In this document: positions 1 to 64,000 of the stretch, piece by piece
Numbering within the stretch: position 1 is the stretch's first letter
How the letters are laid out: every line of letters begins with the position of its first letter
NCBI GenBank assembly: GCA_024654575.1
Contig: JANLHG010000005.1
Location: 1,260 to 65,259 of the forward strand
From: Patescibacteria group bacterium
GTDB lineage: Bacteria > Patescibacteriota > Minisyncoccia > Phycocordibacterales > PALSA-1337
Reading direction: 5' to 3'
Length of the DNA stretch: 64,000 nt
Made by a program: the position numbers and the translations under genes
Notes under the pieces: generated by a model
Told to the model about the DNA's origin: nothing
What the model saw: the letters and a program-made list of their open reading frames with translations, nothing else
Database searches by the model: none

Positions 1-321
1 GGGGAAAAAATAGCTTACACAAATTGGGAAAAATCTATTCTTTTTCCAAGTAAAATTGCTGAAAAAAATACTAATACTGAAATTAAAACTGAAATCAAGA
101 ATAATGTTGATAAAAATATTGTAATACTTAATGACAATGCATTAAGTACTTCGACCGACACTAATGATGCTAATATTATCAGCACAAGTTCTACGTCAGG
201 TAGTATATTACGAAATATATTCTCGTCACCATTTGCTCTCGTGATACTTCTAATTCTTCTAGCGATTGTAGTTTACCTAATGATGACAGGTAAAGACGAT
301 GACCTTAGTAAGCCAATTTAA
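1..321 (+). CDS. Partial CDS (5' end outside window). Encodes a Thr/Ser/Asn-rich protein ending in a hydrophobic membrane anchor and a short charged tail (…PFALVILLILLAIVVYLMMTGKDDDLSKPI*).
   Basis: Frame 1 is open from position 1 to the TAA stop at 319-321. The C-terminal TM-like segment is followed by a KDDD tail. No start codon is visible in the window. Confidence 0.45.
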   Translation, partial: GEKIAYTNWEKSILFPSKIAEKNTNTEIKTEIKNNVDKNIVILNDNALSTSTDTNDANIISTSSTSGSILRNIFSSPFALVILLILLAIVVYLMMTGKDDDLSKPI

Positions 322-1378
322 GATTTCCTATTGCTTTAAAGTTTTTATCTAAAATTCTATTGTCAATATTAAAATAGCCAGCTAAGGCGATCATTAATGC
401 GTTATCTGTAGAAAGTTGTGAGGTAGGGAATAGTGAATTAATTTTCTTTTCTTCACTTAATTTACTTAGAGCTTCCCTGATTTTGTCATTAGCTATAACA
501 CCCCCACCTACAATTAAGGTTTTTGCGTCAAATTCGTCCACCGCTTTATTTGTTTTATAAACAAGAACGTCTACAACTGCATCTTCAAATTCTCTAGCAA
601 TTTCCTCTTTCCATTCTAAATTAACTACTTTATCAATCTTATTAACAGTATAAAGAACTGCTGTTTTTAAACCAGAAAAAGAAAAATCATAATCTTTTGA
701 ATACATCATTGGTCTTGGAAGATTCCACTTCTCAGCTGTTTCTCTTTTAAAACGATCCTCTTTAGCTATTTTTGATATCTGTGGCCCGCCAGGATAGGGT
801 AATCCGATAAGTCTAGCAACCTTATCAAAAGCCTCCCCAACAGCATCATCTCGTGTCTGTCCTATAATTTTATATTTCATCCAATTCTCAATCAAAATAA
901 GTTCTGTGTGGCCTCCACTAATAAGTAAGGCAATAGCGGGAAATTGTATACCATGAAGCATAAAGCTCTCTTGATGAACCATTTCTGAAGGAACTAGAGA
1001 GGCCACTATATGACCTTCCATATGATTTGTTGGGATTACTGGAATATTCCATAATTCACCTAATTTTTTTGCAAAATCAATTCCAACCCACAAGGCTGGT
1101 TCTAACCCAGGACCATACGTTACAGCTATAGCATCTATATCTGGTTTTTTCGAGGTAATAGGAGAGTAAATAAGTTTTTCCAATAGAGGTTTAAGATTTT
1201 TTGCATGTTCTCTTTTTGCTATCATAGGAACAACACCACCGTATTGTTTGTGGATAGAGACTTGAGAATGTATTACGTCACCTAATACTTTAAAATAAGT
1301 CTTACTATCTTTTTTAATTATCTCTAACAAAGCAAGTGCCGTTTCGTCGCAACTTGTTTCAATACCAAGTATTATCAT
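305..1378 (-). CDS. tsaD: tRNA N6-adenosine threonylcarbamoyltransferase TsaD (Kae1/Gcp family)
   Basis: N-terminus is MIILGIETSCDETALAL, the hallmark Kae1/TsaD motif. Length is 357 aa, typical of the family. Confidence 0.9.
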   Translation of the reverse strand: MIILGIETSCDETALALLEIIKKDSKTYFKVLGDVIHSQVSIHKQYGGVVPMIAKREHAKNLKPLLEKLIYSPITSKKPDIDAIAVTYGPGLEPALWVGIDFAKKLGELWNIPVIPTNHMEGHIVASLVPSEMVHQESFMLHGIQFPAIALLISGGHTELILIENWMKYKIIGQTRDDAVGEAFDKVARLIGLPYPGGPQISKIAKEDRFKRETAEKWNLPRPMMYSKDYDFSFSGLKTAVLYTVNKIDKVVNLEWKEEIAREFEDAVVDVLVYKTNKAVDEFDAKTLIVGGGVIANDKIREALSKLSEEKKINSLFPTSQLSTDNALMIALAGYFNIDNRILDKNFKAIGNLKLAY

Positions 1379-1384
1379 ATTTAC

Positions 1385-1657
1385 TTATGCTACATGAACA
1401 ATCTTTCTGACAGATCTTGAACTATCAAAATTAATCTTTCTTTTATTTTTATACTCTACCTTACCTTCTTTTAAAGCAAAAAGAGTATGGTCCTTACCTA
1501 ACCCAACATTTCTACCAGGCATAATAACAGTACCTCTTTGTCGCACCAAAACATCACCTGTTTGGGCTATTTCACCTGTAGTAACCTTAATACCTAGATA
1601 TTGAGGACCTGAATCTCTACCATTTTTAGTTGCGCCAGCCGCTTTTTTAGTTGCCAT
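1385..1657 (-). CDS. rpmA: 50S ribosomal protein L27
   Basis: MATKKAAGATKNGRDSGPQYLGIKV… matches the L27 N-terminal signature (AHKKGGGSTRNGRDS). Length is 90 aa. Confidence 0.9.
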   Translation of the reverse strand: MATKKAAGATKNGRDSGPQYLGIKVTTGEIAQTGDVLVRQRGTVIMPGRNVGLGKDHTLFALKEGKVEYKNKRKINFDSSRSVRKIVHVA

Positions 1658-1941
1658 ATAATGTTATAATGATTATTCTATGAGTATAAAAGAAATCATT
1701 GAAAAATGCAAATCTCCTAAGGTATTTATTTCAATAATTATCGTTTTAACTGCATTTGCATCCTTTGGATTAGGTCGCCTGTCAATTTTACTACACCATA
1801 AAGTACCAATTAACGTTGTAAAATAAGGATATTTTAGGATTTTTATACATCACATCTATTGACATTTAGTTTAAGAAATGCTACCATGTACATACGAGTG
1901 AGGTGAAGTAGGTAACACTATATAAACCTCACTTTTTATTT

Positions 1942-2373
1942 ATGATAGAAATAACAACAAGCGCACTGATGCTTTTCTCAGCGCTTTATGGTTCACCACA
2001 AGCGATTGAGAATTCAGCAACAATTACGTTAATTAAACAGGAGATTACTAATTCTAATCTAGAACGATATACAAGAGAATACTTCAAAGACATACCAATT
2101 CTTGCAGAAATTGCAAAATGTGAATCAAGATTCACACAATTCGATAAGAACGGAAAAGTGATACGAGGTAAAGTTAACAGGTCTGATGTTGGGGTAATGC
2201 AGATTAATGAGTATTACCATTTAGATCAATCTCAAAAACTTGACCTAAATATTCACTCAGTTGACGGAAATCTTGAATATGCAAAGTTAATCTATGATAA
2301 AAGTGGAACATCTCCATGGAATTCATCTCAAAAATGTTGGGGTAAATATTCTAAAGATCTAGCAAAGAAATAA
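1942..2373 (+). CDS. Small secreted lysozyme-like / lytic transglycosylase (SLT-like) domain protein
   Basis: An N-terminal signal-like segment is followed by a …AKCESRF… catalytic-Glu context and a GVMQINEYYH (G-L/V-MQI) motif typical of SLT/goose-type lysozyme folds. Confidence 0.45.
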   Translation: MIEITTSALMLFSALYGSPQAIENSATITLIKQEITNSNLERYTREYFKDIPILAEIAKCESRFTQFDKNGKVIRGKVNRSDVGVMQINEYYHLDQSQKLDLNIHSVDGNLEYAKLIYDKSGTSPWNSSQKCWGKYSKDLAKK

Positions 2374-2392
2374 AATGTAAAGAAAAAAATAA

Positions 2393-2430
2393 AAACAGCT
2401 TTCCGATAGGGAACAGCTGTTTTTATTTTA
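2393..2430 (+). terminator. Rho-independent terminator after the SLT-like gene
   Basis: Hairpin aacagct…agctgtt is followed by tttttatttt. Confidence 0.5.
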
Positions 2431-2464
2431 TATACTAACGTCGCACAATACTTCTTTGACGACC

Positions 2465-2668
2465 CTATAACGATTTTATAGTTATCTTATGAATTAGATC
2501 AACTGATATATCCCAAATATGTACAACTGATGTTTTTAAAAAATCCCAATTCTTCTGAGTCAATGGATTCTTAATTGTTTTTTCAATATCAAAACCATAA
2601 TAACTCAATATAAGAAGTGCAATTACTATAACAACAACCATTTTAATAAGTCCTTTTTTATAGTTCAT
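2465..2668 (-). CDS. Small hypothetical membrane protein (67 aa)
   Basis: Single hydrophobic helix (VVVIVIALLILSYYGF). Lies downstream of, and co-oriented with, the M23 peptidase gene. Confidence 0.3.
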   Translation of the reverse strand: MNYKKGLIKMVVVIVIALLILSYYGFDIEKTIKNPLTQKNWDFLKTSVVHIWDISVDLIHKITIKSL

Positions 2669-2692
2669 ACAATAGTGATTATATATTTATTT

Positions 2693-3985
2693 TTATAAAT
2701 AAGAAAGTGGATTAAGATACGCTTTTTGAGTTGCCACCGGAATACGTATGTTTTTGCAATTTATACTATTAACCAATGGTGACACTTGTATACCTTGAGT
2801 CGCGTAAACACTAAAGTGCAAATGCGCTCCAGAAGGTCCTGGTGGAAGTACGTAGCCACTATAACCACTGTAAGCGATAATATCACCTGTTTTTACTTCT
2901 TGCCCCGCACTGACTAATTGAGATGAAAGATGTGCATACACCGTTGAAAGACCATTGTTATGCTTAACAAGAATCCATCTACCATATGAATAACAGTTTG
3001 GTAATATACCAGTATCACCTATTTCTACAATTGTTCCAGATAAAACAGTTCTAACTGGAGTACCTGTAGTTGCTCGTAAATCAATACCATTATGCCCTTT
3101 TCCATTGTAAGCTTGAGGATTTTGAGTTGCGAAATTAGTGTTACCAAAATATTGAGTAATGTGAACATTATCAAGAGGCCATTGTAAAACTCCAGCTCCG
3201 GCTTTTGGTATACTATTAGGGTCAATTGTAATCCTTAATTCCTGTTCCAAATTAGCTAAATCATCTTCAAAAGCTTTCGCAAGGGCTTTCTTATTATCAA
3301 GTATTTTTTTATAATTAGCTTCTTGATTTTTTGTTTGAGCCAATAAGTCAGCTTTCTCTTTTTTTATATCTTCTACTGATTTTGTCTGTCCTTTAAGTTG
3401 ATTACTAAAGCTCAATAATTGAACTTTATTTTTTTCTGTTTTTATCTTATTTTGTTCAAGTTGAATTTTTGTATCTTCTAAGTCTTTTATGGTTTCCCTG
3501 ATAGTTGATTGGAAACGAGTTAATTTTTCTAATTCGTTCCAAAACTCCCCCAGATCTCCAAATTCAATAAGTGTCTCAATGAGCGATTTAGACTCCTCAA
3601 CATTTATTTTATAAAAAGTTTTACTTATAATTTTAATATCTTCTTCAATACGATTACTCTTATCTCCTATATCAAGTTTTAATTGCTCTATAACGATATT
3701 AGCTGTTTGTATCTTATTTTGCGTAATTTGAATATCTTTTGATAATTTCTTTCTAGTTATTTCTAATCCATCAACTGTACCCTTCAGAGTATTGGCTTGA
3801 TTTGATATTACATCAACTTGGTCTTGATACTGAGCAATTTCTTGTTTAAGTTGATTAAGTAAAACATTCTGCTCATCTATTTTTTGTCTGAGTTCTTCCG
3901 CTTTGTCGGCATAAACATTATTTCCAAAAAATAAAATAAATGCTAATAAAACTATAGTTAATATTTTCCATTTATGATAAAACAT
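2693..3985 (-). CDS. Coiled-coil murein DD-endopeptidase, M23 (LytM) family, EnvC-like
   Basis: Has an N-terminal signal/TM segment and a long coiled-coil (Q/E/K-rich heptads). The C-terminus carries the GHNGIDL and HLHFSVY (HxH) M23 metal-binding motifs. Confidence 0.85.
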   Translation of the reverse strand: MFYHKWKILTIVLLAFILFFGNNVYADKAEELRQKIDEQNVLLNQLKQEIAQYQDQVDVISNQANTLKGTVDGLEITRKKLSKDIQITQNKIQTANIVIEQLKLDIGDKSNRIEEDIKIISKTFYKINVEESKSLIETLIEFGDLGEFWNELEKLTRFQSTIRETIKDLEDTKIQLEQNKIKTEKNKVQLLSFSNQLKGQTKSVEDIKKEKADLLAQTKNQEANYKKILDNKKALAKAFEDDLANLEQELRITIDPNSIPKAGAGVLQWPLDNVHITQYFGNTNFATQNPQAYNGKGHNGIDLRATTGTPVRTVLSGTIVEIGDTGILPNCYSYGRWILVKHNNGLSTVYAHLSSQLVSAGQEVKTGDIIAYSGYSGYVLPPGPSGAHLHFSVYATQGIQVSPLVNSINCKNIRIPVATQKAYLNPLSYL

Positions 3986-5309
3986 GAATTGCTTTTGAAA
4001 TTCTTAAGATTACTTCTTCTTTTCCTAAAATATATATCAAAGAAAAAGGGTCTGGTGATTTATCTTTTCCCGATAGGGCATAGCGAACAGGCCAAAGAAC
4101 ACCCCCCTTCCCTTCTTTTTCGGCATAAGACATTATTTGATTTTTAATATCATCAACACTCCAATTCCCTATTTTATTTATAGAATCAATTACTTTTTCT
4201 AAGTGAATGACAGTTTTTTTAGAATCATTTTCATTCTTCCAAAATAATTTATCTTTTGTATATTCTGGTTCATTAAAAAAGTAATCCAACTCCCCCGCTT
4301 CTATCATTGTGTCTATGTCAGAATAAACATTGATACGGTCGAAAATAATCATTAATAACTTTTCCAAATATTCATCTGATACAACATATTTTTTCTCTAT
4401 TCTTTTTTTAATTTCTTTAAATACTATTTTTTTGTCTAACTTTTTTAGATATTCTTTATTAATCCAATTAAGTTTTTCAATATTAAAAATCGCTCCACTT
4501 TTTTGCACTTTAGCTAGATCAAATTGTGCAATAAGTTCGTCTATACTAAATATTTCTTTTGTCGTTCCGGGGTTCCATCCGAGAAAGGCAAGATAATTAA
4601 TAATTGCTTCGGGGAGATAACCCTTTTCTCTGTAATCATCAACACTCACTGCACCGTGCCTACCTGAAAGTTTAGATTTATCAGGAGCAAGAATAAGTGG
4701 TAAATGAGCATAAATAGGCGTCGGAGCACCTATCGCTTGTTGTATAAGAATTTGTCTGGGAGTGTTAGAAATGCCATCTTCTCCACGAATAATATGAGTA
4801 ATACCCATTTCAAAATCATCAATAACAACTGCTAAATGATAAATTGGTTCCTCCAAAGATTTTGCAATAACAAAATCACCAAGCTCTGTTGTATCAAACT
4901 CTATGTCACCTCGGATTAAATCTGTAAATTTTATTTTTTTATTTGAATTTTTAAAACGAATAACCTCATTTCTTTTCCCTTCCTCTACTTCTTCCTTTGA
5001 AAAATAAGCTTTGTCTTCATCAATGAGTTTCTTCAAATATGTTTTATATATATCATTACGTTGTGATTGCCAAAATGGACCATCATCATAACTAATCCCC
5101 AACCATTCTAAACAATCAAGCATATTTTTTTCATACTCCTTCTTTGATCGTTCTTTATCTGTATCTTCAAATCTAAAAACTATTTTACCTTTATTTTGTT
5201 TTGTAAAAAGGTAGTTAAAAAGAAATGTTCTTGCCCGTCCAATATGCAAAAAACCGGTAGGACTAGGTGGAAATCTGGTAATGACTTTCATACCAGTATA
5301 ATAACACAA
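3972..5309 (-). CDS. gltX: Glutamyl-tRNA synthetase (class I aaRS)
   Basis: RFPPSPTGFLHIGRARTFLFNY contains the HIGH motif in GluRS context. KLSGRHGA is a KMSKS-like motif. Length is about 440 aa. The true start is probably the MKVITRF Met. Confidence 0.9.
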   Translation of the reverse strand: MCYYTGMKVITRFPPSPTGFLHIGRARTFLFNYLFTKQNKGKIVFRFEDTDKERSKKEYEKNMLDCLEWLGISYDDGPFWQSQRNDIYKTYLKKLIDEDKAYFSKEEVEEGKRNEVIRFKNSNKKIKFTDLIRGDIEFDTTELGDFVIAKSLEEPIYHLAVVIDDFEMGITHIIRGEDGISNTPRQILIQQAIGAPTPIYAHLPLILAPDKSKLSGRHGAVSVDDYREKGYLPEAIINYLAFLGWNPGTTKEIFSIDELIAQFDLAKVQKSGAIFNIEKLNWINKEYLKKLDKKIVFKEIKKRIEKKYVVSDEYLEKLLMIIFDRINVYSDIDTMIEAGELDYFFNEPEYTKDKLFWKNENDSKKTVIHLEKVIDSINKIGNWSVDDIKNQIMSYAEKEGKGGVLWPVRYALSGKDKSPDPFSLIYILGKEEVILRISKAIHVLS

Positions 5310-5312
5310 ATA

Positions 5313-5765
5313 CTAATCAATCGCTGTAATTTTGAGTTTGAATTTTACTGTTTTATCTTGCACTTGAACTGTAATTTCATGTTCACCCACTTCTTTTATT
5401 GGTTTATCTAATTTGATGAATTCTGGAGAAATGATAAGTCGAGTTTGTTTGGTAATCTCTGGAGCAATTTCGGCACTATGAATCCCAGCAAAAAGATGGC
5501 CTTTCTCATTGGCTTTTCCAGCCATTTCTATAACAATACCATTCATATCGTTAAGATTCTTCAAAAGCAAGTCTTCTTGAATTTTTTTCTCTATATCTTC
5601 CTTTGCTTTTTCTACTGAAACCCTTTTTACAGCCTTTTCTGTAGCGATTTCAGCAAAACCCTTAGGTATAAGAAGATTTAAAGCATATCCATCAGAGATA
5701 TCTTTAACATCATATTTTTTACCTACTTTAGGTGTGTCTTTTAGTAAAATTATTTTCATACACAA
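5313..5765 (-). CDS. rplI: 50S ribosomal protein L9
   Basis: MKIILLKDTPKVGKKYDVKDISDGYALNLLIPKGFAE matches the L9 N-domain consensus. Confidence 0.85.
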   Translation of the reverse strand: MCMKIILLKDTPKVGKKYDVKDISDGYALNLLIPKGFAEIATEKAVKRVSVEKAKEDIEKKIQEDLLLKNLNDMNGIVIEMAGKANEKGHLFAGIHSAEIAPEITKQTRLIISPEFIKLDKPIKEVGEHEITVQVQDKTVKFKLKITAID

Positions 5766-5779
5766 TAAACCTTATCATT

Positions 5780-7018
5780 TCAATAATTCTTTAGCAACTC
5801 TAAAGCCTTATTCATTTGTGGGTCAATTTTCTTATCTATATCAGTCTGAGATATTTTAACTTCATAATCCGGCTTTAAACCTCCTTCAGAAATGGAATTA
5901 CCTTTTGGAGTAAGCCACCTTGCGACTGTTACTTTAAGAGACGTATCTGAAGTTATAGGAACAAGTTCTTGAACAGAACCTTTACCAAAGGTTTTCGTAC
6001 CAACTAACTTGACAATACCATGTTCTTGTAATGCACCTGCCAAAATCTCTGATGCTGAAGCCGAACCTCCATCAACTAAAATAATAAAATGTAAATTAGA
6101 AAAAACATTATATCCCCTACTTCTGTATATTTTATCATCACCGTTTTTACCAAAATCTTCAGTCACAACAATTTTTCCACTTGGTAAAAACCAACTCGCC
6201 ATGTCCACCGATGCTTCAAGATAACCTCCTGGATTACTACGAAGATCTAAAATCAGTTTTTGGGAACCTGATTCATAAAATTGTCTCAATGCATTTCTAA
6301 ACAGGTCAGGAGAATTAGCAGAAAAACTATATAATTTAATTACAAAAACACCATCTTTTCTTAATTCGGTGTCAATAGTTGGTAAATCAATAGTATCTCT
6401 AGTTATTTTGACATCAAACGGTGCTTTTATACCTTCACGAAAGACATTAAGAGTTACTATAGTCCCCTTTTTACCTCTAATGAAACTAACCGCATTATCC
6501 GTAGACATGTCAATTGTACTGGTAGCATTTATTTTAACAATTTTATCTCCCACCTTAATTCCAGCCTTTTCGGCAGGACTACCTTTCAAAGGAGCGACTA
6601 CTGTTAATATTTGGTCTTTCAGAGCAATCTCCATTCCAACTCCTTCAAAATTCCCAGCGATATCACTTTCAAATATTTTTGATTCTTTAGGAGGAAAAAA
6701 AACTGTATAAGGGTCACCCATTGAGCTAGCTAGTCCTTGCATAGCACCCCAAATTCTCTCTTGATCATTTGGAATTGGTTTTGAAGAAACATATTTTTCA
6801 GTTAAAATTGACCATTCTTTCCAGAATGGAGAAAGGTCTACAGAATTTATATTTGCAACATTTATTCGGTTTTTAGAACCAGCATAAGCACCGGCCATAA
6901 ATACCAAACCTAAAATCACCATCGCCACCACTACTGACGAAACATATTTCAAATATTTATTATTCATAAGTAAAAATATTATATCATATGCTATAATATT
7001 TTCTATTATGGTCATCAA
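5780..7018 (-). CDS. ctpA: Carboxyl-terminal processing protease (peptidase S41, CtpA/Prc-like) with PDZ domain
   Basis: Has an N-terminal TM segment and a PDZ-like region (GIKVGDKIVKIN). The S41 catalytic region is LRSNPGGYLEASVDMASWF. Confidence 0.85.
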   Translation of the reverse strand: MMTIIENIIAYDIIFLLMNNKYLKYVSSVVVAMVILGLVFMAGAYAGSKNRINVANINSVDLSPFWKEWSILTEKYVSSKPIPNDQERIWGAMQGLASSMGDPYTVFFPPKESKIFESDIAGNFEGVGMEIALKDQILTVVAPLKGSPAEKAGIKVGDKIVKINATSTIDMSTDNAVSFIRGKKGTIVTLNVFREGIKAPFDVKITRDTIDLPTIDTELRKDGVFVIKLYSFSANSPDLFRNALRQFYESGSQKLILDLRSNPGGYLEASVDMASWFLPSGKIVVTEDFGKNGDDKIYRSRGYNVFSNLHFIILVDGGSASASEILAGALQEHGIVKLVGTKTFGKGSVQELVPITSDTSLKVTVARWLTPKGNSISEGGLKPDYEVKISQTDIDKKIDPQMNKALELLKNY

Positions 7019-8345
7019 ACTTCACAACACATTGTCTGGAGAAAAAGAAGAATTTAAACCTCTCAATGAAGGAAAGGTTGGTATTTATAATTGTGGACCA
7101 ACAGTTTACGATATTGCACACATAGGAAATCTCAGAACTATGGTTTTTTATGACATTATCAGAAGAATATTTGAATATAATGAGTATAAAGTAGAACAAG
7201 TGATGAATATTACAGATGTTGATGATAAAACAATCCGTAAAAGTATCGAAGAAAAAATAACACTCACTGAACTAACAGAAAAATATGAAAAGCTTTTTTT
7301 TGAAGATATTGAAAAACTCAATATTATTAAACCACAAAAAATACTTTCTGCCAGAGCACATATGTCAGAAATTATAGAACTTATATCAACACTAATTAAA
7401 AATGGTTCAGCATACGAAGCGAGTGACGGAATCTATTTTAAAATTTCAAATTGTAAAAACTACGGATTACTAGCTAGATTAAAATTAGATAAACCGACTC
7501 AAGAAAGAATAGAAAATGATGAGTATGATAAAGAAAACCCTCGTGATTTTGCTTTATGGAAGTTTTATAAAGAAAATGACGGAGATGCAGTGTGGACCGC
7601 GCCCTTCGGGCGCGGTCGCCCTGGTTGGCATATTGAATGCTCAGCTATGGCTATAAAATCACTAGGAGACACGCTTGATATCCACGCTGGTGGAAGTGAT
7701 TTGATTTTTCCTCATCACACAAATGAAATCGCTCAGTCAGAATCAGCAACTAGAAAAACCTTTGTAAACTATTGGCTTCATGGAGGAATGATGAATGTTC
7801 AAAGTGACAAAATGGCGAAATCAAAAGGTAATTTTCTAAAATTAAAAGAGTTAATTGAAGAAAAAATATCACCCCTCGCATATCGTTATTGGCTTCTTAC
7901 TGCACATTATCGAACACAAATTAATTTTACTTTTGAAGCAGTTTCAGCATCTCAAACCGCATTAATAAACTTTTGTAATTATTTTATGGCATTTGGAGAA
8001 AAAAGTGGTGAAATTGATATAGATTACAATAATAAATTTATTGACTTCATAAATAACGATTTGGATATGCCTAAGGCAGTAGCTCTGGCTTGGGAATTGA
8101 TTAAAGATAAAAATATTTCAAACGAAAACAAAAAAGCTACTCTATTAAAATTTGACGAAGTATTCGGATTAAAATTAAAAGACCTAAAAATTCCTGATAA
8201 TAATGAAGAGATACCAGAAGAAATCAAGTTTTTGATTGAAGAAAGAGAAAATGCCCGCAAAGCTAAAGATTTCAAAAAATCCGACGCCCTAAGGAGTGAA
8301 ATAGAAGCTAGAGGGTATAAAGTCAAAGATATACCCTTATCTTAA
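7008..8345 (+). CDS. cysS: Cysteinyl-tRNA synthetase
   Basis: YNCGPTVYDIAHIGNLRT contains the HIGH region. RPGWHIECSAM is the Zn/cysteine-binding motif. KMAKSKGN is the KMSKS motif. Confidence 0.92.
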   Translation: MVIKLHNTLSGEKEEFKPLNEGKVGIYNCGPTVYDIAHIGNLRTMVFYDIIRRIFEYNEYKVEQVMNITDVDDKTIRKSIEEKITLTELTEKYEKLFFEDIEKLNIIKPQKILSARAHMSEIIELISTLIKNGSAYEASDGIYFKISNCKNYGLLARLKLDKPTQERIENDEYDKENPRDFALWKFYKENDGDAVWTAPFGRGRPGWHIECSAMAIKSLGDTLDIHAGGSDLIFPHHTNEIAQSESATRKTFVNYWLHGGMMNVQSDKMAKSKGNFLKLKELIEEKISPLAYRYWLLTAHYRTQINFTFEAVSASQTALINFCNYFMAFGEKSGEIDIDYNNKFIDFINNDLDMPKAVALAWELIKDKNISNENKKATLLKFDEVFGLKLKDLKIPDNNEEIPEEIKFLIEERENARKAKDFKKSDALRSEIEARGYKVKDIPLS

Positions 8346-8364
8346 GCCATATTATTAATTTCGC

Positions 8365-8394
8365 TTGACATAAAACTATCTTATGGTGTATAAT
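8365..8394 (+). promoter_or_regulatory. Near-consensus sigma70 promoter (TTGACA-18-TATAAT) driving the GC-rich orphan gene
   Basis: ttgaca at 8365-8370 and tataat at 8389-8394. Downstream is a roughly 110-nt leader with two hairpins (cttag…ctaag; ttcct-tg-cacc-GAAA-ggtg-aggaa) and two SD-like sites. Confidence 0.6.
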
Positions 8395-8507
8395 AAGGGG
8401 TAGATTCTTAGTCGTATGGCTAAGTCGTTCCTTGCACCGAAAGGTGAGGAATAAGGAGGTAAGTGCGTTCCTCTACTAACGCACAAGTACATTGAAAGGA
8501 GTGTTGT

Positions 8508-9005
8508 ATGACATTCAAAAACGAAGAATTCGTAATCAACAACGGGCCGTCAAAGATCGATCTTATGTTTTCCTTATTCGATACTGACATGGGAAAGCGG
8601 ATGTTAGAATTTCACACGCCTCAGTGGGTTCACACCCACGATGCGAATGATTTCAAAGTTCAGATTACTTCCGCACGAAGACGAAATCCGGCGGCGACGA
8701 TCTGGGAGATCGAAGGAATCACTGACGCTCAAGGTGGGAAGACGCGAGTCTCCATCTATTATCTCTCGGACACCCGCGAAGGTCGCATGAGGTTCGAGGA
8801 AGAGCTTCGGACTCATGGCATCATGGAAACGCCGGACGACGCCAAAAGAGCAAGGGCCCTCATGATCATCATCCAGAAGATGGTGGCCATCGCTCAGTAT
8901 CACGGCGGCTTGCCCGAAGAGTTCTACGTCCTGTTCGAGAAGGCAAAAAAAATCAAATTTGCCGAAGATCGTGATTCACTCACTGAAGCTGTCAAAGGCA
9001 TCTAA
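8508..9005 (+). CDS. Hypothetical protein (165 aa), compositionally foreign (about 50% GC against a roughly 30% background)
   Basis: Strong RBS AAAGGAG 8 nt upstream of the ATG. It has its own promoter and terminator. Codons are GC3-rich, unlike the neighbours. No recognisable motif. Confidence 0.6.
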   Translation: MTFKNEEFVINNGPSKIDLMFSLFDTDMGKRMLEFHTPQWVHTHDANDFKVQITSARRRNPAATIWEIEGITDAQGGKTRVSIYYLSDTREGRMRFEEELRTHGIMETPDDAKRARALMIIIQKMVAIAQYHGGLPEEFYVLFEKAKKIKFAEDRDSLTEAVKGI

Positions 9006-9026
9006 TCTCTAAACTGAAACCTCAAG

Positions 9027-9066
9027 AAGCGCATCTGCAAAGATGCGCTTTAACTTTAATTTTTTA
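9027..9066 (+). terminator. Rho-independent terminator
   Basis: Perfect hairpin aagcgcatc-tgcaaa-gatgcgctt followed by a T-rich tract. Confidence 0.7.
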
Positions 9067-9101
9067 TCCCCAAATTAGACACATCTTATAACCGTTTTCA
9101 A

Positions 9102-9131
9102 TTGATGCGGAATTTTTCATTATGCTACAAT
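9102..9131 (+). promoter_or_regulatory. Putative sigma70 promoter for dnaB (TTGATG-18-TACAAT)
   Basis: The hexamers sit 8-37 nt upstream of the dnaB ATG. Confidence 0.35.
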
Positions 9132-9138
9132 TCCCTCA

Positions 9139-10524
9139 ATGAACACCAAAACCATTCAACCTAGGAGTTTAAGAATTCCTCCACAAAATATTGATGCTGA
9201 AAAAGCAGCTCTTGGTTCTATTATGTTAAGACCTGAAGCAATGCACGATGTAGTTGATATTATTCGTGGAGAATCTTTTTATGCAGAAAAACACCGACTC
9301 ATCTGGCAAACAATGCTTGATTTACAAAGCAAGAGTTCTCCTATTGATTTACTTTCTCTTTCTTCACGACTTAAAGAAAAGGGTTTATTAGACGCAATTG
9401 GCGGAATGTCGTATCTCACAGAAATTGCAGGTTTTGTCCCCTCTTCTACAAACGCAAACCATTATGCCGAAATTGTTCAAAAAAAATATATGATGCGGAG
9501 TCTAATTAATGCTTCGGAATATATTGGAGAGTTAGGTTTTGATGAAGCAGGAGAACTTGAAGAACTTTTGGAAAAAGCGGAAAAAAGAATTTTCGAAGTG
9601 ACAAATTATTCCGGTATTCATAAGTTTATTGAACTTAAAGATACTCTAGTTGAAGCATGGGATAGACTTGACACTCTTCACAAATCTAAAGATGAAATGA
9701 GAGGTGTTTCAACTGGTTTCAAAGAATTAGACCTAAAACTTGCTGGTCTGCAAAAATCCGACCTCATTATTCTAGCTGCTCGACCTTCTATGGGAAAAAC
9801 ATCTCTAGCTCTTGATATTGCTCGAAAATCAGCCACAAATCATAATGTGCCAGTAGGAATATTTTCTCTTGAAATGAGCTCCCAACAATTAGTAGATAGA
9901 ATGCTTGCCGCAGAATCACAGGTTGATTCTTGGAAACTACGAACTGGACAGAATCTTTCAATTGAGACAGATTTCAAACATATTCGTGATGCAATGGATA
10001 AATTATCAAAAGCACCGATTTATATTGATGATCAACCCGGAAATAACATTTTAAAAATGCGTTCTGTCGCACGACGTCTTAAAAGTGAAAAAGGATTAGG
10101 TCTAATTATCGTTGATTATTTACAATTAATGGTCCCAACTCAAGCACGACATTCCGACAATCTTGTTCAGCAAGTGACAGAAATATCTCGCTCTCTTAAA
10201 AATCTAGCCAGAGAATTAGATATCCCCGTTTTAGCCCTTTCTCAACTTTCTCGAGCCGTTGAACAACGTGGAGGTAGACCTCGCCTATCGGACTTGCGAG
10301 ATTCTGGTTCTATTGAACAAGATGCGGATGTGGTAATGTTTATACATCGTGAAGATAAATATAATGAAAATTCTGAAAGACCAAATATTGCCGAAATTCT
10401 TATCGAAAAACACAGAAATGGTCCTACTGGAAAAGTAGAACTATATTTTGATGAAAAGAAAACGACTTTCCTTAGTGTAGAAAAAACAGATTTCAAAGAT
10501 TTTGATAAAGAAGGAGGATTTTAA
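9139..10524 (+). CDS. dnaB: Replicative DNA helicase DnaB
   Basis: The N-terminal domain is PPQNIDAEKAALGSIML. The RecA-like core has Walker A (ARPSMGKTSLAL) and the LIIVDYLQLM motif. Length is 461 aa, so there is no intein. Confidence 0.92.
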   Translation: MNTKTIQPRSLRIPPQNIDAEKAALGSIMLRPEAMHDVVDIIRGESFYAEKHRLIWQTMLDLQSKSSPIDLLSLSSRLKEKGLLDAIGGMSYLTEIAGFVPSSTNANHYAEIVQKKYMMRSLINASEYIGELGFDEAGELEELLEKAEKRIFEVTNYSGIHKFIELKDTLVEAWDRLDTLHKSKDEMRGVSTGFKELDLKLAGLQKSDLIILAARPSMGKTSLALDIARKSATNHNVPVGIFSLEMSSQQLVDRMLAAESQVDSWKLRTGQNLSIETDFKHIRDAMDKLSKAPIYIDDQPGNNILKMRSVARRLKSEKGLGLIIVDYLQLMVPTQARHSDNLVQQVTEISRSLKNLARELDIPVLALSQLSRAVEQRGGRPRLSDLRDSGSIEQDADVVMFIHREDKYNENSERPNIAEILIEKHRNGPTGKVELYFDEKKTTFLSVEKTDFKDFDKEGGF

Positions 10525-10530
10525 AAAAAT

Positions 10531-11145
10531 ATGGATTCTATCAATAAACTTATTGAATATTTCAGTGAATTCCCAGGTATCGGTCCCAGACAAGCCAAAA
10601 GATTTGCTTTCTTTTTACTTACAAAAAATAAAAGTTATTTGGAATCACTGACCAAAAATATAACTGAACTTAAACAATCAATTCGCATTTGTGAAGAATG
10701 TTTTAGATTTTATACCAAAGATAAAAATGATTTACCTATTTGTAATATCTGCAAAAGTGTCAATCGTGATAATTCCATCATGATGATTGTAAGTAGAGAT
10801 GTTGATATGGAAACTATCGAAAAAAGTCATTCTTTCAACGGAAAATATTTTGTGCTTGGCGGAACAGTACCTATTCTTGATAAAAACCCAGAAATGAGAG
10901 TACGTTCACGGGAATTAATAAAAAGAATAGGTATTTTAGATGGTTCATTAAAAGAAATAATTTTAGCTCTAAACGCTAACTCCGAAGGCGAAAATACAAC
11001 TGATTATTTAAAATCTATTCTCTCTTCCATCACCGAAAAACATTCAATCAAAATATCTATTCTCGGCCGAGGGCTTTCCACAGGCACAGAACTAGAGTAT
11101 TCCGATTCCGATACCATCAAAAATGCTTTAAAAAATAGAGCTTAA
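10531..11145 (+). CDS. recR: Recombination protein RecR
   Basis: EFPGIGPRQAKRFAFFLL is the HhH motif. A C4 zinc finger (CEEC…CNIC) and a Toprim region are present. Length is 204 aa. Confidence 0.9.
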   Translation: MDSINKLIEYFSEFPGIGPRQAKRFAFFLLTKNKSYLESLTKNITELKQSIRICEECFRFYTKDKNDLPICNICKSVNRDNSIMMIVSRDVDMETIEKSHSFNGKYFVLGGTVPILDKNPEMRVRSRELIKRIGILDGSLKEIILALNANSEGENTTDYLKSILSSITEKHSIKISILGRGLSTGTELEYSDSDTIKNALKNRA

Positions 11146-11459
11146 CTAAACGACTCAATTTTAACTTTGAAAAAAGGTTGACGGTGGCCGTTTTTTTTGA
11201 AATAACGAGATTTTTGTTTGTATTTGATAACAGTTACTTTCGGTAATCTACCGATTTCAATAAGAGTAGCAGTTACTTTTGCATTTTCAATAAAAGGAGT
11301 ACCAATAGTAGTATCTTTACCATTATCAACAAGAAGTACCTTATCAAAAGTGATTTTATCACCTTCCTTTACATCACCGGGGATTTTCTCAATCTTGAGA
11401 GTATTTCCTACAGCGACCTTGTATTGCTTACCTCCTGTTTCTATTATCGCAAATTCCAT
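11142..11459 (-). CDS. rplU: 50S ribosomal protein L21
   Basis: MEFAIIETGGKQYKVAVGNTLKIEKI matches the L21 N-terminus (AVIKTGGKQYRV). Confidence 0.88.
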   Translation of the reverse strand: MEFAIIETGGKQYKVAVGNTLKIEKIPGDVKEGDKITFDKVLLVDNGKDTTIGTPFIENAKVTATLIEIGRLPKVTVIKYKQKSRYFKKNGHRQPFFKVKIESFS

Positions 11460-11509
11460 ATGCTTTCATTCTATACAAAGTGCTACAAAAAGCAAGTTTT
11501 TTAATAACT

Positions 11510-11550
11510 ATAAAAAAAAGCGGGTCGTTGCACAACGACCCGCTTCGCGA
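11510..11550 (-). terminator. Rho-independent terminator downstream of the lone mreB paralog
   Basis: The minus-strand reading is aagcgggtcgttgtgcaacgacccgc followed by tttttttt. Confidence 0.7.
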
Positions 11551-11675
11551 ACTCTTACTCACAACTCATCAACTATCTATTGAACTAAGGGCTAAACAGA
11601 GTTGCAACACCACCGGGGTGTCTAAAGTAAGAACCAGCTAAACCCACAGGACTACTGTTGATGATATCATATCCA

Positions 11676-12689
11676 CTATCTTTTTGCAAGGATACTTTTT
11701 TTATAAGTATCAAGATGTTCAAGAGCAATACCTGTACCTTTTGCTACACAAAATAAAGCGTCCTCTGCCAAAACCGCCTTAACGCCAGTTCTACGATAAA
11801 CAAGTTCTGGAAAATTACGAAGCATAGATGAACCACCTGTCATCGTAATACCAATATCTATTATGTCCGAAGCAAGTTCTGGCGGAGTTTCTTGCAAAAC
11901 ATCTTTAATAGCTTTCAACATTTCTCGTAATTCTTTACTTATAGCTTTTACTATTTCGTTTGTTTTTATCTCTGCTCCACGAGGCAATCCAGAAATAAAA
12001 TCCCTACCCTTCACTATCATTGAAAGTTCATCTTCAATAGGTACAGCCGAGCCAATTTTAATTTTTATATCTTCCGCCATTTTATCCCCTATAGCTAAAT
12101 TAAAGGTCTTTTTAATATAATCAGCGATAGCGTAATCAATCCTATTTCCAGCACATTTCACTGAGGTTGAAGAAACAATTCCTCCAAGTGATATCACTGC
12201 TACATCTGTCGTACCTCCACCTATATCAACAATCATATGTCCAACCGCCTCTTGAATTGGAATTCCAGCACCAATAGCTGCTAAAATCGGTTCTTTAACT
12301 ACATAGGCATTTTTAGCACCGGCTTTTATGGCTGCTTCAATAACTGCTCGTCTTTCAGTAGAAGTTACTCCAGCAGGTACCGAAACCATCACTTCAGGTT
12401 TCCAAATATTCCATTTACCCATAGCTTTATCAATAAAATACCTTAACATTGCCTCAGTAACTCGATAATCAGCAATCACTCCGTCCTTCATTGGACGATA
12501 AGCAATAATACTTTCAGGTGTCTTACCTATCATATTTTTTGCTTCAATACCAACAGCAATAATTCTATTATCTTGTTCCGAAACAGCCACGACTGACGGT
12601 TCATTCAACACAATTCCCTTCCCAGGCAAAAAAACCAAAGTATTAGCAGTACCCAAATCAATTCCTAATTTTTTAGAAAATAGAGACAT
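11676..12689 (-). CDS. mreB: Rod shape-determining protein MreB paralog (Mbl-like), not part of the mreBCD operon
   Basis: GIDLGTANTLVF…NEPSVVAV… is the actin-fold phosphate-1 motif. The sequence also shares DIGGGTTD with MreB, and the overall pattern matches MreB. Confidence 0.88.
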   Translation of the reverse strand: MSLFSKKLGIDLGTANTLVFLPGKGIVLNEPSVVAVSEQDNRIIAVGIEAKNMIGKTPESIIAYRPMKDGVIADYRVTEAMLRYFIDKAMGKWNIWKPEVMVSVPAGVTSTERRAVIEAAIKAGAKNAYVVKEPILAAIGAGIPIQEAVGHMIVDIGGGTTDVAVISLGGIVSSTSVKCAGNRIDYAIADYIKKTFNLAIGDKMAEDIKIKIGSAVPIEDELSMIVKGRDFISGLPRGAEIKTNEIVKAISKELREMLKAIKDVLQETPPELASDIIDIGITMTGGSSMLRNFPELVYRRTGVKAVLAEDALFCVAKGTGIALEHLDTYKKSILAKR

Positions 12690-12720
12690 ATTCCTTATAT
12701 AATACGGTATATGCTATAGT

Positions 12721-14046
12721 ATGCAAATGAAAATTGATAATGACACAAGTGCATTAAATCTCAAAATTGAAGGTGGTCATAAACTTTCAGGTGAAGTAAC
12801 CACCAAAAGCTCAAAAAATGCTGGCGTTGGGCTTCTTTGTGCTTCTATTCTGAATAAAAATAAAACCGTTTTAAAAAATATGCCTCGTATTGAGGAAGTC
12901 AATAGAATTATGGAAGTACTTAATAGTATTGGAGCACAAGCAAGATGGATTGGTAATGATGTAGAAATAAATCCTAAAAATATAAATCTCAAAAATCTAA
13001 ATATTGAGGCCGCTATAAAAACTAGAAGTATCATCATGCTCATCGGTCCTCTTATCCATCTTTTTAAAAAATTTGAATTACCACAGGCTGGTGGATGTAA
13101 ACTTGGTTCACGAACCGTCAAACCACATTTTTTTGCTTTAGAAAAATTGGGGGTAAATATTGTAACCAAACAAAAAACATACCAAATCACTTCAAAAAAA
13201 TTACAAGCAAATGATGTTGTGATGTATGAATCAGGTGATACGGTTACGGAAAATACAATCATGACAGCTTCGCGAATTCCCGGAAAAACAACTATAAAAT
13301 TCGCTTCAGCAAATTATATGGTGCAAGATTTATGTTTTTTTCTTCGTTCACTTGGAGTAAAAATTGATGGTATAGGCACGACGACATTAACCATTGAAGG
13401 TAAACCAGAAATTGATACTCCAATTTCCTATTCCATAAGTGAAGACCCTATAGAATCAATGTTTTTTATAGCCACAGCAATTGTCACAAAATCATCAATC
13501 ATAATTAGAAGATGTCCGATTGATTTTTTAGAAATTGAATTATTAAAACTTGAAAAAATGGGTTTCAAATATAAAATTCTGAAAAAATACAAAGCAAATA
13601 ATGAAGAAACAAATCTTGTTGATATCAAAACTTTTTCATCAAAACTAACAGCTCTTGAAGAAAAAATAGAATCACGACCTTATCCGGGATTGAATATTGA
13701 TAACCTTCCATTTTTTGCAATAATCGGAACTCAAGCCAAAGGTCAGACATTTATCCACGACTGGGTTTACGAAAAACGAGCTATTTATTATAAAGAATTA
13801 GACAAGCTTGGCGCAGATACCATTCTTGCTGACCCGCATCGTTTTTATGTTACAGGACCAACAAAACTAAAAGCGACCGAAGCTATCTGTCCACCAGCTC
13901 TGCGTCCAGCCGTGCTTCTTTTAATCGGAATGTTAGGGGCTGAAGGCATTTCTATTTTAAGAAATGTTTACAACATCAATCGCGGTTATGAAGACCTTGC
14001 TAACCGCCTAAACGCCATCGGCGCGAAGATTGAGATAATATCATGA
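12721..14046 (+). CDS. murA: UDP-N-acetylglucosamine 1-carboxyvinyltransferase MurA
   Basis: Has the EPT-family architecture and an N-terminus of the L…I.GG..L.G.V..…KN type. Length is 441 aa. It lies next to the peptidoglycan genes. Confidence 0.85.
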   Translation: MQMKIDNDTSALNLKIEGGHKLSGEVTTKSSKNAGVGLLCASILNKNKTVLKNMPRIEEVNRIMEVLNSIGAQARWIGNDVEINPKNINLKNLNIEAAIKTRSIIMLIGPLIHLFKKFELPQAGGCKLGSRTVKPHFFALEKLGVNIVTKQKTYQITSKKLQANDVVMYESGDTVTENTIMTASRIPGKTTIKFASANYMVQDLCFFLRSLGVKIDGIGTTTLTIEGKPEIDTPISYSISEDPIESMFFIATAIVTKSSIIIRRCPIDFLEIELLKLEKMGFKYKILKKYKANNEETNLVDIKTFSSKLTALEEKIESRPYPGLNIDNLPFFAIIGTQAKGQTFIHDWVYEKRAIYYKELDKLGADTILADPHRFYVTGPTKLKATEAICPPALRPAVLLLIGMLGAEGISILRNVYNINRGYEDLANRLNAIGAKIEIIS

Positions 14047-15941
14047 ACATAATTAAAGTCATTCCTATTTCTCGCGGAATCGGAAAAGAAACACTTTCAT
14101 ATTTTACCGGTGCAGAGATAAAAATAGGAGATATTGTTGAAGCACCATTGCGAAATAAAAAAATTAGTGCTCTTGTTGTTGATATAAAAGATGTGGCAAA
14201 TGTAAAATCTGAAATTAAAAATGCTGATTTTGTAACTAGAAAAGCTAATGTAGTAAAAATCAGAAATCTTTTATCTCCAGAGTTTATAGAAGCATCATAT
14301 GATACTGCAAAATATTTTGCATCAAACTCTGGAAGTATTTTGAATTCATTAATTTCCAAAATCATACTTGAAAATGAAGAAAAAGAAAGTCGGTTACCCA
14401 TTCCAACAACAACCTCTAAAAATCTTTCAGAAAAATATGCTATGCAAGGAGATGACGATGAGCGGTTTGCGAGTTACAGAAGTCATATACGTCAACAATT
14501 TGCTAAGAAAAAATCAGTATTTTTTTGTGTTCCCACAATTGAAGATGCTAAAAAATCCCTAAAAAAATTAGAAAAAGGAATTGAAGATTATACTTTTGTT
14601 CTACATAGTAAATTAAAGAAAAAAGAAATAATTTCTCTGTGGAAAAAAATAATTGAAGAAAAACACCCCACACTCATAATCAGCACACCTAGTTTTATAG
14701 CAATACCGAGAAATGATATTGGTACTATCATCGTGGAAAAGGAAAACGCTAAAAACTATAAAACATTGATACGCCCCTATTTTGACATTAGATATTTTAT
14801 GGAAAAATATGCCGAAAAAATAGGAGCGCAAATTATATTTGGGGATATTCTTTTGAGAATTGAAACATTGTGGAGAGAAGAAGAAGGTGAGATTTTAAAA
14901 GCCACACCATTCAAATTTCGTTCTCTTTTTAATTCAGAAGAAACTTTAGTAGACATGCGAAAATACAAAACCAAAAAAGGTATTTTCAAAATAGCTGGTG
15001 AAGAAATAGAAGAACTCATAAAAAATAATAAAGCCAACAGTCATCGCTTATTTATTTTTGCTGTAAGACGAGGAATAGCACCGAGTGCTTTATGCGCTGA
15101 TTGTCAAAATATTGTGATGTGTGACAATTGTGACTCCCCCGTCATTCTTCATAGTTCAAAAACTAATAATGATGCAGAAAACTATTTTTCATGTCATCAT
15201 TGTGGAAAAAAACGGAGTGCAGATGAGGTATGTAAAGTTTGTGGAAGCTGGAAATTAGCGACAATTGGTATTGGGATTGAACTTGTGGAAGAAAAAATCA
15301 AGCAACGATTTCCAGATATAAAAATATTTCGTATTGATTCTGATTCTATAAAAACAGAAAAACAACTAACCAAAACAATTCAATCGTTTTATAATTCCCC
15401 CGGTAGTATTCTTGTTGGCACAGAAATGGCTTTGTCCTATTTAAATGAAAAAATTGAAAACTCCGCTATTATATCTATTGATTCTCTTTTTTCTATTCCC
15501 GATTTCAAAATACATGAAAAAATTCTATACACTTTATTAAAAATAAGAAACATCACTTCTCAAACATTCATCATTCAAACTAGAAATCCTGACGAAAAAG
15601 TTTTGGAATATGCTTTGAAAGGAAATTTAATAGATTTTTATAGAAAAGAAATAATTGATAGAAAATCCTTTGATTACCCACCATTTTCAATTCTTATTAA
15701 AATAACAATTGAGGGCGAAAAAAATAAAATAATAAAAGAAATGGAAAATGTTAAAAATATTCTTTTACCTTTTACTATTGATATATTTCAGGCCTTCACT
15801 AAAACAGTCAAAAATAAATCTGTCCTCCATTCTCTTATTAAAATTCCTAGAAACAAATGGCCTGACTCAGAACTTCTAGAAAAGCTCTATTCCCTACCTC
15901 AATACGTAGCGATTAAGGTAGACCCAGATAATTTGCTATAA
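14043..15941 (+). CDS. priA: Primosomal protein N' (PriA)-like; Cys4 zinc-binding region present but Walker A/DExH helicase motifs not evident
   Basis: The N-terminal 3'-DNA-binding-domain pattern and VLHS…IISTPSFIA…IVEKE… align by eye to PriA motifs Ia-III. CxxC…CxxC clusters are present (CADCQ…CDNCD…CHHCG…CKVCG). No GxGKT is found and the DEEH position reads VEKE. Confidence 0.65.
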   Translation: MNIIKVIPISRGIGKETLSYFTGAEIKIGDIVEAPLRNKKISALVVDIKDVANVKSEIKNADFVTRKANVVKIRNLLSPEFIEASYDTAKYFASNSGSILNSLISKIILENEEKESRLPIPTTTSKNLSEKYAMQGDDDERFASYRSHIRQQFAKKKSVFFCVPTIEDAKKSLKKLEKGIEDYTFVLHSKLKKKEIISLWKKIIEEKHPTLIISTPSFIAIPRNDIGTIIVEKENAKNYKTLIRPYFDIRYFMEKYAEKIGAQIIFGDILLRIETLWREEEGEILKATPFKFRSLFNSEETLVDMRKYKTKKGIFKIAGEEIEELIKNNKANSHRLFIFAVRRGIAPSALCADCQNIVMCDNCDSPVILHSSKTNNDAENYFSCHHCGKKRSADEVCKVCGSWKLATIGIGIELVEEKIKQRFPDIKIFRIDSDSIKTEKQLTKTIQSFYNSPGSILVGTEMALSYLNEKIENSAIISIDSLFSIPDFKIHEKILYTLLKIRNITSQTFIIQTRNPDEKVLEYALKGNLIDFYRKEIIDRKSFDYPPFSILIKITIEGEKNKIIKEMENVKNILLPFTIDIFQAFTKTVKNKSVLHSLIKIPRNKWPDSELLEKLYSLPQYVAIKVDPDNLL

Positions 15942-15950
15942 TATATCCAT

Positions 15951-16463
15951 ATGGTAGAAATTGTTCAACAAAATAACCCTATTTTAAGAAAAATTGCCAA
16001 GGCAGTGCCTATTAATGATATTTCATCTATAAAAATTCAAAATATTATAAAAAATATGAAAGAAGCTTTAGCTTCTCAAAAAGATGGGGTAGCTATAGCA
16101 GCACCTCAAATCGGCGTGTCTTTGAGAATTTTTGTAGTATCTGGTTTGATACTAAAACAGGCTGATGAAAAATATAAAGACATCGAAAAAGATTTAATTT
16201 TTATAAACCCTGAAATTTCAAAACTTTCTCGTAAAAAAGAAACCGTTGAAGAAGGTTGTCTATCTGTACGATGGCTTTATGGAAAAATATCACGATCCAT
16301 AAAAGCGACAATCAAAGCCTACGATGAAAATGGAAATTTGTTTGAAAGAGGTGCTTCTGGAATTTTAGCACAAATATTTCAACACGAAACAGACCATTTA
16401 AACGGGATACTCTTTACAGATAACGCTAAAGATATAGAAGAAATTAATCCAAAAGAAAAATAA
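15951..16463 (+). CDS. def: Peptide deformylase
   Basis: Contains the EGCLSV motif and the QHETDHLNG (HExxH) motif. Confidence 0.9.
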   Translation: MVEIVQQNNPILRKIAKAVPINDISSIKIQNIIKNMKEALASQKDGVAIAAPQIGVSLRIFVVSGLILKQADEKYKDIEKDLIFINPEISKLSRKKETVEEGCLSVRWLYGKISRSIKATIKAYDENGNLFERGASGILAQIFQHETDHLNGILFTDNAKDIEEINPKEK

Positions 16464-17305
16464 TGAAAAAACCAATTAATTTTGCCTTTTTTGGAACACC
16501 AGATAGAGCAGTGTGGGCACTTGATACGCTTCATGCTTTAGGCTTCACGCCTCGTGTTATTATCACTCAACCAGATAAACCTCAAGGAAGAAAACTAATA
16601 ATAACTCCACCACCAGCCAAAGTTTGGGCGTTTGAACATAATATTCCTATATTACAACCAGAAAAATTGGATTCTGAATTTGCTAATAAATTAATTTCCG
16701 CCTCTTGTGACCTGTTTATAGTAGTTGCTTACGGTAAAATTATTCCTCAAAATATTTTAGATATACCAAAATACGGCGCATTAAATATTCACGGTTCATT
16801 ATTACCAAAATATCGAGGAGCTTCACCTGTAGAAATGGCAATTCTTAACGACGACAAGGAAACAGGCGTTAGTATAATTCTCATGGACGAAAAAATGGAC
16901 CATGGACCGATTGTAACAAAAGATAAAGTAACCATTGAAAATTGGCCACCAACTTCAGATGAATTAGCTAAAAAAATTATCCAAAAAGGTGCTGAACTAC
17001 TAATTAATATACTCCCAAAATGGATTTCTGGAGAAATCAAACTAGTAGAACAAGATCATTCAAAAGCCACATTTACTAAAAAAATAAAAAAGGAAGATGG
17101 ATTAATAAACTTTAATGATGAGTCCTATAAAAATTACCTCAAAATTCAAGCATACAAAAATTGGCCTGGAACTTATTTTTTTATCAACGAAAAAAGAATT
17201 ATCATAAAATCTGCCGACTACAAAGAAAACACACTAAAAATCAGACGAATCATTCCTGAAGGAAAAAAAGAAATGGATTATGAAGAATTTATTAAAAATC
17301 AATAA
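16463..17305 (+). CDS. fmt: Methionyl-tRNA formyltransferase
   Basis: FFGTPD begins the N-domain. HGSLLPKYRGASP is the formyltransferase catalytic motif. The gene sits in a def-fmt tandem. Confidence 0.9.
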   Translation: MKKPINFAFFGTPDRAVWALDTLHALGFTPRVIITQPDKPQGRKLIITPPPAKVWAFEHNIPILQPEKLDSEFANKLISASCDLFIVVAYGKIIPQNILDIPKYGALNIHGSLLPKYRGASPVEMAILNDDKETGVSIILMDEKMDHGPIVTKDKVTIENWPPTSDELAKKIIQKGAELLINILPKWISGEIKLVEQDHSKATFTKKIKKEDGLINFNDESYKNYLKIQAYKNWPGTYFFINEKRIIIKSADYKENTLKIRRIIPEGKKEMDYEEFIKNQ

Positions 17306-17457
17306 TCTTCTACGCTCATTCCTTGATAATTTACCCACGCTGTACCAATGACATCTGCTCTGTACGCCACATACCAGATTCCAGTAGAGATAAGAACTAA
17401 ACCTAACAACATAAAAATTGAAATATTCGGACTAAATCTTTTTTGAATAATATCCAT
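17299..17457 (-). CDS. Candidate small membrane protein (about 52 aa), not in the ORF track
   Basis: The minus-strand ORF reads MDIIQKRFSPNISIFMLLGLVLISTGIWYVAYRADVIGTAWVNYQGMSVEDY*. It has one TM helix and overlaps the fmt stop. Confidence 0.2.
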   Translation of the reverse strand: MDIIQKRFSPNISIFMLLGLVLISTGIWYVAYRADVIGTAWVNYQGMSVEDY

Positions 17458-17462
17458 ATTTA

Positions 17463-17840
17463 TTAAATATTTTTAATACTTTTTTTAATTTTAGCACCGA
17501 TTTTTCTAGAAGTTTTAATCGTTTTCTTTTTCACAGATACAATTTCCCTTTCTATCTCTTTTTTAACAATATCAATTGCAGTGTAGAGATCCTCATTTTC
17601 TGACGAAGCATAAAAACTTTTCGGTTTAACGTAGATATTAACTTCCGCTCTAAAAATATCTCCATGTTTATGATGACGAGTAGTTCTACCTACTTCAACA
17701 GCACAAACCATATCATCACTTTCTTTTTTTATAAATTTTTCAAGTGCACCAAAATGCTTACGAACATATTCTTCAATTGCTGTTGTGAGGGTAATATTTT
17801 TTGTTTTGATAGTGATGTTCATATTTACATTATAGCACAT
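17463..17840 (-). CDS. hpf: Ribosome hibernation-promoting factor (HPF/RaiA, S30AE family)
   Basis: MNITIKTKNITLTTAIEEYVRKHFGALEKF matches the HPF N-terminus. The true start is probably the MNITIK Met at about 17822. Confidence 0.8.
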   Translation of the reverse strand: MCYNVNMNITIKTKNITLTTAIEEYVRKHFGALEKFIKKESDDMVCAVEVGRTTRHHKHGDIFRAEVNIYVKPKSFYASSENEDLYTAIDIVKKEIEREIVSVKKKTIKTSRKIGAKIKKSIKNI

Positions 17841-17841
17841 C

Positions 17842-18057
17842 TCAATCCCCTACACTTATAATTTTACTTGGACTATGATGTCCGCTTACTATTCTTATTT
17901 TACCGGTTTTAAAATACTTCTTCATTACCTCAACAACTCGCCTGTTCGCCATATTTCTTTCCGCTTTTTCTCTAATCCATATTTCAAAATGGTCTTCAGA
18001 AATCTTATTAATTTTCTCTTTTTTAGCGTTAGTAACCACTCGAAGTTTTATATACAT
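17842..18057 (-). CDS. DUF167 (YggU/UPF0235) family protein
   Basis: …LRVVTNAKKEKI…GHHSPSKIISV follows the DUF167 pattern (V.V.PnAk……G..s..K.v.i). Length is 71 aa. Confidence 0.65.
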   Translation of the reverse strand: MYIKLRVVTNAKKEKINKISEDHFEIWIREKAERNMANRRVVEVMKKYFKTGKIRIVSGHHSPSKIISVGD

Positions 18058-18110
18058 AAATGAATTATTTCACTTTTTTACCAAAAATGCTATGATACAA
18101 ATATTCCGGC

Positions 18111-18185
18111 GTGGCGCAGCGGTAGAGTGAAGAAGCGAATACTTGGAGCTTCTGCAAGGCCGGAGCGTGACGGCGCGAGGCAGGG
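18111..18185 (+). pseudogene. Degenerate tRNA-like fragment (pseudo-tRNA related to the adjacent tRNA-Asn 5' half)
   Basis: TCCGGCGTGGCGCAGCGGTAGAGTG…AAGCGAATACTTGG aligns to the tRNA-Asn 5' portion TCCGGTGTAGCTCAGCGGTAGAGCA…TAAGCGATTGG. It does not fold into a cloverleaf. Confidence 0.35.
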
Positions 18186-18256
18186 TCGAAATATTTTTTA
18201 TCAAAAAAATACTTTTGACGGCACCTGTTTTTATAATTTTAAAAATCGTATTGTGT

Positions 18257-18332
18257 GCTCCGGTGTAGCTCAGCGGTAGAGCAGTCGCCTGTTAAGCGAT
18301 TGGTCGCAGGTTCGATCCCTGCCGCCGGAGCA
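18257..18332 (+). tRNA. tRNA-Asn (anticodon GTT)
   Basis: Cloverleaf by eye: acceptor TCCGGTG/CGCCGGA, D arm GCTC-AGCGGTA-GAGC, anticodon stem GTCGC/GCGAT with loop CTGTTAA, T arm GCAGG-TTCGATC-CCTGC, discriminator G73. No encoded CCA. Confidence 0.85.
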
Positions 18333-18355
18333 GACAATAGGATTTAAATCATGTG

Positions 18356-18395
18356 TAAGCGATTGGTCGTTGGTTCGAATCCAACCGCCGGAGCA
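18356..18395 (+). repeat. Duplicated tRNA 3' half (anticodon-loop to 3' end) with compensatory T-stem substitutions, att-like
   Basis: TAAGCGATTGGTCG-TTGG-TTCGAAT-CCAA-CCGCCGGAGCA compared with tRNA-Asn TAAGCGATTGGTCG-CAGG-TTCGATC-CCTG-CCGCCGGAGCA. T-stem pairing is preserved despite different bases. It lies 24 nt after the intact tRNA. Confidence 0.7.
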
Positions 18396-18476
18396 GTTGA
18401 CAAGTATATTTAACTATGATTAGATAACATAATAGTAGTTTTTTGACATATTTTTTGGTAGTTAGCTATTTTTCTT

Positions 18477-18866
18477 ATGAACCCGATAACAAATCAACTG
18501 CGTACGATGTATGAGGAAGAGGTTGCTGACATACGACGTAAAAAACATTACAGCAATCCAAAACTTGACCTTGAAGATATTCTGAAAAAGAGTGTTCTCC
18601 TGGGTACAGTTTCAGACCACTTCAATAGATTTATGGCTGTAATGGATTTATTCGATAAAAATAAGCTCAAAACTGGAGAGGACTATTTCTATGCTTCATT
18701 TATCTTAAGTCAAGAAGATGAAGCTCCAAATTTAGCCCTTGGTTGCATGTTGGCACAAGCATCAGGGAAACTAAATTTTTCCGGAAATATAGACGTCCCT
18801 GATGTTGACGAATACATCAAGTGTCTACAAGATGCATTCTTCACCAGACTTACTGGTATAAATTAA
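18477..18866 (+). CDS. Hypothetical protein (129 aa)
   Basis: Has an intact ORF with a downstream terminator. No recognisable motif. Confidence 0.45.
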   Translation: MNPITNQLRTMYEEEVADIRRKKHYSNPKLDLEDILKKSVLLGTVSDHFNRFMAVMDLFDKNKLKTGEDYFYASFILSQEDEAPNLALGCMLAQASGKLNFSGNIDVPDVDEYIKCLQDAFFTRLTGIN

Positions 18867-18876
18867 CCTATCACTG

Positions 18877-18927
18877 CCCCTCAAAGACTGCCACGATGGC
18901 ACTTTGTTGGGGTAGTTTTTTTATACA
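18877..18927 (+). terminator. Rho-independent terminator (imperfect long hairpin plus T7)
   Basis: cccctcaaagactgccacgatggcactttgttgggg followed by tagttttttt. Confidence 0.55.
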
Positions 18928-18980
18928 AAACTAAACATCCTCATTTCCTTTTCAATAACAGATCAACTAATAATTCTAAT

Positions 18981-19000
18981 CTCGTCCAACATGCGGAGTT
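18981..19000 (+). repeat. Degenerate tRNA-3'-end-like direct repeat, copy R2
   Basis: ctcgtccaacatgcggagtt, compared with the R1/tRNA segment TTCGAATCCAACCGCCGGAGCA. Confidence 0.45.
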
Positions 19001-19085
19001 AATCAAGATGATTCCCTTGCATTATTTGTAACTCTTATGTTATGATGTAAATATCACCACGAAAAAGCTCCTGTGAGGCTAGTCC

Positions 19086-19604
19086 TTACAGGGCCTTTTT
19101 CTTTATATGTGTGTATTCTATCTTGCTTTTAACTTCATTAAGAAATATAAGATATTTTTCTGAATTTGTATTGATTTTTTTAAGTAAAGCCGAATATCTT
19201 TTATGATCTGGTATTACTACTGCTTGAAGTTTTTTATTATCTCTAAGATACTCTGCTAAACAGTAAAAATCACCATCTCCAGATACAATAACGGCTTTGT
19301 TGTAATGAGGATATTCAATCATAGAATGGAGAACAAGCTCTGCATCACAATTTCCTTTCGTGGAGTTATCTTTATATATTAAAGTTGGTTTAAAAATAAC
19401 AATGTATCCATCTTCTTGAAGCTTTTTATACATTTGCTGATTACCTTCCACATAACCTATAAAGATATATGCTTTTTCAATTTTATATTTATCTTTCAGA
19501 TATATTCTGAATTTAGTAAAATCAATTTTCCACCCTTGATTTTTTATACCAAGATAAAGATTTTGACTGTCTATAAAAGCATAATTATTTTCTCCAGATG
19601 TCAT
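19086..19604 (-). CDS. NYN-domain (LabA-like) predicted ribonuclease
   Basis: The N-terminal part is YAFIDSQNLYLGI. It continues with …NCDAELVLHSM… and VIVSGDGDF, following the NYN/PIN-like acidic motif pattern. Confidence 0.75.
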   Translation of the reverse strand: MTSGENNYAFIDSQNLYLGIKNQGWKIDFTKFRIYLKDKYKIEKAYIFIGYVEGNQQMYKKLQEDGYIVIFKPTLIYKDNSTKGNCDAELVLHSMIEYPHYNKAVIVSGDGDFYCLAEYLRDNKKLQAVVIPDHKRYSALLKKINTNSEKYLIFLNEVKSKIEYTHIKKKAL

Positions 19605-19654
19605 ATTAAAATTAATATTACCATAGAATATGCAGTAAATTTAATTACAATAGG

Positions 19655-19680
19655 CTCTAACTTCGTTCAACATGCGGAGC
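19655..19680 (+). repeat. Degenerate tRNA-3'-end-like direct repeat, copy R3
   Basis: ctctaacttcgttcaacatgcggagc. Confidence 0.5.
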
Positions 19681-19989
19681 CAAGTAGGTTTACTAGCTAA
19701 ATCTAGTACCAAATTATATGGAGAAGCTATTGTAAAATATAGCTTTTTTCCGTTTACAGAAAGGTTCTGAATTAAATAATTCAAAAATACTTTTTTCTCG
19801 TGTGGTTTAGAACTTTCAAAGATTGACTTAGCACGGCGAGCAACTGAAATCACTGATGCTACAGTGTTTTGATAGTCATAATCTGCTTTTGTGTGTTCTT
19901 CAAGTTCAATGTTTAAGACTTGTATCTTGTCGTGATATAATGTCGGAATGAAAGGCTACGTTGCAGATTAAGAAAGGAGAAAAACCTCG

Positions 19990-20091
19990 ATGGCAGTGGG
20001 GACCACGTTAGGTAGTGATTTCATCAAAAAGTTGGAGCTCAGAAATCATTTAGATATTAACTATGATACAATGGATATATGGAATCATTAA
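19990..20091 (+). CDS. Candidate small ORF (33 aa) with a strong SD
   Basis: aaaggag lies 7 nt upstream of ATG. The product is MAVGTTLGSDFIKKLELRNHLDINYDTMDIWNH*. Not in the ORF track because of its length. Confidence 0.2.
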   Translation: MAVGTTLGSDFIKKLELRNHLDINYDTMDIWNH

Positions 20092-20330
20092 TAAAATTAG
20101 ATATTTTCTTTTTTATATCTTCTGTGGCAACAGTTATATTGACGATTTTAGTTTCCATTATCCTTTTTTATTTTATCAAAGCTGGAAAGAATCTCTATCT
20201 GCTTTCAGAAGAACTTAAGAATGATTTTAAGGGGTCGGAAGCGTTCGTCGTAGAGCTTAAGGAACGTTTGGAAGACAACATAGTTTTTCGACTTTTCTTT
20301 CCCCCATCTCGAAAAAAACGAAATCATTAA
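20079..20330 (+). CDS. Small membrane protein (83 aa)
   Basis: One TM helix (FFISSVATVILTILVSIILFYFI) and a charged tail. Confidence 0.35.
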   Translation: MESLIKLDIFFFISSVATVILTILVSIILFYFIKAGKNLYLLSEELKNDFKGSEAFVVELKERLEDNIVFRLFFPPSRKKRNH

Positions 20331-20352
20331 TAATTAATAACTTTTTAAAACA

Positions 20353-20694
20353 ATGCAAAAGAAAACAACAAAAATAAATTCCACTGCAATGGAATTAGGT
20401 ATCCTCGGTGCAAGTATTGCTGGTATAGCTGCTGCATATTTCTTCCTCGGTCCAAAAGGTAAAAAACACCAGAAACAAATGAAGGTATGGGCAATAAAAA
20501 TGAAAGCTGATGTTGTAGAAAAACTCGAAGAAGCTCGTGATATAAGCGAACCCATATTTCATCAAATCATTGACTCTATAGCGGAAGAATATGAACAAAA
20601 AGCGAAAATTGGTCGTGAAGAAATTCAGTTATTGGCGAAGGACTTAAAGAAACACTGGAAATTAATTAGTAAGGAAGCAGGTATTGATAAGTAA
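20353..20694 (+). CDS. YtxH-like (DUF948) membrane-anchored protein
   Basis: GILGASIAGIAAAYFFLGPKGKKHQKQMK follows the YtxH G-rich helix plus APKSGK-like motif. It ends in a charged coiled-coil tail. Confidence 0.5.
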   Translation: MQKKTTKINSTAMELGILGASIAGIAAAYFFLGPKGKKHQKQMKVWAIKMKADVVEKLEEARDISEPIFHQIIDSIAEEYEQKAKIGREEIQLLAKDLKKHWKLISKEAGIDK

Positions 20695-20770
20695 TATATA
20701 TGTACACATACAACTGGTACTCACAAATTATCAAACCATAATGTAAGTGCTATAACCCCTTACACACCCG

Positions 20771-20796
20771 CTCTAACTTCTTCCACCATGCGGAGC
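20771..20796 (+). repeat. Degenerate tRNA-3'-end-like direct repeat, copy R4 (with TTYGAACCTG tail motif about 45 nt downstream)
   Basis: ctctaacttcttccaccatgcggagc, then …ctaggtagggcgtttgaacctgtgg at about 20830-20850. Confidence 0.5.
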
Positions 20797-20903
20797 TGCA
20801 GAAAATAATACCAAAGTATAGGGGTTATTTTATACCATCTAGGTAGGGCGTTTGAACCTGTGGTATGATTTTGATATTAGAATTAGAATAGCACTACACA
20901 CAT

Positions 20904-21581
20904 ATGAAATTATTTTTAGGGGGTGGAGGAAGAAAAGAAGATTCGACAGAGCTAGACAAAAATTTTGTTGCTAATTTAGATTTATCTAAACCTCTTTTAT
21001 ATATTCCAATAGCTATAAATACTAACAAGTATCCATACTCCGGTTGTATAAATTGGCTTCGTGATATATTAAGCCCCTTAGGGGTAAAGAATATTGTAAT
21101 GTGGATTGAAGATGATTTAAAGAAAAAACAAGAGAAAGATTTTGAACAATTCTCAGGTGTCTATATAGGAGGTGGTAACACTTTCAAATTACTTAAAGAA
21201 TTAAAAGAATTTGGTACATTCGAAATATTGAAAAGATTAGCCAAAAAAGATGTTCCAATTTATGGCGGAAGTGCTGGTGCAATAATAATGGCAAAAACCA
21301 TCATACCAGCATTATCTGCAGATGAAAATAATGTTGGTTTAACTGATTATTCAGCAATGAATTTAGTAAAAGATTATGATATTTGGTGTCATTATTCAGA
21401 GTCGTTAGATACGATGATAAAAGATTATACGAATAAATATGGTTTAAATAAAATAGTAGCGATACCTGAAAAAGCTGGACTTTTTATTACAGAAAAATCT
21501 AAAATAGTGATAGGACCAGCGAATGTTTATATCATCGAACAAAATAGGAAAACTATTTTAAAACCTGGATCAAAATTTTAA
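20904..21581 (+). CDS. Peptidase S51 (dipeptidase E / alpha-aspartyl dipeptidase-like) family protein
   Basis: Contains the IYGGSAGAIIMAKTII (GxSAG) nucleophile-elbow motif in a class-I-GATase-like fold context. Length is 225 aa, similar to PepE. Confidence 0.65.
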   Translation: MKLFLGGGGRKEDSTELDKNFVANLDLSKPLLYIPIAINTNKYPYSGCINWLRDILSPLGVKNIVMWIEDDLKKKQEKDFEQFSGVYIGGGNTFKLLKELKEFGTFEILKRLAKKDVPIYGGSAGAIIMAKTIIPALSADENNVGLTDYSAMNLVKDYDIWCHYSESLDTMIKDYTNKYGLNKIVAIPEKAGLFITEKSKIVIGPANVYIIEQNRKTILKPGSKF

Positions 21582-21682
21582 GCTTGCTCATCTAAAATAT
21601 TTGTGGTACTTTTTGTTATAGATTTACTCATTGAAAATTAGGACAAAAAACATCAATCAAACCCGTAGAAAGGAATTTTACA

Positions 21683-21883
21683 ATGCAAAAACTAGCCAAG
21701 TTGGTTATCGGTGATACAGTCGCTTTAATCACTCCTGCTGGAATGCCACCAGAGAGATTTCGTCATTACATCCCTTTAATGGAAGAATATGTTCAAAAAG
21801 AGGGTTTTCGAACAAAAACATATCTTTCATCTGAACAATCATCAGACCAAGAGTTGGCGGAATTATTTTATTATATAGCTTGA
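21683..21883 (+). pseudogene. N-terminal fragment of an LD-carboxypeptidase (peptidase S66, LdcA/MccF-like); truncated at 66 aa
   Basis: LVIGDTVALITPAGMPPERF matches the S66 N-terminus (L.pGD.I.ivAPSs). The ORF ends long before the catalytic Ser/His region. Confidence 0.4.
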
Positions 21884-22068
21884 CATTTTTAGATGTAAAA
21901 TGATAAACTTTATCTATGAAATTTAGTGTTATAAACACATGGAATCGTAGAGGTAGCCGAATTATTCAGGCTACTTTTGAGTGTTTGTAATTTTCTCCTA
22001 GCGTATTATGAACTTTCTAAAGCGGCCTGAAGGTCGCTATTTTATTATCATATTAACCAAAAACTAGC

Positions 22069-22659
22069 ATGAGCAAAAACCTAAAAATAATTCCTGATTC
22101 AAAATTAGTTAAAATACCGATAAAAGATAACGGTGAACCTTTAGTTTATATAAATGATTTTGTTCCAAAAGTGGTAATCAAAATTCCTAAATACATCAAA
22201 GATGAGGGTGAGAAATTCATTAAACAATCTTCAAAGGTAAGAATCAGTGTTGCAAAAATGTTAAAAATTGCCCAAGAATTGCTTCCAGATCAATATAGAC
22301 TAAGAATAAGAAGTGGCTACAGGTCGTTAATGATTCAGAAAAAAGCTTATCAGAGAACGTTTAATAAAATGAGAAAAAATAATCCCAACTGGAGTTTAGA
22401 CAAACTAAAAGATGAAGTGAGTAAATTTGTTGCTCCTTTAGACATTGTTCCACCACATTCAACCGGCGGAGCTGTTGATATATCAATAATTGGACCAAAT
22501 GATAAACAGTTAGATATGGGGACAAGAATTGGACAAGATACTCGTTTGGAAAAAACCAGAACTGATTCTAATAAGATATCATCAATGGCCATAAAAAATA
22601 GAAAATTACTGGTGAAAATAATGTCTACAGCTGGATTCATAAATTATCCAACCGAATAG
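22069..22659 (+). CDS. D-Ala-D-Ala dipeptidase-like zinc peptidase (M15D, VanX/DdpX family)
   Basis: Contains SGYRS and HSTGGAVDISI (compare VanX SxHxxGxAxD) in a 196-aa protein. Confidence 0.65.
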   Translation: MSKNLKIIPDSKLVKIPIKDNGEPLVYINDFVPKVVIKIPKYIKDEGEKFIKQSSKVRISVAKMLKIAQELLPDQYRLRIRSGYRSLMIQKKAYQRTFNKMRKNNPNWSLDKLKDEVSKFVAPLDIVPPHSTGGAVDISIIGPNDKQLDMGTRIGQDTRLEKTRTDSNKISSMAIKNRKLLVKIMSTAGFINYPTE

Positions 22660-22743
22660 TGGCATTGGTCTTATGGTGACAGATATTGGGCTGCTAAATT
22701 AAAAAAAAGATACTCTATTTATAAAGGTATTTAAATTAAAAAC

Positions 22744-23439
22744 ATGAAAAATAAAACAATCGGGGTGCTTGGAGGAATGGGACCAGGAGCCTCAGCTAAT
22801 CTGTATATGGAGATTATTAAGTATTCTCAACAGAAATATGGTGCAATTCAGGATATTGATTATCCGCCCGTTATTATTTACAGCTTACCCTTGGAAGGTT
22901 TTGATGAAAAAGGAATTGCTAATGAGAAATTGGTTGAGAGCCAACTCATAGATGGGGTTAAAAAGTTAGAATCGGCAGGTTGTGATCTGATAATAATTGG
23001 TTGTAATACCGTTCATATTCTTTTCAATAAAATGCAAAAAGCTGTCAAAATTCCTATCCTAAATATCATCGAGGTGACAAAAAATAAAGTTATGAAGTTT
23101 GGCTATAAGAAGATCGGGTTATTTGCCTCAGAAAGCACAAGTAACTCCGGTCTATATCAAAATAATTTTAAGAAAGACGGAATTCAGGTCATTTCTCCAA
23201 ATAAAGATCAGCAGAAAATATTAAATAGAGTGATAGAACATGTAATGGGTGGTAATCAAAAAGCAGATGATATCATTCTTTTAAAAGATGTCGCTCGAGA
23301 TTATCTAAAACAAGGAGTCGAAGCGATCGTTATGGGCTGTACTGAAATCCCTCTAGCAATAAATCAGACTCATACAGATATTAAACTATTTAATACAATA
23401 GAAATAATTGTACAGTCAGCAGTAGATTTTTCTCTATAA
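22744..23439 (+). CDS. Aspartate racemase (Asp/Glu/hydantoin racemase superfamily)
   Basis: Contains the three racemase motifs GVLGGMGPGAS, IIGCNTVHILF and MGCTEIPLAI. Length is 231 aa. Confidence 0.8.
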   Translation: MKNKTIGVLGGMGPGASANLYMEIIKYSQQKYGAIQDIDYPPVIIYSLPLEGFDEKGIANEKLVESQLIDGVKKLESAGCDLIIIGCNTVHILFNKMQKAVKIPILNIIEVTKNKVMKFGYKKIGLFASESTSNSGLYQNNFKKDGIQVISPNKDQQKILNRVIEHVMGGNQKADDIILLKDVARDYLKQGVEAIVMGCTEIPLAINQTHTDIKLFNTIEIIVQSAVDFSL

Positions 23440-23444
23440 ACACA

Positions 23445-23478
23445 CCCTAACTTCTTCCACCATGTGGAGCAGTTGACA
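23445..23478 (+). repeat. Degenerate tRNA-3'-end-like direct repeat, copy R5, sharing the GGAGCAGTTGACAA extension with R1
   Basis: ccctaacttcttccaccatgtggagcagttgaca. Confidence 0.5.
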
Positions 23479-23501
23479 AAATCAATAAAAAGATATAATA
23501 T
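23473..23501 (+). promoter_or_regulatory. Promoter-like element inside R5 (TTGACA-17-TAATAT), oriented antisense to the NUDIX/AbiE genes
   Basis: The hexamers carry a 17-nt spacer. There is no plus-strand ORF downstream for about 2 kb. Confidence 0.3.
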
Positions 23502-23630
23502 CAACTCTAGAAATAAAGAAAGTGTTGCACTTTTTACTCGTATCAATTACCTCAAGACTATGCTTTATTCCAAAAAATTTCCTCCAGCATCGGAAGTTAT
23601 ACAAACCCTTGCTTGTTATTTACCCAACAT

Positions 23631-24080
23631 TTAAAAGTCAATAAAAATTTCTTTTATTTTTTTCTGAGTATCTTTTAGTTGTCCATCAAAAAGCAAATAA
23701 TCTTTTAATTGCATAAAGGGTACCCACTTATAAGCTCTCACCTCACCATCTTTTGGTTTAATTTCATTGTCATCACCAACAAAACGGAAACCAAAAAAGT
23801 ATCTTTTTGATCCTTCATAGTTCTGACCGTCGCGATTCATTTTAATAACCTTAAATTTGAACTTTATTGGATTACTACTCTGACCCACAAACTGAAGAGA
23901 TTTTTTTTCTATACTCAACTCTTCATGTATCTCTCGATATACTGCATTTTCTAAAGTTTCTTCTTGTTCAACTCCGCCACCAGGAATTGCAAAATACCTA
24001 TCTTCAAAAGATTCTAAATTCACTAAAAGAAACTCTTTGTCTTTATTAATAATAAGTGCTGAAACGCCTTTTCTGTACAT
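23631..24080 (-). CDS. NUDIX hydrolase
   Basis: Contains the NUDIX box GGGVEQEETLENAVYREIHEELSI (Gx5Ex7REUxEExGU). Confidence 0.8.
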   Translation of the reverse strand: MYRKGVSALIINKDKEFLLVNLESFEDRYFAIPGGGVEQEETLENAVYREIHEELSIEKKSLQFVGQSSNPIKFKFKVIKMNRDGQNYEGSKRYFFGFRFVGDDNEIKPKDGEVRAYKWVPFMQLKDYLLFDGQLKDTQKKIKEIFIDF

Positions 24081-24089
24081 AATATATAA

Positions 24090-24794
24090 TCATTTATTTA
24101 AATCTTCATTATCTTGCATGATTTTTAACAAAAAAATTGTATCGAATTTTAATTTTGCTCGTGCTGAATCTTTTTGTGGATCAGTCAATAACTCTCCAAG
24201 ACCATCCAAGATATGCTTGTTGTCCATTTTTTCTAACATCTCAACGCACTTTACTAAAGCATCCTTAAAAGACATACCCGACCTCTCTTCAACAATCTGA
24301 CGATTGATCGGCCAGTTATTTTTGGCAAAATAATGAATATCAAAAATATCTCGGCTTGTTTTTCCAATCCTTTCATACATAGCCATAAGCTTATGCGCAA
24401 ACATATCCTCTTGGACCATTACAAGCATTGAAATACCAAGTAAAGTTTTCACCTCATATTTTGACCCAAATTGTCTGCGACTTACTTCGACTTTTATATT
24501 CTGAGCTTTGGGATCGTAAGAAATAACATTTCTTAAATTAGATTTCTGTATGTATGAATCTGTAATTTTTCCATAATTACTTATAATCTCGTTTATCTTT
24601 TCAAAAACTTCGGTTTCTTTAGTTTCATCTAATAAATCAAAATCCAAATCTACAGAATTTCTTGGTAAATCATAAAACATCATAGCCGCTGTACCACCCT
24701 TGAAACCAAGATATGACGCGAGAGAAATATCTGAATAAATATCTTTCAAAATCTGAAGCATAATATTTTTATGTTTTGAATAATCTAATGTCAT
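24090..24794 (-). CDS. abiEii: AbiEii/AbiGii-family nucleotidyltransferase toxin (DUF1814; type IV TA / abortive infection)
   Basis: FKGGTAAMMFYDLPRNSVDLDFDLL is the Pol-beta-like NTase GG[ST] motif plus acidic dyad, characteristic of AbiEii. It overlaps the upstream partner by 4 bp. Confidence 0.8.
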   Translation of the reverse strand: MTLDYSKHKNIMLQILKDIYSDISLASYLGFKGGTAAMMFYDLPRNSVDLDFDLLDETKETEVFEKINEIISNYGKITDSYIQKSNLRNVISYDPKAQNIKVEVSRRQFGSKYEVKTLLGISMLVMVQEDMFAHKLMAMYERIGKTSRDIFDIHYFAKNNWPINRQIVEERSGMSFKDALVKCVEMLEKMDNKHILDGLGELLTDPQKDSARAKLKFDTIFLLKIMQDNEDLNK

Positions 24795-25375
24795 ATAGTT
24801 TTATAATATTCATTGACTTTTTTAACCATTCTTTTATTGTGATAAATCGGTAATATCTCAAATACTTTATCCCAATTCAAATTAGTTAAGTTGTCAAAAT
24901 GATAATCCTTGCTTACATATATTCTATCCAAAAAAGCACGCTCTCGTGTAGCAATTGCATAACCATCTTTATGTTCAATACCTAAAGTATTACTTAAAAC
25001 ATAATCCTTCATCCGAACAAAAGTAATTTTTTGTTCTCTAACTATAATTTCTCGATTAACATAAGAAGAAACGAAAATATTTCCGTAATATTGAAAATTT
25101 ATACCCTCTCTTGTTAAGACAGTTTCAAAACTAATATAGGCAGGAGTATAGATTCTAGTTGCTAATTCAAATCGATTATAGTTTTTATCCTTTGCATAAA
25201 AGCCACGATGCACTCGAATTAACTTTCCAGCCACGACATACTTGTTTAATCTTCCACTGACAGTTGATTTTTTCTCTTCACTCCATAATAAAGCCACATC
25301 TTTTGTGGAAAAGATTGTTTTTGACGATCTTAATAATACCTCTAAATATTCACCTTTTGTTGGTTTTTTGTCCAC
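24791..25375 (-). CDS. abiEi: AbiEi-family antitoxin / transcriptional regulator (wHTH plus C-terminal domain)
   Basis: The gene is 194 aa, lies immediately upstream of the AbiEii gene and overlaps it. A near-palindromic operator sits upstream. Size and organisation are canonical for AbiEi. Confidence 0.6.
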   Translation of the reverse strand: MDKKPTKGEYLEVLLRSSKTIFSTKDVALLWSEEKKSTVSGRLNKYVVAGKLIRVHRGFYAKDKNYNRFELATRIYTPAYISFETVLTREGINFQYYGNIFVSSYVNREIIVREQKITFVRMKDYVLSNTLGIEHKDGYAIATRERAFLDRIYVSKDYHFDNLTNLNWDKVFEILPIYHNKRMVKKVNEYYKTI

Positions 25376-25382
25376 TTTATTA

Positions 25383-25411
25383 CTGGAAGTTACCTTAAAA
25401 GTAATCTCCAG
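25383..25411 (-). promoter_or_regulatory. Near-perfect inverted repeat upstream of abiEi; candidate autoregulatory operator
   Basis: ctggaagttacc-ttaaaa-gtaatctccag is an 11-nt arm pair with 2 mismatches. It lies 8 nt upstream of the abiEi start. Confidence 0.5.
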
Positions 25412-25456
25412 TTCATATCTTAATACTTTTGGTAAATAAGTGCAAGTGATACGAGC

Positions 25457-25480
25457 GAGCTTCGTCCAACATACGGGAGC
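25457..25480 (+). repeat. Degenerate tRNA-3'-end-like direct repeat, copy R6 (with TTCGAACCTG tail motif)
   Basis: gagcttcgtccaacatacgggagc, then …ctaggacattcgaacctgc. Confidence 0.5.
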
Positions 25481-25547
25481 AGATAAAATATCTAGGACAT
25501 TCGAACCTGCTATAGAATTTTATATTTAAATATGGTATATTTTTGGC

Positions 25548-26003
25548 ATGGAAAATTGTGTTTTTTGTAAAATCGTAAGTGGCGAACTGCCTTGCTACAA
25601 AATATGGGAGGATGAAAAGCATTTAGCTTTTCTTTCCCGCAACCCCAACACGGAAGGTTTTTCAGTTGTCATAACCAAAGAGCACTATCCGAGCTATGCA
25701 TTCGATCTTCCTGATCAGGTTTTAACCGACCTTATTCTTGTAACAAAGAAAGTCGGAAAGTTGATTGATTCTAAACTTGATGATGTCGGAAGAACCGGCA
25801 TGATCTTTGAAGGATTCGGAGTTGACCATATCCATGCCAAACTTTTCCCAATGCATGGTACAAAAGATATGGGAGAGTGGAAGTCGATGAAATCCAATGT
25901 GGACAAGTATTTTGAAATCTACGAAGGATACATCTCTTCCCATGATTATAAACCCTCAACTAACGAAGAGCTTGCGAAAATTGCTTCTAAGTTCAAGCAG
26001 TAA
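25548..26003 (+). CDS. HIT-family (histidine triad-like) hydrolase
   Basis: The N-terminus is CVFCKIVSGELPCYKIWEDEKHLAFL. The HIT-like motif is VDHIHAKLFP. Confidence 0.55.
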   Translation: MENCVFCKIVSGELPCYKIWEDEKHLAFLSRNPNTEGFSVVITKEHYPSYAFDLPDQVLTDLILVTKKVGKLIDSKLDDVGRTGMIFEGFGVDHIHAKLFPMHGTKDMGEWKSMKSNVDKYFEIYEGYISSHDYKPSTNEELAKIASKFKQ

Positions 26004-26086
26004 TTTTTATAAAACCGAAAGTCAATCTAACGAGTAGGTTTTTTTATGGTATAATTTAGTAAATTCAAATAACATAAATAAAATAT

Positions 26087-26503
26087 ATGAAAATAGAAAA
26101 AATTGTTATGTTCTTACTTCGTTTGGTTATGAGTTTTACTTTTCTTTGGGCATTTTTTGATAAGGTCTTTGGTTTAGGTTTTGCTACTACCGCAGATAAG
26201 GCATGGATTAACGGAATATCACCAACTTATGGTTTTTTGAAATTTGCATCAAAAGGTCCATTCGTTGAAATATTTCATAATCTAGCCGGTGTAGTTTTAG
26301 TTGATTGGTTATTTATGCTTGGTCTTCTTTTTGTTGGTCTTGCTCTCATTTTCAACAGATTTATAAAATTAGGATGTCTTGCTGGAATTTTAATGATGGC
26401 ACTTATGTATCTAGCTTTGCTTTTCCCAATAAACAATCCTATTATTGATGAGCATATTGTTTATATTCTAGTTCTAGCCCTTATAGCTATCAAAAAAGAA
26501 TAA
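26087..26503 (+). CDS. DoxX-like small integral membrane protein
   Basis: A 138-aa protein with four predicted TM helices. Confidence 0.4.
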   Translation: MKIEKIVMFLLRLVMSFTFLWAFFDKVFGLGFATTADKAWINGISPTYGFLKFASKGPFVEIFHNLAGVVLVDWLFMLGLLFVGLALIFNRFIKLGCLAGILMMALMYLALLFPINNPIIDEHIVYILVLALIAIKKE

Positions 26504-26506
26504 GTT

Positions 26507-27256
26507 TTACACACTGCAACTACCTGAACTCTGACGAAGTTGCGGTTGTGTGACTTGAGATACAATTTTAGCGTATCCTTGAGCACTAGAATAATTTGCG
26601 CCAAGAATTTCTTGTGGATTTACATTTTTCCATTCAACACCTTTATTTTTCATATAAGTTTTTATTACTGCGTAATTATCTGGAAACCAATTTGAATTCA
26701 TCGTTAAAGCATTTTTCCACATATCTTTTTCACTCATATCTTGTGACGCCATTAATTCAAGAAGTCCCAACATAGCCATACCATGATTACAATCAGGAAA
26801 ATGAGTAGAATTTCCACAACATGGTCGGTATATACCTAATGACATTTTATCTACTAATGCTTGTTGTTCCGGTGTTAAATTAAAAAACTTATGACGACTA
26901 TAATGATCCATCGGATTACCATGGGCTATTGTCCAACCAGCTGTAGAAGCAAAATTTTGTGCTCCTCCATATCTTTTATCCATCATCTCGCCAGATTCTA
27001 AAATTGGATTTTTACTAGCAAGACCAAGTGCCCAAAGCAAGTTGAGAATGGAATGATTATATGTAATATCAAATCTATCTGGATCAATCACTCCAACACT
27101 TATCATTTTTTCAGTAAGATCACCCCACCCTTCTATGATTTCTTCTTTAGTTTGAATATTTTGAATATTATCTGTACCTTTATAAAACATTGCTCCACCA
27201 ATAATAATTCCCGCAACAACTATAGCTAGCGGTACTTTTTTTATTTCTTTTTCCAT
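26507..27256 (-). CDS. Hypothetical membrane-anchored Cys-rich protein
   Basis: Has an N-terminal TM segment and a CCGNSTHFPDCNHG cluster. It lies in the copper/redox neighbourhood. Confidence 0.45.
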   Translation of the reverse strand: MEKEIKKVPLAIVVAGIIIGGAMFYKGTDNIQNIQTKEEIIEGWGDLTEKMISVGVIDPDRFDITYNHSILNLLWALGLASKNPILESGEMMDKRYGGAQNFASTAGWTIAHGNPMDHYSRHKFFNLTPEQQALVDKMSLGIYRPCCGNSTHFPDCNHGMAMLGLLELMASQDMSEKDMWKNALTMNSNWFPDNYAVIKTYMKNKGVEWKNVNPQEILGANYSSAQGYAKIVSQVTQPQLRQSSGSCSV

Positions 27257-27262
27257 ATATTT

Positions 27263-27745
27263 TTATTCTTTACAACAATCAGCTAGCTTGGCGACTAAAT
27301 CCTCAAGCCGATTGGTGTCTTTAGATATTTTATTAATTTGTTTAACATTCACCAATTTAATCTTTAACGCCCAAAAAATAGAATAAATCTTATAAGCATC
27401 ATTAAACATTTCTTTGGCTTCTTTCTTTTTTCCTTCGGAATGCAATTTATTTCCAACCTCAATAAATCGCATTGTGGTAGAAAGGAGATGTTTTGAAGCA
27501 CACCATGTTTCTCCTTCGTGGTTCGGTATAAGTTTAATTAATAGTTCTTTACGCATCTTTCTTATCTCATCAGATGTATCTAGGTATTCATCCTTACCAG
27601 TTTTCATAGAAGTAAAAAAGAAATGTTCTTCAAGCGAAATCAGATTCATCACCGCCAAACTTAAATCCTCAGTAATTGATAGGTCAACACCACCTTCTTT
27701 TTTAGCTAATTCAATTTTCGTCATAAACTCTTCAAATGTTTTCAT
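27263..27745 (-). CDS. Hypothetical protein (160 aa)
   Basis: Intact ORF with no recognisable motif. The C-terminus ends in CC. Confidence 0.4.
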   Translation of the reverse strand: MKTFEEFMTKIELAKKEGGVDLSITEDLSLAVMNLISLEEHFFFTSMKTGKDEYLDTSDEIRKMRKELLIKLIPNHEGETWCASKHLLSTTMRFIEVGNKLHSEGKKKEAKEMFNDAYKIYSIFWALKIKLVNVKQINKISKDTNRLEDLVAKLADCCKE

Positions 27746-27754
27746 ATTAATAAA

Positions 27755-28534
27755 TTAAATGAATAAAACTAAAATACCAATAATAACCATAGCGATACCT
27801 ACCCATAGGTGCACATCTTTCATATTCGCGTGTTTCCATTCTTTAACTTTTTCAATAAAAGCTGGATTAGAAGCAATCCAAAGAGTTGCTATAAGTGGAG
27901 TGATAAGAATGATGTTATAGAGAATAAGATAACCAAAACCACTAAAATATGTAGAATAATCATGAAGTAATCCAATGACCATTAAATACGGACCTCCCAT
28001 ACACGGAAATTGACAAAGGCCGACAAGTAAACCAAGAAAAAAAGCAGACGGAAGTGATACGATATTAATGAGTTTACCAATAGAACGATGTGCCACATCA
28101 GGGATTTTGAGCTTAATAGGAAACTTAGGAAAGAGAGCATTAAGTAAATTAAGTAATCCAAAAATAATCAACATACTTGCACCGAGCTTACCCATAAAAT
28201 GGGGAGTGTTGAAAATATGAAGTACTTTTAAGAGACCGATGCCTATAGTGAAATAAGCAAAGAAAATACCAGCAATATATAGACCGCCAATTTGAAGAAT
28301 TTTCTTACGCGTCAACTGTAAGCCAAACAAAAATGCAATAGTAATGAGTAGAATAGAAAAAGAACAAGGATGAACACTATCAAGAAGTGCAGAAAAAAAG
28401 ACCAGCGGTAAAAGCCATACACCTTGATCACTTACATTCCAAAGAAAGGTAGAAAAATTAGAGCTATATTTTAAGACTACAATTCCCAGAATTACTACAA
28501 GCACTACTACTATGCTGATGATATTTTTTTTCAT
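27755..28534 (-). CDS. CcdA/DsbD-like thiol-disulfide transporter family membrane protein
   Basis: Polytopic membrane protein with conserved Cys inside TM helices (VHPCSFSIL and CQFPCMGG). It is paired with a DUF1573 protein. Confidence 0.45.
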   Translation of the reverse strand: MKKNIISIVVVLVVILGIVVLKYSSNFSTFLWNVSDQGVWLLPLVFFSALLDSVHPCSFSILLITIAFLFGLQLTRKKILQIGGLYIAGIFFAYFTIGIGLLKVLHIFNTPHFMGKLGASMLIIFGLLNLLNALFPKFPIKLKIPDVAHRSIGKLINIVSLPSAFFLGLLVGLCQFPCMGGPYLMVIGLLHDYSTYFSGFGYLILYNIILITPLIATLWIASNPAFIEKVKEWKHANMKDVHLWVGIAMVIIGILVLFI

Positions 28535-28539
28535 AATAT

Positions 28540-29040
28540 TTAAGGAGTAACTATGGCCTTGATTTCAAGTTGAAGTTCTCCACCGTTTTTATCAGTTAAA
28601 ATAACAACTCTATCAATCTGACCTACACCCGCTGGACCATGAGCATTTGGGTCATAAACAACGCGAATAATACGACTTTCACCAGTTTTGATAATTTCAT
28701 TTGCAGGGGGAACATAACCCATACCAGCCATACTAAATGGACCCTTAGTACTTCCATCTGGTCCAATAATAAACGCAGTTGTACACATACAAGAAGTCAA
28801 CACTGTGCTAATGGTGATATCTTCATTAGTCGGATTAGTCACGGTAAACTCTTTAGTAACATTTCCATTTTTCATAGAAATATTACCAAAATCATAAATT
28901 GTTTCTGTAGTAGTAATAAGGCTTTTAGAAACATTTGAAGATGAACTTGGCAATTTATTGCTGTTAGAATAACCCCAGACAAGAAGACCTATAAAAACAA
29001 AACAAGCAAGAATAGTAGCGATAACTGTTTGTGGTTTCAT
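28540..29040 (-). CDS. DUF1573 family protein (signal-anchored, TSCxCT motif)
   Basis: TVTNPTNEDITISTVLTSCMCTTAF carries the conserved DUF1573 Cys motif. Confidence 0.55.
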   Translation of the reverse strand: MKPQTVIATILACFVFIGLLVWGYSNSNKLPSSSSNVSKSLITTTETIYDFGNISMKNGNVTKEFTVTNPTNEDITISTVLTSCMCTTAFIIGPDGSTKGPFSMAGMGYVPPANEIIKTGESRIIRVVYDPNAHGPAGVGQIDRVVILTDKNGGELQLEIKAIVTP

Positions 29041-29099
29041 TTTGAAAATAATTACAAATTAATAATTAGAAATTACTAATAAAGGTAAAACATTTACTA

Positions 29100-29447
29100 C
29101 TATAAGTAAGATGGACTATTTTCAAAGAGGGAGAGCCAGCGAGTTATTTTTCTATTATAAGAACTAACAAATGGAGAACTATATAAAAATGAAGAATATA
29201 TAGAAATTAAAAAAACAAAAAAGACAAAAGTGGGTATAGAAATAGCAAAAATTATTATATTTACATTAATAAGAGTATTGAAAAATGTGTTATATGTGAA
29301 TATTTGCGTACAAAGTGATTTACCCATAGTAGAAAGTGGACAATCTACAGACATGCGTCCATCAGACCAGTGAGTCATCAAAGCAAAGCCAAAAACAGCT
29401 ACTCCGATAAAACTTATCAAAAACAATAATGAGATAAAATATTTCAC
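29100..29447 (-). CDS. Small polytopic membrane protein
   Basis: Three hydrophobic helices. Length is 115 aa. Confidence 0.3.
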   Translation of the reverse strand: MKYFISLLFLISFIGVAVFGFALMTHWSDGRMSVDCPLSTMGKSLCTQIFTYNTFFNTLINVNIIIFAISIPTFVFFVFLISIYSSFLYSSPFVSSYNRKITRWLSLFENSPSYL

Positions 29448-29451
29448 AGTT

Positions 29452-31764
29452 TTATAATTTCTTCAATCGCAATGAATTAGCGACGACACTGATACTACTA
29501 AAAGCCATAGCCGCTCCAGCAAAAATTGGATTAAGTAGGATTCCAAAAAATGGAAAAAGTGCTCCAGCTGCAACAGGTATAAAAGCGACATTATAGAAAA
29601 ATGCCCAAAAAAGATTCTGCTTTATTATTCGCATTGTTCTTTTAGAAATTTTTATTGTTTCAGGAATAAGCATTAAATCCCCTCTCATCAAAGTGATGTT
29701 TGCTGACTCCATTGCAATATCTGTACCTTCACCCATAGCAATGCCAATATTAGCTTGTGTCAAAGCTGGTGCATCATTAATACCATCACCTACCATTGCC
29801 ACAATTTTTCCTTGTCCCTGAAGCTCGCGTATCTTTTCTGTTTTTTTATCAGGCATCACCTCACTCATCACATTTTCTATCCCCACTTGATGAGCGATAG
29901 CGCGAGCGGTTCGATCGTTATCCCCAGTAAGCATCCAGACAATCACACCATTTTCTTTCAAAACTTTTACCGCTTTTATTGACTCGTCTTTAAGCACATC
30001 AGCAACAGCAAGTGCTCCTTTAATCTTTTTATTAACCACAAGAATCATTACTGTCTTACCCTCACTTTCAAGTTTTTGAATTTGGTTATCAAATGACGAT
30101 ATATCAAGTTCTATATCGAGCATAAGGGCTCTATTCCCCAAGTAAGCCTCGGTTTTTTTCCCTTCAATGTATAGAAAACCGCGCAAACCCTTTCCTGAAA
30201 TTGCTTTGAAATCTTCAAGTTTGTATAAATCTATTTTTTCTTTTTTCGCCTCATCTATAATCGCCTTATCAAGTGGATGTGATGATTTCTGGTCCAAACT
30301 AGCGGCATACTGTAAAATCGCTTTCGCTAAAGGATGTTCTGACCGCTGTTCGAGCGATACCGCGAAATTTAAGATTTCCTGTTTATCATCGCCATCAAAA
30401 GCCAAAATATTAGTTAATCGAGGTTTTCCTTCAGTAAGGGTTCCTGTTTTATCAAGCACAATAGTGTCAATCTTGTTTGCAATTTCAAGTGAAGATGCAT
30501 CTTTAATCAAGATCCCTCGACTAGCCGCACTACCAGAAGAAACCATGATGGCCATAGGAGTTGCTAATCCCAATGCACACGGACAAGCGATGATAAGAAC
30601 GGCAACGAAATTAATCAAAGCAAAAGAAAGAGCGGGAGCCGGTCCAAAGAAAAACCAAACCACGAAAGTCAAAATAGCGATTACAAACACCGCTGGCACA
30701 AAATAAGAAGAGATAAGGTCAGCGAGTCGCTGGATGGGTGCCTTGGAACCTTGAGCTTCTTCCACCATTTTAATTATTTGCGAGAGCACTGTGTCTTTTC
30801 CGATTTTTGTAGCTCTAAAAATAAATGTACCAGATAAATTAATAGTACTTCCAACAACCTTACTTCCTATAATCTTATGAACAGGCATTGACTCCCCAGT
30901 CACCATAGATTCATCAATTTCCGACTCCCCTTCTGTTATTTCTCCATCAACTGGAATCTTTTCTCCTGGACGAACGACTATAAAGTCTCCTACTTGCACT
31001 TCTGAAATAGCTATTTCAATTTCTTTTCCGTTCTTTAAGACCTTCGCAGTCTTAGGTTGTAAACCAATAAGCTTTTTAATAGCGTCCGAAGCTCTACCTT
31101 TCATCAAAATTTCAAAATATTTTCCCAGAAGAATCAAAACGATAATTATCGCTGAAGTATCAAAATAAAGCGCTGGCGTTATTCCCCCTTTTGCAAAAAA
31201 AGCCGGAAAAACGGTTACCGCCACACTATAAAAATACGCAGACAGTGTACCCACGGCTACCAAGGTATTCATATCGGCAGTACGATATTTTACCATCATC
31301 TTTAACCCACTATAAAATTGTGAGCCAACCCAAAACTGCACAGGTGTTGCAAGTAAAAGAAGTACCCAGCTACTATTTAGAATTTTTGGAACAAAAGAAA
31401 ACAGGTTAGCAAAACTACCTAAAAATATAAACACAGAAAGGATGCCCCCGATGATGAGTTTGCGTTTCAATACATCCACCTTTTCTTCTTCCATCATTTT
31501 CATATGGTCGTGCGGAGCACTCATATCCATACCAGGCATTTTTATTTCTTCTTTTTTAGCTATGAGTTTATACCCCGCTCCATCAACCGCTTTTTCCAAA
31601 TCGGATTCAGAAATGACATTTTCGTCAAATTCAACCAAGGCCGACTCGGAAGCAAAATTGACTGAAGCCGAATGCACGCCTGCGGTTTTGGATAGCACTT
31701 TCTCAATAGTCGCGACACAACTCGCACAATGCATCCCGCCAATTTTATATGTTTCTTTTTTCAT
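29452..31764 (-). CDS. copA: Copper-translocating P1B-type ATPase
   Basis: The N-terminal HMA domain is GMHCASC. The CPC motif is [18 protein letters not shown] is the phosphorylation site. [10 protein letters not shown] and a His-rich MxxxHDHMKMM linker are present. Confidence 0.93.
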
Positions 31765-31997
31765 TAACTTAAATCCTTTTTCTTTTCTTCAAATTCTTCC
31801 TTACTAATTTCGCTTTTTGCATATCTCTCTTTTAAGATTTCAATTGCGTGGTGATGTGGATGTTTAGAATGTTTACCAGAGATTTCTCTAACGATCCAAA
31901 CAATAAGAGAAATGAAAAGAGCCCAAAAAACAATCATCATCAGTCCTCCGACTATATGATATCCCCAACCATAAGTGTTATATATTCCATACATCAT
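31764..31997 (-). CDS. SHOCT-domain small membrane protein
   Basis: One TM helix plus an [28 protein letters not shown] motif. A His-rich stretch reads HSKHPHHH. Confidence 0.6.
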
Positions 31998-32027
31998 AGT
32001 ATTTTTTAGTTAATTAATAATAGTTAA

Positions 32028-32588
32028 TTATACCTCTTTTTCTGTAAATACTACAAGTCGGTTAGGATAACTTCCATTCTGTGGATTCCATTTACCATCA
32101 CAAGTAATTAGATTGAGGCGATAAGCCGTAGTAGGCCCAAATACTTCATCGCTAATAACCTTTGAATTGTACGAAGTACTTTTTACAACTTTGAACCGTA
32201 TAATACTTTTGTCGTTATTTTCAATAATTACTTCATCTCCTATTTTTAGTTTATTAAGTTTATAAAAAACTGCAGGCAAACCAAACATATTATCATAATG
32301 TCCAGCAATAACAGCATTGCCTATAGTACCGGGTCTAGCACCGAGTTTATACCACGAAACAATATTTGTTCGAGATGGCACCTCCATTGTACCGTCTTCT
32401 GCAACACTCATAGATTCCACCGTAGTTTTGATGCCGATAGAAGGAATACTTAAATACACGGGATAGATATCTTTTTCAATAATATGCACAATTCGAACTG
32501 GGCTAGGCATGTATACAATGGTTAGATTGATAATAATCCCAGTATACAAAATCAAAAATATTAAACGAAGTATAATTTTCCTAAACAT
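32028..32588 (-). CDS. Sortase family transpeptidase
   Basis: NAVIAGHYD carries the catalytic His. RLNLITCDGKW is the TLxTC Cys motif. An N-terminal TM anchor is present. Confidence 0.75.
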   Translation of the reverse strand: MFRKIILRLIFLILYTGIIINLTIVYMPSPVRIVHIIEKDIYPVYLSIPSIGIKTTVESMSVAEDGTMEVPSRTNIVSWYKLGARPGTIGNAVIAGHYDNMFGLPAVFYKLNKLKIGDEVIIENNDKSIIRFKVVKSTSYNSKVISDEVFGPTTAYRLNLITCDGKWNPQNGSYPNRLVVFTEKEV

Positions 32589-33277
32589 ACAATTAAAATT
32601 ACAATAAGAATACCATTTATAATTCCATATATATCTATAGTTCTACCAGTAATAGGAAAGGAAGGGAGAGGGATAATTGTAGGAGGAGTAACACTAGCTA
32701 CTGTTACAGTTATAACTGGTGGAGGGGTATAAAGTGGATGATGTCTACTTCCACTAGAATTAAGTGTTGGTGGAGAAGAAGGTGGAGTTGGCGGTGGAGG
32801 AATTACTACAGGAGAAGTAATGATTGTCACATTAACACCTTGATTACCTCCCCCTTGACTATCAGTATCATTTTGATGAATTGTTCCAATATTATCTGCA
32901 GTGGCCGTCAAAGTACCGTCAGTTTTGACATCTTCAGTTCGTGCTACATAAGTAACAATATTGGAATAGAAGTCTAGTTGACCATTTGAAAGAGATGTTC
33001 GTGTGAGCGAAACAGAATGATTTTGACCATCTGGTGTAGTAATAGAAGCTTGAATATCAGTCGCATCACAAACCACTGGTCCAATGCCTGTACCGTTAAA
33101 AATATCTAAACTATAAGAAATAATATCCCCTATATAGGCTTGGGGGCTATTTGTGGATAAATTTATACCTAAACCGCTACCAGAACAGTCATCTGGGCTT
33201 CTATGCGCTGATACTGGACTAACCCATAATATTAATAGTACTACAGTAATTATGCCTATTTGATGGATTTTCTTCAT
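32561..33277 (-). CDS. Secreted Pro/Thr-rich surface protein with C-terminal hydrophobic anchor; candidate sortase substrate
   Basis: Has a signal peptide and a PPPPTPPSSPP linker. The C-terminus reads …LPSFPITGRT followed by a TM helix and a short KLYFV tail, resembling a noncanonical sorting signal. Confidence 0.55.
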   Translation of the reverse strand: MKKIHQIGIITVVLLILWVSPVSAHRSPDDCSGSGLGINLSTNSPQAYIGDIISYSLDIFNGTGIGPVVCDATDIQASITTPDGQNHSVSLTRTSLSNGQLDFYSNIVTYVARTEDVKTDGTLTATADNIGTIHQNDTDSQGGGNQGVNVTIITSPVVIPPPPTPPSSPPTLNSSGSRHHPLYTPPPVITVTVASVTPPTIIPLPSFPITGRTIDIYGIINGILIVILIVCLGKLYFV

Positions 33278-33382
33278 ATTCAGAGCATATACCCCTTATT
33301 GACAAATAGCTACTATTTAGACAAATAGTTTAGAAATCTCAAAATATGCTATAATTATAAATTATTATTTAATCTATTTTTT

Positions 33383-33760
33383 ATGAGTACAAATAAACAA
33401 GAAAATACGATCATTGCTACTTCGGCACTTCTTACATCTGTCGCGATTATGCATTTTTTGAGAGTTGTTTTTGATTTAGATTTAATTATTAATGGAGTAA
33501 ATATTGCAATGTGGGTAAGTTATTTAGCAGTTATCGGTACAGGATTTCTTGCAATTTTAGATTTTGAAACCTTAAGAAAAAGTAGGATTGTTTGGACAAA
33601 ATTCATTATGTCACTTTTTGTGATAGATGCTGTTATAGTATTTTATTCTTGGATTAGTAATTTAAATTATTGGGGTATTTCTCATGATGGGTTTGGTCTG
33701 ATATTAATTTTTGATATCATTGTGGTTATCTTATTGTTATCGCGAATTAAAAAGAATTAA
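33383..33760 (+). CDS. Hypothetical polytopic membrane protein (125 aa)
   Basis: Four hydrophobic helices. Confidence 0.4.
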   Translation: MSTNKQENTIIATSALLTSVAIMHFLRVVFDLDLIINGVNIAMWVSYLAVIGTGFLAILDFETLRKSRIVWTKFIMSLFVIDAVIVFYSWISNLNYWGISHDGFGLILIFDIIVVILLLSRIKKN

Positions 33761-33792
33761 AAAAACCAAACACTCGGTGTTTGGTTTTGTGA
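33761..33792. terminator. Bidirectional Rho-independent terminator between convergent genes
   Basis: aaaaaccaaacac-tcg-gtgtttggtttt is a perfect 10-bp stem flanked by an A-run and a T-run. Confidence 0.65.
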
Positions 33793-33813
33793 TTTGTGTG
33801 TTCTAGTTTCGTC

Positions 33814-34950
33814 TCAACCAACAAGTTTCCATAGAAGCTCAGTTCCTCCTTTGAAGACTTGGACTTCTCCGACTTTCTGCGGAACGACAAGCGCCCCGCG
33901 TTCGATCGTCATCATCTCCGAGCTCACTTCCATGCCATAAAGCGCGAGGAAGTTTTCGGAAAGGAACGGACCGAGATGTTCGAGTGCGTTGTCCTGGTCG
34001 AAGGTCATCGTGTAGAGCTCAACGGCCGAGGGAGCGGTGAAGATGCCAGCCGCACAGCCATAGCAGCGAGACTTTGCACTTTCATCGTGAGGAGCGGAAT
34101 CCGTTCCTGCTCCGAAGCGACGATTACCCGAAGTCACATACTGCCGGACTTTTGCACGATGCGTTTCGCGCTTCGGCACAGGCTTGCAGTAGTGGCCAGG
34201 ATTCATCCCACCCCAGAACATGGCGTTGCGATTAATCATCAGATGATGAGCAGTCACAGTCGCATGGATATCGTGATCGACTTCTGCGACGAAGTCGGCC
34301 GCTCGTCCATCGGTGAGATGTTCGAAGACCACCGGCAATCCTGGAAAGGACTTGAGGATGGGCTTGAGGTCGCGGTCCACGGAAACGCTCTCGCGATCGA
34401 ATTCGTCGACATCTTCCTCGACTGCTTCGAAGTGTCCAAGCAATGGGATTTTGTGTTTCTCCATCACCTCGAACACCGGATAGCGACCAAGAAGATTCTT
34501 CACGCCGTGCGCCGAGCCAGTGGTGCCACCCTGGCCTTTTTGATTGGCCATGTAGAGCTTCACCGCTCGCCAAACACCTTCTTCGAAACCGCGCACGACT
34601 TCTTCAGGATCGATATGATCCGTCAGATACAGCGTCATGCAAGGCACGAAGTCGTAATCCTTCTTCCAATACCATTCTTGTCCTTTCGGAGCATTAGTAT
34701 TGAAGCGTAAACTCGTCATAACTTGTTCGATCTCTTTACGGTAATCTTTCGCTTTTTCAATCGTCGTTACCGGGTCAGCAAGGTTTGGCATGATAATCGC
34801 CCCCGTTGCATGCTGTTTGAGTGTACACGGAAGAACGGTCTTGAGCATATCACCACTTCGAAGGTGAAGATGACGGTCAAACCATCGAGGTATTGTTACC
34901 GAGTTTTCTTTCATGAGTTTTCCTTTTTGATAAACGATGTGGGTTTCCAC
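33814..34950 (-). CDS. pyrC: Dihydroorotase, type II (E. coli PyrC-like); GC-rich foreign composition
   Basis: FDRHLHLRSGDMLKTVLP, AIIMPNLADPVTT, CMTLYLTDHIDPEEVVRGFEEGV, PLLGHFE, VVFEHLT, GTDSAPH and CYGCAAGIFTAPSA align motif-by-motif to E. coli PyrC. DNA is about 55% GC. Confidence 0.9.
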   Translation of the reverse strand: METHIVYQKGKLMKENSVTIPRWFDRHLHLRSGDMLKTVLPCTLKQHATGAIIMPNLADPVTTIEKAKDYRKEIEQVMTSLRFNTNAPKGQEWYWKKDYDFVPCMTLYLTDHIDPEEVVRGFEEGVWRAVKLYMANQKGQGGTTGSAHGVKNLLGRYPVFEVMEKHKIPLLGHFEAVEEDVDEFDRESVSVDRDLKPILKSFPGLPVVFEHLTDGRAADFVAEVDHDIHATVTAHHLMINRNAMFWGGMNPGHYCKPVPKRETHRAKVRQYVTSGNRRFGAGTDSAPHDESAKSRCYGCAAGIFTAPSAVELYTMTFDQDNALEHLGPFLSENFLALYGMEVSSEMMTIERGALVVPQKVGEVQVFKGGTELLWKLVG

Positions 34951-35780
34951 GGAGTCCGCAGATGAATTGCACCGAAGCCGATCGCTTTCGCGCCGAGCCT
35001 CCTAAGCTTTTCCATGTCTTCGAATTCCATGATACTTGGACCGATCACAGGAAGCGATCCTTGTTTAGCGAGAGCTTCGACTGCCGCCCAGTTGTGTTTC
35101 TGTGCCGGTTTGCCGGAGACGCCTCCGCCTCCACCACCGACTTGTTTTTCGAGCTTCGCTAAAGGGGTCTGCCCGCTGTTAGTAAAGACCGTCTTCCACG
35201 GCACGCTGTTGAGGGAAACCGCTTCCGCGATTCCGACAAGTCCGCGTGCAATAGTGAGATAGTCCTGATCAGCCGAGACTTTGACGATTACGGGGTGACG
35301 CGAAGCGCGTTTGACCGCCTTCACACTATTCACCACCATTTCTGCCTGTTCGATTGCATGGCCAGTATTCGGACACGAGACGTTGACTTCAAGCGCAACG
35401 ATATCGAAGCGATTGAGCATCTCCGCCATTTCCACCAGTTCCTTTTCATCGCCGAAAATTGATCCGGCTGTTGGGAACTTTTTGAAATCGAGTTTGGGAC
35501 CGACTTCTCGGCACCACCACTCGACACCAGGATTAGTGAGCCCAACTTTATTGACCGCTCCGCCTGGAATCAGGCGAACGCAGGTCCAAGGCTTCCACCA
35601 TCGTAGGTTTCCGATACGCGGGTTGCGCGTCAGAGATTTGATGACTACAGTGAAGAGTTCGGGCTTGATGAGACCGAGCCACACCAGTGGCCGTTCCCAA
35701 GGCCAGCCCTTGCCATCAAAGGCAAGAGCGCCGCTTGCAACCATGTATTTGAACGCATGTCCGTTTGATAATGTGATCAT
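34911..35780 (-). CDS. pyrD: Dihydroorotate dehydrogenase, class 1 (Cys active site, PyrD 1A-like); GC-rich foreign composition
   Basis: Contains NKVGLTNPGVEW, ALEVNVSCPNTGH (NxSCPN), GGGGGVSGKP and a C-terminal GFGAIHL. It overlaps pyrC by 40 nt. Confidence 0.85.
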   Translation of the reverse strand: MITLSNGHAFKYMVASGALAFDGKGWPWERPLVWLGLIKPELFTVVIKSLTRNPRIGNLRWWKPWTCVRLIPGGAVNKVGLTNPGVEWWCREVGPKLDFKKFPTAGSIFGDEKELVEMAEMLNRFDIVALEVNVSCPNTGHAIEQAEMVVNSVKAVKRASRHPVIVKVSADQDYLTIARGLVGIAEAVSLNSVPWKTVFTNSGQTPLAKLEKQVGGGGGGVSGKPAQKHNWAAVEALAKQGSLPVIGPSIMEFEDMEKLRRLGAKAIGFGAIHLRTPWKPTSFIKKENS

Positions 35781-35870
35781 AGGATCTCCGTTTGTTGATC
35801 GTTTTAAATGTTCATTTCCATTCTGACATTACCTTATCTCAAAGTTATTTAATAGTAAAGATATGTTATA

Positions 35871-36224
35871 ATGACCTATATGAAAAAAATACTAATTACT
35901 ATTTTTGTTTTAATTGTTATTTGTGCAATATGGTTTTTTATACGAACTCCATCACCTGTCTTAAATATTCAAGATGCTTCAGCTACTGTAAACATAAAAA
36001 GCTTCGCTTTCAGTCCTTCACAGGTAAACATTAAAGTTGGAGATAAAGTTGTGTGGACGAATTTAGACAGTGCCCCTCACGATGTTACATTTGAAAATGG
36101 TGAGCAATCAAAAACATTAGCTCAAGGTGAAAGTTTTGATACGGTGTTCAACGAACCAGGAACTTATCCATATATTTGTAGTATCCATCCTTCAATGAAA
36201 GGAACTGTTATAGTGTCAAACTAA
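35871..36224 (+). CDS. Cupredoxin (plastocyanin/amicyanin-like type-1 copper protein), membrane-anchored
   Basis: KVGDKVVWTNLDSAPHDVTF…YPYICSIHPSMKGTVIV supplies the His…Cys…His…Met copper ligands. Confidence 0.8.
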   Translation: MTYMKKILITIFVLIVICAIWFFIRTPSPVLNIQDASATVNIKSFAFSPSQVNIKVGDKVVWTNLDSAPHDVTFENGEQSKTLAQGESFDTVFNEPGTYPYICSIHPSMKGTVIVSN

Positions 36225-36251
36225 TATAATATATTAAATACATAATAGTTA

Positions 36252-36298
36252 CATTGTCAATGTTGCATATATTTATCAATTTTGTACAATATGTACAT
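36252..36298 (+). promoter_or_regulatory. Operator/promoter region of the YefM-MazF module with two palindromes
   Basis: acattg-t-caatgt is a perfect 6-1-6 inverted repeat. TGTACA-ATA-TGTACA lies immediately upstream of the antitoxin start. Confidence 0.45.
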
Positions 36299-36299
36299 T

Positions 36300-36551
36300 A
36301 TGAAAGTCGTTACAACAACCACAGCTCGCAAAAATATTGGTAATATGATTAATCGAGTAAAATACTCAGGTGAAGTTTTTGGTATTGGTCGTCGTAATTC
36401 TATTGATGCATTACTTATTAAATTTCCAAACACATATAATAAAGAACTTAATGACATCACTAATGTAAACGCCAATTCAGGAAGTTTTGATTTTTTAGCT
36501 GATGAACCAGAAATTTATTCAGTAGCCGATCTTCGTAAAAAGTATGTCTAA
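36300..36551 (+). CDS. Phd/YefM-family antitoxin
   Basis: MKVVTTTTARKNIGNMINRV…GEVFGIGRRNSIDALLI follows the YefM/Phd N-domain pattern. It overlaps the toxin start by 8 nt. The ORF track's upstream extension uses a TTG start. Confidence 0.6.
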   Translation: MKVVTTTTARKNIGNMINRVKYSGEVFGIGRRNSIDALLIKFPNTYNKELNDITNVNANSGSFDFLADEPEIYSVADLRKKYV

Positions 36552-36870
36552 AGGTACAATAATACTTACTCCTTTTCCATTTACAGATTTGTCAGGAAAT
36601 AAAGTTCGCCCAGCACTTGTTTTACATAATCAAAAAGATGGAGAAGATTGTATAGTAGCTTTCATATCGTCAATTAAAAATAAAAAATCTATAATTCATG
36701 ATATTCCAGTAATAGCAACAAAGAATAATGGTTTCAAAATAAATTCTACAATTAAAATTTCAAAAATTGCTACACTTCAAAAGACAATAATTCTTGGTGA
36801 AATTGGAAATCTAGAATCGTCAATTATGACAAAAGTTGATAATGCACTAAAAAATATATTTAAGATTTAA
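36544..36870 (+). CDS. mazF: PemK/MazF-family endoribonuclease toxin
   Basis: GTIILTPFPFTDLSGNKVRPALVL matches the MazF/PemK signature (…G.E…RPalVvs). Length is 108 aa. Confidence 0.7.
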   Translation: MSKGTIILTPFPFTDLSGNKVRPALVLHNQKDGEDCIVAFISSIKNKKSIIHDIPVIATKNNGFKINSTIKISKIATLQKTIILGEIGNLESSIMTKVDNALKNIFKI

Positions 36871-37994
36871 CTCTCATGAGAAAGAGCGATGTTCAAAATC
36901 GCTCGGGCGATTTTAGTAGAAGCATCTGGTTGAGCGAATTTTTTAGCGGAGATTTTCATTTTTTCGCGAATAGCTGGATTTTTCATTAAATGATTTATTT
37001 CTGAAATTAAAACATTAGCACTCAAATTATTTTCTTCCATTACCACACAAGCACCTGAACGAGCATAATTAAAAGCATTTTTAATTTGGTCGTGACTTAT
37101 ACTTTCTGGAATAGGAATAATAATTGAAGGAACCCCCCATTGAGCAATTTCAAAAATAGTAGAACCAGCTCTAGAAATTATAATGTCCGCAACACCAGCA
37201 GACATTCTCATCGCTAGAGGATTTAAATGGTCAAATGGTTTATAGCGTGAAGCATAAATACTATCTTTCATCACAAGCTGAGCAGTATCCCTTACTTCAA
37301 CAAAATTATTTTTACCTGTTTGATGAATTATCTGATATGAAGTAAGTAGTTGAGGTAAAGCATCTATTATCGTATCATTGATGATTTGTGAACCTTGTGA
37401 ACCTCCTAAAATAAGGATAGTCGGTATATTTGGATCAAGTTTTAAAAATTCATGAGCACCGTTACTTAAAGGAATAGATATTTCTCTTCTTATTGGATTA
37501 CCGGTATGAGCTACTTTATCTTTTGGAAAAAAATGGGCTACTTCTGGATATGACACGGCAATTTTTTTAGCAAACTTACCTGCCCACAAATTAACTCTTC
37601 CCGGTTCACTGTCTGATTCATGAATGATAACTGGAATACGTAAAAAACGAGCTGAAAAAACTATAGGAAAACTAGCGTATCCTCCTTTACTAAATACAAC
37701 ATCTGGATAAATATTGAATAAAGAAATCATTGCTTCCACAATCCCCCAAGCAGTTTTAAATAAATCAAAAAAATTTAAAATAGAAAAATATCGTCTTATT
37801 TTTCCTGCAGATACTTTTATAAAAGTAATATTATTATCAAAAAGTGCTCTACTATCGTAGGGAGTTGGTCCCATATAAAAAATCTCAGGTTCAAGAATTC
37901 TATCTTCTTTAGCAATTTGATGAATTCCCTCAACAACAGCAATAATCGGATAAAAATGTCCGCCTGTACCTCCACCTGTAAGTACTATTTTCAT
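36867..37994 (-). CDS. murG: Undecaprenyldiphospho-muramoylpentapeptide beta-N-acetylglucosaminyltransferase MurG
   Basis: MKIVLTGGGTGGHFYPIIAV is the G-rich loop. The C-domain is a GT28 fold. The gene is adjacent to ftsW. Confidence 0.9.
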   Translation of the reverse strand: MKIVLTGGGTGGHFYPIIAVVEGIHQIAKEDRILEPEIFYMGPTPYDSRALFDNNITFIKVSAGKIRRYFSILNFFDLFKTAWGIVEAMISLFNIYPDVVFSKGGYASFPIVFSARFLRIPVIIHESDSEPGRVNLWAGKFAKKIAVSYPEVAHFFPKDKVAHTGNPIRREISIPLSNGAHEFLKLDPNIPTILILGGSQGSQIINDTIIDALPQLLTSYQIIHQTGKNNFVEVRDTAQLVMKDSIYASRYKPFDHLNPLAMRMSAGVADIIISRAGSTIFEIAQWGVPSIIIPIPESISHDQIKNAFNYARSGACVVMEENNLSANVLISEINHLMKNPAIREKMKISAKKFAQPDASTKIARAILNIALSHES

Positions 37995-38001
37995 AATCTT
38001 A

Positions 38002-39150
38002 TTATATGCTATTTTTTTTATGATATCTAGAGATGTTGAGGATAATGCCTACCTCTGCTAAAACTGTTACTAAAGCCGTACCACCATGACTTACAAAAAG
38101 TAAAGGAATACCAGAAAGTGGAATAATACCTATCATTGACGCAATATTCATAAATGATTCAACGACAATCAGAACTACTATTCCTACTATGAAAAAACTG
38201 CCGAAAAGATCTCCCGACCTAGTAGCGATTTTAAAACCACGAATAACAAAAAAAAGAAATAAGAAAATTAATGCAACAGATCCAACAAATCCCCACTCTT
38301 CAGCATAAACGGCAAAGATAGAATCACCGACTGGTTCTGGTAAATAATTAAATTTTTGAACACTCTGTCCGAATCCCCTTCCAAACATCCCACCAGAACC
38401 AATAGCGATCAGAGATTGTTGAATTTGATACCCTGAGTTTAGAGGGTCACTGGCGGGATTGATAAAAGTCTTAATTCTTTCCATCGCATAAGGTCTTACG
38501 AGTGCAACAGCTCCAACAAATAATAATCCCATACAAGCAATGACGCCAATATCCCTCCATTTAGCTCCAGCAGAAAAAAGCATAGCTAAACCAGAAAAAG
38601 CAATAATAACAAATGTTTTTGTATCAGATTGAGCAATAAGTATAGGGCATAAAATAATAGCAATAACTATAAAAGGCAAAAGACCAAATTTAAATTTAGT
38701 TACATTATCTTTAACACTAGCAAGCCACGTTGAAAAATAAAGAATAAATCCAAATTTCAAAAATTCTGATGGTTGAATTGTAAAAGAACCGATTGTAATC
38801 CATCTTGTGGCTCCTCCATGTTCAAATCCTAGTTTTGGAATAAAAAGTAAAAGGTTAAGTAAAATTGTGGATAAAAATATGTAAAAAGCATATCTTCTCC
38901 AAAATTTATGTGGGATTACTTTTGCACAAAGAAAAAGTCCCAGAAGTCCTAATCCGAGAGCTATGAGTTGAGTATTGGATATATTGTCAAACTTAGAATT
39001 ATCTCTAGCCAATATTCCTAATGATGCAGAAGTAAAAATAAAAAATCCAAAAATCACCAAAATCAACACCGAAAAAAGAAACGGTTTATCAACCTTTAAA
39101 AGTTTCATATGAGAAATTATAACATATTTTTTACTTGATTTTTTCCGCAA
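38002..39150 (-). CDS. ftsW: SEDS-family peptidoglycan glycosyltransferase FtsW/RodA
   Basis: About 10 TM helices with a SEDS-like pattern. Gene order is ftsW-murG. Confidence 0.85.
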   Translation of the reverse strand: MRKKSSKKYVIISHMKLLKVDKPFLFSVLILVIFGFFIFTSASLGILARDNSKFDNISNTQLIALGLGLLGLFLCAKVIPHKFWRRYAFYIFLSTILLNLLLFIPKLGFEHGGATRWITIGSFTIQPSEFLKFGFILYFSTWLASVKDNVTKFKFGLLPFIVIAIILCPILIAQSDTKTFVIIAFSGLAMLFSAGAKWRDIGVIACMGLLFVGAVALVRPYAMERIKTFINPASDPLNSGYQIQQSLIAIGSGGMFGRGFGQSVQKFNYLPEPVGDSIFAVYAEEWGFVGSVALIFLFLFFVIRGFKIATRSGDLFGSFFIVGIVVLIVVESFMNIASMIGIIPLSGIPLLFVSHGGTALVTVLAEVGIILNISRYHKKNSI

Positions 39151-39902
39151 TAAAGAGTAAAAAGATACTAGAACAAAAGAAAGGTCTTTACATGTACATA
39201 CATCAAATGGATACTCTATTCACAGAAACGGCTCGTATCGTAGTAGAACAAAAAAAAGAACATACACGCCTTGCTCTTGAAAAAGAAAAACGGAAAGTGC
39301 TAGAAAAAACAAATCGTGATAATGTAAGAAAATTAGAGATTACCAAACTCGTCAAAAATGCACAAACTAATCTTGATTTTATGACGAGAAGCCATAAAAG
39401 CAACAGGAAATTTCCTGACTATCTCACAACATTGTTTGAAGAATTTGCGATAGTTAAAAGGTGGTATGAATATGAAGTGGTGAAGGGAAAGCCAGAACCT
39501 ATGGACGAAATAACAGCTTCAGTAAAGACGAAAACAACTGAAGTGAAAGCTCAACGTCTTAGAGAAGTCTGGAAGGAAGAACTCGTACTCTCAGTTGCTA
39601 GAATACCGCAAAAAGAAGATTATGAACTGAGAAACAAATGTATTACAGAAATTGTAATAATCACAAGGAAAGCTGGTGACCTTAAAAGTAAAGTAGATTT
39701 AGAACAAAATCAAGCAACTGTAACGGTGATTAATAGGGTTATTCCAGGTCATCAAAATAACGAAAATGAATGGAAACCATGTATCCTTTATTGGGGTAAA
39801 GCACTAGATGTAGTGCTTGAAAATCTCACAACACCAGACGGAACTATCCGTCAACTCATAGAAAAATTCGGATTACCGAATGAGTGGAGAGACGAATACT
39901 GA
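39135..39902 (+). CDS. Hypothetical charged protein (start likely at the MYIHQMD Met, about 39192)
   Basis: Intact ORF followed by a strong terminator. No recognisable motif. Confidence 0.45.
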   Translation: MIFSAIKSKKILEQKKGLYMYIHQMDTLFTETARIVVEQKKEHTRLALEKEKRKVLEKTNRDNVRKLEITKLVKNAQTNLDFMTRSHKSNRKFPDYLTTLFEEFAIVKRWYEYEVVKGKPEPMDEITASVKTKTTEVKAQRLREVWKEELVLSVARIPQKEDYELRNKCITEIVIITRKAGDLKSKVDLEQNQATVTVINRVIPGHQNNENEWKPCILYWGKALDVVLENLTTPDGTIRQLIEKFGLPNEWRDEY

Positions 39903-39926
39903 TGCTGACAAATTCGCTCTCGTTTA

Positions 39927-39954
39927 CCCTCGCGCTTGCGCGAGGGCTTTTTTA
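39927..39954 (+). terminator. Rho-independent terminator (GC-rich perfect hairpin)
   Basis: ccctcgcgc-ttgc-gcgcgaggg followed by ctttttt. Confidence 0.7.
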
Positions 39955-39975
39955 TACATAGGAGTTTCCTATGTA
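39955..39975. repeat. Inverted repeat TACATAGGAGTTTCCTATGTA; member of a GC-hairpin plus IR composite repeat family (second copy inside dnaG)
   Basis: The same 17-nt core, TAGGAGTTTCCTATGTA, recurs at 46594-46610. Confidence 0.6.
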
Positions 39976-40437
39976 TTACCTCGTCACTGAAATCACTAGG
40001 ATTTCAATTTCTGTTGATGGGGCAGTGATGGTAATACGGTCATTCACATCTATTGCTATAGAATATTGAGTATCGTAGTCATTCACCGAAGTAAAGTGTG
40101 CACCAGAAGCACTAGGGTCAAACGGCATTGAAGCAATATAAGTAGGTACTAAACAAGGAGCGATATCAAAACCACCAGATGATTTCATTATGGTAGATGT
40201 TGCTGGGATTGTCGTGACCGTTCCACTGCATTTAAATAATCCTCTATTTTCCGACATATTTTGTCCAATAGCATTTAATATAGTTGTTACATGACTAGTT
40301 CTTTGAGAATCCCTAGCGATTTTAAATTGCCGAGATGGATTGATGGCTACAAGTACTACTCCAGCAAGTATGGCAATAATACCTATAACCACCAAAATCT
40401 CAATAAGAGTAAAACCGTCTTGCTTATTATTTTTCAT
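39976..40437 (-). CDS. Type IV pilin (prepilin with N-terminal methylation motif)
   Basis: KQDGFTLIEILVVIGIIAILAG is the class III signal peptide plus the conserved N-terminal helix. Confidence 0.8.
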   Translation of the reverse strand: MKNNKQDGFTLIEILVVIGIIAILAGVVLVAINPSRQFKIARDSQRTSHVTTILNAIGQNMSENRGLFKCSGTVTTIPATSTIMKSSGGFDIAPCLVPTYIASMPFDPSASGAHFTSVNDYDTQYSIAIDVNDRITITAPSTEIEILVISVTR

Positions 40438-40449
40438 AAAAACATTATC

Positions 40450-40836
40450 TCATATTTCTTGAAAATTGGTAATAGTTGGATTATTTATATCTGAAATATC
40501 CAAAGTGGCGGTAAAGGTCGTAAAACTTCTGGATACAACCGACGTTGCCGTGATGATGCGACTATTACCACTTTCTGTAATGCTCGTTATTGAACAAGAA
40601 CCATTAGGAATTGAAATAACTTCTGGAGAACTTATAGAATAATGCGAATCCTGAATAATATGAAGAAAACCGTATTCCAGACAGGTTTCAGCAAAATACC
40701 TGCTTTGAAATTTGTCTCTGGATTGCATTCTTTCGGTTCGTAAAGTGAATAATGAAAGAACCGAGCCTACACTGACCGCCAACAATATGGCGGATACTAT
40801 AATCACAACAATCAATGTCGCAAATCCTTTTTTCAT
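40450..40836 (-). CDS. Pilin-like / minor pilin
   Basis: MKKGFATLIVVIIVSAILLAV is a prepilin-like N-terminus. Confidence 0.55.
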   Translation of the reverse strand: MKKGFATLIVVIIVSAILLAVSVGSVLSLFTLRTERMQSRDKFQSRYFAETCLEYGFLHIIQDSHYSISSPEVISIPNGSCSITSITESGNSRIITATSVVSRSFTTFTATLDISDINNPTITNFQEI

Positions 40837-41243
40837 AGCCTTGTATATCTAATTACACTAAAATTTATTTTATTGATACTAAAAGAAACTTTTACCCATG
40901 CCGGAGCGTTTCCACTCTTTCCGTGTTCAACCACAAAATCTTTCACTTCTATTAAATCACTAGCAAAAATTTTGGCATCAATATCATATGTTATACCATT
41001 ATTTTTTAAACTTAATGTTGTAGAAGTGGCATTCAATACAGGGATATAAACAACATCTGCACCAAGTAAAAGATATCTGATTTTACCTATTATGAAATCG
41101 CCCTCTTGAATAGCAAAAATATCGTTATCGTGACGATTAAAATTTGAAAGCAATGTATAAGATGAATTTACTAAACCAATCAAAAGTACAGATAGTAGTC
41201 CGATATAAATAATGGTTTCTATTAAGGTAAATCCTTTTTTCAT
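40833..41243 (-). CDS. Prepilin-type N-terminal cleavage/methylation domain protein (minor pilin)
   Basis: MKKGFTLIETIIYIGLLSVLL. Confidence 0.65.
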   Translation of the reverse strand: MKKGFTLIETIIYIGLLSVLLIGLVNSSYTLLSNFNRHDNDIFAIQEGDFIIGKIRYLLLGADVVYIPVLNATSTTLSLKNNGITYDIDAKIFASDLIEVKDFVVEHGKSGNAPAWVKVSFSINKINFSVIRYTRL

Positions 41244-42514
41244 TGTGGTGTGATAATTTTTAAGGCATTATTATCTTCAAATGCTATATAAACAACATCT
41301 TCATCGCAATCAATAGCTACAGCTTTTGAAGAAAAATCTAAACTAGAAACTAGAGAAATTGAAGCTGGATTTAAAACAGAAAGAACTTGCAGTTTTTTGT
41401 TTGTGGTAACCAAAAATGCTAGATTTTTATCGCCAACAATATCGTTTATACTTGAACCGATACGATACGAACCAAGTTTTTGTGGAGTGGTGCTGGAAGT
41501 ATCTAAAACAAAAAAATCTCCTCCAGTTGTATGCCCTAGATATGTCGTCGTCCCTACAGAATAGATACTCTTACCAGAATTGTTTGCCTCGCTAAAACCA
41601 CTTACTTGTGTGATATTTGAAAAATCGCTTATATCCAGAACCTTTAATTCTTCATTATTCGGACTAGCTTCATACAAAATATTTCCTTTTACATTCATAG
41701 CATTTATAGTTGTGTTCGCTTCCCAATTCCCTATTTCAGTTGGATTATAGACATCTGAGACATTAATAATATGGAGCTCACTTATTGAACTTTTTGGAGT
41801 ACCTAGATAAACTTTTTTCTTTGAATAAAAAATACTATTAGCATATAGACCGCTATAAGTCCCGGGTAATTTATAAGAAGAAACAATAAATGGATTATAC
41901 GGGTCTTTAATATTTATAATTTGTAATTGAGCATTTGTACTTGAATTGCCAACATAAGCATAATCACCAGCCACAGCCAAAGCTACTAACCCAGGACCAG
42001 TATCTATTTTTGAAATAATATCCGGATTTTGAGGATTCGAAACATCAACAATAAAAAAATCTTCTTTATTTTGAACGGCAGAATCAGCTGTCACATAAGC
42101 ATAGCTTCCTTGATTGATCACATCCGTAGCAACAATATCGGTTGTTGTGCTGGTATCCAAAGTGATTTCACCAACAATTTTTAGATTAGACCAATCGTCA
42201 TTAAATGAACAATTTTTATATCCTCGAGCATTTCGCCAATCAATAACACGAATAGTAAAATCATCTTTATTTACATCTTTAGTAATATCATCAATATCAT
42301 TTGCAATAATAGAATTAAAATCTATCCTTCCTTGTACTATAGTATTTTCCAAAAATTCTTCCGTTTCTGAATCAATTTCAACACTATTTTTCATATCAGC
42401 CATAGTCTTATCGGTAACATAATAGAGATTTATTAATGCACCAAAAGAAATAATTAATACCGAAAAAGCGATTAAAATCTCTAGAGTTATAGAACCTTTA
42501 TTGTATTTTTCCAT
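41240..42514 (-). CDS. Pilin-like N-terminus fused to a beta-propeller with LVIVD-type repeats; candidate pilus-tip adhesin
   Basis: The N-terminus GSITLEILIAFSVLIISFG is prepilin-like. Repeated units of the form …YAYV…IVDVSNPQNP…, …YAYVGNS…IINIKDPYNP… and …IINVSDVYNP… follow. Confidence 0.55.
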   Translation of the reverse strand: MEKYNKGSITLEILIAFSVLIISFGALINLYYVTDKTMADMKNSVEIDSETEEFLENTIVQGRIDFNSIIANDIDDITKDVNKDDFTIRVIDWRNARGYKNCSFNDDWSNLKIVGEITLDTSTTTDIVATDVINQGSYAYVTADSAVQNKEDFFIVDVSNPQNPDIISKIDTGPGLVALAVAGDYAYVGNSSTNAQLQIINIKDPYNPFIVSSYKLPGTYSGLYANSIFYSKKKVYLGTPKSSISELHIINVSDVYNPTEIGNWEANTTINAMNVKGNILYEASPNNEELKVLDISDFSNITQVSGFSEANNSGKSIYSVGTTTYLGHTTGGDFFVLDTSSTTPQKLGSYRIGSSINDIVGDKNLAFLVTTNKKLQVLSVLNPASISLVSSLDFSSKAVAIDCDEDVVYIAFEDNNALKIITPQ

Positions 42515-42827
42515 TTGAGTAGATTGTCATAATTTCTGAACGACCATTTTTTGAAAAAATAACTTCAGTCGTAGAAGAAACATTAGCACTGACCCTATCA
42601 AAAACGCCATGAGAAACATTATCAATATTATTAAGTGATTGACTTCGTGATTCCTGAATAGAATTTATAAACAAAACTTTTTCTTTATTAAATTCATAAC
42701 GATTATATGAACTTATAGTAGCGACTAAACCAATACTTCCGATTACAGATAAAACAGAAAGAGAGATGAGTACTTCAATAAGAGAAAATCCACGCATATT
42801 ATTGATGTAAATTTTGGGTAATAGCAT
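42498..42827 (-). CDS. Prepilin-type minor pilin
   Basis: MRGFSLIEVLISLSVLSVIG. Confidence 0.65.
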   Translation of the reverse strand: MLLPKIYINNMRGFSLIEVLISLSVLSVIGSIGLVATISSYNRYEFNKEKVLFINSIQESRSQSLNNIDNVSHGVFDRVSANVSSTTEVIFSKNGRSEIMTIYSNGKIQ

Positions 42828-43833
42828 AGATCGGCGAAATCACAGCAACTGCAATAAAACCAACACTTAAACCTATGATAATCATAAGTATTGGTTCAAT
42901 GGAACTTGATAAATTTTTAGTAATTTCATCTACTTCTTTTTCATAATATTCAGAAATATACAAAAAAACATCTGATAAATTTCCAGCTCTTTCACCTATG
43001 GCTGTCATATCAGAAACCATTGGAAAAAATATTTTTGGATATAGTGCAAAATGAGTAGAAATTTTTTCACCACGAGAAACAGCTTCTGACACTTCAATTA
43101 GTTTTTCTTTATAAATCGGATTAGACAAAGTTAAACCTGTAACTGCTAACGACTCACTCAAAGTTATCCCGCTTTTTTGTAAAAGTCCTAGAGTTCTACA
43201 TATATTTGCTATCATAGCGTATTTAATTATTTGAGAAATTAATGGGATATAAAGAAAAAAAGAGTAAAATAAAAATCTAACACGATAATATTTTTTACAT
43301 AAAAACCAAATGATAGTTGGTATAAAAAGCACAAAAAATAAAATAATAATCCAATAATGACTCACTAGATCACTAGTAAAAATTAAAATTTTAGTAGAAA
43401 AAGGTAATTCTCCATTAATACTTTTAAAAACAGGTAATATCTTAGGAAAAAGATAAACAGACATCATTAAACCAACAGCTAAAGCTGAAATTAAGATAAA
43501 AAACGGATAGATGAGAGCTGTTTGTATTTTTCGTCTTAAGGCATGTCGTTTCTTAAGTTCTTCTGCTAAATATTGAAGATTAGAATTTAATGTTCCACTC
43601 ATTTCCCCAACTTTAACAATGTGTATAGCAAAAGAATTCCATACACCTAAATTAGTAAAACCTTTAGAGAGTGAAAGTCCTTTAGAAACATCATCTAACA
43701 ATTTTTTCAAAATTATTTTATTTTTCTTCAATGCCTGAGACTGGAGCATACGCAAACTTTCTTGAAGAGTAATCCCCGAATTAAGAAGAAAAGCTAGGCG
43801 TTGGACAAAATTTATTTTATCTTCTTTATTCAT
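42799..43833 (-). CDS. pilC: Type IV pilus assembly platform protein PilC (GspF family)
   Basis: Two GspF-like repeats plus three TM segments. The gene is adjacent to the pilB ATPase. Confidence 0.85.
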   Translation of the reverse strand: MNKEDKINFVQRLAFLLNSGITLQESLRMLQSQALKKNKIILKKLLDDVSKGLSLSKGFTNLGVWNSFAIHIVKVGEMSGTLNSNLQYLAEELKKRHALRRKIQTALIYPFFILISALAVGLMMSVYLFPKILPVFKSINGELPFSTKILIFTSDLVSHYWIIILFFVLFIPTIIWFLCKKYYRVRFLFYSFFLYIPLISQIIKYAMIANICRTLGLLQKSGITLSESLAVTGLTLSNPIYKEKLIEVSEAVSRGEKISTHFALYPKIFFPMVSDMTAIGERAGNLSDVFLYISEYYEKEVDEITKNLSSSIEPILMIIIGLSVGFIAVAVISPIYAITQNLHQ

Positions 43834-45034
43834 GAATTATTCTTAAAACTTCTTCCACTGTAGTTAATCCTTGAAAAGCTTTTGATAAACCATCTTCCAA
43901 CATCGTTTGCATTCCATTTTTTATAGCAAGATTTTTAATTTCGCGAGCTGAAGATTTACGAACAATGGCATCTTTTATTTTATTATCAATTTGCATTACT
44001 TCGTATACGCCGATTCTTCCTCTAAAACCCGTATTTGCACATTTATCACAACCCTTTCCGAAATATAATTTTTTTATTTTTGTAATCTTTGGTTTTGATA
44101 AAATTTCCTTGAGTTTTTGTTTATCAATTTCCGTTATTTTTCTATCGTGAATACAATGCTCACATATTCTACGAACTAATCTTTGTGCAACAACAACACT
44201 AACAGTAGAAGCAATCAAATAGGCGTCAATTTTCATATCAAGAAGACGAGGTAATGTGGAAGCTGAATCGTTTGTGTGAAGTGTTGAAAGGAGCAAGTGA
44301 CCAGTAAGCGAAATATTCACAGCAATACGTGCAGTTTCTTCATCACGAATTTCTCCAACCATAATTATATTTGGATCTTGTCGCAACATCGCTCGTAAAC
44401 CTTTAGCAAAAGATAATCCTGTTTCTGAATTTATCTGTATTTGTTTTATTCCTTTAATTGAATATTCTATCGGATCTTCAATCGTCATCAAACATCTATC
44501 ACTTTTGTTTAACATTTGTATAAGCGTATAAAGTGTAGTTGTTTTTCCAGAACCTGTCGGACCAGTTACTAAAATCATTCCGTTCGGTTTATGAATAGCT
44601 TTAGTTATTGTTGTTACATCAATATCCCTCATTCCTAAATTTTCTAGTGTAAAATTTTCAACCTTTTTAGCTAAAATACGAAATACTGCATTCTCACCAT
44701 AATAAGTCGGCATAACTGAAATTCTTATATCAAGAAAACCACCAGTAATGGTGTCTATTCTAAATCTTCCATCTTGCGGAGTGTGGTGAACGTCGGTTCT
44801 AAGTCCAGCTAAAACTTTTATTCTTGAAATAATTTCTGAATGAATTATTTTTGGAAGAGTAAAAGAAGAAATTAAAACACCGTCAATTCGCAATCGAACC
44901 AAAATTTCTTCTTCTACTGGGTCAATGTGTACATCTGAAGCGTTTATTTCGTAAGCGTGTTCAATGAGATTTTGAACTAAATCAATGATAGAAATATTCC
45001 TACCTTTCGCCAATTCCGCCTCCACTTTTGTCAT
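43826..45034 (-). CDS. pilB: Type IV pilus assembly ATPase PilB/GspE family
   Basis: Walker A is GPTGSGKTTTLY. The C4 Zn motif is CEHC…CDKC. An Asp box and His box are present. Length is 402 aa. Confidence 0.85.
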   Translation of the reverse strand: MTKVEAELAKGRNISIIDLVQNLIEHAYEINASDVHIDPVEEEILVRLRIDGVLISSFTLPKIIHSEIISRIKVLAGLRTDVHHTPQDGRFRIDTITGGFLDIRISVMPTYYGENAVFRILAKKVENFTLENLGMRDIDVTTITKAIHKPNGMILVTGPTGSGKTTTLYTLIQMLNKSDRCLMTIEDPIEYSIKGIKQIQINSETGLSFAKGLRAMLRQDPNIIMVGEIRDEETARIAVNISLTGHLLLSTLHTNDSASTLPRLLDMKIDAYLIASTVSVVVAQRLVRRICEHCIHDRKITEIDKQKLKEILSKPKITKIKKLYFGKGCDKCANTGFRGRIGVYEVMQIDNKIKDAIVRKSSAREIKNLAIKNGMQTMLEDGLSKAFQGLTTVEEVLRIIHE

Positions 45035-45047
45035 AATATTCTTTTAT

Positions 45048-46220
45048 TTAATAATTCCTTAATCGGTTAATATTTTCGTGTTCGCGGATTTTATCATGTG
45101 CTTTGGCTTCAATTTGACGAATTCTTTCTCGAGTAACCCCAAATTCTTTTCCCACCTCTTCAAGAGTATGAGTAATACCATCAACCAATCCATGTCTCAT
45201 TTCAAGAATTTTTCTCTCCTTCAAAGATAAATCTCCTAAAATATCCTTGACCTGATCACCTAAAATTCTACGAGAAGAATCCTGGTCTGGAGAAAGAATT
45301 TTATCATCTGAAAGGAAATCACCGAGTGTTGATTTGTCTTCACCGTCATCACCAACAGGACTTTCCAAAGAAACTGTATCCTGATCTATTTTCTCAATAT
45401 TATAAATTTTTTCAACATCAAGTCCCATTTCCGTAGCGATTTCTTCCGCTAATGGTTCTCGTCCTAAATCTTGACTAAGTCGTCGCACCACTTGTTTGTA
45501 TTTTGCAATTGTCTCAACCATATGCACCGGCACACGAATAGTTCTTGATTGGTCAGCCAAAGCTCTAGTAATAGCTTGTCTAATCCACCAAGTAGCATAA
45601 GTTGAAAATTTGTATCCTTTAGTCCAATCAAATTTATCAACAGCTTTAAAAAGACCGAGATTTCCTTCTTGAATTAAATCAAGTAAAGTTAAATCTGGAC
45701 TTCGTCCAACATATTTTTTAGCAATAGAAACAACGAGACGAAGGTTTGCACGTGCCAGTAAATTTTTTGCTTCTTCTTCTCCTTTTTGAATTCTTTTTGC
45801 TAAATCTTTTTCAACCGAAGCCGGAACAAGCGGATATTGTCCGATTTCCTTTAAATACATTTGAATAGAATCATATGCTGAATCACTTTTACCATAACTA
45901 TACTTTTTAGAAACGGGTTCCTCAGGTTCTATATCTAAAATACCACCACCTTCAAGAATATCTACTCCAGCTTCTGCTAATTTATTATAGAGATCATCAA
46001 GACCATTTATATTTTCTTCAATCGTTGGAAAATCTCTTAAAATCTCATCATAAGTAACAAATCCCCTCTCTTTTCCTTTCTCAAGTAATTTTTCTGATTT
46101 TACACTAAACTCTTTAGCTTTACTTAAAACTGCTTTTTTAGGCCTAATCTTAGCCTTATTTTTCTTTTTTTTGATAACTTTGACCTTTTTTTTTGGAACC
46201 CTTTTTTTAGATTTCTTCAT
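45048..46220 (-). CDS. rpoD: RNA polymerase sigma-70 factor RpoD
   Basis: [24 protein letters not shown] is region 2.4/3.0. Region 4.2 is an HTH. A Lys-rich N-terminal tail is present. The gene sits in a dnaG-rpoD tandem. Confidence 0.9.
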
Positions 46221-46237
46221 ATGTAAGTAATACTATA

Positions 46238-47971
46238 CTATCTTTTCTTCAATAATTCAATACGAGATGATAACTCTTGACATTCCTCAAGAATTTTTAG
46301 TGCTTGTTCAGAATCTTTTTTCTTTTCTGCCGAAGCAAGTTCAAACATTTTTTTACCAAATAATTGTTTTAAATGTTCCAATTCAAAATTACACAAAAGT
46401 TCCTCAATTTCTTTTGTAAGATTTTTTTGATTTGAATAAGTTATTTCGGCTTGAAATATCATTTCGTTTTTTTCTGTCTCCAATATTTTTATATTTTCAA
46501 AAAAATCTTTTCCAAGCAAAGAAATTATTTTATTTTTAATTTCTTTTATGTCCAATGTTGGCTCTTTCATCTTTTCCTGCCAAAAAATTATACCTAGGAG
46601 TTTCCTATGTATAGAATTTTTGGGGCGATTATCTGCCCCGCCCGCTTGAGCGGGCGGGGCTATCATTTTCGGTATTTTTTTCAAATCTTCCCAAATAGCA
46701 TCTTCGCTAATCCCAGTTTTATTATGAATCGTTTTCACAAAATGTGATTGTTCCATATTACTTGATAAAACTGCAACGAGTGGAAGTACTTTTTCTTTTA
46801 TTCCTTTTGTTATTTTTAATTGGTCAGCTGTTTCTTTCACAATCCTATCTATATTAAAATCAATAATATTTTTTGAATTTTTGATAACATCTTTCCATTC
46901 AGTTGGATTAGCTAGTATAAAATCAGCGGGGTCTTTTCCTGATGGAACAGTAGCAATTTTAATATCCATTCCCAAAGAAAGTCCGATGATAGCTGACCGT
47001 TCGGTGGCATTAAGTCCAGCGTTATCAGCATCAAAAGCCAAAATCATATTATGAGAAAGTCGATTGATAATTCCAAGATTATTTACAGCATTTTCTCTCG
47101 TCATTAACGAATCAGTTAATGCCGTACCCGAAACCGCAACGGTATTTTTATAACCAGCTTGATGAGACATAATAAGGTCCATTTGCCCTTCCACTAAGAT
47201 TGAAAAATTTAATTTTCTAATATGACTTTTTGCCTTATCAATTCCATAAAGAACATTGCTCTTATTAAAAAGTTCAGTGTCTGGACTATTTAAATATTTA
47301 GCTGATTTGTCGTCATCAACTAAAATCCTACCAGAAAAAGCAATTACTCTTCCCCCACTATCCATAATAGGAAACATAATTCTGCCCCGAAAACGATCAT
47401 AATGGCCTGCCTGCGCAGGCGGGCCTTTTTCTGTTTTTTTAGTCAGTCCCACTTTTTCAATATCATTATCGCTATATCCCTTACTTCTCAAGTGGGTGTG
47501 TAATTTACGCCATTCATCTGGAATAAAACCAATTCTAAATTCTTTTATGGTTTTATCTACTAATCCGCGATTTTGAAGATATTTTTTTGCATCTGGATAA
47601 ATATTTAATAAACTTTCAAAAAACTTACATGCTTCTTCCATAATATTATAAAGCCGTTCTTTTTCTGTTTTAACCTGTGGATTTTCATGAATAATTTCCA
47701 CACCCGCCCGTCCTGCCAACATTTTCAAAGCCCCCATAAAATCCAACCCTTCAAAATTCTGCACGAATTCAAAAATATCACCTTTTGCTCCACATCCGAA
47801 ACAATAATAACTTCCCCGTTCAGGCGATACAAAAAAACTAGGAGTTTTCTCATTATGAAAAGGACATTTTCCTTTCAAATTCGCCCCCGCCCGCTCAAGT
47901 TTTATATATGATTCAACAACATCGACAATAGAAAGTCGCTGTTTTATTTGCTCTACGGTATTAGAAGCCAT
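46238..47971 (-). CDS. dnaG: DNA primase DnaG (contains two in-frame GC-rich palindromic insertions encoding PPAQAG)
   Basis: The Zn ribbon is CPFHNEKTPSFFVS…CFGCG. The Toprim region is ILVEGQMD…FDADNAG. Confidence 0.9.
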   Translation of the reverse strand: MASNTVEQIKQRLSIVDVVESYIKLERAGANLKGKCPFHNEKTPSFFVSPERGSYYCFGCGAKGDIFEFVQNFEGLDFMGALKMLAGRAGVEIIHENPQVKTEKERLYNIMEEACKFFESLLNIYPDAKKYLQNRGLVDKTIKEFRIGFIPDEWRKLHTHLRSKGYSDNDIEKVGLTKKTEKGPPAQAGHYDRFRGRIMFPIMDSGGRVIAFSGRILVDDDKSAKYLNSPDTELFNKSNVLYGIDKAKSHIRKLNFSILVEGQMDLIMSHQAGYKNTVAVSGTALTDSLMTRENAVNNLGIINRLSHNMILAFDADNAGLNATERSAIIGLSLGMDIKIATVPSGKDPADFILANPTEWKDVIKNSKNIIDFNIDRIVKETADQLKITKGIKEKVLPLVAVLSSNMEQSHFVKTIHNKTGISEDAIWEDLKKIPKMIAPPAQAGGADNRPKNSIHRKLLGIIFWQEKMKEPTLDIKEIKNKIISLLGKDFFENIKILETEKNEMIFQAEITYSNQKNLTKEIEELLCNFELEHLKQLFGKKMFELASAEKKKDSEQALKILEECQELSSRIELLKKR

Positions 47972-47995
47972 AGAGGTATTATACTCTTTTTTACT

Positions 47996-49459
47996 CTACT
48001 TCTCCAAATCTAAAATTTCATCAATACGGATTTGAGCGACAAATTCTGGAACATGGGAGACCAAAATCATTGCACCTTGATAGGTATTGAGTGCTTCAGC
48101 GATAATAGGCAAATGACGAAAATTAATATGATTAGTTGGTTCATCTAAAATAAGAAGTCCTGGTTTTTGGAGAACGAGACGAGCAAAAGCAACAAGACCT
48201 TTTTGCCCCTCAGATAATGCACCAATTTTGGTATTAATCATTTCGGAAGTTATTAAAAAATTTGCTGCAACCGCCCGAAATTCTTGTTCAATAATCCTTC
48301 CTTCAGTACTTTTTAAAACATCAACTAATGATTGATAAACAGTATCTTCAAAATTAAGTGTTGAAAAATCTTGACGATAATATCCGACGCGTATACCATC
48401 CGAGATAATAGCACCATCTGACTTTCCTTTTGCCAGTGCTTCAAGAAGAGTACTTTTACCAATACCATTTGGTCCTTTGATAAGTAAATGCTGATTTTTT
48501 CTTAAAGAAATACTAGTTTTTCTTATTGTTGGCTTATGATTTTTTATGACCTTAAAAGATTTAATATCAACAATAACCCCACCTAAATCTGGTTGAACTG
48601 ATATATTAAATGGTTTAATTGTCTTATCTTCTTTTCTTACATCCACCTTTTCCTCTTCCATTTCTATCGCTTTTTCACGCATACGTTTAGCAACGAGACG
48701 CATCTGCCCTCCTTTATTAGCGAAAAAGTTCGCCTTATCTTTATTCTCTTGAATTTCTTTTGCAAGTAATGCGTTTTTTCTATTTTCTTTATCAATTCGT
48801 GCCGAAATATCTTTGACCACATCAAAATAATTACCGACATATTGTTCAACCTTATGATTATACACATCTAAATATAGCACTCCATGTGTAAAAGAATTCA
48901 AAAAATCTGAATCGTGAGAAATCACAATCACCGTTTTTTTATAATCAATAAGAAATTGCGTAAGATGTTCAATTCCCGCCTTATCAAGATTATTTGTAGG
49001 TTCATCAAGAAGTAATAAATCAGGATCTTGAATTAATGCCGAGGCTAGTAAAAGTCTAGCCTGTTGTCCCCCAGAAAATGACCCTACAATTCTATCCAAA
49101 GGAACTTCAAGATTCACAACTTCAAGAATGGCGTTAATTCGTGGCTCAATATCATATTTTTTTTCAGAAAAACTTAATGCAAAAAATTCGAGCAAGTTTT
49201 TATCAAGTAAATCTCTAGGCATCACTTGCGATGTGAGTGCTACAGAAAATCCTTGAGCTATATTAATATTGCCAGACTCAGGTTTAACTTTTCCTGTAAT
49301 AAGTTTAAAAATAGTGCTTTTTCCGGCACCATTTTGTCCCATAAAAGTTATTTTACTTCCTTTACGTACACTAAAAGTAACCTCATCTAAAATGGGTTTA
49401 TTTGGACCATATTCAAAGGAAACTTTGTCAAATCTTAGGATGACTTCTTCTTTAGACAT
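47996..49459 (-). CDS. ABC-F family ATPase (tandem ABC domains, no TMD)
   Basis: Two Walker A motifs (GQNGAGKST and GPNGIGKST) and two LSGGQ signatures. Length is 487 aa. Confidence 0.85.
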   Translation of the reverse strand: MSKEEVILRFDKVSFEYGPNKPILDEVTFSVRKGSKITFMGQNGAGKSTIFKLITGKVKPESGNINIAQGFSVALTSQVMPRDLLDKNLLEFFALSFSEKKYDIEPRINAILEVVNLEVPLDRIVGSFSGGQQARLLLASALIQDPDLLLLDEPTNNLDKAGIEHLTQFLIDYKKTVIVISHDSDFLNSFTHGVLYLDVYNHKVEQYVGNYFDVVKDISARIDKENRKNALLAKEIQENKDKANFFANKGGQMRLVAKRMREKAIEMEEEKVDVRKEDKTIKPFNISVQPDLGGVIVDIKSFKVIKNHKPTIRKTSISLRKNQHLLIKGPNGIGKSTLLEALAKGKSDGAIISDGIRVGYYRQDFSTLNFEDTVYQSLVDVLKSTEGRIIEQEFRAVAANFLITSEMINTKIGALSEGQKGLVAFARLVLQKPGLLILDEPTNHINFRHLPIIAEALNTYQGAMILVSHVPEFVAQIRIDEILDLEK

Positions 49460-49499
49460 AGAATAAAAATAATACCTTATTTTTTGATATATGACAATA

Positions 49500-50885
49500 T
49501 TATTGCACTAAATACAAAGAAAGATCGTTTCCTTCATACAAAATTTTGGCCTGTAATTTTAATTGACTAGGTAAAATCAAATAGAATGGACGAGAGGTAA
49601 TTTTTTCGTCATAAGCTTGAGGTCTTCTACCACCACTATAGTAAGCAATAGTATCCCAGTAAGCGTGCATATGGATATAAATTGGCGTTGATGTGGAATT
49701 TTTATTCATAATTTCTCCCATACTTTTTTCTTGTTGAGCTAAATTTAAGCTTTGAGCAAAATAATTATTACCGAAACCAAAAGAAATATAAATTGTTACG
49801 ATAAAGGAAAAAATAAAGATTAGAGAATAAGTAAAAATAACAAAATCTTTATGTTTCAGATAAAACTTTTCAACAAAAGAAAGAAATGAATCAAATGATA
49901 ACGCAATAAAAATAGCAACGAAAGGATAAATTGGAATAAAATAATAAAGTAATTTTGTACTTGAAATAAAAAATACAAATGAAAGACAAATTATAATTGA
50001 TAGAAACAAAAGATGAACACGAAACATTTGCTTATATTTTTTCATAGCAATAAATATTCCAATCAGACACACGAAAAAAATAATAAACCACGGCTCATAA
50101 TAATTGATGAGATTCATTACATAAACAGCGTTAGTAGAAACACCTCCTAAAATATTTTCCTGAATTCTAACAAAAATAAATTTCATTATATAAAGGTTTG
50201 AAAATTCAATCGGATATTTTAACCATTCATAAATGTGCCACGGTAATCCAATAATTCCACCGAGTAATAAACCAAAATAAAAATTTCTATCTCGTAAATA
50301 ATTCCATTTTTTAAAAAATAAACTACAGAGAATGATAGCTGGGATGGAAAAAAATCCGATAACGCTTTTTGTCATAATCCCTAAACCTATTCCAACACCA
50401 ATTCCCATAAACCAACGTGGTTGTCTCAGACCTCTCAAAAAAGAATAAAATGAAAACAAAATAAATGCCGTTACTGGAACATCTAATCGTAATTGTCGTC
50501 CTGCTTCTAAAAACAATCCGGTAGTCAACAATATCAACATTGAAAGAATGGCTACACGCTTTTTACCTGTTATTTCATAAGCACATCCATAAACTAAAAT
50601 AAGGCAAAAAATCAACAATAATGAAGAAGGGAAACGCAAAATAAATTCACTAAAACCAAAAATCTTTACAAGTACTGTATCCATCCAAAATATCAAGGGT
50701 GGCTTATCAAACCAATTATTTCCACTCTGAGTTAGAGTAATATAATTTCCATTTTGGACACTTTCCTTAACCACTTGTGCATAAAATGCTTCATCATTAT
50801 CAATCAAAGGGTTATGTCCAAGCATAAAAAATGCCAAAAAACTTCCCAAAATTAAAATTACAAAAAATATTGAATTATATTTCAT
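49500..50885 (-). CDS. GT-C glycosyltransferase (family 39, ArnT/PMT-like)
   Basis: DNDEAFYAQVVKESVQNGNYITL…WFDKPPLIFW forms the DE…KPPL loop. Polytopic membrane topology. Confidence 0.7.
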   Translation of the reverse strand: MKYNSIFFVILILGSFLAFFMLGHNPLIDNDEAFYAQVVKESVQNGNYITLTQSGNNWFDKPPLIFWMDTVLVKIFGFSEFILRFPSSLLLIFCLILVYGCAYEITGKKRVAILSMLILLTTGLFLEAGRQLRLDVPVTAFILFSFYSFLRGLRQPRWFMGIGVGIGLGIMTKSVIGFFSIPAIILCSLFFKKWNYLRDRNFYFGLLLGGIIGLPWHIYEWLKYPIEFSNLYIMKFIFVRIQENILGGVSTNAVYVMNLINYYEPWFIIFFVCLIGIFIAMKKYKQMFRVHLLFLSIIICLSFVFFISSTKLLYYFIPIYPFVAIFIALSFDSFLSFVEKFYLKHKDFVIFTYSLIFIFSFIVTIYISFGFGNNYFAQSLNLAQQEKSMGEIMNKNSTSTPIYIHMHAYWDTIAYYSGGRRPQAYDEKITSRPFYLILPSQLKLQAKILYEGNDLSLYLVQ

Positions 50886-50912
50886 ATAAAACAGTATAAA
50901 TCTTATTCACCA

Positions 50913-50942
50913 AAATAAAAACTCCCTTTCGGGAGTTTTTAT
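50913..50942. terminator. Bidirectional Rho-independent terminator
   Basis: aaaactccc-tttc-gggagtttt is flanked by A and T runs. Confidence 0.6.
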
Positions 50943-50945
50943 TTA

Positions 50946-51020
50946 CTATCGTCGTCGCTTTGAAGTTTTCTTCTTAGCTGTTTTTTTTGTTTTCTTTACT
51001 GCTTTCTTTTTCTTTTTCAT
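50946..51020 (-). CDS. Candidate tiny poly-lysine peptide gene (24 aa: MKKKKKAVKKTKKTAKKKTSKRRR)
   Basis: Its own terminator lies immediately downstream and an AT-rich promoter-like region lies upstream. The ORF track's longer 65-aa version adds an unlikely hydrophobic N-extension. Confidence 0.25.
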   Translation of the reverse strand: MKKKKKAVKKTKKTAKKKTSKRRR

Positions 51021-51204
51021 AATATTGGAGTGACTGACAAAAAATATTATTTTTAATAAAAAGTATATAATAATTTTTCGACAAAAAAATATTACATTGA
51101 CTATTATCATTATGATGTATGTGTAAAATAAAAACAATACCAAAAAATAAAAAACTGTGTATAACTTTTTTATTTTTTAAAAAAGAAAATTAAATATTTT
51201 TGAA

Positions 51205-51238
51205 ATAAAAAATTGCGGAATTTATTCCGCAATTTTGT
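51205..51238 (-). terminator. Rho-independent terminator downstream of pyrE
   Basis: attgcggaa-tttatt-ccgcaat with a T-run on the minus strand. Confidence 0.6.
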
Positions 51239-51258
51239 GAAGATGTTTTTTCACTGCA

Positions 51259-51876
51259 TTATGCAATGATGTATTTCATCACCTCATCTCTCGTTTCTGA
51301 AGTGATTTTTTTCTTACCGACAAAGAACTCCAATGTTTCGCTGAGCTTGGCGACAGCGATAACCATTCGATCTTTATTTAACTCAATAAGCCCACCTTGT
51401 TCCCGATCGTACAAAACGAGGGTGGCGACTACTTCCAATCCATTCGCTTCGACTGATTTGATGGCTTCGCGTTTGGTATCGGCTTTGGTGATGAGGTCGT
51501 CAATCAACACAACTTTTTTACCTTTTTCAAAAGGATCTAAAATTGTGGAAGTGATATGACGACCTTCCTCATTCTCAACCTTTTGGATACGCAAATGAGG
51601 TTTACTTACAGCTTTGGCAAACGCTTTACCAATCGGCTCGCCGGCGTTGGGGATACCAATGACATAATCGAAGTCAGTAATTCTTTCCTGAACAACAAGG
51701 TCATGCAGAATATCTCCAGCTAAAGCGTAGAGCCATTCTGGCAATTCTCTGATGTTGAGATAAATCGGCGACAGTGGTGCCGTCGGATTTTTCTCGTGCA
51801 ATTTCAATCTGAAAGCACCGAACTTGATCTTTGCCAAATTGAGAAGACTCATATGGAGATACTCTTTTGCTTGCAT
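51259..51876 (-). CDS. pyrE: Orotate phosphoribosyltransferase
   Basis: The N-terminus is FGAFRLKLHEKNPTAPLSPIYLNIRE. The PRPP-binding motif is KKVVLIDDLITKADT. Length is 205 aa. GC is intermediate, about 45%. Confidence 0.75.
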   Translation of the reverse strand: MQAKEYLHMSLLNLAKIKFGAFRLKLHEKNPTAPLSPIYLNIRELPEWLYALAGDILHDLVVQERITDFDYVIGIPNAGEPIGKAFAKAVSKPHLRIQKVENEEGRHITSTILDPFEKGKKVVLIDDLITKADTKREAIKSVEANGLEVVATLVLYDREQGGLIELNKDRMVIAVAKLSETLEFFVGKKKITSETRDEVMKYIIA

Positions 51877-52021
51877 AATCCTTTGTCAATTTTGAATACG
51901 AATTTACATCGCATTCTATATATCAGAATAGGTCTGACATACTCTGCTGTAATATTTACATGAAGATTACTATATAGTCAAATCTGTGACCCCATAGGCA
52001 AGACCTATGGGGTAGAATTTG

Positions 52022-52092
52022 TTGCCGGACTTGGATTCGAACCAAGATAACATCCTCCAGAGGGATGTGGCCTACCATTAGCCGATCCGGCA
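52022..52092 (-). tRNA. tRNA-Gln (anticodon CTG)
   Basis: The minus-strand cloverleaf has acceptor TGCCGGA/TCCGGCA, anticodon stem CATCC/GGATG with loop CTCTGGA, and T arm CTTGG-TTCGAAT-CCAAG. A palindromic hairpin (ccccatagg…cctatgggg) lies downstream. Confidence 0.8.
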
Positions 52093-52124
52093 ATGCATCT
52101 CAAAGAATACAAGAAAAATAGTGA

Positions 52125-52931
52125 TTATTCAAGTTTTGTACGGACTATTTTTAGAGCTAGCGATGGAACTTTTATTTTTTCTCCCAAAGAATTCGCAATA
52201 CTGCGAACATATGTCCCACTTGAACAAAAAACTTTAACTTCCGCGACATCAAAATATTCTCTCTTGGTATTTTCAAAAAATTTATTCCATAGTTTAATGA
52301 TCTCTTTTTGTCTAAAATCTCCTTTGACTAAAGAAATTTTTTGCAAAATAAGGTTCTTCAATTTTTCTTTAGTTACTTTAGAAAAAGATATTAATGAGAT
52401 TTTATAGATTTCCACTTCCCTCTCTGGTATTTTTATTTCATTTATTTTTCCTTCACGGGACCACTGAAAAAGCGATTTACCATTTACAGTTTTAGAAGAA
52501 TACGGAGGATATTTTTGTAAAATTATTCCCTTTAGTTCCAATAATAGTTTTTTGATATTTGGTTTAATTTGTTCAAAATCATATTGCACATCTTTGTCAT
52601 CAATAATTTTACCTAAAATATCATAAGTGTCTGTTCTGATTCCAAAAAGTATTTCAAAAACATATTCTTTTTTATAATTCAAATAGATTTTTCTATTTTT
52701 ATTTTCCTCACCAACCAAAACCAAAAGTACCCCTTCTGCCACCGGGTCAAGTCGTCCAGCATAGCTCATTTTGACATTTTCATATTCTGGATTTTCCTTC
52801 TTGAATCTATTGATACACTCAAGCGGTGTTTCCCCAATTTCTTTGTGTAAATTAAGGACATTTAACATATATAATACTATGCTATAATTTATTATCATGA
52901 ATATCAACAAATTAAGCACGGAACCATACAA
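52125..52931 (-). CDS. truB: tRNA pseudouridine(55) synthase TruB-like
   Basis: SYAGRLDPVAEGVLLVLVGE follows the TruB catalytic-Asp motif (GTLDPxAxGVL). The likely start is the MLNVLNL Met at about 52871. Confidence 0.75.
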   Translation of the reverse strand: MYGSVLNLLIFMIINYSIVLYMLNVLNLHKEIGETPLECINRFKKENPEYENVKMSYAGRLDPVAEGVLLVLVGEENKNRKIYLNYKKEYVFEILFGIRTDTYDILGKIIDDKDVQYDFEQIKPNIKKLLLELKGIILQKYPPYSSKTVNGKSLFQWSREGKINEIKIPEREVEIYKISLISFSKVTKEKLKNLILQKISLVKGDFRQKEIIKLWNKFFENTKREYFDVAEVKVFCSSGTYVRSIANSLGEKIKVPSLALKIVRTKLE

Positions 52932-53805
52932 AGGTGTTAGGGATTTCTATCCTGAAGATATGGCGGTGCAAAATTATATTTTTAATACTTGGAGAAAAGT
53001 ATCAGAAAAATTTGAGTATAAAGAGTACACTGCTTCTATTCTTGAATATGCAGACCTCTATAGAAGTAAAGGAAATGATGAGATAGTAAACGACCAAATG
53101 TATGTTTTCAAAGATAAGGGAGACCGAGAGGTTGCACTTCGTCCAGAAATGACACCGACACTTGCACGAATGGTTGCAACACAACGAAAATCTCTAAAGT
53201 TTCCATTACGTTGGTATTCTATTCCAAATGTTTTTCGTTATGAACGTCCTCAACGCGGTCGCAAGCGAGAACACTGGCAACTAAACTGCGACCTTATGGG
53301 TATTGTAGATAATGACCCTATCAATGCCGAAGTGGAAATAATTTCTCTATCGCATGCGATTATGAAAGAATTTGGAGCAAAAGAAATTGATTTTGTTATT
53401 AAAATAAATAATAGGTTTGCGATGGAAACAGCACTATCAGCACAAGGAATGAGTCAAGAAGATATTCTTGCTTCATATCGTCAGTGGGATAAAGAAGGAG
53501 TACCTGAAGATAAAAAAAAGTTGTGGGCATCTGCTACTGACACATTATTAAAATCTCTAAAAGAAAAAGGAATAACAAATGCAGAGTTTGACGCAAACAT
53601 TGTGCGTGGTTTTGATTATTATACTGGAATGGTTTTTGAGGTTTTTGATACCAATCCAGAAAATCGTCGTTCGCTTTTTGGTGGCGGACGTTATGATAAT
53701 CTTTTAGAAATGTTTGGAGTAGAACCGATACCGACAGTTGGTTTTGGTATGGGAGATGTGACTATCAAAGATTTTTTAATTACCCACAATTTACCAACCG
53801 CTTGA
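52897..53805 (+). CDS. hisS: Histidyl-tRNA synthetase-like catalytic domain only (302 aa; no anticodon-binding domain)
   Basis: The N-terminal motif-1 region matches HisRS, and GGGRYDNLLEMFG is motif 3. The ORF terminates where the HGTP_anticodon domain would begin. Confidence 0.65.
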   Translation: MNINKLSTEPYKGVRDFYPEDMAVQNYIFNTWRKVSEKFEYKEYTASILEYADLYRSKGNDEIVNDQMYVFKDKGDREVALRPEMTPTLARMVATQRKSLKFPLRWYSIPNVFRYERPQRGRKREHWQLNCDLMGIVDNDPINAEVEIISLSHAIMKEFGAKEIDFVIKINNRFAMETALSAQGMSQEDILASYRQWDKEGVPEDKKKLWASATDTLLKSLKEKGITNAEFDANIVRGFDYYTGMVFEVFDTNPENRRSLFGGGRYDNLLEMFGVEPIPTVGFGMGDVTIKDFLITHNLPTA

Positions 53806-54386
53806 ATAAAATGAATAAAATCGTATTTGATATAGAAACACAAAACACTTTTCAGGAAGCAGGTTCGAGTGACCCAGCCGACCTTTCTATTTCATTGGTA
53901 GGAATATATGATTACACAACGGATAAATATGACTCCTTTCTAGAGAACGAATTAACACGACTTTGGCCAATTTTAGAAAAAGCTGATATGTTAATCGGTT
54001 ATAACAGTGATCATTTTGACATTCCACTACTTAATAAATATTATCCAGGAGATTTAACTAAAATAAAAAGTTTGGACTTACTAAAAGAAATAAAAAATTC
54101 TTTTGGACGACGAGTTAAACTTGATTCTGTAGCTCTCGGCACTTTTAATAAAGGTAAAATAGGACATGGACTTGAAGCAATAACTTGGTGGAAAAATGGA
54201 GAAATAGATAACATAAGAAAATACTGTCTTGAAGATGTAAAAATCACAAAAGAACTCTACGAATACGCGGTCAAAAATAATTCTGTCAAATGTCGAGAAG
54301 GTCAAAAAGATTTTGAGATAAAATTAGATACAAATAACTGGCATGACAAAACCGCTAGTGCTATGACCTTTACATTGCCTTTTTAG
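53802..54386 (+). CDS. DEDDh 3'-5' exonuclease (DnaQ/RNase T-like)
   Basis: IVFDIETQN is Exo I. YNSDHFDIPLL (H…D) is Exo III. Length is 194 aa. Its start overlaps the hisS-like stop. Confidence 0.65.
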   Translation: MNKMNKIVFDIETQNTFQEAGSSDPADLSISLVGIYDYTTDKYDSFLENELTRLWPILEKADMLIGYNSDHFDIPLLNKYYPGDLTKIKSLDLLKEIKNSFGRRVKLDSVALGTFNKGKIGHGLEAITWWKNGEIDNIRKYCLEDVKITKELYEYAVKNNSVKCREGQKDFEIKLDTNNWHDKTASAMTFTLPF

Positions 54387-54426
54387 CTATTATTGTTTAC
54401 TATTCATTATAGAAAGGAAACAGCTT

Positions 54427-54651
54427 ATGCCATTAAATAAAAATGAGGCACGGGCTATCGGACTAAGGGTTAAGCGAATCGAAGGAGAAGGAGAACAAGA
54501 AATCGATGTTGGTAGAATTGGAACTATCCTATCACCAAACGGATATAATGTCGTTAGTGGAAGTATAACAGTAAAGTATGATTCTACTGATTTACTCCCA
54601 GAAAAAACTGATGACTGTTGTTCATTCTTCGAATTTGAAAAAGTGCCGTAA
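54427..54651 (+). CDS. Hypothetical small protein (74 aa)
   Basis: The ORF has an SD-like ggaaa and is followed by a terminator. Confidence 0.35.
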   Translation: MPLNKNEARAIGLRVKRIEGEGEQEIDVGRIGTILSPNGYNVVSGSITVKYDSTDLLPEKTDDCCSFFEFEKVP

Positions 54652-54682
54652 AAGGCAGTATCTCTTACTGCCTTTTATCTAT
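54652..54682 (+). terminator. Rho-independent terminator
   Basis: aaggcagta-tctct-tactgcctt followed by ttatct. Confidence 0.6.
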
Positions 54683-54717
54683 GATATAATATGTGAATAT
54701 TATTTAAGAATATATAA

Positions 54718-55440
54718 ATGGAAAAAGAAAATAATTTAATTACTATTCCGAGTGCAATTTTAATTGCTGGAATTATTATAGGAGGAGCTGTTATCTACAC
54801 CAAAGGAATGCCTGTAGAAAAAATAATATCGCAAAGTACATCTGCAATAAAAAGTTCTTCAATAAATATAGACCCTGTAACTGAGAACGACCATATTCGG
54901 GGAACACCTGATGCTCCAATTGTAATTGTGGAATTTTCAGATTTAGAATGTCCATTTTGTAAATCATTTCATTTGACGATGCAAAAAATTATGAATGAAT
55001 ATGGAAAAAGCGGAAAAGTCGCTTGGGTCTATAGACACTTCCCTCTTTCTATACATCCAAAAGCTCAAAAAGAAGCTTTGGCATCTGAATGTGCTTACGA
55101 ACAAGGTGGTAATGAAAAATTTTGGCAATATGTTGATAATATTTTTTCTATTACTCCATCAAACAATCAACTTGACCCTCTTCAATTACCGATAATCGCA
55201 AAAAACATAGGACTTGATGTTGAAAAATTTAATATCTGTTTTAATAGTGAAAAGTATGATGAAAAAATCCAAAAAAATTATCAAGATGGTATTCGTGTGG
55301 GTATTGGTTCTATTCCAGAAACAGGCACACCATACAGCGTGGTAATAGATAAAAAAGGTAACAAAGTACCTATCAACGGCGCTCAACCTTATGAATCGGT
55401 CAAGCAATTAATTGACGCGATACTAGCAGGTAGTAATTAA
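54718..55440 (+). CDS. DsbA-like thioredoxin-fold thiol:disulfide oxidoreductase, membrane-anchored
   Basis: An N-terminal TM segment is followed by FSDLECPFCKSFH, which carries the CPFC active site. Confidence 0.75.
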   Translation: MEKENNLITIPSAILIAGIIIGGAVIYTKGMPVEKIISQSTSAIKSSSINIDPVTENDHIRGTPDAPIVIVEFSDLECPFCKSFHLTMQKIMNEYGKSGKVAWVYRHFPLSIHPKAQKEALASECAYEQGGNEKFWQYVDNIFSITPSNNQLDPLQLPIIAKNIGLDVEKFNICFNSEKYDEKIQKNYQDGIRVGIGSIPETGTPYSVVIDKKGNKVPINGAQPYESVKQLIDAILAGSN

Positions 55441-55475
55441 ACAATTAAAATATTTAAAAAAATAAAATTTTGTTC

Positions 55476-55509
55476 CACTAACTTGCAACGACCGCACATA
55501 GTTAGTGGA
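55476..55509. repeat. 34-bp palindromic repeat, copy A: CCACTAACT-TGCAACGACCGCACAT-AGTTAGTGG
   Basis: It contains the stop codon of the enclosed gene. A second copy lies at 56066-56098. Confidence 0.65.
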
Positions 55510-56065
55510 GACCAAAATATTCTTTAAGTTTTTTGTCATTCTCAATTGTGTCAGCTATTATATATAATATATCTTTTCCAATTTTAAAATCAGCTTTTAA
55601 AAGAGTAATAAAATCTTCACAATCATAAGGAAAAACCCAAACACTGCGTTGAAGACATTTAAATCCTATTGAAATAAGAGTAAGCCTCAATTTATCTCTC
55701 AACACTCTTCTATATTCTTTAATATCAAAAATAACAATTCGCCATTTTTTGTCCCACTTCTTTGGAACTACGATAGAATCTTTAGTTTGTAAATGATAAA
55801 GTTTTTCTTTCCCTTTATCTGTGAGTGTAATAAAATCATTTTCATATTTAAGAAAACCCTGTTTTATTAAACGGGATCTTGAACGCAATAATATTTCTTT
55901 ATCTCTTCTGTTTGGTTTATATCCAAACATTTTTAACACCTGTAACGCATTTGGTGCAAGAAGTGCAACACTCAAAAGGCCAGCCATCGCGACACTTTGC
56001 AAGACAACTTTCTGAATATTACTTCTTCTAGTCCGTTTTTTAGATTCTTTTTCCAAATTCCCCAT
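55502..56065 (-). CDS. Hypothetical protein: basic N-terminus, wHTH-like middle, C-terminal domain with Cas2-like sequence pattern
   Basis: The wHTH-like region reads LIKQGFLKYENDFITLTDKGKEKL. The C-terminal WRIVIFDIKEYRRVLRDKLRLTLISIGFKCLQRSVWVFPYD resembles the Cas2 N-terminal pattern (vvv.YDi…RR.kv.k.L..yG.rvQ.SVf). The start codon abuts palindrome copy B and the stop lies inside copy A. Confidence 0.5.
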   Translation of the reverse strand: MGNLEKESKKRTRRSNIQKVVLQSVAMAGLLSVALLAPNALQVLKMFGYKPNRRDKEILLRSRSRLIKQGFLKYENDFITLTDKGKEKLYHLQTKDSIVVPKKWDKKWRIVIFDIKEYRRVLRDKLRLTLISIGFKCLQRSVWVFPYDCEDFITLLKADFKIGKDILYIIADTIENDKKLKEYFGLH

Positions 56066-56098
56066 CCACTAACTATACACGACCGCATGTAGTTAGTG
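56066..56098. repeat. 34-bp palindromic repeat, copy B: CCACTAACT-ATACACGACCGCATGT-AGTTAGTG
   Basis: The arms are identical to copy A and the ACGACCGCA core is conserved. Confidence 0.65.
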
Positions 56099-56149
56099 TA
56101 TGTGGATAAGATTAAAAAAAGTGAAAACAAATATATAAAAAATAAAAAG

Positions 56150-56185
56150 ATAAAAGGTTCGCGTGTGATACGCGAACCTTTTTGA
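56150..56185 (-). terminator. Rho-independent terminator of the upstream minus-strand membrane-protein gene
   Basis: ggttcgcgt-gtgata-cgcgaacc with a T-run on the minus strand. Confidence 0.6.
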
Positions 56186-56199
56186 TTCAAAAAGAACGA

Positions 56200-56838
56200 C
56201 TAGATTACTTCCGATTTTTCTGCGCGGATTATTTTGTCCGCTTCTTCAAACATTGGTCCGAAGGGAGCAATAGGAAGGTCAAAGTTCTCGCGTAAAATTT
56301 TTGAGATAACTCTTAAATTAACACGCAAGGAGTCAGCCAGATCCTCCATATCTTCAATTTCCCGTCGTCTAATTACTAGAACATTTGCTTGAAGAAGATT
56401 ACTAATCTTAACCGTCATACTCTCACGCCCTGGTGGTAATTCAGCAATTCCACGATTAATACCACACTGTTGCAGTAAGTAATCCAGCCGATTCACTACA
56501 TTGGTGAATTGAATCAATAAGCCAATATTAATTAGACTGGCTATTAAACCAAAAAGGAGAGATATTGAAATGATTATGATACCAACAGAAATGATCCACA
56601 TGAAACCGTTTTCGCTGATGAGACCATAAAAAAACAAATATATCGAAAGTGTCACGACAGCAGAAAAACCAACTGAGATAAAAAGAGATATTTCCGCTAT
56701 GTGCATCGCCTTAATGTTCTCATTTAGATCATCCTTTTGTCCTTTCCATCTCCATGAGGAAAAAAAAACTGGAAGGACTGGTAATACATCTGCCACCAGA
56801 AGTTTATCCACTCGAATACCACGTATGTTAATGTTCAT
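56200..56838 (-). CDS. Hypothetical membrane protein (TM helices plus cytoplasmic C-domain)
   Basis: Two or three TM helices. It has a strong RBS (gaggaagg) and a GC-rich structured leader upstream. Confidence 0.5.
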   Translation of the reverse strand: MNINIRGIRVDKLLVADVLPVLPVFFSSWRWKGQKDDLNENIKAMHIAEISLFISVGFSAVVTLSIYLFFYGLISENGFMWIISVGIIIISISLLFGLIASLINIGLLIQFTNVVNRLDYLLQQCGINRGIAELPPGRESMTVKISNLLQANVLVIRRREIEDMEDLADSLRVNLRVISKILRENFDLPIAPFGPMFEEADKIIRAEKSEVI

Positions 56839-56860
56839 TTTTACCTTCCTCTGTTCAGTT

Positions 56861-56935
56861 ACTTTCAGAGAATAATGGGGGTCGGTCCCATCGCAAAGCC
56901 GCTTCCTGGCAACTCCCGCCTTCCTTGACGAGGCG
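56861..56935 (-). promoter_or_regulatory. GC-rich structured 5' leader (candidate cis-regulatory RNA/riboswitch-like element) of the 56200-56838 gene
   Basis: A roughly 75-nt island of about 60% GC sits in an AT-rich spacer. It contains the cgcct…aggcg hairpin and gggggtcggtccc, and lies directly 5' of the SD. Confidence 0.35.
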
Positions 56936-56993
56936 ATACTTCATTATTTTAAAAAACTTTCCTGAACAATCCACTATTTAGTATAAATAACAA

Positions 56994-59888
56994 TTAAATA
57001 TTTGTCAATGATTTCAACTGACACCATTCACATTTTTTGTTGTTGCAGAAAGTGGTGATAATAGAACCAGAATTAACAGCATCAAAAAGAGATTTGATTT
57101 CTGTTTTGAGTTTTTCAATATCTGAATTTTCTACAGAAAGGGTTATGATCGGACATCTACCTTTTGAATCTGGAATTACAAAAACCAATGAAGGTATGAT
57201 TTTCTTATCTAGAAATCTTGAATCATTTTCAAGTAAAAGCCGATAAAATACCAACTGTCGAAAATAATCACCATTACTATTTTTTGTTTCTCCTTTTATT
57301 TCATTTTCAGACATCACCTGTTTCGTCTTATAATCAAAAACAAACACTTCTTTTCCATCGTCTACAACTGCATCAAGTTTACCGTGAAGAACAGCCTCTT
57401 CAAATATAGTTTCGCTCCATATTTCTGAAAAAATTGTTCCTTTTTGAGCAAAATGAGATTGTAATTCCTTTGCAATTATTGGAATATCTTCAAACAATTC
57501 TTTTTTGACCGTTTCTTTTTCAGATAATGAAAGTAAAGATTCTATAAAATAATTACTAACAGTCGTCTTCATAATCTTCTCAAGATCTTCAATATCTCTT
57601 TTTTTAGAATTCCATATCAACGATATTGCTTTATGCATAGAATTCCCTTTTTCAGCTAAAGGAGATGGAGCTTGAGGAATTTTTAAAATACTTTGATAAA
57701 GAAATTTACTCGGACAATCTAAAAAATGATTGAGAGCCGTAACAGAAAGTCCAGATTCTTGAAGAATTGATTTTGCATAATCTATAGTTTTTTTAGCAGA
57801 ATTATTTAATTGTCTATTTTTTATCAAAATATCTTTTTTTTCCATAATGCGAGGTAGATTAATTTTAGAAATATGTTTTGGGTCTAACTCGTCAATAAAC
57901 CTTAACGGAATAAGGGATTCTCCATGATCACTGGCTCCAAAAAGAATAACAACATGCGAACGAGCCCTCGTTAAAGCAACATAAAAAAGTCGCCGAACAT
58001 CTCTCACATCATTCATAACTCTTGTTTCTGGAAGCACAAAATAACTTCCCCAATTTTTACCAATCCATGATTCTTCGGTGACATAAGGAATAAAAACATA
58101 ATCAAATTCTAATCCCTTACTAGCATGAGCTGTCATAACTCTAATCGGTAAATCTGGAGTTCCAACACTAATTTTGACACTTTTATTTTCAGCAGAAACT
58201 TTATAAGCAATAAGATAGTCCATAAGTTTTTTAGGGTCTTGTATGTTTCCTTGATGAATTATATTTTCAGACAAAGTCGTAATCCCTCGCCATACTTCCA
58301 CATAAGATGGTTCTTTAGCGATAATCTTATTCAGACCTGTTAACTCTGCTAAATTTATAATAAACTCTAGCGGATTATCATCAGTAATTTCTTTTTTAAT
58401 AGTTTTAAGAATTGGAATTTTGTTATCAAGTTTAATATCTTCGGTAGATTTTAGTAACTTTATAATTGATACTGAATCATCAAAGGACAAGCCCCACAAA
58501 CCCGAGACTAAAGTTTTAGCTAACAAATCAGTTTTTGTTGGGTCACAAATAAATTCAATTAAATCAAAAAATAAAATCCCAACAGGATGATTAAAAATAT
58601 CTATACTTCTTTCAGACGACACTGAAATATTATTCGCTTCACATAAATGTAAAATCCTTTCAAGGTCACGATTGGTTTTTGTAATAACTGCCGTGTTGAT
58701 ATTTTTTTTAAATGTTAATTTCTTAAGTTCATCAACTAGATATTTTTCAATTGTTTCCGTATCTTCCGCTGAGACAACATCAACAGGTTTTAAAAATTCA
58801 TCACTTTTAGCAGAAAGTTTTACTCTCAAATTTTGATGTTCTCCATCAATATAATTATTTTCAATCATTGAAAAACTAGCATCTAATATACTCTGATGAG
58901 AACGATAATTTTCTTCAAGACGAATAATTTTCATTTCTTTCCACGTATTTTCAAATTTCAAAAAATTATCCACTGAAGCTCCTTGAAAACGATAAATTGC
59001 CTGTTTCTCATCACCTACTATAAATACATTTGGTACATCAAAAAAATCAGCCAGAAGTTTTATTAATTCATTTTGAGAATTATTAGTATCTTGATGTTCG
59101 TCAATTAACATATACAAAAACTTTTCCTGCAACATTCGCAAAAGAAGTTCATCATGTTTTAAGGCAATAACAAGCTCATATATAAGGTCATCAAAATCCA
59201 TAACTTTATCTACTCTTTTTTTATTTTCATAAGCTTTATAAATATCGGCAAAAATAAATGTCCGCTCACATTTCTCTATTTTTTTCTTTGATTCTGCCTT
59301 TAGTTCACCTTTACTTTTACCTCTAGTAGAATAAGAATCTTCACCGGCTTTTATTTTTTCTATTTCATCTTCCGCATGTTTACGAACCATATCCGGTGTA
59401 TAAGATTCTCGTTTTGAATCACTTATAGCACCAATTATTTTTTGAATATAAAAATCTGGATTACCAAATGGCCGTAAATCACTCATTTTATCACTTTTCA
59501 ATAAAGTTCTAATTATATTTTCCGCCTCAATATCTGTTAATTGTTTAAAACGATCTAAATGGGTAAAATGATCACGAAATTCATTAATGACAGAAGATGC
59601 AAACCCATGAAAAGTGTGGATTCTTACTTCGTTAGCTCTGGTTCCAATAATATCCCGAAGTTTCATTCTCATCGCTTTTACTCCCGCTTCAGTAAATGTC
59701 AGTGCTAAAATACCTGACGCTGGTGTATCAGTTTTTTGTAAAATGTTAGCAATACGCAGAGTGAGAATAGTTGTTTTGCCAGTACCAGGTCCAGCAATAA
59801 CCATCACTGGCCCTTCAATTGAATCGACAGCTTCTTTTTGTTTTTTATTAAGTCGCTTATATTGTTCTTCAAAGTTTTCAGAAGTCAT
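56994..59888 (-). CDS. UvrD/PcrA-family helicase fused to a C-terminal RecB-family (PD-D/ExK, Cas4-like) nuclease with a Cys cluster
   Basis: Walker A is VIAGPGTGKTT and helicase motifs follow. The C-terminal motifs are VFVFDYKT (D-x-K), QLVFY (QxxxY) and a …CNNKKCEWCQL cysteine cluster. Length is 964 aa. Confidence 0.8.
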   Translation of the reverse strand: MTSENFEEQYKRLNKKQKEAVDSIEGPVMVIAGPGTGKTTILTLRIANILQKTDTPASGILALTFTEAGVKAMRMKLRDIIGTRANEVRIHTFHGFASSVINEFRDHFTHLDRFKQLTDIEAENIIRTLLKSDKMSDLRPFGNPDFYIQKIIGAISDSKRESYTPDMVRKHAEDEIEKIKAGEDSYSTRGKSKGELKAESKKKIEKCERTFIFADIYKAYENKKRVDKVMDFDDLIYELVIALKHDELLLRMLQEKFLYMLIDEHQDTNNSQNELIKLLADFFDVPNVFIVGDEKQAIYRFQGASVDNFLKFENTWKEMKIIRLEENYRSHQSILDASFSMIENNYIDGEHQNLRVKLSAKSDEFLKPVDVVSAEDTETIEKYLVDELKKLTFKKNINTAVITKTNRDLERILHLCEANNISVSSERSIDIFNHPVGILFFDLIEFICDPTKTDLLAKTLVSGLWGLSFDDSVSIIKLLKSTEDIKLDNKIPILKTIKKEITDDNPLEFIINLAELTGLNKIIAKEPSYVEVWRGITTLSENIIHQGNIQDPKKLMDYLIAYKVSAENKSVKISVGTPDLPIRVMTAHASKGLEFDYVFIPYVTEESWIGKNWGSYFVLPETRVMNDVRDVRRLFYVALTRARSHVVILFGASDHGESLIPLRFIDELDPKHISKINLPRIMEKKDILIKNRQLNNSAKKTIDYAKSILQESGLSVTALNHFLDCPSKFLYQSILKIPQAPSPLAEKGNSMHKAISLIWNSKKRDIEDLEKIMKTTVSNYFIESLLSLSEKETVKKELFEDIPIIAKELQSHFAQKGTIFSEIWSETIFEEAVLHGKLDAVVDDGKEVFVFDYKTKQVMSENEIKGETKNSNGDYFRQLVFYRLLLENDSRFLDKKIIPSLVFVIPDSKGRCPIITLSVENSDIEKLKTEIKSLFDAVNSGSIITTFCNNKKCEWCQLKSLTNI

Positions 59889-59901
59889 AAAGATGATTAT
59901 A

Positions 59902-61575
59902 TCATTTTAAATACTCTGGTGTGTTTTCTACCATCCAATCAAACATTTGACGAGCCACTGATGTAGCACCTACATCATTATAGGCTGGGCCACGTTCCAT
60001 CATAATGACAAAAGCATAATGAGGATTTTCATAAGGGAAAAAACCAACAGCCCAAGAGTTAACATAAGCATTTGAAAGACCAACCTGAGCAGTTCCTGTC
60101 TTTGTAGCAATATCAACAGCTTGTATATTAAGACCTTGTCCCGTTCCAATTGTAACAGCCATTCTCATTCCCTCATGAACAATATCAAAATATTCTTTTG
60201 GAATTTTGACATCACGAATATCTCCAGAAAGTTGATTCTCTCCAAGTAAAAGTTTAGGAGTTAATAGTTTTCCATAATTAGCGATTGCTGAGATAGCTCT
60301 CACAGCTTGAATGGGAGTAAGTTGATAACCATATTGTCCGATAACTGTATTATAAGTATCTCCCACACGCCACGGATCACCCGAAAAATTAAAAGCTTTC
60401 CATTCAGGAGTTGGAATAGGACGATTTATTTCTCCTTGTAAATTTATGTTGGTTTTCTCTCCAAATCCAAAAAGCTCTGAATATTTATCAATGTTTGAAA
60501 TACCAATCCCTTTTTGGTCTTCAAAACCTCCTCCAACAGTGTAAAAATAAACGTCAGATGAAAAAGCAATTGCCTCTCTTAAGTCAACCCACCCAAGTGC
60601 TTTCCAATCTTTAAAAATAGAAAATTTTGTTGAGTCATATGGATTAGGCAAAGAAATAGAACCAGTACTTAAAATCTTTTTATTAGGGTCTATAATTTTT
60701 TCATTTAAAACACCGATAGCCATCACTGGTTTTATAATAGACCCCGGTGTATATGCACCATGAATAATCCTATTTAAAAAAGGTTTGTTTTTATTATTTA
60801 TATATTCTTTTATTTTTTCAGAATCATCTCCTTCTGCTAATACCTGTGAACTATATTCTGGATAGCTCACCATCGCTAATAATTCTCCTGTATTAACATC
60901 CATAATGGTTGATGCTCCACCAACGAATCCATATGTTTCAGAAAAATTCTTCATTATTTCATATATTTTGCTGTTTAATTTTGAATCAACTGCAAGTATA
61001 GTATTTTCGCCATCCTTGGGAGGAGTCATAATATTTTGAGATTGAATTTTACCAAGTGCATTTATTTCTACAATTCTGACACCATTTTCTCCTTTCAGTT
61101 TTTCATCATAAGCTTTTTCAACACCATCTATACCTTCAAAATCTTCTCTATAGTAAAAACCGTAATTATCTTTTGAAGGATACTTTGCATAACCAACAAG
61201 ATGAGCCACGCCAGAATTTTCTATATAACGTCTTGAAGAAAAACTTTTATCTTCCCCTCGTTCGTTCCAAGCAAGTTCTACTTTATTTCGATCATAAATA
61301 ATCCCCCTTTCTGAAAAAACAACTGTATTTCTTAATCTATTATTTTCTCCACGTTGAGCATAAATTTCTCCTTTATTAATCTGAAGTGCCCAAATTTTTG
61401 ATGTATAAATAATGCTGACAATCAAAAAGAAAACTCCTAAAAAAATAATACTTCTTCTAGATATTGCCTTTTCTAATCTACCTTCAAACTGATTCGTATC
61501 AAAATCTGGTAAATTATGTGAATCAATGAAAATTTCATCTGGTTCTATTGGTTTGTTTTTAATATGTCTTATCAT
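59902..61575 (-). CDS. mrdA: Penicillin-binding protein 2 (class B transpeptidase)
   Basis: An N-terminal TM segment. PGSIIKP is SxxK, SSD is SxN-like and KTGTA is KTG. The gene lies downstream of mreBCD. Confidence 0.88.
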   Translation of the reverse strand: MIRHIKNKPIEPDEIFIDSHNLPDFDTNQFEGRLEKAISRRSIIFLGVFFLIVSIIYTSKIWALQINKGEIYAQRGENNRLRNTVVFSERGIIYDRNKVELAWNERGEDKSFSSRRYIENSGVAHLVGYAKYPSKDNYGFYYREDFEGIDGVEKAYDEKLKGENGVRIVEINALGKIQSQNIMTPPKDGENTILAVDSKLNSKIYEIMKNFSETYGFVGGASTIMDVNTGELLAMVSYPEYSSQVLAEGDDSEKIKEYINNKNKPFLNRIIHGAYTPGSIIKPVMAIGVLNEKIIDPNKKILSTGSISLPNPYDSTKFSIFKDWKALGWVDLREAIAFSSDVYFYTVGGGFEDQKGIGISNIDKYSELFGFGEKTNINLQGEINRPIPTPEWKAFNFSGDPWRVGDTYNTVIGQYGYQLTPIQAVRAISAIANYGKLLTPKLLLGENQLSGDIRDVKIPKEYFDIVHEGMRMAVTIGTGQGLNIQAVDIATKTGTAQVGLSNAYVNSWAVGFFPYENPHYAFVIMMERGPAYNDVGATSVARQMFDWMVENTPEYLK

Positions 61576-61842
61576 TTATTTTTTAAAAAATACCAAACTC
61601 TTCTTAAGATAAATTGAAACCACAAAAAGTAACAATGCTATAAAAGTATTACGAAGTTCTACGGTGTACAAAGAATCAATAGCTAAACCTATTAAAATAA
61701 TTTCATAAAAATTATCAAAATAAAATAAGGCAATCAATGATAATGACACATAAAACCACCAAGGAAACAAAAATACTGACAACAAAATAAAAACAACTAC
61801 AATCCAGCGAATATTTTTTATGGTTTTATAATTTCCACCCAT
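61576..61842 (-). CDS. mreD: Rod shape-determining protein MreD-like
   Basis: An 88-aa polytopic membrane protein positioned between mreC and mrdA. Confidence 0.5.
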   Translation of the reverse strand: MGGNYKTIKNIRWIVVVFILLSVFLFPWWFYVSLSLIALFYFDNFYEIILIGLAIDSLYTVELRNTFIALLLFVVSIYLKKSLVFFKK

Positions 61843-62624
61843 TTTATTGAAGATATGTTATATGGACTTCTAAAAAGAACTCTGTTAAAAGCTTTAGTCG
61901 GGTCTGTTATGGTATCTTCTACGATACCAAAAATCTGTTGATTTATACTTGGTAAAAAAACAAATTCTCCCGGTAAAATCTTAATAGACCTTGGAATGAT
62001 AACTTCAAAATTACCACCACCTCGACCAATGGCAACCGCTTGGATGGTACTAGTCCCTATCAAAACATCTGTTTTTTGTTCACTTGTAGAATATAATTTA
62101 ACCTTAGATGTTTTACCTAACACTTCTTCAACCTCGCCAATAATATCACTTCCGCCAACAACCACCTTATCTCCGTTTTCTACATCTTCATTGACCCCAG
62201 CATCTACAATAATATTATCATAAAATGTTACGGGAGGTCTTTGAAGCACTGAAGCGATAATCATTTTTTTATTTTCATTAATTCTACCTAATATTTTTTT
62301 AAATTCTTCATTTTCGTATTCCAAAACACTTAATTTTAAATTTTCATTTTTAAGAAATTCATTCTCCATTTTCAAACTATTATTTTCTTGAAGAAGTAAA
62401 CGTTTAGACATAAAATACCCAGTTGTTCCATAACCTTCATGAACTAAAACATTTTCAGTTTTCCACAATAGCCTACCTACTGTGTTAAATAGAATAGAAA
62501 ATAATTTTGGAAAAATTATGTGAATTAAAAAAATAATTACGAAAATAATTATCGCAATGACAATAATGCGAAATGTTTTTTTATTTTCTCTATTATTACT
62601 TTTTAGGAGGTAATTCGTCTTCAT
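61818..62624 (-). CDS. mreC: Rod shape-determining protein MreC
   Basis: An N-terminal TM segment, a coiled-coil and a beta-rich C-domain. It sits immediately downstream of mreB. Confidence 0.75.
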   Translation of the reverse strand: MKTNYLLKSNNRENKKTFRIIVIAIIIFVIIFLIHIIFPKLFSILFNTVGRLLWKTENVLVHEGYGTTGYFMSKRLLLQENNSLKMENEFLKNENLKLSVLEYENEEFKKILGRINENKKMIIASVLQRPPVTFYDNIIVDAGVNEDVENGDKVVVGGSDIIGEVEEVLGKTSKVKLYSTSEQKTDVLIGTSTIQAVAIGRGGGNFEVIIPRSIKILPGEFVFLPSINQQIFGIVEDTITDPTKAFNRVLFRSPYNISSIKWVEIIKP

Positions 62625-63660
62625 TAGCTATAAGCATATCACCATATTTGTTCATATCCTCAAGTATAATTCCTGTTCCTCTAGCTATTGCTGTAAGAGG
62701 GTCTTCAACGATATACACTGGAATTTTTAAAAAATCTTTTATCAGTTCATCAATACCTTTTATGAGAGCCCCTCCACCAACAAGATAAATACCTCTCCGC
62801 ATCACATCTCCCAAAATTTCTGGTGGAGTTGTTTCCAAAACTTCCTTCACTGATTCAACAAGCATATCAATCGACTGAGACATTGCTTCTCGGACATCAG
62901 AATCAGTAATAACGACTTCGCGAGGTAATCCAGTAATGAGATCCCTTCCCCTAACTTCAATTTCACTAGATTCTTCTCCGGGAAGCACAGAGCCGATTTT
63001 GATTTTTATATTTTCAGCAGTTTTTTCTCCTATTAAAATCTTAAATTCATTTCTTATGTAAGAAATAACGTCTTGATTCAATTTATCGCCAGCAATTCTT
63101 AAATTTTTAGAACTAACAATTCCTCCCAAAGAAATTACAGCAATATCGGTCGTGCCTCCACCGATATCTATAATCATATTGCCAACTGGTTCGTCCACAG
63201 GTAATCTTATCCCAATTGCACCTGCCATCGGTTCTTCCACAATATAAACTTCTCTGGCTCCGGCGTTTTTCGTAGCATCACGCACAGCACGAATTTCCAC
63301 ATTAGTCACTCCAGAAGGCACACCTACCACAACCTTTGGTCCAAGTATTTTTTTTGAATATGTTTCAGCTTTTTTAACCAAATAAGAAATCAATTCCTCC
63401 GTCACTTCAAAATCAGAAATTACTCCATCAACTAGAGGACGCACAGCGACAATATGTGGAGGAGTACGTCCCAACATTTCCTTAGCTTGAGTTCCGACGG
63501 CCACAACACGACCAGTTTTTTGATTCACAGCTACAACAGATGGTTCATTTATAACCACACCATGTCCACGCAAATACACCAAAGTATTGGCTGTCCCTAA
63601 ATCTATACCTATTTCATTGGACACCAACGAAAAGAATTTTTTTTTCAGATTTTTAAACAT
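62596..63660 (-). CDS. mreB: Rod shape-determining protein MreB (operon copy)
   Basis: Contains IGIDLGTANTLVY, NEPSVVAV and DIGGGTTD. Length is 354 aa. Confidence 0.9.
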   Translation of the reverse strand: MFKNLKKKFFSLVSNEIGIDLGTANTLVYLRGHGVVINEPSVVAVNQKTGRVVAVGTQAKEMLGRTPPHIVAVRPLVDGVISDFEVTEELISYLVKKAETYSKKILGPKVVVGVPSGVTNVEIRAVRDATKNAGAREVYIVEEPMAGAIGIRLPVDEPVGNMIIDIGGGTTDIAVISLGGIVSSKNLRIAGDKLNQDVISYIRNEFKILIGEKTAENIKIKIGSVLPGEESSEIEVRGRDLITGLPREVVITDSDVREAMSQSIDMLVESVKEVLETTPPEILGDVMRRGIYLVGGGALIKGIDELIKDFLKIPVYIVEDPLTAIARGTGIILEDMNKYGDMLIANEDELPPKK

Positions 63661-64000
63661 TTTAGCATTTCCTTTTCATCCATTTTTTTTACCTCTCCTG
63701 TTTTACGATTTTTCATTTCAATCATTTTTTCCGACATTAATTTTTCACTTACTACTATTCTCCAAGGTATTCCAATAAGATCTGAATCAGCAAATTTTTC
63801 GCCAGGCCTAACATCTCTATCATCATATAAAACTTCAATATTATGCTCTAAAAGTTTAGAGTAAAGTTGATCAACATATTTTTTGACAATTTCTTTATCA
63901 TTACCTATAGACACTAGATGTACTCTGTAAGGCGCCACTTCTTCAGGCCAAACTATTCCCGCCTCATCAGCAAAAACTTCCACAATAGTCCCCATAACTC
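63645..64000 (-). CDS. proS: Prolyl-tRNA synthetase, C-terminal anticodon-binding domain (partial; 5' end beyond window)
   Basis: GIVWPEEVAPYRVHLV…IEVLYDDRDVRPGEKFADSDLIGIP aligns to the E. coli ProRS C-terminus (GIIWPDAIAPFQVAIL…[25 protein letters not shown]). Confidence 0.75.
   Translation of the reverse strand, partial: VMGTIVEVFADEAGIVWPEEVAPYRVHLVSIGNDKEIVKKYVDQLYSKLLEHNIEVLYDDRDVRPGEKFADSDLIGIPWRIVVSEKLMSEKMIEMKNRKTGEVKKMDEKEMLKCLKI

Follow-up and report, generated by a model that had tools for sequence, protein, structure and literature searches.

Short inverted repeats are sites of template switching, as set out in the Ripley model and as seen at the thyA and lacZ hotspots of E. coli. 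Palindromic DNA can also lie within genes: the Rickettsia palindromic elements (RPEs) that Ogata and colleagues described in 2000 are reportedly ∼100-150 bp long, form repeated families, and add a peptide segment to the host protein. Quasi-palindrome correction and template-switch mutation have been treated by Lavi et al. (2018; PMC5941160), Monttinen and Loytynoja (2022; PMC8794818), and Abraham and Hazkani-Covo (2021; PMC8604942); two-sided changes without G-U intermediates are the reported signature of template-switch correction (PMC8794818, PMC5941160), and template switching can cause multi-residue replacements in coding DNA (PMC8604942). The GC clusters of yeast mitochondria can be in frame in var1 and are preferred sites of gene conversion and recombination (PMC8811140), and REP/BIME palindromes are extragenic, high in copy number, and marked by a conserved GTAG/CGTC head (PMC3733652). 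We searched the literature for GC-rich palindromes inside genes of CPR bacteria and came upon no specific report. Here, we examine such palindromes in cysS and dnaG, within a 64-kb stretch of DNA from a Patescibacteria group bacterium (the window).

The cysS gene (7008..8345, + strand), assigned by its ORF, a protein match, and a structure alignment, encodes a CysRS of 445 aa. The product of this ORF is 100% identical to the NCBI entry 'cysteine--tRNA ligase [Patescibacteria group bacterium]', contains the Pfam domain tRNA-synt_1e, and matches E. coli CysRS (1LI5) with an E value of 2.6e-95; the catalytic motif aligns without gaps, as WTAPFGRGRPGWHIEC in the window against WPSPWGAGRPGWHIEC in 1LI5. 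Read from the sequence, positions 7595..7617 (no strand assigned) form a perfect in-frame palindrome, GACCGCGCCC-TTC-GGGCGCGGTC, with 10-bp arms (7595-7604 and 7608-7617) around a 3-nt TTC loop (7605-7607). An earlier note on this DNA had reported an exact palindrome, in frame, on the conserved CysRS motif, which both the sequence and the 1LI5 alignment confirm; its GC estimates need revision, to 19/23 or 83% for the 23-mer (from ∼75%) and to 33.5% for the 64-kb window (from ∼30%). The codons concerned, (TG)G ACC GCG CCC TTC GGG CGC GGT C(GC), specify W-T-A-P-F-G-R-G-R. Because the palindrome is centred on the second base of the Phe codon, the codons pair one-for-one (ACC/GGT, GCG/CGC, and CCC/GGG), in a geometry visible in the sequence itself, with position 1 pairing with position 3 and position 2 with position 2. 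A GC-rich codon patch (7592..7629, + strand; at least 80% GC in 20-nt windows) covers the palindrome plus the following CGC CCT GGT TGG.

The cysS palindrome folds at -22.3 kcal/mol as sense RNA, -21.8 kcal/mol as antisense RNA, and -14.4 kcal/mol as DNA, the single-stranded DNA hairpin having a z of -4.5. When 34-nt segments were folded in a sliding scan along the + strand of the window, it ranked second in stability (-22.3 kcal/mol), the top-ranked segment being a dnaG hairpin (-28.1 kcal/mol). Rfam covariance models matched the window at gathering scores at two tRNAs only, with none for the cysS palindrome. We also considered, and dropped, tRNA mimicry or CysRS autoregulation: the loop is UUC, not GCA, and an acceptor-like feature is lacking.

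The stem is built of codons that are rare in the window (ACC, 0.125; GCG, 0.12; CCC, 0.085; GGG, 0.098; CGC, 0.068), and T-A-P/G-R-G is self-complementary with the observed codons and no others. Given the peptide, the joint probability of the six stem codons, taken as a hand product of their frequencies, is ∼3.6e-6, or 3.6e-8 for all eight codons when the loop and the following CGC are included. Moreover, 200 synonymous-codon shuffles of all 67 ORFs gave a mean of 0.04 perfect stems (at least 9 bp, GC at least 0.6) in coding DNA against six observed, a number reached in 0/200 shuffles, whereas AT-rich stems showed no enrichment in the same shuffles (1 observed vs 2.67 expected); both stem counts are redundant over loop sizes. 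The best of ∼115 other cysS genes encoding WxAPFGRGRPGWH has 8/10 pairs, and low-GC genes have 3-4/10. The cysS palindrome is thus real and well past chance expectation. The codon probability, the shuffles, and the same-peptide genes all bear out the earlier view that a perfect 10-bp stem is improbable by chance, and the palindrome-enrichment scan proposed with it showed that, within the 64-kb window, perfect GC-rich stems are clearly over-represented in coding DNA.

In a relative with an 82% identical CysRS (L005/L008), the stem retains 10/10 pairs, the A-T pair of the window being G-C there; in a 70% relative (L006/L007), it retains 9/10. A relative with a 63% identical CysRS has no such stem, and more distant orthologues carry AGA/CGG and AT-rich codons at the palindrome positions. 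The single varying pair (A-T to G-C) falls on a nonconserved residue (Thr to Ala), and between relatives one pair has changed on both sides and none on one side. With three distinct sequences compared, as for the second dnaG site described below, the cysS covariation alone was not significant in a shuffle control (170/500). Alignment of orthologues, as the earlier note had advised, therefore shows that close relatives keep the palindrome, once via a compensatory A-T to G-C change; AT-rich, non-palindromic codons in close relatives together with a lack of palindrome excess, the pattern said to point to chance, were not what we found. The paired changes among relatives support maintenance of the cysS hairpin at the nucleic-acid level.

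GC-rich palindromes also occur in dnaG (46238..47971, - strand), which encodes a DNA primase of 577 aa, hosts three related GC-rich tracts, and is followed by rpoD (45048-46220). At site 2 (46635..46660, no strand assigned), the perfect palindrome GCCCCGCCCGCT-CA-AGCGGGCGGGGC (sense) encodes APPAQAGGA; its perfect arms are 12 bp long, and folding (-28.4 kcal/mol) pairs 11 bp of them and leaves a 4-nt loop. The stretch is of low conservation and of variable length among DnaG homologues. In L129 and L131, it reads GGCCCCGTTCGCC-GT-GGCGAACGGGGCC, encoding APFAVANGA; relative to the window, three pairs have changed on both sides and none on one side, with PPAQAGG exchanged for PFAVANG and the stem perfect over 12-13 bp (shuffle control for covariation, 12/500). 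L130 has a hairpin of unrelated sequence at the same site. Site 1 (47404..47425, no strand assigned) is a quasi-palindrome (sense GGCCcGCCTGC/GCAGGCaGGCC, peptide GPPAQAG), an imperfect stem inside an 18-nt in-frame insertion with GGCC on both flanks; the insertion is missing in L130, L132, and L133, and in L129 that codon hosts a distinct insertion, GC-rich and 24 nt long. Among the intragenic stems, only this weaker hairpin sits in an insertion. The hairpins that the earlier note placed in dnaG and between genes are thus real: 46635-46660 is perfect, 47404-47425 is imperfect, and the intergenic ones are terminators. Both dnaG palindromes of the window encode PPAQAG, a common peptide that we take to follow incidentally from the in-frame reading of GC-rich palindromes; the two stems were rejected as same-register copies, their symmetry centres being in different codons.

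Parts of the site-2 arm recur elsewhere in dnaG. A 15-nt exact inverted copy of arm plus loop, sense CTTGAGCGGGCGGGG (CTT GAG CGG GCG GGG, LERAG), lies at 47885..47899 (- strand), in the N-terminal coding region, 1.24 kb from site 2 and in inverted orientation; no other 15-mer in the window with a GC of 0.6 or more is repeated, and first-order Markov random sequences give an expectation of 0.05. L129 has CTTGATCGAGCTGGATCA at this position (CTT GAT CGA GCT GGA TCA), and compared with it the window lineage carries several clustered substitutions, all towards the palindrome sequence, including two nonsynonymous changes and three synonymous changes to rare codons. A fourth copy of the 8-mer CGGGCGGG lies at 47703..47710 (- strand; sense GGA CGG GCG GGT, peptide GRAG), where L129 has AGT CGA GCG GGT; all 4/4 copies in the 64-kb window are inside dnaG, and the dnaG genes of the relatives have none.

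We propose, with confidence that is about evenly balanced, that these palindromes are quasi-palindromes made and perfected by template switching, i.e., by reverse-complement copying during DNA replication. We take the 15-nt inverted copy as a direct footprint of such templated copying in the window lineage. Of the roles suggested earlier, a recombination or replication hotspot fits best, as a 15-nt reverse-complement copy of arm and loop overwrote another part of dnaG. A clustered, exact reverse-complement copy is found for the dnaG 15-mer against L129; in cysS, it would have to be supposed. In dnaG, the comparisons show the peptide changing under stems that stay perfect, and arm sequence copied elsewhere in the gene, with the structure at site 2 kept at the expense of the protein. 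Across cysS and dnaG site 2 (23 pairs), four pairs have changed on both sides and none on one side, without single-sided G-U changes. Furthermore, of the imperfect stems, two are stabler as the sense strand and the other two as the antisense strand, an absence of strand preference that is expected of a DNA-level process. GC-rich stems alone are in excess, and, as single-stranded DNA, only GC-rich ones fold stably (-14 to -18 kcal/mol). Relatives with amino-acid identities of 63% (cysS) and 57-58% (dnaG) lack the stems, a lineage restriction more in keeping with a mutational origin in recent times than with a function of long standing. A search for template-switch-like clusters between the window and L005 gave six reverse-complement matches vs five and five in two nonsense controls, and in a scan of the window against L005, L129, L131, and L002, reverse-complement matches did not exceed the reversed-only and complement-only controls, save for the GC-rich dnaG events; the template-switch process, if real, would be confined to GC-rich stems.

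We regard the cysS 23-mer as a DNA-level quasi-palindrome laid over coding sequence, being neither an inserted element nor a transcription signal. One of its arms may have been written as the reverse complement of the other by a replication template switch, a founding event that we infer rather than reconstruct; GCC GCG CCC and GGG CGC GGC are exact reverse complements. One copy event could have given the clade its Arg (CGC), in place of the Lys/Glu/Ala of other Paceibacteria, and its Ala/Thr (GCC/ACC), in place of their Asp/Glu, and would also account for five rare G/C-ending codons clustered together. As for maintenance, each degenerate third position pairs with a first position whose base is set by the amino acid that the partner codon encodes, through the anchor pairs Pro CCC/Gly GGG, Ala GCG/Arg CGC, and Thr/Ala xCC/Gly GGy. 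A third-position mutation would then create a mismatch, and template-switch correction would either erase the mutation or copy it onto the base of a conserved residue, whereupon it would be lost, such that GC-rich rare codons would persist under AT pressure; the sole changed pair lies where the residue is unconstrained. The pattern is plain in the alignments, and this mechanism is one that could produce it. A consequence would be a -22 kcal/mol stem-loop in either transcript, as well as hairpin-prone DNA.

Other explanations account for parts of these data. It is very improbable, in our judgment, that the Pro/Gly/Ala/Arg motif became self-complementary by accident, through chance or amino-acid composition, or that a short patch was acquired horizontally from a GC-rich donor: although P, G, A, and R impose G/C at codon positions 1 and 2, and GC-rich genomes reach 7-8/10 pairs via codon usage alone (e.g., L092, with GCG CCC TTC GGG CGC GGC), such an accident is opposed by the stem-codon probability (∼4e-6 given the peptide) and the 0/200 shuffles, by the lack of 10/10 pairs in all ∼115 same-peptide genes, by the compensatory change among relatives, and by the survival of the palindrome, with G/C at its third positions, in lineages that differ at 49-64% of their four-fold sites; a horizontal patch of 35 nt would presumably lack the flanking identity to support recombination. 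A small mobile palindromic element, with GC-rich hairpin cassettes transposed or copied into genes and tolerated as in-frame insertions after the manner of RPEs or yeast GC clusters, is unlikely. The true 18-nt insertion at dnaG site 1 with its GGCC flanks, the different insertion in L129 at the same codon, the PPAQAG common to both palindromes, and the spread of arm sequence inside dnaG would suit it, as would an unrelated 27-nt terminator hairpin present at non-orthologous sites with unrelated flanks in three genomes and the precedent of the yeast clusters, which are also GC-rich palindromes within AT-rich DNA, insert into the var1 reading frame, and act as hotspots of gene conversion (PMC8811140). 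In cysS, however, we found no extra residues at the motif relative to E. coli 1LI5, five orthologous genes, and ∼120 homologues, and the arm CCGCGCCC occurs in cysS only, in the window and related loci, save for one chance match in L134. We thus rejected an insertion or mobile element in cysS, given its unchanged length and the lack of a second copy, and with it the RPE-like in-frame insertion raised previously, the stem being unrepeated in the 64 kb searched and in related loci. Nor do the three intragenic stems have a consensus; at 22-26 nt they fall far below RPE length, and none of the 10 window proteins scanned is a transposase or RAYT-like protein. Terminators were also weighed. The genuine ones in the window consist of an A-run, a stem, and a T-run, and their stems are also perfect palindromes; they include a canonical intrinsic terminator after mreB (11518..11545, - strand), whose perfect arms are 13 bp long and form 12 pairs closed by a 4-nt loop, then a T run; a GC-rich perfect hairpin between convergent genes (39927..39946, no strand assigned), then TTTTTT; and an intergenic terminator hairpin (51989-52013). 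The cysS stem has no T/U run behind it on either strand, and the terminator scan makes no call there; it is a terminator on neither strand, and a sense-strand terminator, or the intragenic attenuator that had been suggested, was rejected. It is quite unlikely that the stems are antisense or bidirectional terminators, which would stop antisense transcripts started at spurious promoters of AT-rich DNA but let sense transcription pass. The dnaG stems are called terminator-like on the antisense strand only (GGCCTGCCTGCGCAGGCGGGCC then TTTTTCTGTT and, at site 2, the stem then TATCATTTTC), the site-1 antisense stem is stabler (-18.2 vs -14.5 kcal/mol) because of a G-U pair, and a two-strand element needs perfect symmetry. 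Against this, the cysS stem, lacking a reachable T run on either strand, is not called; the T runs behind the dnaG stems of L129 are weak or displaced; the A-rich coding strand would give ∼30% of stems a T-rich antisense tail by chance (binomial estimate, ∼40% A assumed); and antisense promoters did not convincingly exceed the shuffle expectation (15 found vs 11.3 +/- 2.9).

Selection for a stable stem-loop is the more serious rival, and it bears on what template switching leaves over. Under unbiased arm-to-arm correction, stems would stay perfect but should drift towards A-T. In cysS, by contrast, the third positions are identical at 6/6 sites in L005 (p=0.004) and 5/6 in L006 (p=0.006), vs neutral G/C sites, and at dnaG site 2, 9/11 G-C pairs are unchanged in L129 (p=0.006), with no amino-acid constraint anchoring them. 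G-C pairs are thus kept above neutral sites (p about 0.004-0.006), which stands against pure template switching; some stability selection or a GC-biased repair step is therefore needed. Templated correction accounts for the perfection of the stems, and G-C retention leaves room for selection. A selected RNA stem-loop, for which very stable mRNA structure is useful and template switching merely the mutational route, is in our estimate possible but doubtful; its roles could include an exonuclease barrier for the downstream operon (ORF165-dnaB-recR after cysS; rpoD after dnaG), a site at which an RNase processes the transcript, or a pause for ribosome or RNA polymerase. Along with the G-C retention in both genes, including the unconstrained dnaG stretch, this reading draws on the hairpins of different sequence at the same dnaG site in three lineages, a stem GC of 85-100% that is far above that of the genome's terminators, the use of rare codons in the stems, and a genome that is 89% coding, in which structural elements may have to lie within genes. 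It is weakened by the absence of any G-U pairs or single-sided changes, by C-A mismatches in the sense strand of 2/4 imperfect stems, by the absence of the stems from slightly more distant relatives with the same operons, by extra arm copies in dnaG without an obvious local-hairpin role, and by stems that share neither position, nor loop motif, nor any signal in their flanks. When the stability of the four imperfect stems was compared between the sense and antisense strands, no sign of strand-specific RNA selection emerged, and we saw no evidence for a dedicated regulatory role of the cysS palindrome. More broadly, it is conceivable, though we would put it only tentatively, that this CPR (Paceibacteria) lineage has a class of selected, gene-embedded, very stable GC-rich stem-loops, kept for that stability even at peptide cost and renewed by templated copying. 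Such elements would be placed in essential genes because intergenic space is almost nil, and they could act on mRNA (as a decay barrier, in processing, or in pausing) or on DNA (as a hairpin or cruciform fork signal); if so, cysS would be under a true dual-coding constraint, its catalytic protein motif coinciding with a nucleic-acid structure.

Whether through template switching or selection, these stems offer a test case in the debate over whether perfect stems arise via selection on paired point mutations or via single templated events. They lie in the coding DNA of essential genes, so that the encoded peptide records what each route costs, namely PPAQAGG to PFAVANG in dnaG, and Lys to Arg and Asp to Ala/Thr in cysS. 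They also advise caution, since nonsynonymous clusters and rare-codon runs in reduced AT-rich genomes can reflect palindrome homogenisation rather than adaptation. A further caution concerns assemblies. L002 is ∼85% identical to L005 over the aligned stretch (left flank, 93%; right flank, 86%), and its cysS has a 10-N scaffold gap and homopolymer-like, garbled G/C runs exactly at the hairpin, which we read as probably an assembly artefact rather than a large GC-rich insertion. The cysS hairpin may thus break short-read assemblies, with L002 as a case, and hairpins of this sort may leave essential genes in pieces or garbled when assembled from short reads, distorting CPR completeness and pseudogene calls.

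Among the known systems, REP/BIME palindromes differ from the cysS palindrome, which is intragenic, single-copy, and without the GTAG/CGTC tetranucleotide. Intrinsic terminators, including bidirectional ones, share with it a GC-rich perfect stem and a 3-4 nt loop, but the cysS stem lacks a U/T tract on either strand and lies mid-gene, where full transcription is required. Like RPEs, these palindromes are tolerated in frame in essential genes of a reduced genome; unlike them, the cysS palindrome has neither RPE length, nor a repeat family, nor an added peptide. The yeast mitochondrial GC clusters, too, are short palindromes rich in GC within a very AT-rich genome, and can keep the reading frame of a protein gene; however, they form multi-copy families with terminal target-site repeats, are mostly intergenic, and are counted as mobile elements, whereas the cysS stem occurs once, was not inserted, and specifies conserved residues of the catalytic motif. 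Related copies were found within dnaG only, and a GGCC repeat flanks the dnaG site-1 insertion, with nothing comparable in cysS. With template-switch systems, the loci have in common (i) perfect arms, (ii) multi-nucleotide reverse-complement changes, (iii) 'compensatory' changes without G-U intermediates, (iv) replacement of neighbouring amino acids in coding DNA, and (v) perfect inverted repeats conserved among related genomes. They depart from those systems in that such events show no general excess elsewhere in the genome, one copy event spans 1.24 kb rather than a local hairpin, the stems are 83-100% GC in a 33% GC genome with G-C pairs kept above neutral, and one stem lies on the catalytic motif of an essential enzyme, where it is codon-for-codon self-complementary.

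The palindrome at positions 7595-7617 of the window, GACCGCGCCC-TTC-GGGCGCGGTC, is an inverted repeat whose 10-bp arms match without exception around a loop of 3 nt, bearing out the earlier note's description of a perfect, GC-rich, 23-nt palindrome in frame in cysS. Its host ORF, 7008-8345(+), aligns over its full length with E. coli CysRS (1LI5), with the motif WTAPFGRGRPGWHIEC facing WPSPWGAGRPGWHIEC ungapped. The source is a Patescibacteria (CPR) bacterium: NCBI proteins labelled 'Patescibacteria group bacterium' match its CysRS and DnaG at 100% identity, and the protein matches of both point to Candidatus Taylorbacteria as the closest named relative. The 23-mer is 83% GC in a window of 33.5% GC, and folds with -22.3 kcal/mol as sense RNA, -21.8 kcal/mol as antisense RNA, and -14.4 kcal/mol as single-stranded DNA. 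As read from the sequence, the symmetry axis passes through the middle base of the Phe codon, so that the stem codons pair one for one, namely ACC/GCC with GGT/GGC, GCG with CGC, and CCC with GGG. Every degenerate third base stands opposite a first base that the partner codon's amino acid dictates, and the sole pair varying in the clade includes the first base of an unconstrained Thr/Ala codon.

The cysS palindrome exceeds chance by three independent controls, namely codon usage, synonymous shuffles, and a natural control, all of which agree with the earlier claim that such a hairpin is improbable. Among synonymous choices, T-A-P/G-R-G is self-complementary with these stem codons only, and they are rare in the window (ACC, 0.125; GCG, 0.12; CCC, 0.085; GGG, 0.098; CGC, 0.068; from 65 ORFs, the two GC-rich-island ORFs being left out); the hand-multiplied product of the six stem-codon frequencies is ∼3.6e-6. 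Perfect GC-rich coding stems (≥9 bp, GC ≥0.6; observed and shuffled counts both redundant over loop sizes) numbered 6 in the window, whereas 200 rounds of permuting synonymous codons ORF by ORF (67 ORFs) averaged 0.04 and 0/200 shuffles reached the observed number; AT-rich coding stems showed no excess in the same test (1 observed versus 2.67). The natural control used the peptide-level DNA pattern W-x-A-P-F-G-R-G-R-P-G-W-H, which picked out ∼115 cysS genes from metagenomes, their genomes spanning 36-76% GC; none of these genes had 10/10 stem pairs, the best had 8/10, and the low-GC genomes among them carried AT-rich codons at the motif, with 3-4/10 pairs. In a fold scan of sliding 34-nt segments on the + strand, intragenic segments took three of the top five places for stability; the scan gave -22.3 kcal/mol for cysS, and -28.1 and -18.2 kcal/mol for dnaG sites 2 and 1, respectively.

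Close relatives share the cysS stem. The window sequence (G ACC GCG CCC TTC GGG CGC GGT C; 10/10 pairs) becomes G GCC GCG CCC TTC GGG CGC GGC C in the independent ENA assemblies L005 and L008 (CysRS identity, 82% and 80%), where the stem is likewise perfect (10/10), a G-C pair replacing A-T through a Thr-to-Ala change and a synonymous GGT-to-GGC change. Taylorbacteria loci L006 and L007 (NCBI and Logan assemblies; 70%) carry GCC GCG CCC TTT GGA CGC GGC, with 9/10 pairs and a single C-A mismatch, and L134 (63%) carries GAT GCG CCG TTT GGA AAA GGC CGG, with no hairpin. In the CysRS of other Paceibacteria, the first of the two variable positions is D/E/P and the second is K/E/A, so that the clade's two variable residues are just those that permit the palindrome. 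Divergence from the window at four-fold sites is 49% in L005 and 64% in L006, and of the patch's six G/C third positions, 6/6 (p=0.004) and 5/6 (p=0.006), respectively, are unchanged. Close relatives thus keep the stem and its G/C third positions, and do not carry the non-palindromic, AT-rich codons that the earlier note would have taken as a sign of chance.

In L002, a related MAG labelled Saccharibacteria (CysRS 81% identical to the window's, taking the best aligned segment), positions 3585-3725, orthologous to window 7590-7630, contain a scaffold gap of 10 N together with garbled runs of G/C (GGGGGGGGGGCGCGCGCGCGGGCCCCCCCCCCCC) right at the hairpin, and the gene is split into two ORFs. The hairpin probably provoked an assembly artefact here, a real GC-rich insertion being conceivable. 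The 165-aa ORF between cysS and dnaB (8508-9005) has no Pfam family and is richer in GC than its neighbours; it is conserved in L005 and L008, and the two conserved hairpins inside it lie near 8613 and 8785. Just upstream, at 8365-8394, is a promoter that matches the sigma-70 consensus perfectly (12/12; TTGACA, 18 nt, TATAAT).

Similar hairpins also occur in frame in dnaG (46238-47971, minus strand), as had been claimed, one perfect and one imperfect. Site 2 (46635-46660; sense GCCCCGCCCGCT-CA-AGCGGGCGGGGC; -28.4 kcal/mol) encodes APPAQAGGA, in a region of low conservation and variable length across DnaG homologues. L129 and L131 (DnaG identity, 84% and 81%) carry GGCCCCGTTCGCC-GT-GGCGAACGGGGCC there, with three pairs changed two-sided and none one-sided; their stem is again perfect and encodes APFAVANGA. 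L130 (65%) has a hairpin of unrelated sequence at this site (-16.4 kcal/mol), and L132 and L133 (57-58%) have none. Site 1 (47404-47425), an imperfect palindrome encoding GPPAQAG, lies within an 18-nt insertion relative to L132 and L133, which is also missing from L130; at that very codon, L129 has a distinct GC-rich insertion of 24 nt. A further assembly break, a run of N at L131 250-280 (XXXX in translation), lies upstream of site 1 and splits the gene call.

The most telling of the dnaG observations is an inverted copy of the 15-mer CTTGAGCGGGCGGGG, which comprises a site 2 arm and the asymmetric loop and recurs 1.24 kb off, in the N-terminal dnaG coding region, as codons CTT GAG CGG GCG GGG (LERAG). 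L129 reads CTT GAT CGA GCT GGA TCA there, and the several clustered differences (two non-synonymous, three synonymous to rare codons) all go towards the palindrome sequence. CTTGAGCGGGCGGGG is the sole repeated 15-mer with GC ≥0.6 in the window (random expectation, 0.05), and 4/4 copies of CGGGCGGG in the 64-kb window lie within dnaG, with zero copies in relatives' dnaG. Together, the copy and its clustered changes are a signature of templated copying rather than independent point mutations. The window contains 85 exact 15-mers that recur, in direct or inverted orientation, at a distance of >60 nt, versus ∼27 in first-order Markov random sequences, a null that is not codon-aware; one example, ATATTATTCGTGGAGAA, is present in two different genes (4779 and 9257). 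Codon or peptide structure could underlie this excess, as could additional short templated copies.

The cysS and dnaG stems may well be quasi-palindromes that template switching during replication has produced and keeps perfect, a reading to which we give about even credence. Such switching at short inverted repeats is known from E. coli, yeast, and RNA genes (PMC5941160, PMC8794818, PMC8604942). Our stems show (i) perfect Watson-Crick symmetry, (ii) two-sided changes without wobble intermediates, (iii) a reverse-complement multi-nucleotide copy, (iv) in dnaG, a peptide replaced while structure was kept, and (v) restriction to a young clade. In cysS, a single inverted copy, GCC GCG CCC to GGG CGC GGC, would account in one step for both the Lys-to-Arg change (CGC) and the rare-codon cluster, and correction against protein-fixed first codon positions would hold the third positions at G/C. 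At dnaG site 2, which lacks an amino-acid anchor, 9/11 G-C pairs are unchanged (p=0.006), a retention not predicted by unbiased correction; either selection acts on stem stability, or the correction favours GC. This retention favours a selected RNA stem-loop, and a genome-wide scan found no general excess of template-switch-like mutation clusters; because of these two results, we stop at even credence for template switching and regard a selected stem-loop as a less likely but serious rival.

The remaining probability is shared by antisense termination, a mobile element, and chance. Antisense termination, whereby the dnaG stems would stop antisense transcripts, is a weak candidate: these stems are terminator-like on the antisense strand only, but the feature is weak in L129, and, given an A-rich coding strand, chance alone should produce T-rich antisense tails fairly frequently. 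Imperfect stems show no strand preference in sense versus antisense stability. For the cysS stem, the absence of any gap relative to 1LI5, orthologues, and homologues rules out an insertion, and the lack of a second copy in the window or related loci rules out a repeated element, so that the suggested RPE-like in-frame element is left with neither insertion nor repeat family. The proposed intragenic attenuator or sense terminator is likewise ruled out, no T run following the stem on either strand; this genome's terminators consist of an A-run, a perfect stem, and a T-run.

One such terminator hairpin of ∼27 nt, AAACCAAACAC-NNN-GTGTTTGGTTT, occupies three non-orthologous intergenic sites with unrelated flanks in three genomes (window 33764-33790; L005 8953-8979, L008 1815; L006 7013-7040, L007 9527). 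The window's orthologue of the L005 site bears another terminator, AAGCGCATCTGCAAAGATGCGCTT (9027-9050), and hairpin cassettes seem to have been exchanged or copied between sites. A GC-rich island at 33814-35780 (49.6% GC in 34001-36000 versus 33% overall), with two minus-strand ORFs (one dihydroorotate dehydrogenase-related, PF01180; the other of 378 aa, with no Pfam match), was probably acquired horizontally, and is followed by a cupredoxin gene (35871-36224). An Rfam scan of the window gave two tRNAs only at gathering score, and no RNA family at the cysS stem. The tRNA-Asn (18259-18331) has tRNA-like sequence on both sides: a 5' fragment (tccggcgtggcgcagcggtagag, from ∼18106) with a GC-rich stretch after it, and, downstream, a duplicate of its own 3' half (18357-18396) whose T-arm is altered two-sided (gcagg/cctgc to gttgg/ccaac). 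These fragments in 18100-18400, uncalled by ARAGORN and Rfam, could be remnants of an integration event or a decayed second tRNA.

We found no literature report of GC-rich intragenic stems in CPR genomes. Yeast mitochondrial GC clusters, which occur in frame in var1 and are conversion hotspots (PMC8811140), are similarly GC-rich palindromes in AT-rich DNA, and RPEs likewise tolerate a coding context; unlike both, the cysS palindrome has no insertion and no repeat family. Among known kinds, the template-switch-maintained inverted repeat comes closest, and the stems display its testable defining features. They offer a clean natural example of nucleic-acid palindromy, rather than protein function, setting local codons and residues in essential genes.

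Follow-up and report, generated by a model that had tools for sequence, protein, structure and literature searches.

Probable remains of a large serine recombinase island at a tRNA-Asn gene of a Patescibacteria group bacterium

The 7-kb stretch that follows the tRNA-Asn gene in the window (the whole 64 kb of DNA that was analysed) is probably a decayed island, built up by repeated site-specific insertion of elements served by a single family of large serine recombinase (LSR); we put the probability of this reading at about 0.7. An earlier note on this DNA had proposed successive site-specific insertions at the tRNA, marked by att-type repeats derived from its 3' end. Both points are supported here, and the enzyme that the note was missing has left a remnant within the window itself.

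Repeats and modules downstream of tRNA-Asn

The anchor of the island is an intact tRNA-Asn gene, as the earlier note had claimed. This intron-less tRNA-Asn(GTT), at 18259-18331 on the plus strand, was called by ARAGORN and scored 69.3 bits with Rfam RF00005. Upstream of it the order priA-def-fmt-S30AE-DUF167 is syntenic in many relatives. Downstream, R1 and five direct copies (R2 to R6) of a motif of approximately 25-36 nt are confined to 7 kb. A 15-nt core, TCNTYCAMCATRYGG (repeat family D3), occurs at 18982, 19663, 20779, 23453 and 25462. The 24-nt motif gave four matches at three mismatches or fewer, against an expectation of zero, and the remainder of the 64 kb contained no match; scans with a position weight matrix (PWM) recovered the same five sites, so that the five further copies described before are borne out. 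All of the sites are intergenic.

The copies lie on the plus strand and can be read as peptides on the minus strand. R3 (19647-19682; PWM score 39) reads WLRMLNEVRAYCN followed by a stop and is joined to a recombinase remnant; the others are orphan sites. R2 (18966-19001), adjoined by a gene for an NYN-domain nuclease as in the related loci L031 and L065, reads LRMLDEIRIIS and a stop. R4 (20763-20798; PWM score 38) reads LRMVEEVRAGV and a stop, comparable to the recombinase-attached tail WLRWVEDVRTGV, also ending in a stop, of L024. R5 (23437-23472) reads LLHMVEEVRVCL and a stop and has GGAGCAGTTGACAA in common with R1, which confirms the shared extension reported for these two. R6 (25446-25481), the most degenerate site, reads SRMLDEARSYH and is identical to the R2 core in 14 of 15 positions. 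The common ctagg...TTYGAACCTG tail that had been noticed after R4 and R6 was found at 20841-20862 (TTTGAACCTG) and 25492-25510 (ATTCGAACCTGC), each a partial T-arm-like piece on the plus strand. R6 is likely to be the distal edge of the island; in L048 a homologue of the window gene at 26087-26503, the next but one past R6, is located about 0.66 kb from a recombinase remnant and the tRNA. A point against the island reading is that pooled copies showed no more than a modest protein-like substitution pattern (dN/dS 0.53 in frame versus approximately 1.0 out of frame), and that the five copies of the window, taken by themselves, did not reach significance.

The sites delimit small modules. The first, between R1 and R2, holds a 129-aa ORF (18477-18866, plus strand) with no Pfam match and no homologue among 82 related loci. 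It is followed between R2 and R3 by the NYN nuclease gene (19086-19604, minus strand; PF01936, E = 5e-13), and between R3 and R4, beside the recombinase remnant, by an 83-aa ORF (hyp83) and a YtxH-like ORF (20079-20694, plus strand). Module R4-R5 (20904-23439, plus strand) comprises an S51 peptidase, a 66-aa fragment ORF, an M15/VanY peptidase gene broken by a TAG at 22657-22659 and an Asp/Glu racemase. Module R5-R6 (23631-25375, minus strand) encodes a NUDIX hydrolase (PF00293), an AbiEii toxin (PF08843) and an AbiEi antitoxin (PF13338). Pfam thus agrees with the contents assigned earlier (NYN, YtxH-like, S51, M15/VanY, racemase, NUDIX, AbiEii and AbiEi), although the YtxH-like match falls short of the curated cut-off and AbiEi narrowly misses it. 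Most island genes were without counterpart in the related loci examined, none of which belongs to a strain-level relative; within that comparison the modules partitioned by the repeats are indeed accessory and absent at the relatives' loci. The exceptions are the NYN gene, the S51 gene, for which L014 and L060 gave weak partial matches, and hyp83-YtxH, whose two members show 70% and 59% identity to a gene pair of L083 located near S30AE but separated from it by a VanY gene. Because of this similar pair, hyp83-YtxH may be an old neighbourhood rather than cargo.

A recombinase gene that ends in the tRNA

The earlier note described the window as free of integrases and recombinases and took the reading frame across R3 for an accident of nucleotide similarity. 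Neither statement holds. The minus strand of 19674-19937 encodes the last 88 residues of an LSR (residues 13-100 of the family consensus were matched by tblastn at 85% identity, E = 5e-49), with 30 homologues at 50-77% identity, and the frame runs on without interruption into R3, which forms the 3' end of the pseudogene (19641-19937, stop codon at 19641-19643). No N-terminal part of the recombinase was found anywhere in the 64-kb window.

Related Patescibacteria supply the rest of the gene at the same position. Among 79 loci about 37 possess a full ORF (500-550 aa, typically around 505 aa) and about 35 only the last 100 aa or so; in about 32 genomes the gene is cut off at one identical nucleotide. 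Most full genes, and most remnants, directly adjoin tRNA-Asn(GTT) in antisense orientation. The full-length protein has the domains Resolvase, Recombinase and Zn_ribbon_recom and matches the PHROG integrase phrog_95 with E = 1.5e-71. An assignment to the Ccr recombinases was rejected, the NCBIfam CcrC match reaching 54 bits where the cut-off is 900. Read in antisense, the tRNA-Asn 3' end, ...NCGGAGCCA, gives the last codons of the gene, TGG-CTC-CGN (W-L-R), and therefore an incoming element would itself supply this end of the tRNA. Four elements with a full-length recombinase, 6.7-9.7 kb in size, are bounded by a repeat of the tRNA 3' end of the genome in question: exact copies of 19 nt (L019 and L049), 17 nt (L073) and 15 nt (L011) are located 6.7-9.7 kb upstream. 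The duplicated segment is thus the last 15-19 nt and not, as had been suggested, the 40-nt 3' half, so the crossover would fall in the T-loop or the 3' end.

The island probably formed as follows. An element whose recombinase gene (about 505 aa) runs on the other strand from the tRNA and doubles, at its ending, as the tRNA 3' end in antisense, would insert by a crossover within the T-loop or 3' end, presumably catalysed by its own recombinase. It would replace the last 15-19 nt of the tRNA and displace the native end to its other end, 7-10 kb off. Each new insertion would shift older material outward and add one site, and later deletions would strip out the recombinase genes. An R-type site (approximately 30-36 nt) would have diverged from the tRNA 3' end together with the T arm, retaining GGA.GA.GTTCGAAC with a 3-nt shift and serving as the coding tail of those recombinase genes that have lost contact with a real tRNA. 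R3 would then have kept 88 recombinase codons and R2, R4, R5 and R6 none, with the NYN nuclease, the group of peptidases and racemase, and the NUDIX and AbiE genes as surviving cargo.

The wider family of sites is consistent with such a descent. The R motif doubles as a recombinase C-terminal coding tail, WLRxxD[DE]VR; tails of this type end full-length genes in L017, L035 and L039 and remnants elsewhere, and intermediate forms such as TGGCTCTGCGGGCTAGAGGATGTTTGAACCTAC (L013:1394) connect the motif to the T arm. At a PWM score of 20 or more, 79 sites were on the recombinase strand and none on the opposite strand. It might be thought that the repeats are a generic intergenic element (REP-like, a terminator or a promoter element) unrelated to recombination, since they avoid genes and R1, R4 and R6 lie 70-110 nt upstream of plus-strand genes. 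However, they do not recur elsewhere in the window, in 80 loci they accompany only this LSR family (79/79 on its strand), and no Rfam family matches them, which makes this explanation extremely improbable.

Orphan sites of the R2-R6 type were found in 37 loci, at least two in 15 and at least three in 7, always on the recombinase strand and at a spacing of 0.3-3 kb. They are a difficulty for the decay model. Within arrays there are about four of them for each recombinase remnant, so simple insertion and decay would require many complete gene losses in which the 30-nt site was kept. R2-R6 match the tRNA of their own genome no further than GCTCCG and are therefore not fresh displaced ends; they are either old or were brought with inserted DNA. 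The excess of orphan sites would be easier to understand if R-type sites were working sites bounding recombinase-less cassettes of 1-3 genes, inserted, excised and shuffled in trans by a resident or visiting recombinase, the array reflecting cassette traffic rather than the decay of 7-10 kb elements. Integron cassettes and the recombinase-less units of staphylococcal cassette-chromosome composites would be analogues. The arrays separate single genes that are unrelated to one another (ankyrin, Bax1-I, rhodanese, GNAT, HAD, GATase, Schlafen). A site-adjacent stretch of about 30 nt is conserved across cassettes with different genes in L041 (three times), L043 and L082, and likewise in L043 with L046. 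The NYN gene with a hairpin and CTTTTTCGTGGTGAT is site-bounded in the window, L031 and L065 among differing neighbours. On the other hand, conservation between loci at the nucleotide level extends to the recombinase and p372 core and to no cassette, neither a circular nor an empty-site form was seen, and genes face both ways relative to the sites. LSRs normally recombine attP with attB only, and to act on look-alike sites time after time would be out of character for them. We regard this alternative as unlikely and retain the decayed island as the preferred reading. A cassette array derived from the tRNA 3' end, which the earlier note had named as its second option, is conceivable.

R1 and the group I intron site

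R1 (18356-18396, plus strand) is a 40-nt copy of the tRNA-Asn 3' half that begins at anticodon position 36 and extends to the 3' end, with 85% identity to that half. It starts 24 nt past the tRNA gene and has the T-stem GTTGG/CCAAC in place of GCAGG/CCTGC, both as the earlier note had described. The compensated stem and the direct, tRNA-related repeats would suit a scheme along the lines of that note, in which a tyrosine-type integrase encoded elsewhere inserted elements into the tRNA 3' half, R1 is the end supplied by attP and R2-R6 are decayed copies of it with an accidental frame. The serine recombinase remnant at R3, the full genes of relatives at that position and the short duplications of elements with a full-length recombinase gene already speak against this. 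In addition, GTTGG/CCAAC is an ordinary tRNA-Asn allele among relatives (L007, L031 and L054), and R1 starts at site 35/36, where at least six relatives carry a group I intron (Rfam 50-94 bits); such introns in tRNA-Asn of Patescibacteria have been published (PMC13011429). An origin of R1 in attP, and with it the whole scheme, is very unlikely.

Because its start coincides with the intron site, R1 is probably an orphan 3' exon. It matched the intron-bearing tRNA-Asn genes of relatives with E = 4e-13 (nhmmer), their 3' exons begin at the same base, and, as in the published introns, R1 begins exactly at the 3' splice junction G|TAAGCG (PMC13011429); the relatives studied here carry such introns beside the same recombinase. 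In contrast to them, the window keeps possible exon pieces only, with an intron-less tRNA-Asn between, and Rfam, intron models and nhmmer detected no intron in it. In the 24-nt spacer (18332-18355, plus strand), AGACAATAGGA may correspond to the final recombinase codons found after the tRNA in L048, and CATGTG to an intron 3' end; the nhmmer match of R1 reaches into CATGTG at low posterior probability.

On the other side of the tRNA lies a tRNA-Asn-like remnant (18105-18190, plus strand). Its first part, 18105-18127, copies the acceptor and D arm (20 of 23 positions identical), and its TCCGGCG pairs 7/7 with the CGCCGGA of R1 and the tRNA. The pseudo-tRNA previously placed at 18111-18185 is tRNA-like over 18105-18127 only; the remnant matched no tRNA or intron model, and 18128-18190 weakly resembles the P6-P7 region of relatives' introns (best z = 2.3). 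R1, and possibly the 5' remnant too, look like an older copy of tRNA-Asn, of the type that bears an intron, a story separate from that of the island.

Relation to known islands

This family of integrating elements at tRNA-Asn was not found in the literature searched. Islander-type islands and the tycheposons of Prochlorococcus similarly begin at an intact tRNA, push older insertions outward, contain scattered partial tRNA copies and fragmented integrases and carry accessory and defence cargo (bioRxiv 10.1101/2020.12.28.424599). The enzyme here is an LSR, a type found in only 27 of 937 Prochlorococcus elements (bioRxiv 10.1101/2020.12.28.424599). Unlike in tycheposons, the recombinase gene has a stop region that is antisense to the 3' end of the tRNA, and the scattered copies are a diverged site family common to different genomes instead of decayed host tRNA ends.

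In staphylococcal and enterococcal cassette-chromosome islands the insertion site of the LSRs is likewise the 3' end of a single conserved gene, and direct repeats partition tandem units, some of which are without recombinase. For SCCmec and ECC, defence cassettes mobilised in tandem have been described (PMC11470126, PMC6222049). The differences are the target (a tRNA instead of rlmH), a single recombinase gene instead of a ccrAB pair, and Patescibacteria as the host phylum. Integron arrays and integrase-less attC clusters likewise have short sites in one orientation which separate small modules, mostly of 1-3 genes, with the recombinase gene, when present, at one end. They differ in their IntI tyrosine recombinase, in attC hairpins of 57-141 nt (RYYYAAC...GTTRRRY) as opposed to tRNA-derived sites of about 30-36 nt, and in that genes here occur in both orientations. 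The SSV-type integrases, tyrosine recombinases of archaeal viruses, split their own gene on integration into a tRNA. Their gene also overlaps a tRNA-derived att site and leaves fragments as footprints beside tRNA genes, but the recombinase gene described here stays whole in the integrated state.

The core of the element, composed of the recombinase and a 372-aa gene (p372), shows 80-95% nucleotide identity between different species. Judged by this similarity, the element family is currently mobile.

The tRNA-Asn gene, its 3'-half copy and group I introns

The window is AT-rich (G+C about 32%) and the closest relatives of its proteins come from Paceibacteria/Patescibacteria metagenome bins. Its intact tRNA-Asn(GTT) gene, identified with ARAGORN and Rfam at 18259-18331, forms the boundary of the island on one side. 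R1 (18356-18396, 41 nt), a copy of the tRNA 3' half, is 85% identical to the tRNA over the stretch that begins with TAAGCG in the anticodon loop and runs to the 3' end. The T-stem of R1 reads GTTGG/CCAAC, that of the window's tRNA-Asn GCAGG/CCTGC. Five further direct copies, the att-like repeats R2-R6, have their 15-nt cores at 18982, 19663, 20779, 23453 and 25462. A 24-nt consensus gave four matches at three or fewer mismatches, where none was expected, and no copy elsewhere in the 64 kb window. All six repeats are intergenic. Compared with the window's own tRNA, R2-R6 match only in GCTCCG and a T-loop-like core and represent diverged sites. No known RNA family was found for the repeats. Inspection by eye for a common hairpin yielded TCCGAAC/GTTCGGA in sites of the type found at the related locus L046 and GGCTC/GAGCC in the window copies, at other positions, so that no structure is shared. 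The earlier note, made from the sequence alone, had described these repeats and suggested serial site-specific integrations at the tRNA or a cassette array derived from the tRNA 3' end. The repeats are real, and in outline the note was right.

Its reading of R1 as a 3' end supplied by an attP does not hold. At least 11 related loci have, in front of the 3' half of the tRNA beside the recombinase described below, sequence with the hallmarks of a group I intron in place of the rest of the tRNA. Six of these introns score 50-94 bits with Rfam RF00028 (L030, L031, L034, L037, L044 and L082; for example L037 10304-10584), and L005, L008, L009, L036 and L064 are also of the intron type. The 5' exon ends in CCTGT and the 3' exon starts with TAAGCG. 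The intron thus occupies the 35/36 site already reported for Patescibacteria tRNA-Asn (PMC13011429). ARAGORN misses these intron-split genes. Some of the introns (L005, L030, L037 and L044) contain an HNH-like ORF with a C..NCH motif. In the window RF00028 had no match with E up to 5. R1, however, starts at position 36, the first base of the 3' exon, and an HMM built from the intron-containing genes extends its alignment into the CATGTG in front of it. Moreover, the GTTGG/CCAAC stem is an ordinary allele that is also present in L007, L031 and L054. For these three reasons the best reading of R1 is an orphan 3' exon. The conserved sequence that follows 'PIAY' in several loci (YTYPLITKRDGLYH) was first read as an attP arm, which would have placed the crossover in the anticodon loop; this idea was dropped because the YTYPLITKRDGLYH region is the group I intron scoring 50-94 bits with RF00028.

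The 5' pseudo-tRNA of the earlier note stood in part. It is tRNA-like over 18105-18127 (20 of 23 positions identical), but only there, stopping after the D arm. Its TCCGGCG pairs 7/7 with CGCCGGA, so that the 5' copy could tentatively be the matching 5' end of R1, with the intron-less tRNA-Asn lying between the two. The stretch 18128-18258 was considered as an intron relic, but the resemblance was not significant (best z = 2.3).

A large serine recombinase and its elements

The earlier note had found no recombinase in the window and had dismissed the reading frame across R3 and R4 as an accident of nucleotide similarity. Both statements have to be revised. An open frame terminates in R3, and for its upstream portion there are 30 homologues in the database with 50-77% identity, one of them named 'site-specific DNA recombinase'. 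Several homologues end in WLRGQDSNLEP or WLPELDSNQRPTG, the translated antisense of a tRNA T arm. The minus-strand readings of the repeats are LLRRLDSNQRPIA (R1), LRMLDEIRIIS* (R2), WLRMLNEVRAYCN* (R3), LRMVEEVRAGV* (R4), LLHMVEEVRVCL* (R5) and SRMLDEARSYH (R6). On the minus strand, 19641-19937 contains an 88-codon 3' remnant of a large serine recombinase (LSR) gene; in the tblastn alignment 19674-19937 corresponds to residues 13-100 of the C-terminal consensus, with 85% identity (E = 5e-49). The remnant comprises only the part after the presumed coiled-coil tip, and no N-terminal part (resolvase, recombinase domain) was found in the 64 kb window.

A scan of one genome per species gave 146 matches, and 79 loci were fetched. 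In about 37 of the 79 the match formed the end of an ORF of 500-550 aa; in about 35, as in the window, only the last ~100 codons were present. Most full-length and most truncated loci have tRNA-Asn(GTT) directly after the gene and on the other strand, the codons W-L-R being the antisense of tRNA ...GCGGAGCCA, and tRNA-His or tRNA-Gln takes its place beside a few copies. The 505-aa recombinase of locus L019 (8753-10270) contains Resolvase (PF00239), Recombinase (PF07508) and Zn_ribbon_recom (PF13408) domains and matches the PHROG integrase phrog_95 with E = 1.5e-71. Because of these domains and this match, the full protein is a large serine recombinase.

Some observations on the fetched loci may be added. 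A second, distantly related serine recombinase, about 28% identical to the first, occurs in the same islands (L017 16904-18037, L018 11288-12862) and adjoins tRNA-Asn or a tRNA-Asn-like 3' half. Two remnant loci, L012 and L059, are titled 'Gammaproteobacteria' and 'Pacearchaeota archaeon', which is probably a binning or labelling error. The contigs of L014, L046, L050, L061 and L062 end within or just past the recombinase/tRNA junction, as though assemblies broke off at this point; a site that is repeated or polymorphic would fit with this.

In four loci whose recombinase gene is complete or nearly so, the 3' end of the genome's own tRNA recurs as an exact copy upstream of that tRNA. These repeats measure 19 nt in L019 and L049, 17 nt in L073 and 15 nt in L011, span CCA into the T-loop and are situated 6.7-9.7 kb from the tRNA. 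Since the tRNA sequences differ among these genomes, the repeats are true target duplications. These 15-19 nt identity blocks around the four elements would place the att crossover in the T-loop or at the 3' end. The element would supply a new 3' end to the tRNA that is at the same time the end of its own recombinase gene.

The recombinase and p372, a 372-aa protein, form the element core. p372 (L019 4473-5591) is conserved in 35 loci at 70-76% identity and had no family match in Pfam, PHROGs or NCBIfam. Among the cargo of L019 are a SocA/Panacea antitoxin and an Eco57I/TaqI_C-type N6-adenine methyltransferase. Recombinase-p372 core blocks show 80-95% nucleotide identity between different species, with recombinase proteins reaching 90-97% identity, in hosts whose neighbouring core proteins are about 40-60% identical to those of the window. 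This identity across species shows the family to be currently mobile. A phage origin was considered, but no relative was found in a viral contig collection.

Elements that contain a full-length recombinase gene also have, close to their far end, another type of conserved site, which is longer (about 110 nt; LLPLVDKFRTANW.RIK.DLEFSG...; L019 1363-1475, L065 694 and about 34 others). From the 19-nt tRNA repeat of L019 it is set inwards by about 200 nt, whereas in L065 it is directly at the boundary, and part of it resembles the internal DQS-ITKD site of the recombinase.

Site arrays, uniform truncation and the origin of the modules

After '...SPxWLR', recombinase genes and remnants end either in a real tRNA or in a diverged tail, such as WLRTWDDVRM, WLRWVEDVRTGV, WLPLVDEFRTLNW... 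or, in the window, WLRMLNEVRA. The nucleotides of the tails keep GGA.GA.GTTCGAAC, which is the T-loop shifted by 3 nt, and intermediates such as that at L013:1394 (TGGCTCTGCGGGCTAGAGGATGTTTGAACCTAC) tie them to the tRNA T arm. A scan with a position-weight matrix found 79 sites scoring 20 or more, all of them on the strand of the recombinase. Orphan sites, which lack an attached recombinase, are present in 37 loci, with at least two in 15 and at least three in 7. Examples of such arrays are L041 (6 sites), L013, L018, L043 and L046, with a spacing of 0.3-3 kb. Since similar arrays recur in relatives, the arrangement of the window is an instance of a recurrent architecture: tRNA-Asn, a whole or remnant recombinase, and then an array of sites on the same strand that separates small modules. 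The pooled orphan sites have a dN/dS of 0.53 in the recombinase frame compared with about 1.0 in the other frames, a modest coding-like bias consistent with descent from recombinase tails. In the five window copies alone no significant protein-like substitution pattern was seen.

The truncated genes outside the window are uniform. About 32 loci from independent genomes break at the same nucleotide, immediately before ATTACTAAGGA (codons I-T-K-D), and keep the last ~100 codons (for example L002 9944, L013 8188 and L048 941); by inspection, the break would lie at the coiled-coil tip. Internal deletions in L064 and L072 share the same right edge. Upstream of the break the loci have unrelated DNA and share nothing but a short (T)GGnGA consensus. 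Stops or frameshifts occur in 0 of 38 fragments, the dN/dS of 0.18 is the same as that of full genes, and the nearest relatives of fragments are often full genes. The window fragment begins 12 codons later and is therefore without the ATTACTAAGGA junction.

Several explanations for this break were considered. If the left partner were a copy of the genome's own tRNA 3' end, the two should match, but the mean was 6.7 of 16 matches compared with 6.4 in shuffles, and only three loci stood out, so that this does not hold as a general rule. Splitting of the gene by an insertion was rejected, there being no N-terminal part within 10 kb in the truncated loci or in the window. Nor does the fragment look like a translated small protein: a TGA comes just before it in several copies, and a conserved start codon is lacking. 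The obvious explanations having been tested and not supported, the same-nucleotide truncation stands as an unexplained regularity.

How might such arrays arise? Serial insertion of 7-10 kb elements at tRNA-Asn, followed by deletion, would account for the remnant of the recombinase, for the strand bias and for the active family. Such a course fits less well with an excess of orphan sites over remnants of about 4 to 1. Nor does it explain that in different genomes about 30 nt beside some of the orphan sites are shared although the neighbouring genes (rhodanese, GNAT, HAD, GATase) are unrelated. Furthermore, sites flank an NYN gene with its hairpin and CTTTTTCGTGGTGAT in three places (the window, L031 and L065), and the neighbours differ in each; this suggests that recombinase-less units can be moved in trans. 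Against such movement, no cassette is conserved at the nucleotide level between loci and no empty or circular form was seen. In its strongest form the idea would make the locus a serine-recombinase counterpart of the integron at Patescibacteria tRNA-Asn, in which T-arm-derived sites of about 30 nt bound recombinase-less cassettes that are captured and reshuffled in trans by the adjacent recombinase; the gene would then be inactivated through site-specific cleavage at a single nucleotide of the coiled-coil tip (before ATTACTAAGG, independently in about 32 genomes), fixing the array. We consider this unlikely.

Extent, kind and meaning of the island

Upstream of the tRNA, priA-def-fmt-S30AE-DUF167 is syntenic in many related loci. 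The genes of the island mostly lack a counterpart in 82 related loci, so that variable content lies beside a syntenic flank. In L048 about 0.66 kb separates a homologue of the window gene at 26087 from the tRNA and the remnant of the recombinase, and the island can therefore be bracketed at about 18332-25540. According to Pfam, its modules contain a NYN nuclease, an 83-aa ORF (hyp83) with a YtxH-like ORF between R3 and R4, S51 and M15/VanY peptidases with an Asp/Glu racemase, and NUDIX with AbiEii and AbiEi; a 129-aa ORF had no Pfam match. Counterparts elsewhere were found for NYN, weakly and partially for S51 (L014, L060), and for the hyp83-YtxH pair (window 20079-20694; L083 13188-13819; 70% and 59% identical). 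In L083 the pair is close to S30AE, separated from it by a VanY gene, and is inverted relative to the window, which suggests rearrangement rather than imported cargo. Given this position near S30AE, not every module need be cargo. No exact matches to the S30AE or HIT proteins of the window were found, and the closest HIT context, L083, is too distant and rearranged for a strain-level comparison.

Four further features of the window deserve mention. The M15/VanX-like peptidase gene (22069-22734) has an in-frame TAG at 22657-22659 (PTE*WHWSYGD; relatives would have W) and is either a nonsense-mutated pseudogene or affected by a base-call error. The adjoining 66-aa ORF (21683-21883) has no Pfam match and looks like a truncated gene. 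The HIT-family protein at 25548-26003 has homologues with 70-85% identity in more than 100 clusters, some labelled as Patescibacteria and others as archaea of the DPANN group (Nanoarchaeota, Pacearchaeota, Woesearchaeota), suggesting cross-domain transfer or mis-binning. Finally, 34000-36000 is a 2-kb stretch of 47-52% G+C compared with the window mean of about 32%, without an Rfam match at the gathering threshold.

The locus is a tRNA-anchored island, probably from serial site-specific insertion. Tycheposon islands of Prochlorococcus likewise have partial tRNAs and integrase fragments scattered through the island. The cassette-chromosome islands of staphylococci and enterococci are alike in enzyme and composite architecture. 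However, the NCBIfam CcrC match reached 53.8 bits against a cut-off of 900 and the target is tRNA-Asn rather than the 3' end of rlmH; because of this low score and different target the island is not a member of the SCC/ECC family. Nor is it an integron. Integrons combine the tyrosine recombinase IntI with attC boxes, whereas here the recombinase is of the serine type, the sites measure 30-36 nt without the RYYYAAC...GTTRRRY pair, and gene orientation is mixed.

Patescibacteria genomes are tiny and, to our knowledge, few of their mobile elements have been characterised; a literature search found no description of these elements in Patescibacteria. The recombinase family moves between species, sits in the loci studied beside tRNA-Asn and in a few cases tRNA-His or tRNA-Gln, and brings restriction-modification, toxin-antitoxin and other accessory genes, a concrete route of gene gain. 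Annotators can now recognise such islands, and also tRNA-Asn genes split by introns, which tRNA finders overlook. The loci also constitute a testable set of natural pairs of serine integrase and tRNA site, and in dozens of genomes they share the regularity of a recombinase gene truncated at the same nucleotide.

Follow-up and report, generated by a model that had tools for sequence, protein, structure and literature searches.

The window, by which we mean the whole stretch of 64,000 nucleotides analysed from the genome of a Patescibacteria group bacterium, contains a variable region (18.4-25.5 kb) that lies downstream of a tRNA-Asn gene and in which five copies of a 24-nt repeat mark off a series of cassettes. 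Four co-oriented ORFs are enclosed between two of these repeats, at 20904-23439. They encode an S51 peptidase, a fragment of an S66 LD-carboxypeptidase, an M15 dipeptidase and an amino-acid racemase, and all four family assignments, made originally from the letters of the DNA, survived profile or transitive homology searches. The features of the region are listed below (coordinates, strand in brackets, description).
18259..18331 (+) tRNA-Asn (GTT), at which the variable region is anchored (ARAGORN; Rfam RF00005, 69.3 bits)
18345..18396 (+) duplicate of the 3' half of tRNA-Asn (direct repeat D7, 85% identity; blastn 90% to L001 9472-9521)
18976..18999 (+) repeat copy, 5 mismatches to core CTAACTTCTTCCACCATGCGGAGC (fuzzy search; the antisense reads LRMLDEIR)
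19086..19604 (-) NYN-domain gene, cassette 1 (PF01936, E 5e-13)
19641..19853 (-) small ORF similar to a recombinase C-terminus; the repeat copy at 19657-19680 forms its last codons, WLRMLNEVR
20353..20694 (+) small YtxH-like protein in cassette 2, weak (PF12732, 24.2 bits, under the cutoff of 37.5)
20761..20805 (+) repeat copy R4, left bound of the four-gene block, 0 mismatches
20904..21581 (+) S51-family peptidase, intact (PF03575; Ser123, His163, candidate Glu189)
21683..21883 (+) 66-aa relic of an S66 LD-carboxypeptidase N-terminus, lacking the catalytic residues, a conserved mini-ORF (exhaustive phmmer)
21925..22068 (+) leader of the M15-racemase unit, conserved and structured (terminator-like hairpin at 22021-22038, then a T-run)
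22069..22735 (+) M15 (VanX/DdpX-like) dipeptidase gene (PF01427; in-frame TAG at 22657-22659)
22744..23439 (+) PLP-independent Asp/Glu-family amino-acid racemase, intact (PF01177, TIGR00035)
23435..23479 (+) repeat copy R5, right bound of the four-gene block
23631..25375 (-) NUDIX hydrolase and AbiEii/AbiEi toxin-antitoxin pair, cassette 4 (PF00293, E 1.3e-20; PF08843, E 1.7e-16; PF13338, 23.4 bits, just under the cutoff of 25)
25459..25480 (+) fifth repeat copy, degenerate, shortly before the HIT gene
25548..26003 (+) HIT-family gene (PF01230; 83-85% amino-acid identity to L174/175)

The repeats flanking the four genes are genuine: the 24-nt core is present at 20773-20796 and 23447-23470, and the number of matches expected by chance is 0. 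The 3' flank of R5 (GGAGCAGTTGA) agrees with the end of the duplicated 3' half of the tRNA, and approximately 11 nt ahead of this duplicated half match the 3' end of a group I intron (RF00028, 52.1 bits) in L001, a syntenic relative. The repeat itself matches the 3' end of the small ORF at 19641..19853, which may resemble the C-termini of large serine recombinases; neither Pfam nor NCBIfam gave a match to this ORF, nor NCBIfam to its homologues. There are 31 of these homologues (the named ones from Patescibacteria); some extend in antisense orientation into the 3' end of a tRNA, and JGI calls one of them a 'site-specific DNA recombinase'. An identity of the repeats as integron attC sites was ruled out: they measure ~24-45 nt, they delimit cassettes of one to four genes on both strands, and their differences from the L121 copies all fall at third codon positions of the antisense reading frame, which counts against attC. 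A sequence similar to the fifth copy also precedes the HIT gene in L174. The accessory slot proposed for the four genes is thus borne out as a repeat-bounded variable region downstream of a tRNA gene.

The first of the four products is a member of MEROPS family S51 (PF03575, E 1.1e-24, 87.7 bits, cutoff 23.9). It has the S51 fold in common with PepE and Listeria Lmo0363, as well as the conserved His and GxSAG nucleophile, Ser123 (GGSAGA) and His163 being aligned to the PepE nucleophile and His; however, it scores far under the PepE equivalog NF003642 (54.5 vs 156 bits), and an Asp-X specificity is only putative. Its name at NCBI is no more specific than 'Type 1 glutamine amidotransferase-like domain-containing protein'. 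The homologues of relatives (75-77% identity) adjoin NUDIX, M16 and glycosyltransferase genes, and S66, M15 and racemase genes were all absent from the S51 loci examined in relatives.

The 66-aa ORF that follows gave no direct match in Pfam, NCBIfam or PDB (for Pfam and PDB even at E<=10), and BLASTP paired it only marginally with an S66 of L002 (E 0.033). In the exhaustive phmmer search, residues 2-62 matched the N-terminus of the 350-aa protein P0243 (54% identity, E 1.1e-14), which matches both Peptidase_S66 domains (PF02016, 50.5 bits; PF17676, 41.8 bits); by transitive homology through P0243, the identification as an S66 fragment is therefore right. Residues 1-62 of ~350 remain, the Ser-Glu-His triad of the two-domain enzyme is missing, and no further S66 remnants were found within the window. 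The gene had been called a pseudogene, and the truncation was confirmed; free drift was not, the dN/dS value of ~0.10 (vs L174) indicating that the relic is apparently no freely drifting pseudogene. An ancestral S51-S66 operon is unsupported, because no S51 gene lies beside the full-length P0243.

The third gene belongs to the M15D family by profile (PF01427, cutoff 27), with 37.4 bits as encoded and 61.1 bits when the in-frame TAG is restored to Trp. As encoded, the ORF spans 22069-22659 (196 aa); its restored length is 221 aa, and close homologues all have 215-224 aa. VanX of the glycopeptide-resistance operon vanHAX (1R44) was the only solved structure matched (E 1.2e-5), and the equivalents of VanX Arg71, His116, Asp123, Glu181 and His184, whose roles we take to be those assigned in the VanX literature, can be aligned in the gene. 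The TAG stands in place of the first Trp in the invariant PTEWWHW (E-W-W-H) motif, corresponding to VanX W182 between Glu181 and His184, so that the His184 equivalent is not translated: the ORF retains Arg85, His130, Asp137 and Glu196 but ends at codon 197, short of His199, and consequently does not encode the third zinc ligand. A complete zinc site (His-Asp-His) together with the catalytic Glu and Arg is therefore not found in one polypeptide. Beyond the stop, the frame runs on for 24 family-typical codons to a TAA at 22733-22735. TGG stands at the position of the TAG in 8/8 homologous M15 loci examined, dN/dS is ~0.10 upstream of the stop and 0.11 downstream, and there are no frameshifts; the similar ratios on both sides and the unbroken frame make the single G-to-A change from TGG to TAG look recent. 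Recoding of TAG was ruled out, since TAG is an ordinary stop that terminates 8/60 long ORFs in the window.

It is rather unlikely that the TAG leaves the dipeptidase functional, whether as a sequencing or assembly error, as an allele carried by a minority of the binned population or through read-through. The codon is one base from TGG, the 24 codons downstream are intact and typical of the family, with their dN/dS of 0.11, and the source is a MAG; against this, the protein deposited at NCBI (P0001) is the same 196-aa product, TAG is used as a stop elsewhere in the window, and the window holds no suppressor tRNA (only tRNA-Asn GTT and tRNA-Gln CTG were found). A nonsense codon inside a catalytic motif has escaped annotation, and it was overlooked too in the original prediction, which counted one defective gene. 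With the S66 relic, already recognised there, and the M15 gene, two of the four genes are defective as encoded, and the intact genes of the block are those of the S51 peptidase and the racemase only.

The racemase gene starts 8 nt after the M15 gene, and its product scores 118.5 bits against PF01177 (cutoff 31) and 161.4 bits against TIGR00035 (cutoff 93.1), which places it in the aspartate-racemase subfamily. The best solved structure is the aspartate racemase of P. horikoshii (1JFL, E 1.9e-41, full length), to whose two Cys motifs Cys87 (GCNTVH) and Cys199 (GCTE) are aligned; both cysteines are presumably catalytic. The protein reaches the subfamily model and misses the equivalogs (CuyB, 154.7 vs 190 bits; PRK10200, 73.5 vs 417 bits). 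The cysteate-racemase model CuyB scores it almost as high, so that 'aspartate' is a family label only; a literature search for the residues setting substrate specificity gave no usable result. The protein is 89% identical to the racemase of L001.

We next consider the arrangement of these genes in other genomes. Among 169 other loci with an M15 homologue, an S51 homologue was found within 10 kb in none and an S66 gene in L002/3 only (tblastn at E<=1e-4 with single queries, by which divergent homologues could be missed), and relatives carry the two halves of the block apart. Recurrent co-location of the four families was not seen in these loci, and the single four-gene module of the original prediction is unsupported. 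Linkage does hold for M15 and racemase: the two genes are adjacent in nine loci, or about six independent contexts, with either gene coming first and with flanks that differ each time. M15 precedes the racemase in L001 and, with a 4-nt overlap, in L085 and on the 80-kb contig of P0009; the racemase precedes M15 in L002-4 and L101; a PNP_UDP_1-racemase fusion precedes M15 in L086/87/91, and L090 has PNP, racemase and M15 as three separate genes. An adjacent racemase was seen only with close M15 homologues (0/145 loci with M15 identity <45% had one within 10 kb), and approximately four lineages with close homologues and adequate flanks had none (L088/89, L093, L096, L099). We did not find the pairing in the searchable literature. 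In relatives, then, the S51 gene is scattered away from the others, and the M15 and racemase genes are not.

The synteny is a mosaic. In L174/175 the HIT gene comes immediately after the S51 C-terminus and the S66 relic, the M15, racemase, NUDIX and AbiE genes being absent, and in L001 the tRNA-Asn is followed, after ~330 nt, by the same leader, M15 and racemase (78% nucleotide identity over window positions 21920-23436). The block consists accordingly of a unit A (S51 and S66 relic) and a unit B (M15 and racemase), separated in the window by a 185-nt gap with terminator-like hairpins. These are two unrelated gene pairs, neighbours only in this tiny-genome bacterium, without a working four-enzyme pathway; with two unrelated pairs and two of the four genes broken, the block is mostly ordinary genome patchwork. 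Action on peptides or D-amino acids is common to all four products, and this common theme is a coincidence: a thematically coherent gene cluster can arise by accident of cassette accretion. Neither was the acquisition unusual for a reduced genome, as had been supposed, since the S51 and M15 queries returned 831 and 1132 homologues, respectively (E<=1e-5), the source-named ones among the best matches being mostly from Patescibacteria or DPANN. None of the relatives listed in the metagenome scan exceeded 67% identity.

Gene identities, stop codon, linkage pattern and mosaic synteny are probably best explained by a mosaic of two units in a tRNA-Asn-linked variable region, of which unit B would serve the salvage of D-amino-acid dipeptides and is disabled here. 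Unit A, an S51 serine peptidase with the 66-aa relic of an S66 LD-carboxypeptidase, would have its own history. Unit B comprises its own leader, a cytoplasmic zinc dipeptidase of the M15 (VanX/DdpX) type and a racemase that belongs to the aspartate-racemase subfamily, is independent of PLP and has two cysteines; the dipeptidase would hydrolyse a D-Ala-D-Ala-type dipeptide scavenged from cell-wall turnover or the environment, and the racemase would turn the released D-amino acid into the usable L-form. In this genome the change of TGG to TAG, ending the dipeptidase at Glu196 with the loss of His199, would disable the unit. The substrates, the direction of flux and the nutritional role are predictions. 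Patescibacteria rely on scavenged building blocks, and such a unit would simply convert the D-amino-acid dipeptides of other cells' walls to usable L-amino acids.

The role predicted for unit B is nutritional, like the one put forward for DdpX of E. coli (operon ddpXABCDF; a 'survival' D-Ala-D-Ala dipeptidase), likewise a cytoplasmic PF01427 protein of ~200 aa with the same catalytic motif set (SxYR, HxxGxAxD, ExxH) as the family member here. Unlike DdpX, the M15 protein of the window falls far short of the DdpX equivalog (NF007557, 43.6 vs 176 bits), has a racemase as partner instead of a dipeptide ABC transporter and is truncated by a stop. It also differs from VanX, being far from reaching that equivalog (NF033115, 22.8 vs 320 bits) and having no vanH/vanA neighbours. 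The operon partners of both enzymes (vanH/vanA-type genes, ABC transporter) were absent from the 15 window ORFs scanned with Pfam (those at 18477-27256 plus two at 33.8-35.8 kb), and the genes recorded next to the pair in related loci include no vanH/vanA or ddpABCDF partners.

That the four genes form one module for salvage or remodelling of D-Asp/D-Ala peptidoglycan peptides, with S66 trimming the tetrapeptide, dipeptides being cleaved by M15 and S51, and D-Asp being converted by the racemase, is quite unlikely. Such a module would agree with the four confirmed families, with their common orientation inside one repeat pair, and with the occurrence in L002/3 of an intact S66 peptidase 4.8 kb from the racemase-M15 pair and of an M20 peptidase and an MFS transporter also nearby; from these neighbours, some selection for co-location may exist. 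It resembles the logic of B. subtilis ykfABCD and of E. coli LdcA/MpaA/YcjG, where S66, peptidases and a stereo-inverting enzyme turn D-containing wall peptides to L-amino acids. However, the inverting enzyme there is an enolase-superfamily dipeptide epimerase acting before hydrolysis, whereas the block has a racemase that would act on the free amino acid after hydrolysis, and its S66 is a mere relic. The absence of S51 within 10 kb of M15 in the 169 loci, the near absence of S66, the separate occurrence of the halves in relatives, the gap with its hairpins and the loss of the catalytic residues from the S66 piece and of the third zinc ligand from the M15 product all speak against a single module.

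Anabolic remodelling of the wall is an improbable alternative. In vanC operons (vanC, vanXYc, vanT), which supply the known example of an amino-acid racemase gene next to that of an M15 D,D-peptidase, VanXYc adjoins VanT as the two genes adjoin here; by analogy, the racemase would make a D-amino acid for the cell's own peptidoglycan, and M15 would remove D-Ala-D-Ala or trim precursors. A MurA-like gene (EPSP_synthase domain) near the pair in L001 is in agreement with this. But no ligase lies beside the pair in any of the loci examined, a resistance context is lacking, VanT is a membrane-bound, PLP-dependent serine racemase of another superfamily than the soluble, PLP-independent, two-Cys enzyme of the window, and the organism tolerates the loss of M15 yet keeps the racemase.

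The proposal that the cluster confers resistance or immunity, by VanX-type removal of D-Ala-D-Ala (glycopeptides) and MccF-type S66 action on microcin-C-like aminoacyl-nucleotide antibiotics, draws on the VanX/DdpX and MccF/LdcA families of the two enzymes and on the nucleoside-phosphorylase-like PNP_UDP_1 domain that is fused to the racemase in L086 and encoded beside it in L090, and is extremely unlikely given the absence of vanH/vanA-type families from the 15 window ORFs scanned, the distant VanX equivalog score, the truncation of both candidate resistance enzymes (S66 without its entire catalytic region, M15 without its third zinc ligand) and the very numerous M15 homologues, which fit housekeeping better.

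The leader of unit B aligns to that of L001, with a mean column identity of 85% across a somewhat larger interval (21860-22075), and gave folding z-scores of -2.9 and -3.2. A riboswitch or attenuator was rejected as its identity and retained as a low-probability lead, there being no Rfam match and three leaders for comparison, two of them 85% identical. It is doubtful, at best a long shot, that M15 and racemase form a mobile operon hopping among tRNA-linked sites of Patescibacteria under the control of this leader, with the 62-67-aa S66 relic as a functional mini-protein. The leader would then switch by alternative terminator/antiterminator pairing on a D-amino acid or dipeptide, and would be an undescribed cis-regulatory RNA for D-amino-acid salvage in ultra-small symbionts. 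At the loci that begin with the racemase or PNP_UDP_1, the hairpin before the start codon is the terminator of the upstream gene.

The original prediction described one D-amino-acid/peptidoglycan-peptide processing module of four genes; all four co-oriented ORFs were found in the window (GC content around 32%; long ORFs ending in all three standard stop codons, TAA in 40 of 60, TGA in 12 and TAG in 8):

20904-21581 (+), ORF1, S51 peptidase (PF03575, Peptidase_S51)
21683-21883 (+), ORF2, S66 fragment of 66 aa (transitive homology via the protein P0243)
22069-22659 (+), ORF3, M15 peptidase (PF01427, Peptidase_M15)
22744-23439 (+), ORF4, racemase (Asp_Glu_race, TIGR00035)

NCBI holds proteins matching two of the window's ORF products exactly (P0001 and P0121), from a 129,546-nt contig of a 'Patescibacteria group bacterium' MAG. 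The four family assignments stood, the S51, M15 and racemase ones by profile searches and the S66 one by transitive homology; a break in the M15 gene had been missed, and both the observation and its interpretation were upheld in part. ORF1 matched PF03575 with 87.7 bits (E 1.1e-24), and its Ser123 (in GGSAGA) and His163 align to the nucleophile and histidine of PepE and Lmo0363; the PepE equivalog cutoff was far from reached (54.5 versus 156 bits). ORF1 is an independent, intact S51-family peptidase. ORF4 scored 118.5 bits against Asp_Glu_race and 161 bits against TIGR00035 (cutoff 93), and aligned over its full length with 1JFL, the aspartate racemase of Pyrococcus (E 1.9e-41), both Cys motifs being kept; it reached none of the equivalog-level models.

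ORF2 had no match in the Pfam, NCBIfam and PDB searches, even at E≤10. When phmmer was run exhaustively against 1.8 billion representatives, four matches fell below 1e-10, only one of them full length; the subfamily is rare as a whole. P0243 (350 aa) matches ORF2 residues 2-62 (54% identity, E 1.1e-14) and hits both S66 domains, so that ORF2 was correctly called an S66 fragment. This relic cannot act as a peptidase, and no further S66 remnants were found within the window. Two diverged genomes keep it as an uninterrupted ORF (window 21683-21883; locus L174 175-384), with a dN/dS of around 0.10 (pN 0.12, pS 0.63; 62 codons), a conservation unexpected for a pseudogene.

The M15 gene is also broken. 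ORF3, whose sole solved relative is VanX, ends in ...INYPTE followed by TAG, and the same frame runs on as WHWSYGDRYWAAKLKKRYSIYKGI before a TAA; the stop thus falls within PTEWWHW, a motif essentially invariant among 25 aligned homologues. At the position of the stop (W197), 24 of the 25 homologues have Trp and the remaining one Tyr; it corresponds to VanX W182, between Glu181 and His184. The codon is TGG in all eight homologous loci compared and TAG in the window, a single G-to-A transition. The length of M15 homologues (60-75% identity over 96% or more of the query) ranges from 211 to 232 aa, and only the product of this genome has 196 aa. The encoded product lacks what we take, from the VanX literature, to be the third zinc ligand, since the stop codon precedes that residue. 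Compared with the relative L001, dN/dS was 0.10 for the part upstream of the stop and 0.11 for the part downstream, and there was no frameshift, indicating that the lesion is recent, or else an assembly or population artefact. In this genome, the M15-racemase pair is inactivated.

We gathered 169 loci with M15 homologues from genomes and metagenomes, and looked in every one for S51, S66 and the racemase. The co-location of the four genes was borne out for the M15-racemase pair, which recurred; S51 was detected within 10 kb of M15 in 0 of the 169 loci, and S66 was near M15 only in L002/3 (4.8 kb off, with an M20 peptidase and an MFS transporter).

Table. Contexts of the M15-racemase pair (locus; M15 and racemase identity to the window; gene order).
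L001; 71%, 89%; M15, racemase
80-kb contig of the homologous protein P0009, and L085; 67%, 82%; M15, racemase (4-nt overlap)
L002-L004; 69%, 63%; racemase, M15
L086/87/91; 60%, not computed; PNP_UDP_1-racemase fusion (474 aa), M15
L090; 60%, not computed; PNP gene, racemase, M15 (three genes)
L101; 48%, 45%; racemase, M15

The flanking genes differ in every one of the six contexts, and the adjacency survives gene-order changes, one domain fusion and differing surroundings; preserved adjacency of this kind is a classic signature of functional coupling. No adjacent racemase was found at the close M15 homologues L088/89, L093, L096 and L099, and the 145 loci whose M15 identity is less than 45% yielded no racemase within 10 kb. 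A third recurrent partner is PNP_UDP_1 (nucleoside phosphorylase/nucleosidase superfamily), fused to the racemase beside M15 in L086 (8448-9872) and encoded by a separate, overlapping gene directly upstream of the racemase in L090 (5469-6894).

The single four-gene module did not hold, since its halves occur separately in relatives and the S51 and S66-relic pair is unrelated to M15-racemase. L174/175 carry an S51 C-terminus, a 69-aa S66 relic (77% identical to that of the window; homology to full-length S66 stops at residue 67, versus 62) and, directly after, the HIT-family gene, which lies 3.6 kb further on in the window, at 25548. Upstream, L001 is syntenic with the window across fmt, HPF and PF02594 (PF1765-like), and it has the order tRNA-Asn, around 330 nt, leader (80-85% identical to window 21920-22068), M15, racemase. 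As L174/175 and L001 each carry one half, the window arrangement represents two separately inherited units juxtaposed at about 21865-21920; the 185-nt spacer between them contains two hairpins, 22021-22038 with its T-run being terminator-like. S51 homologues with 75-77% identity, some named from Zambryskibacteria and Paceibacterota, adjoin NUDIX or M16 genes and glycosyltransferases in the two contexts looked at, and neither M15 nor racemase nor S66 lies close by.

The conserved M15-racemase pair is the real feature. Beyond the identities, catalytic motifs, nonsense codon, linkage statistics and mosaic structure observed, we infer a mechanism in which M15 would hydrolyse a D-amino-acid-containing dipeptide and the racemase would then turn the freed D-amino acid into the L-form. 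The role may be nutritional salvage, by analogy with that reportedly proposed for E. coli DdpX, and would fit auxotrophic symbionts; in this genome the pathway would be cut at its first step by the nonsense codon. The M15 protein belongs to the same family as VanX and DdpX, but is an orthologue of neither and lacks the operon partners of both. To our knowledge, the only known D,D-peptidase-plus-racemase arrangement is vanXYc-vanT, whose racemase, unlike ORF4, comes from another superfamily and which includes a ligase. The ykfABCD and LdcA recycling routes follow the same logic, but use a dipeptide epimerase. No paper on the pairing was found in the searchable literature, the only one naming both enzymes being a general review on the cell walls of lactic acid bacteria (PMC4155827).

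A structured leader is conserved before M15 in three examples (window 21925-22068, L001 9857-10000, L085 2540-2703). A terminator-like hairpin lies around 30 nt before the start codon, and the leader may alternatively form an antiterminator pairing; it had no match in Rfam. With three examples, and only the upstream gene's terminator seen in racemase-first or PNP_UDP_1-first loci, these data argue weakly for a regulatory leader.

The predicted accessory slot was upheld, since copies of a repeat bound and divide this tRNA-linked region, cutting 18.4-25.5 kb into four cassettes: NYN; an ORF fragment with a YtxH-like gene; the four genes, between the copies at 20773 and 23447; and NUDIX with AbiEii/AbiEi. 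The 24-nt core, CTAACTTCTTCCACCATGCGGAGC, occurs at 18976, 19657, 20773 and 23447, with a degenerate copy at 25459 (all +), and its antisense strand reads LRM(V/L)(E/N/D)E(V/I)R. The 19657 copy forms the last codons of the ORF fragment (19641-19853, -), for which 31 homologues were found, small proteins that come from Patescibacteria where a source is named; one of them bears the label 'site-specific DNA recombinase', and some extend in antisense into the 3' end of a tRNA. The repeat is the antisense of WLRMxxEVR, the closing residues in a family of small ORFs that resemble a recombinase C-terminus. Differences between the window copies and those in the unrelated locus L121 (744, 2785) are confined to third codon positions; copies standing alone lie between gene cassettes, and one L121 copy directly follows an M15 gene. 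In our reading, the copies are att-like traces left by elements that integrated one after another; the region is cassette-accreting. The AbiEii/AbiEi type IV toxin-antitoxin pair and NUDIX gene (24090-25375, -) adjoin the racemase cassette; NUDIX genes also lie directly upstream of S51 in the relatives L170/171.

A 2-kb block at 33814-35780 (-), with 47-52% GC against around 32% for the genome, contains two overlapping minus-strand ORFs, one matching dihydroorotate dehydrogenase (PF01180, 68.5 bits) and the other (378 aa) without a Pfam match; an rRNA identity was ruled out, and the block is probably foreign DNA. The L001 tRNA-Asn is split by a group I intron (Rfam RF00028, 52.1 bits, L001 9259-9475; region 9215-9521). 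The window tRNA-Asn (18259-18331) has no intron; its 3' half recurs 14 nt further on (18259-18396 overall), and this second copy retains around 11 nt of the intron 3' end. The duplication looks like the footprint of intron loss or tRNA-half replacement.
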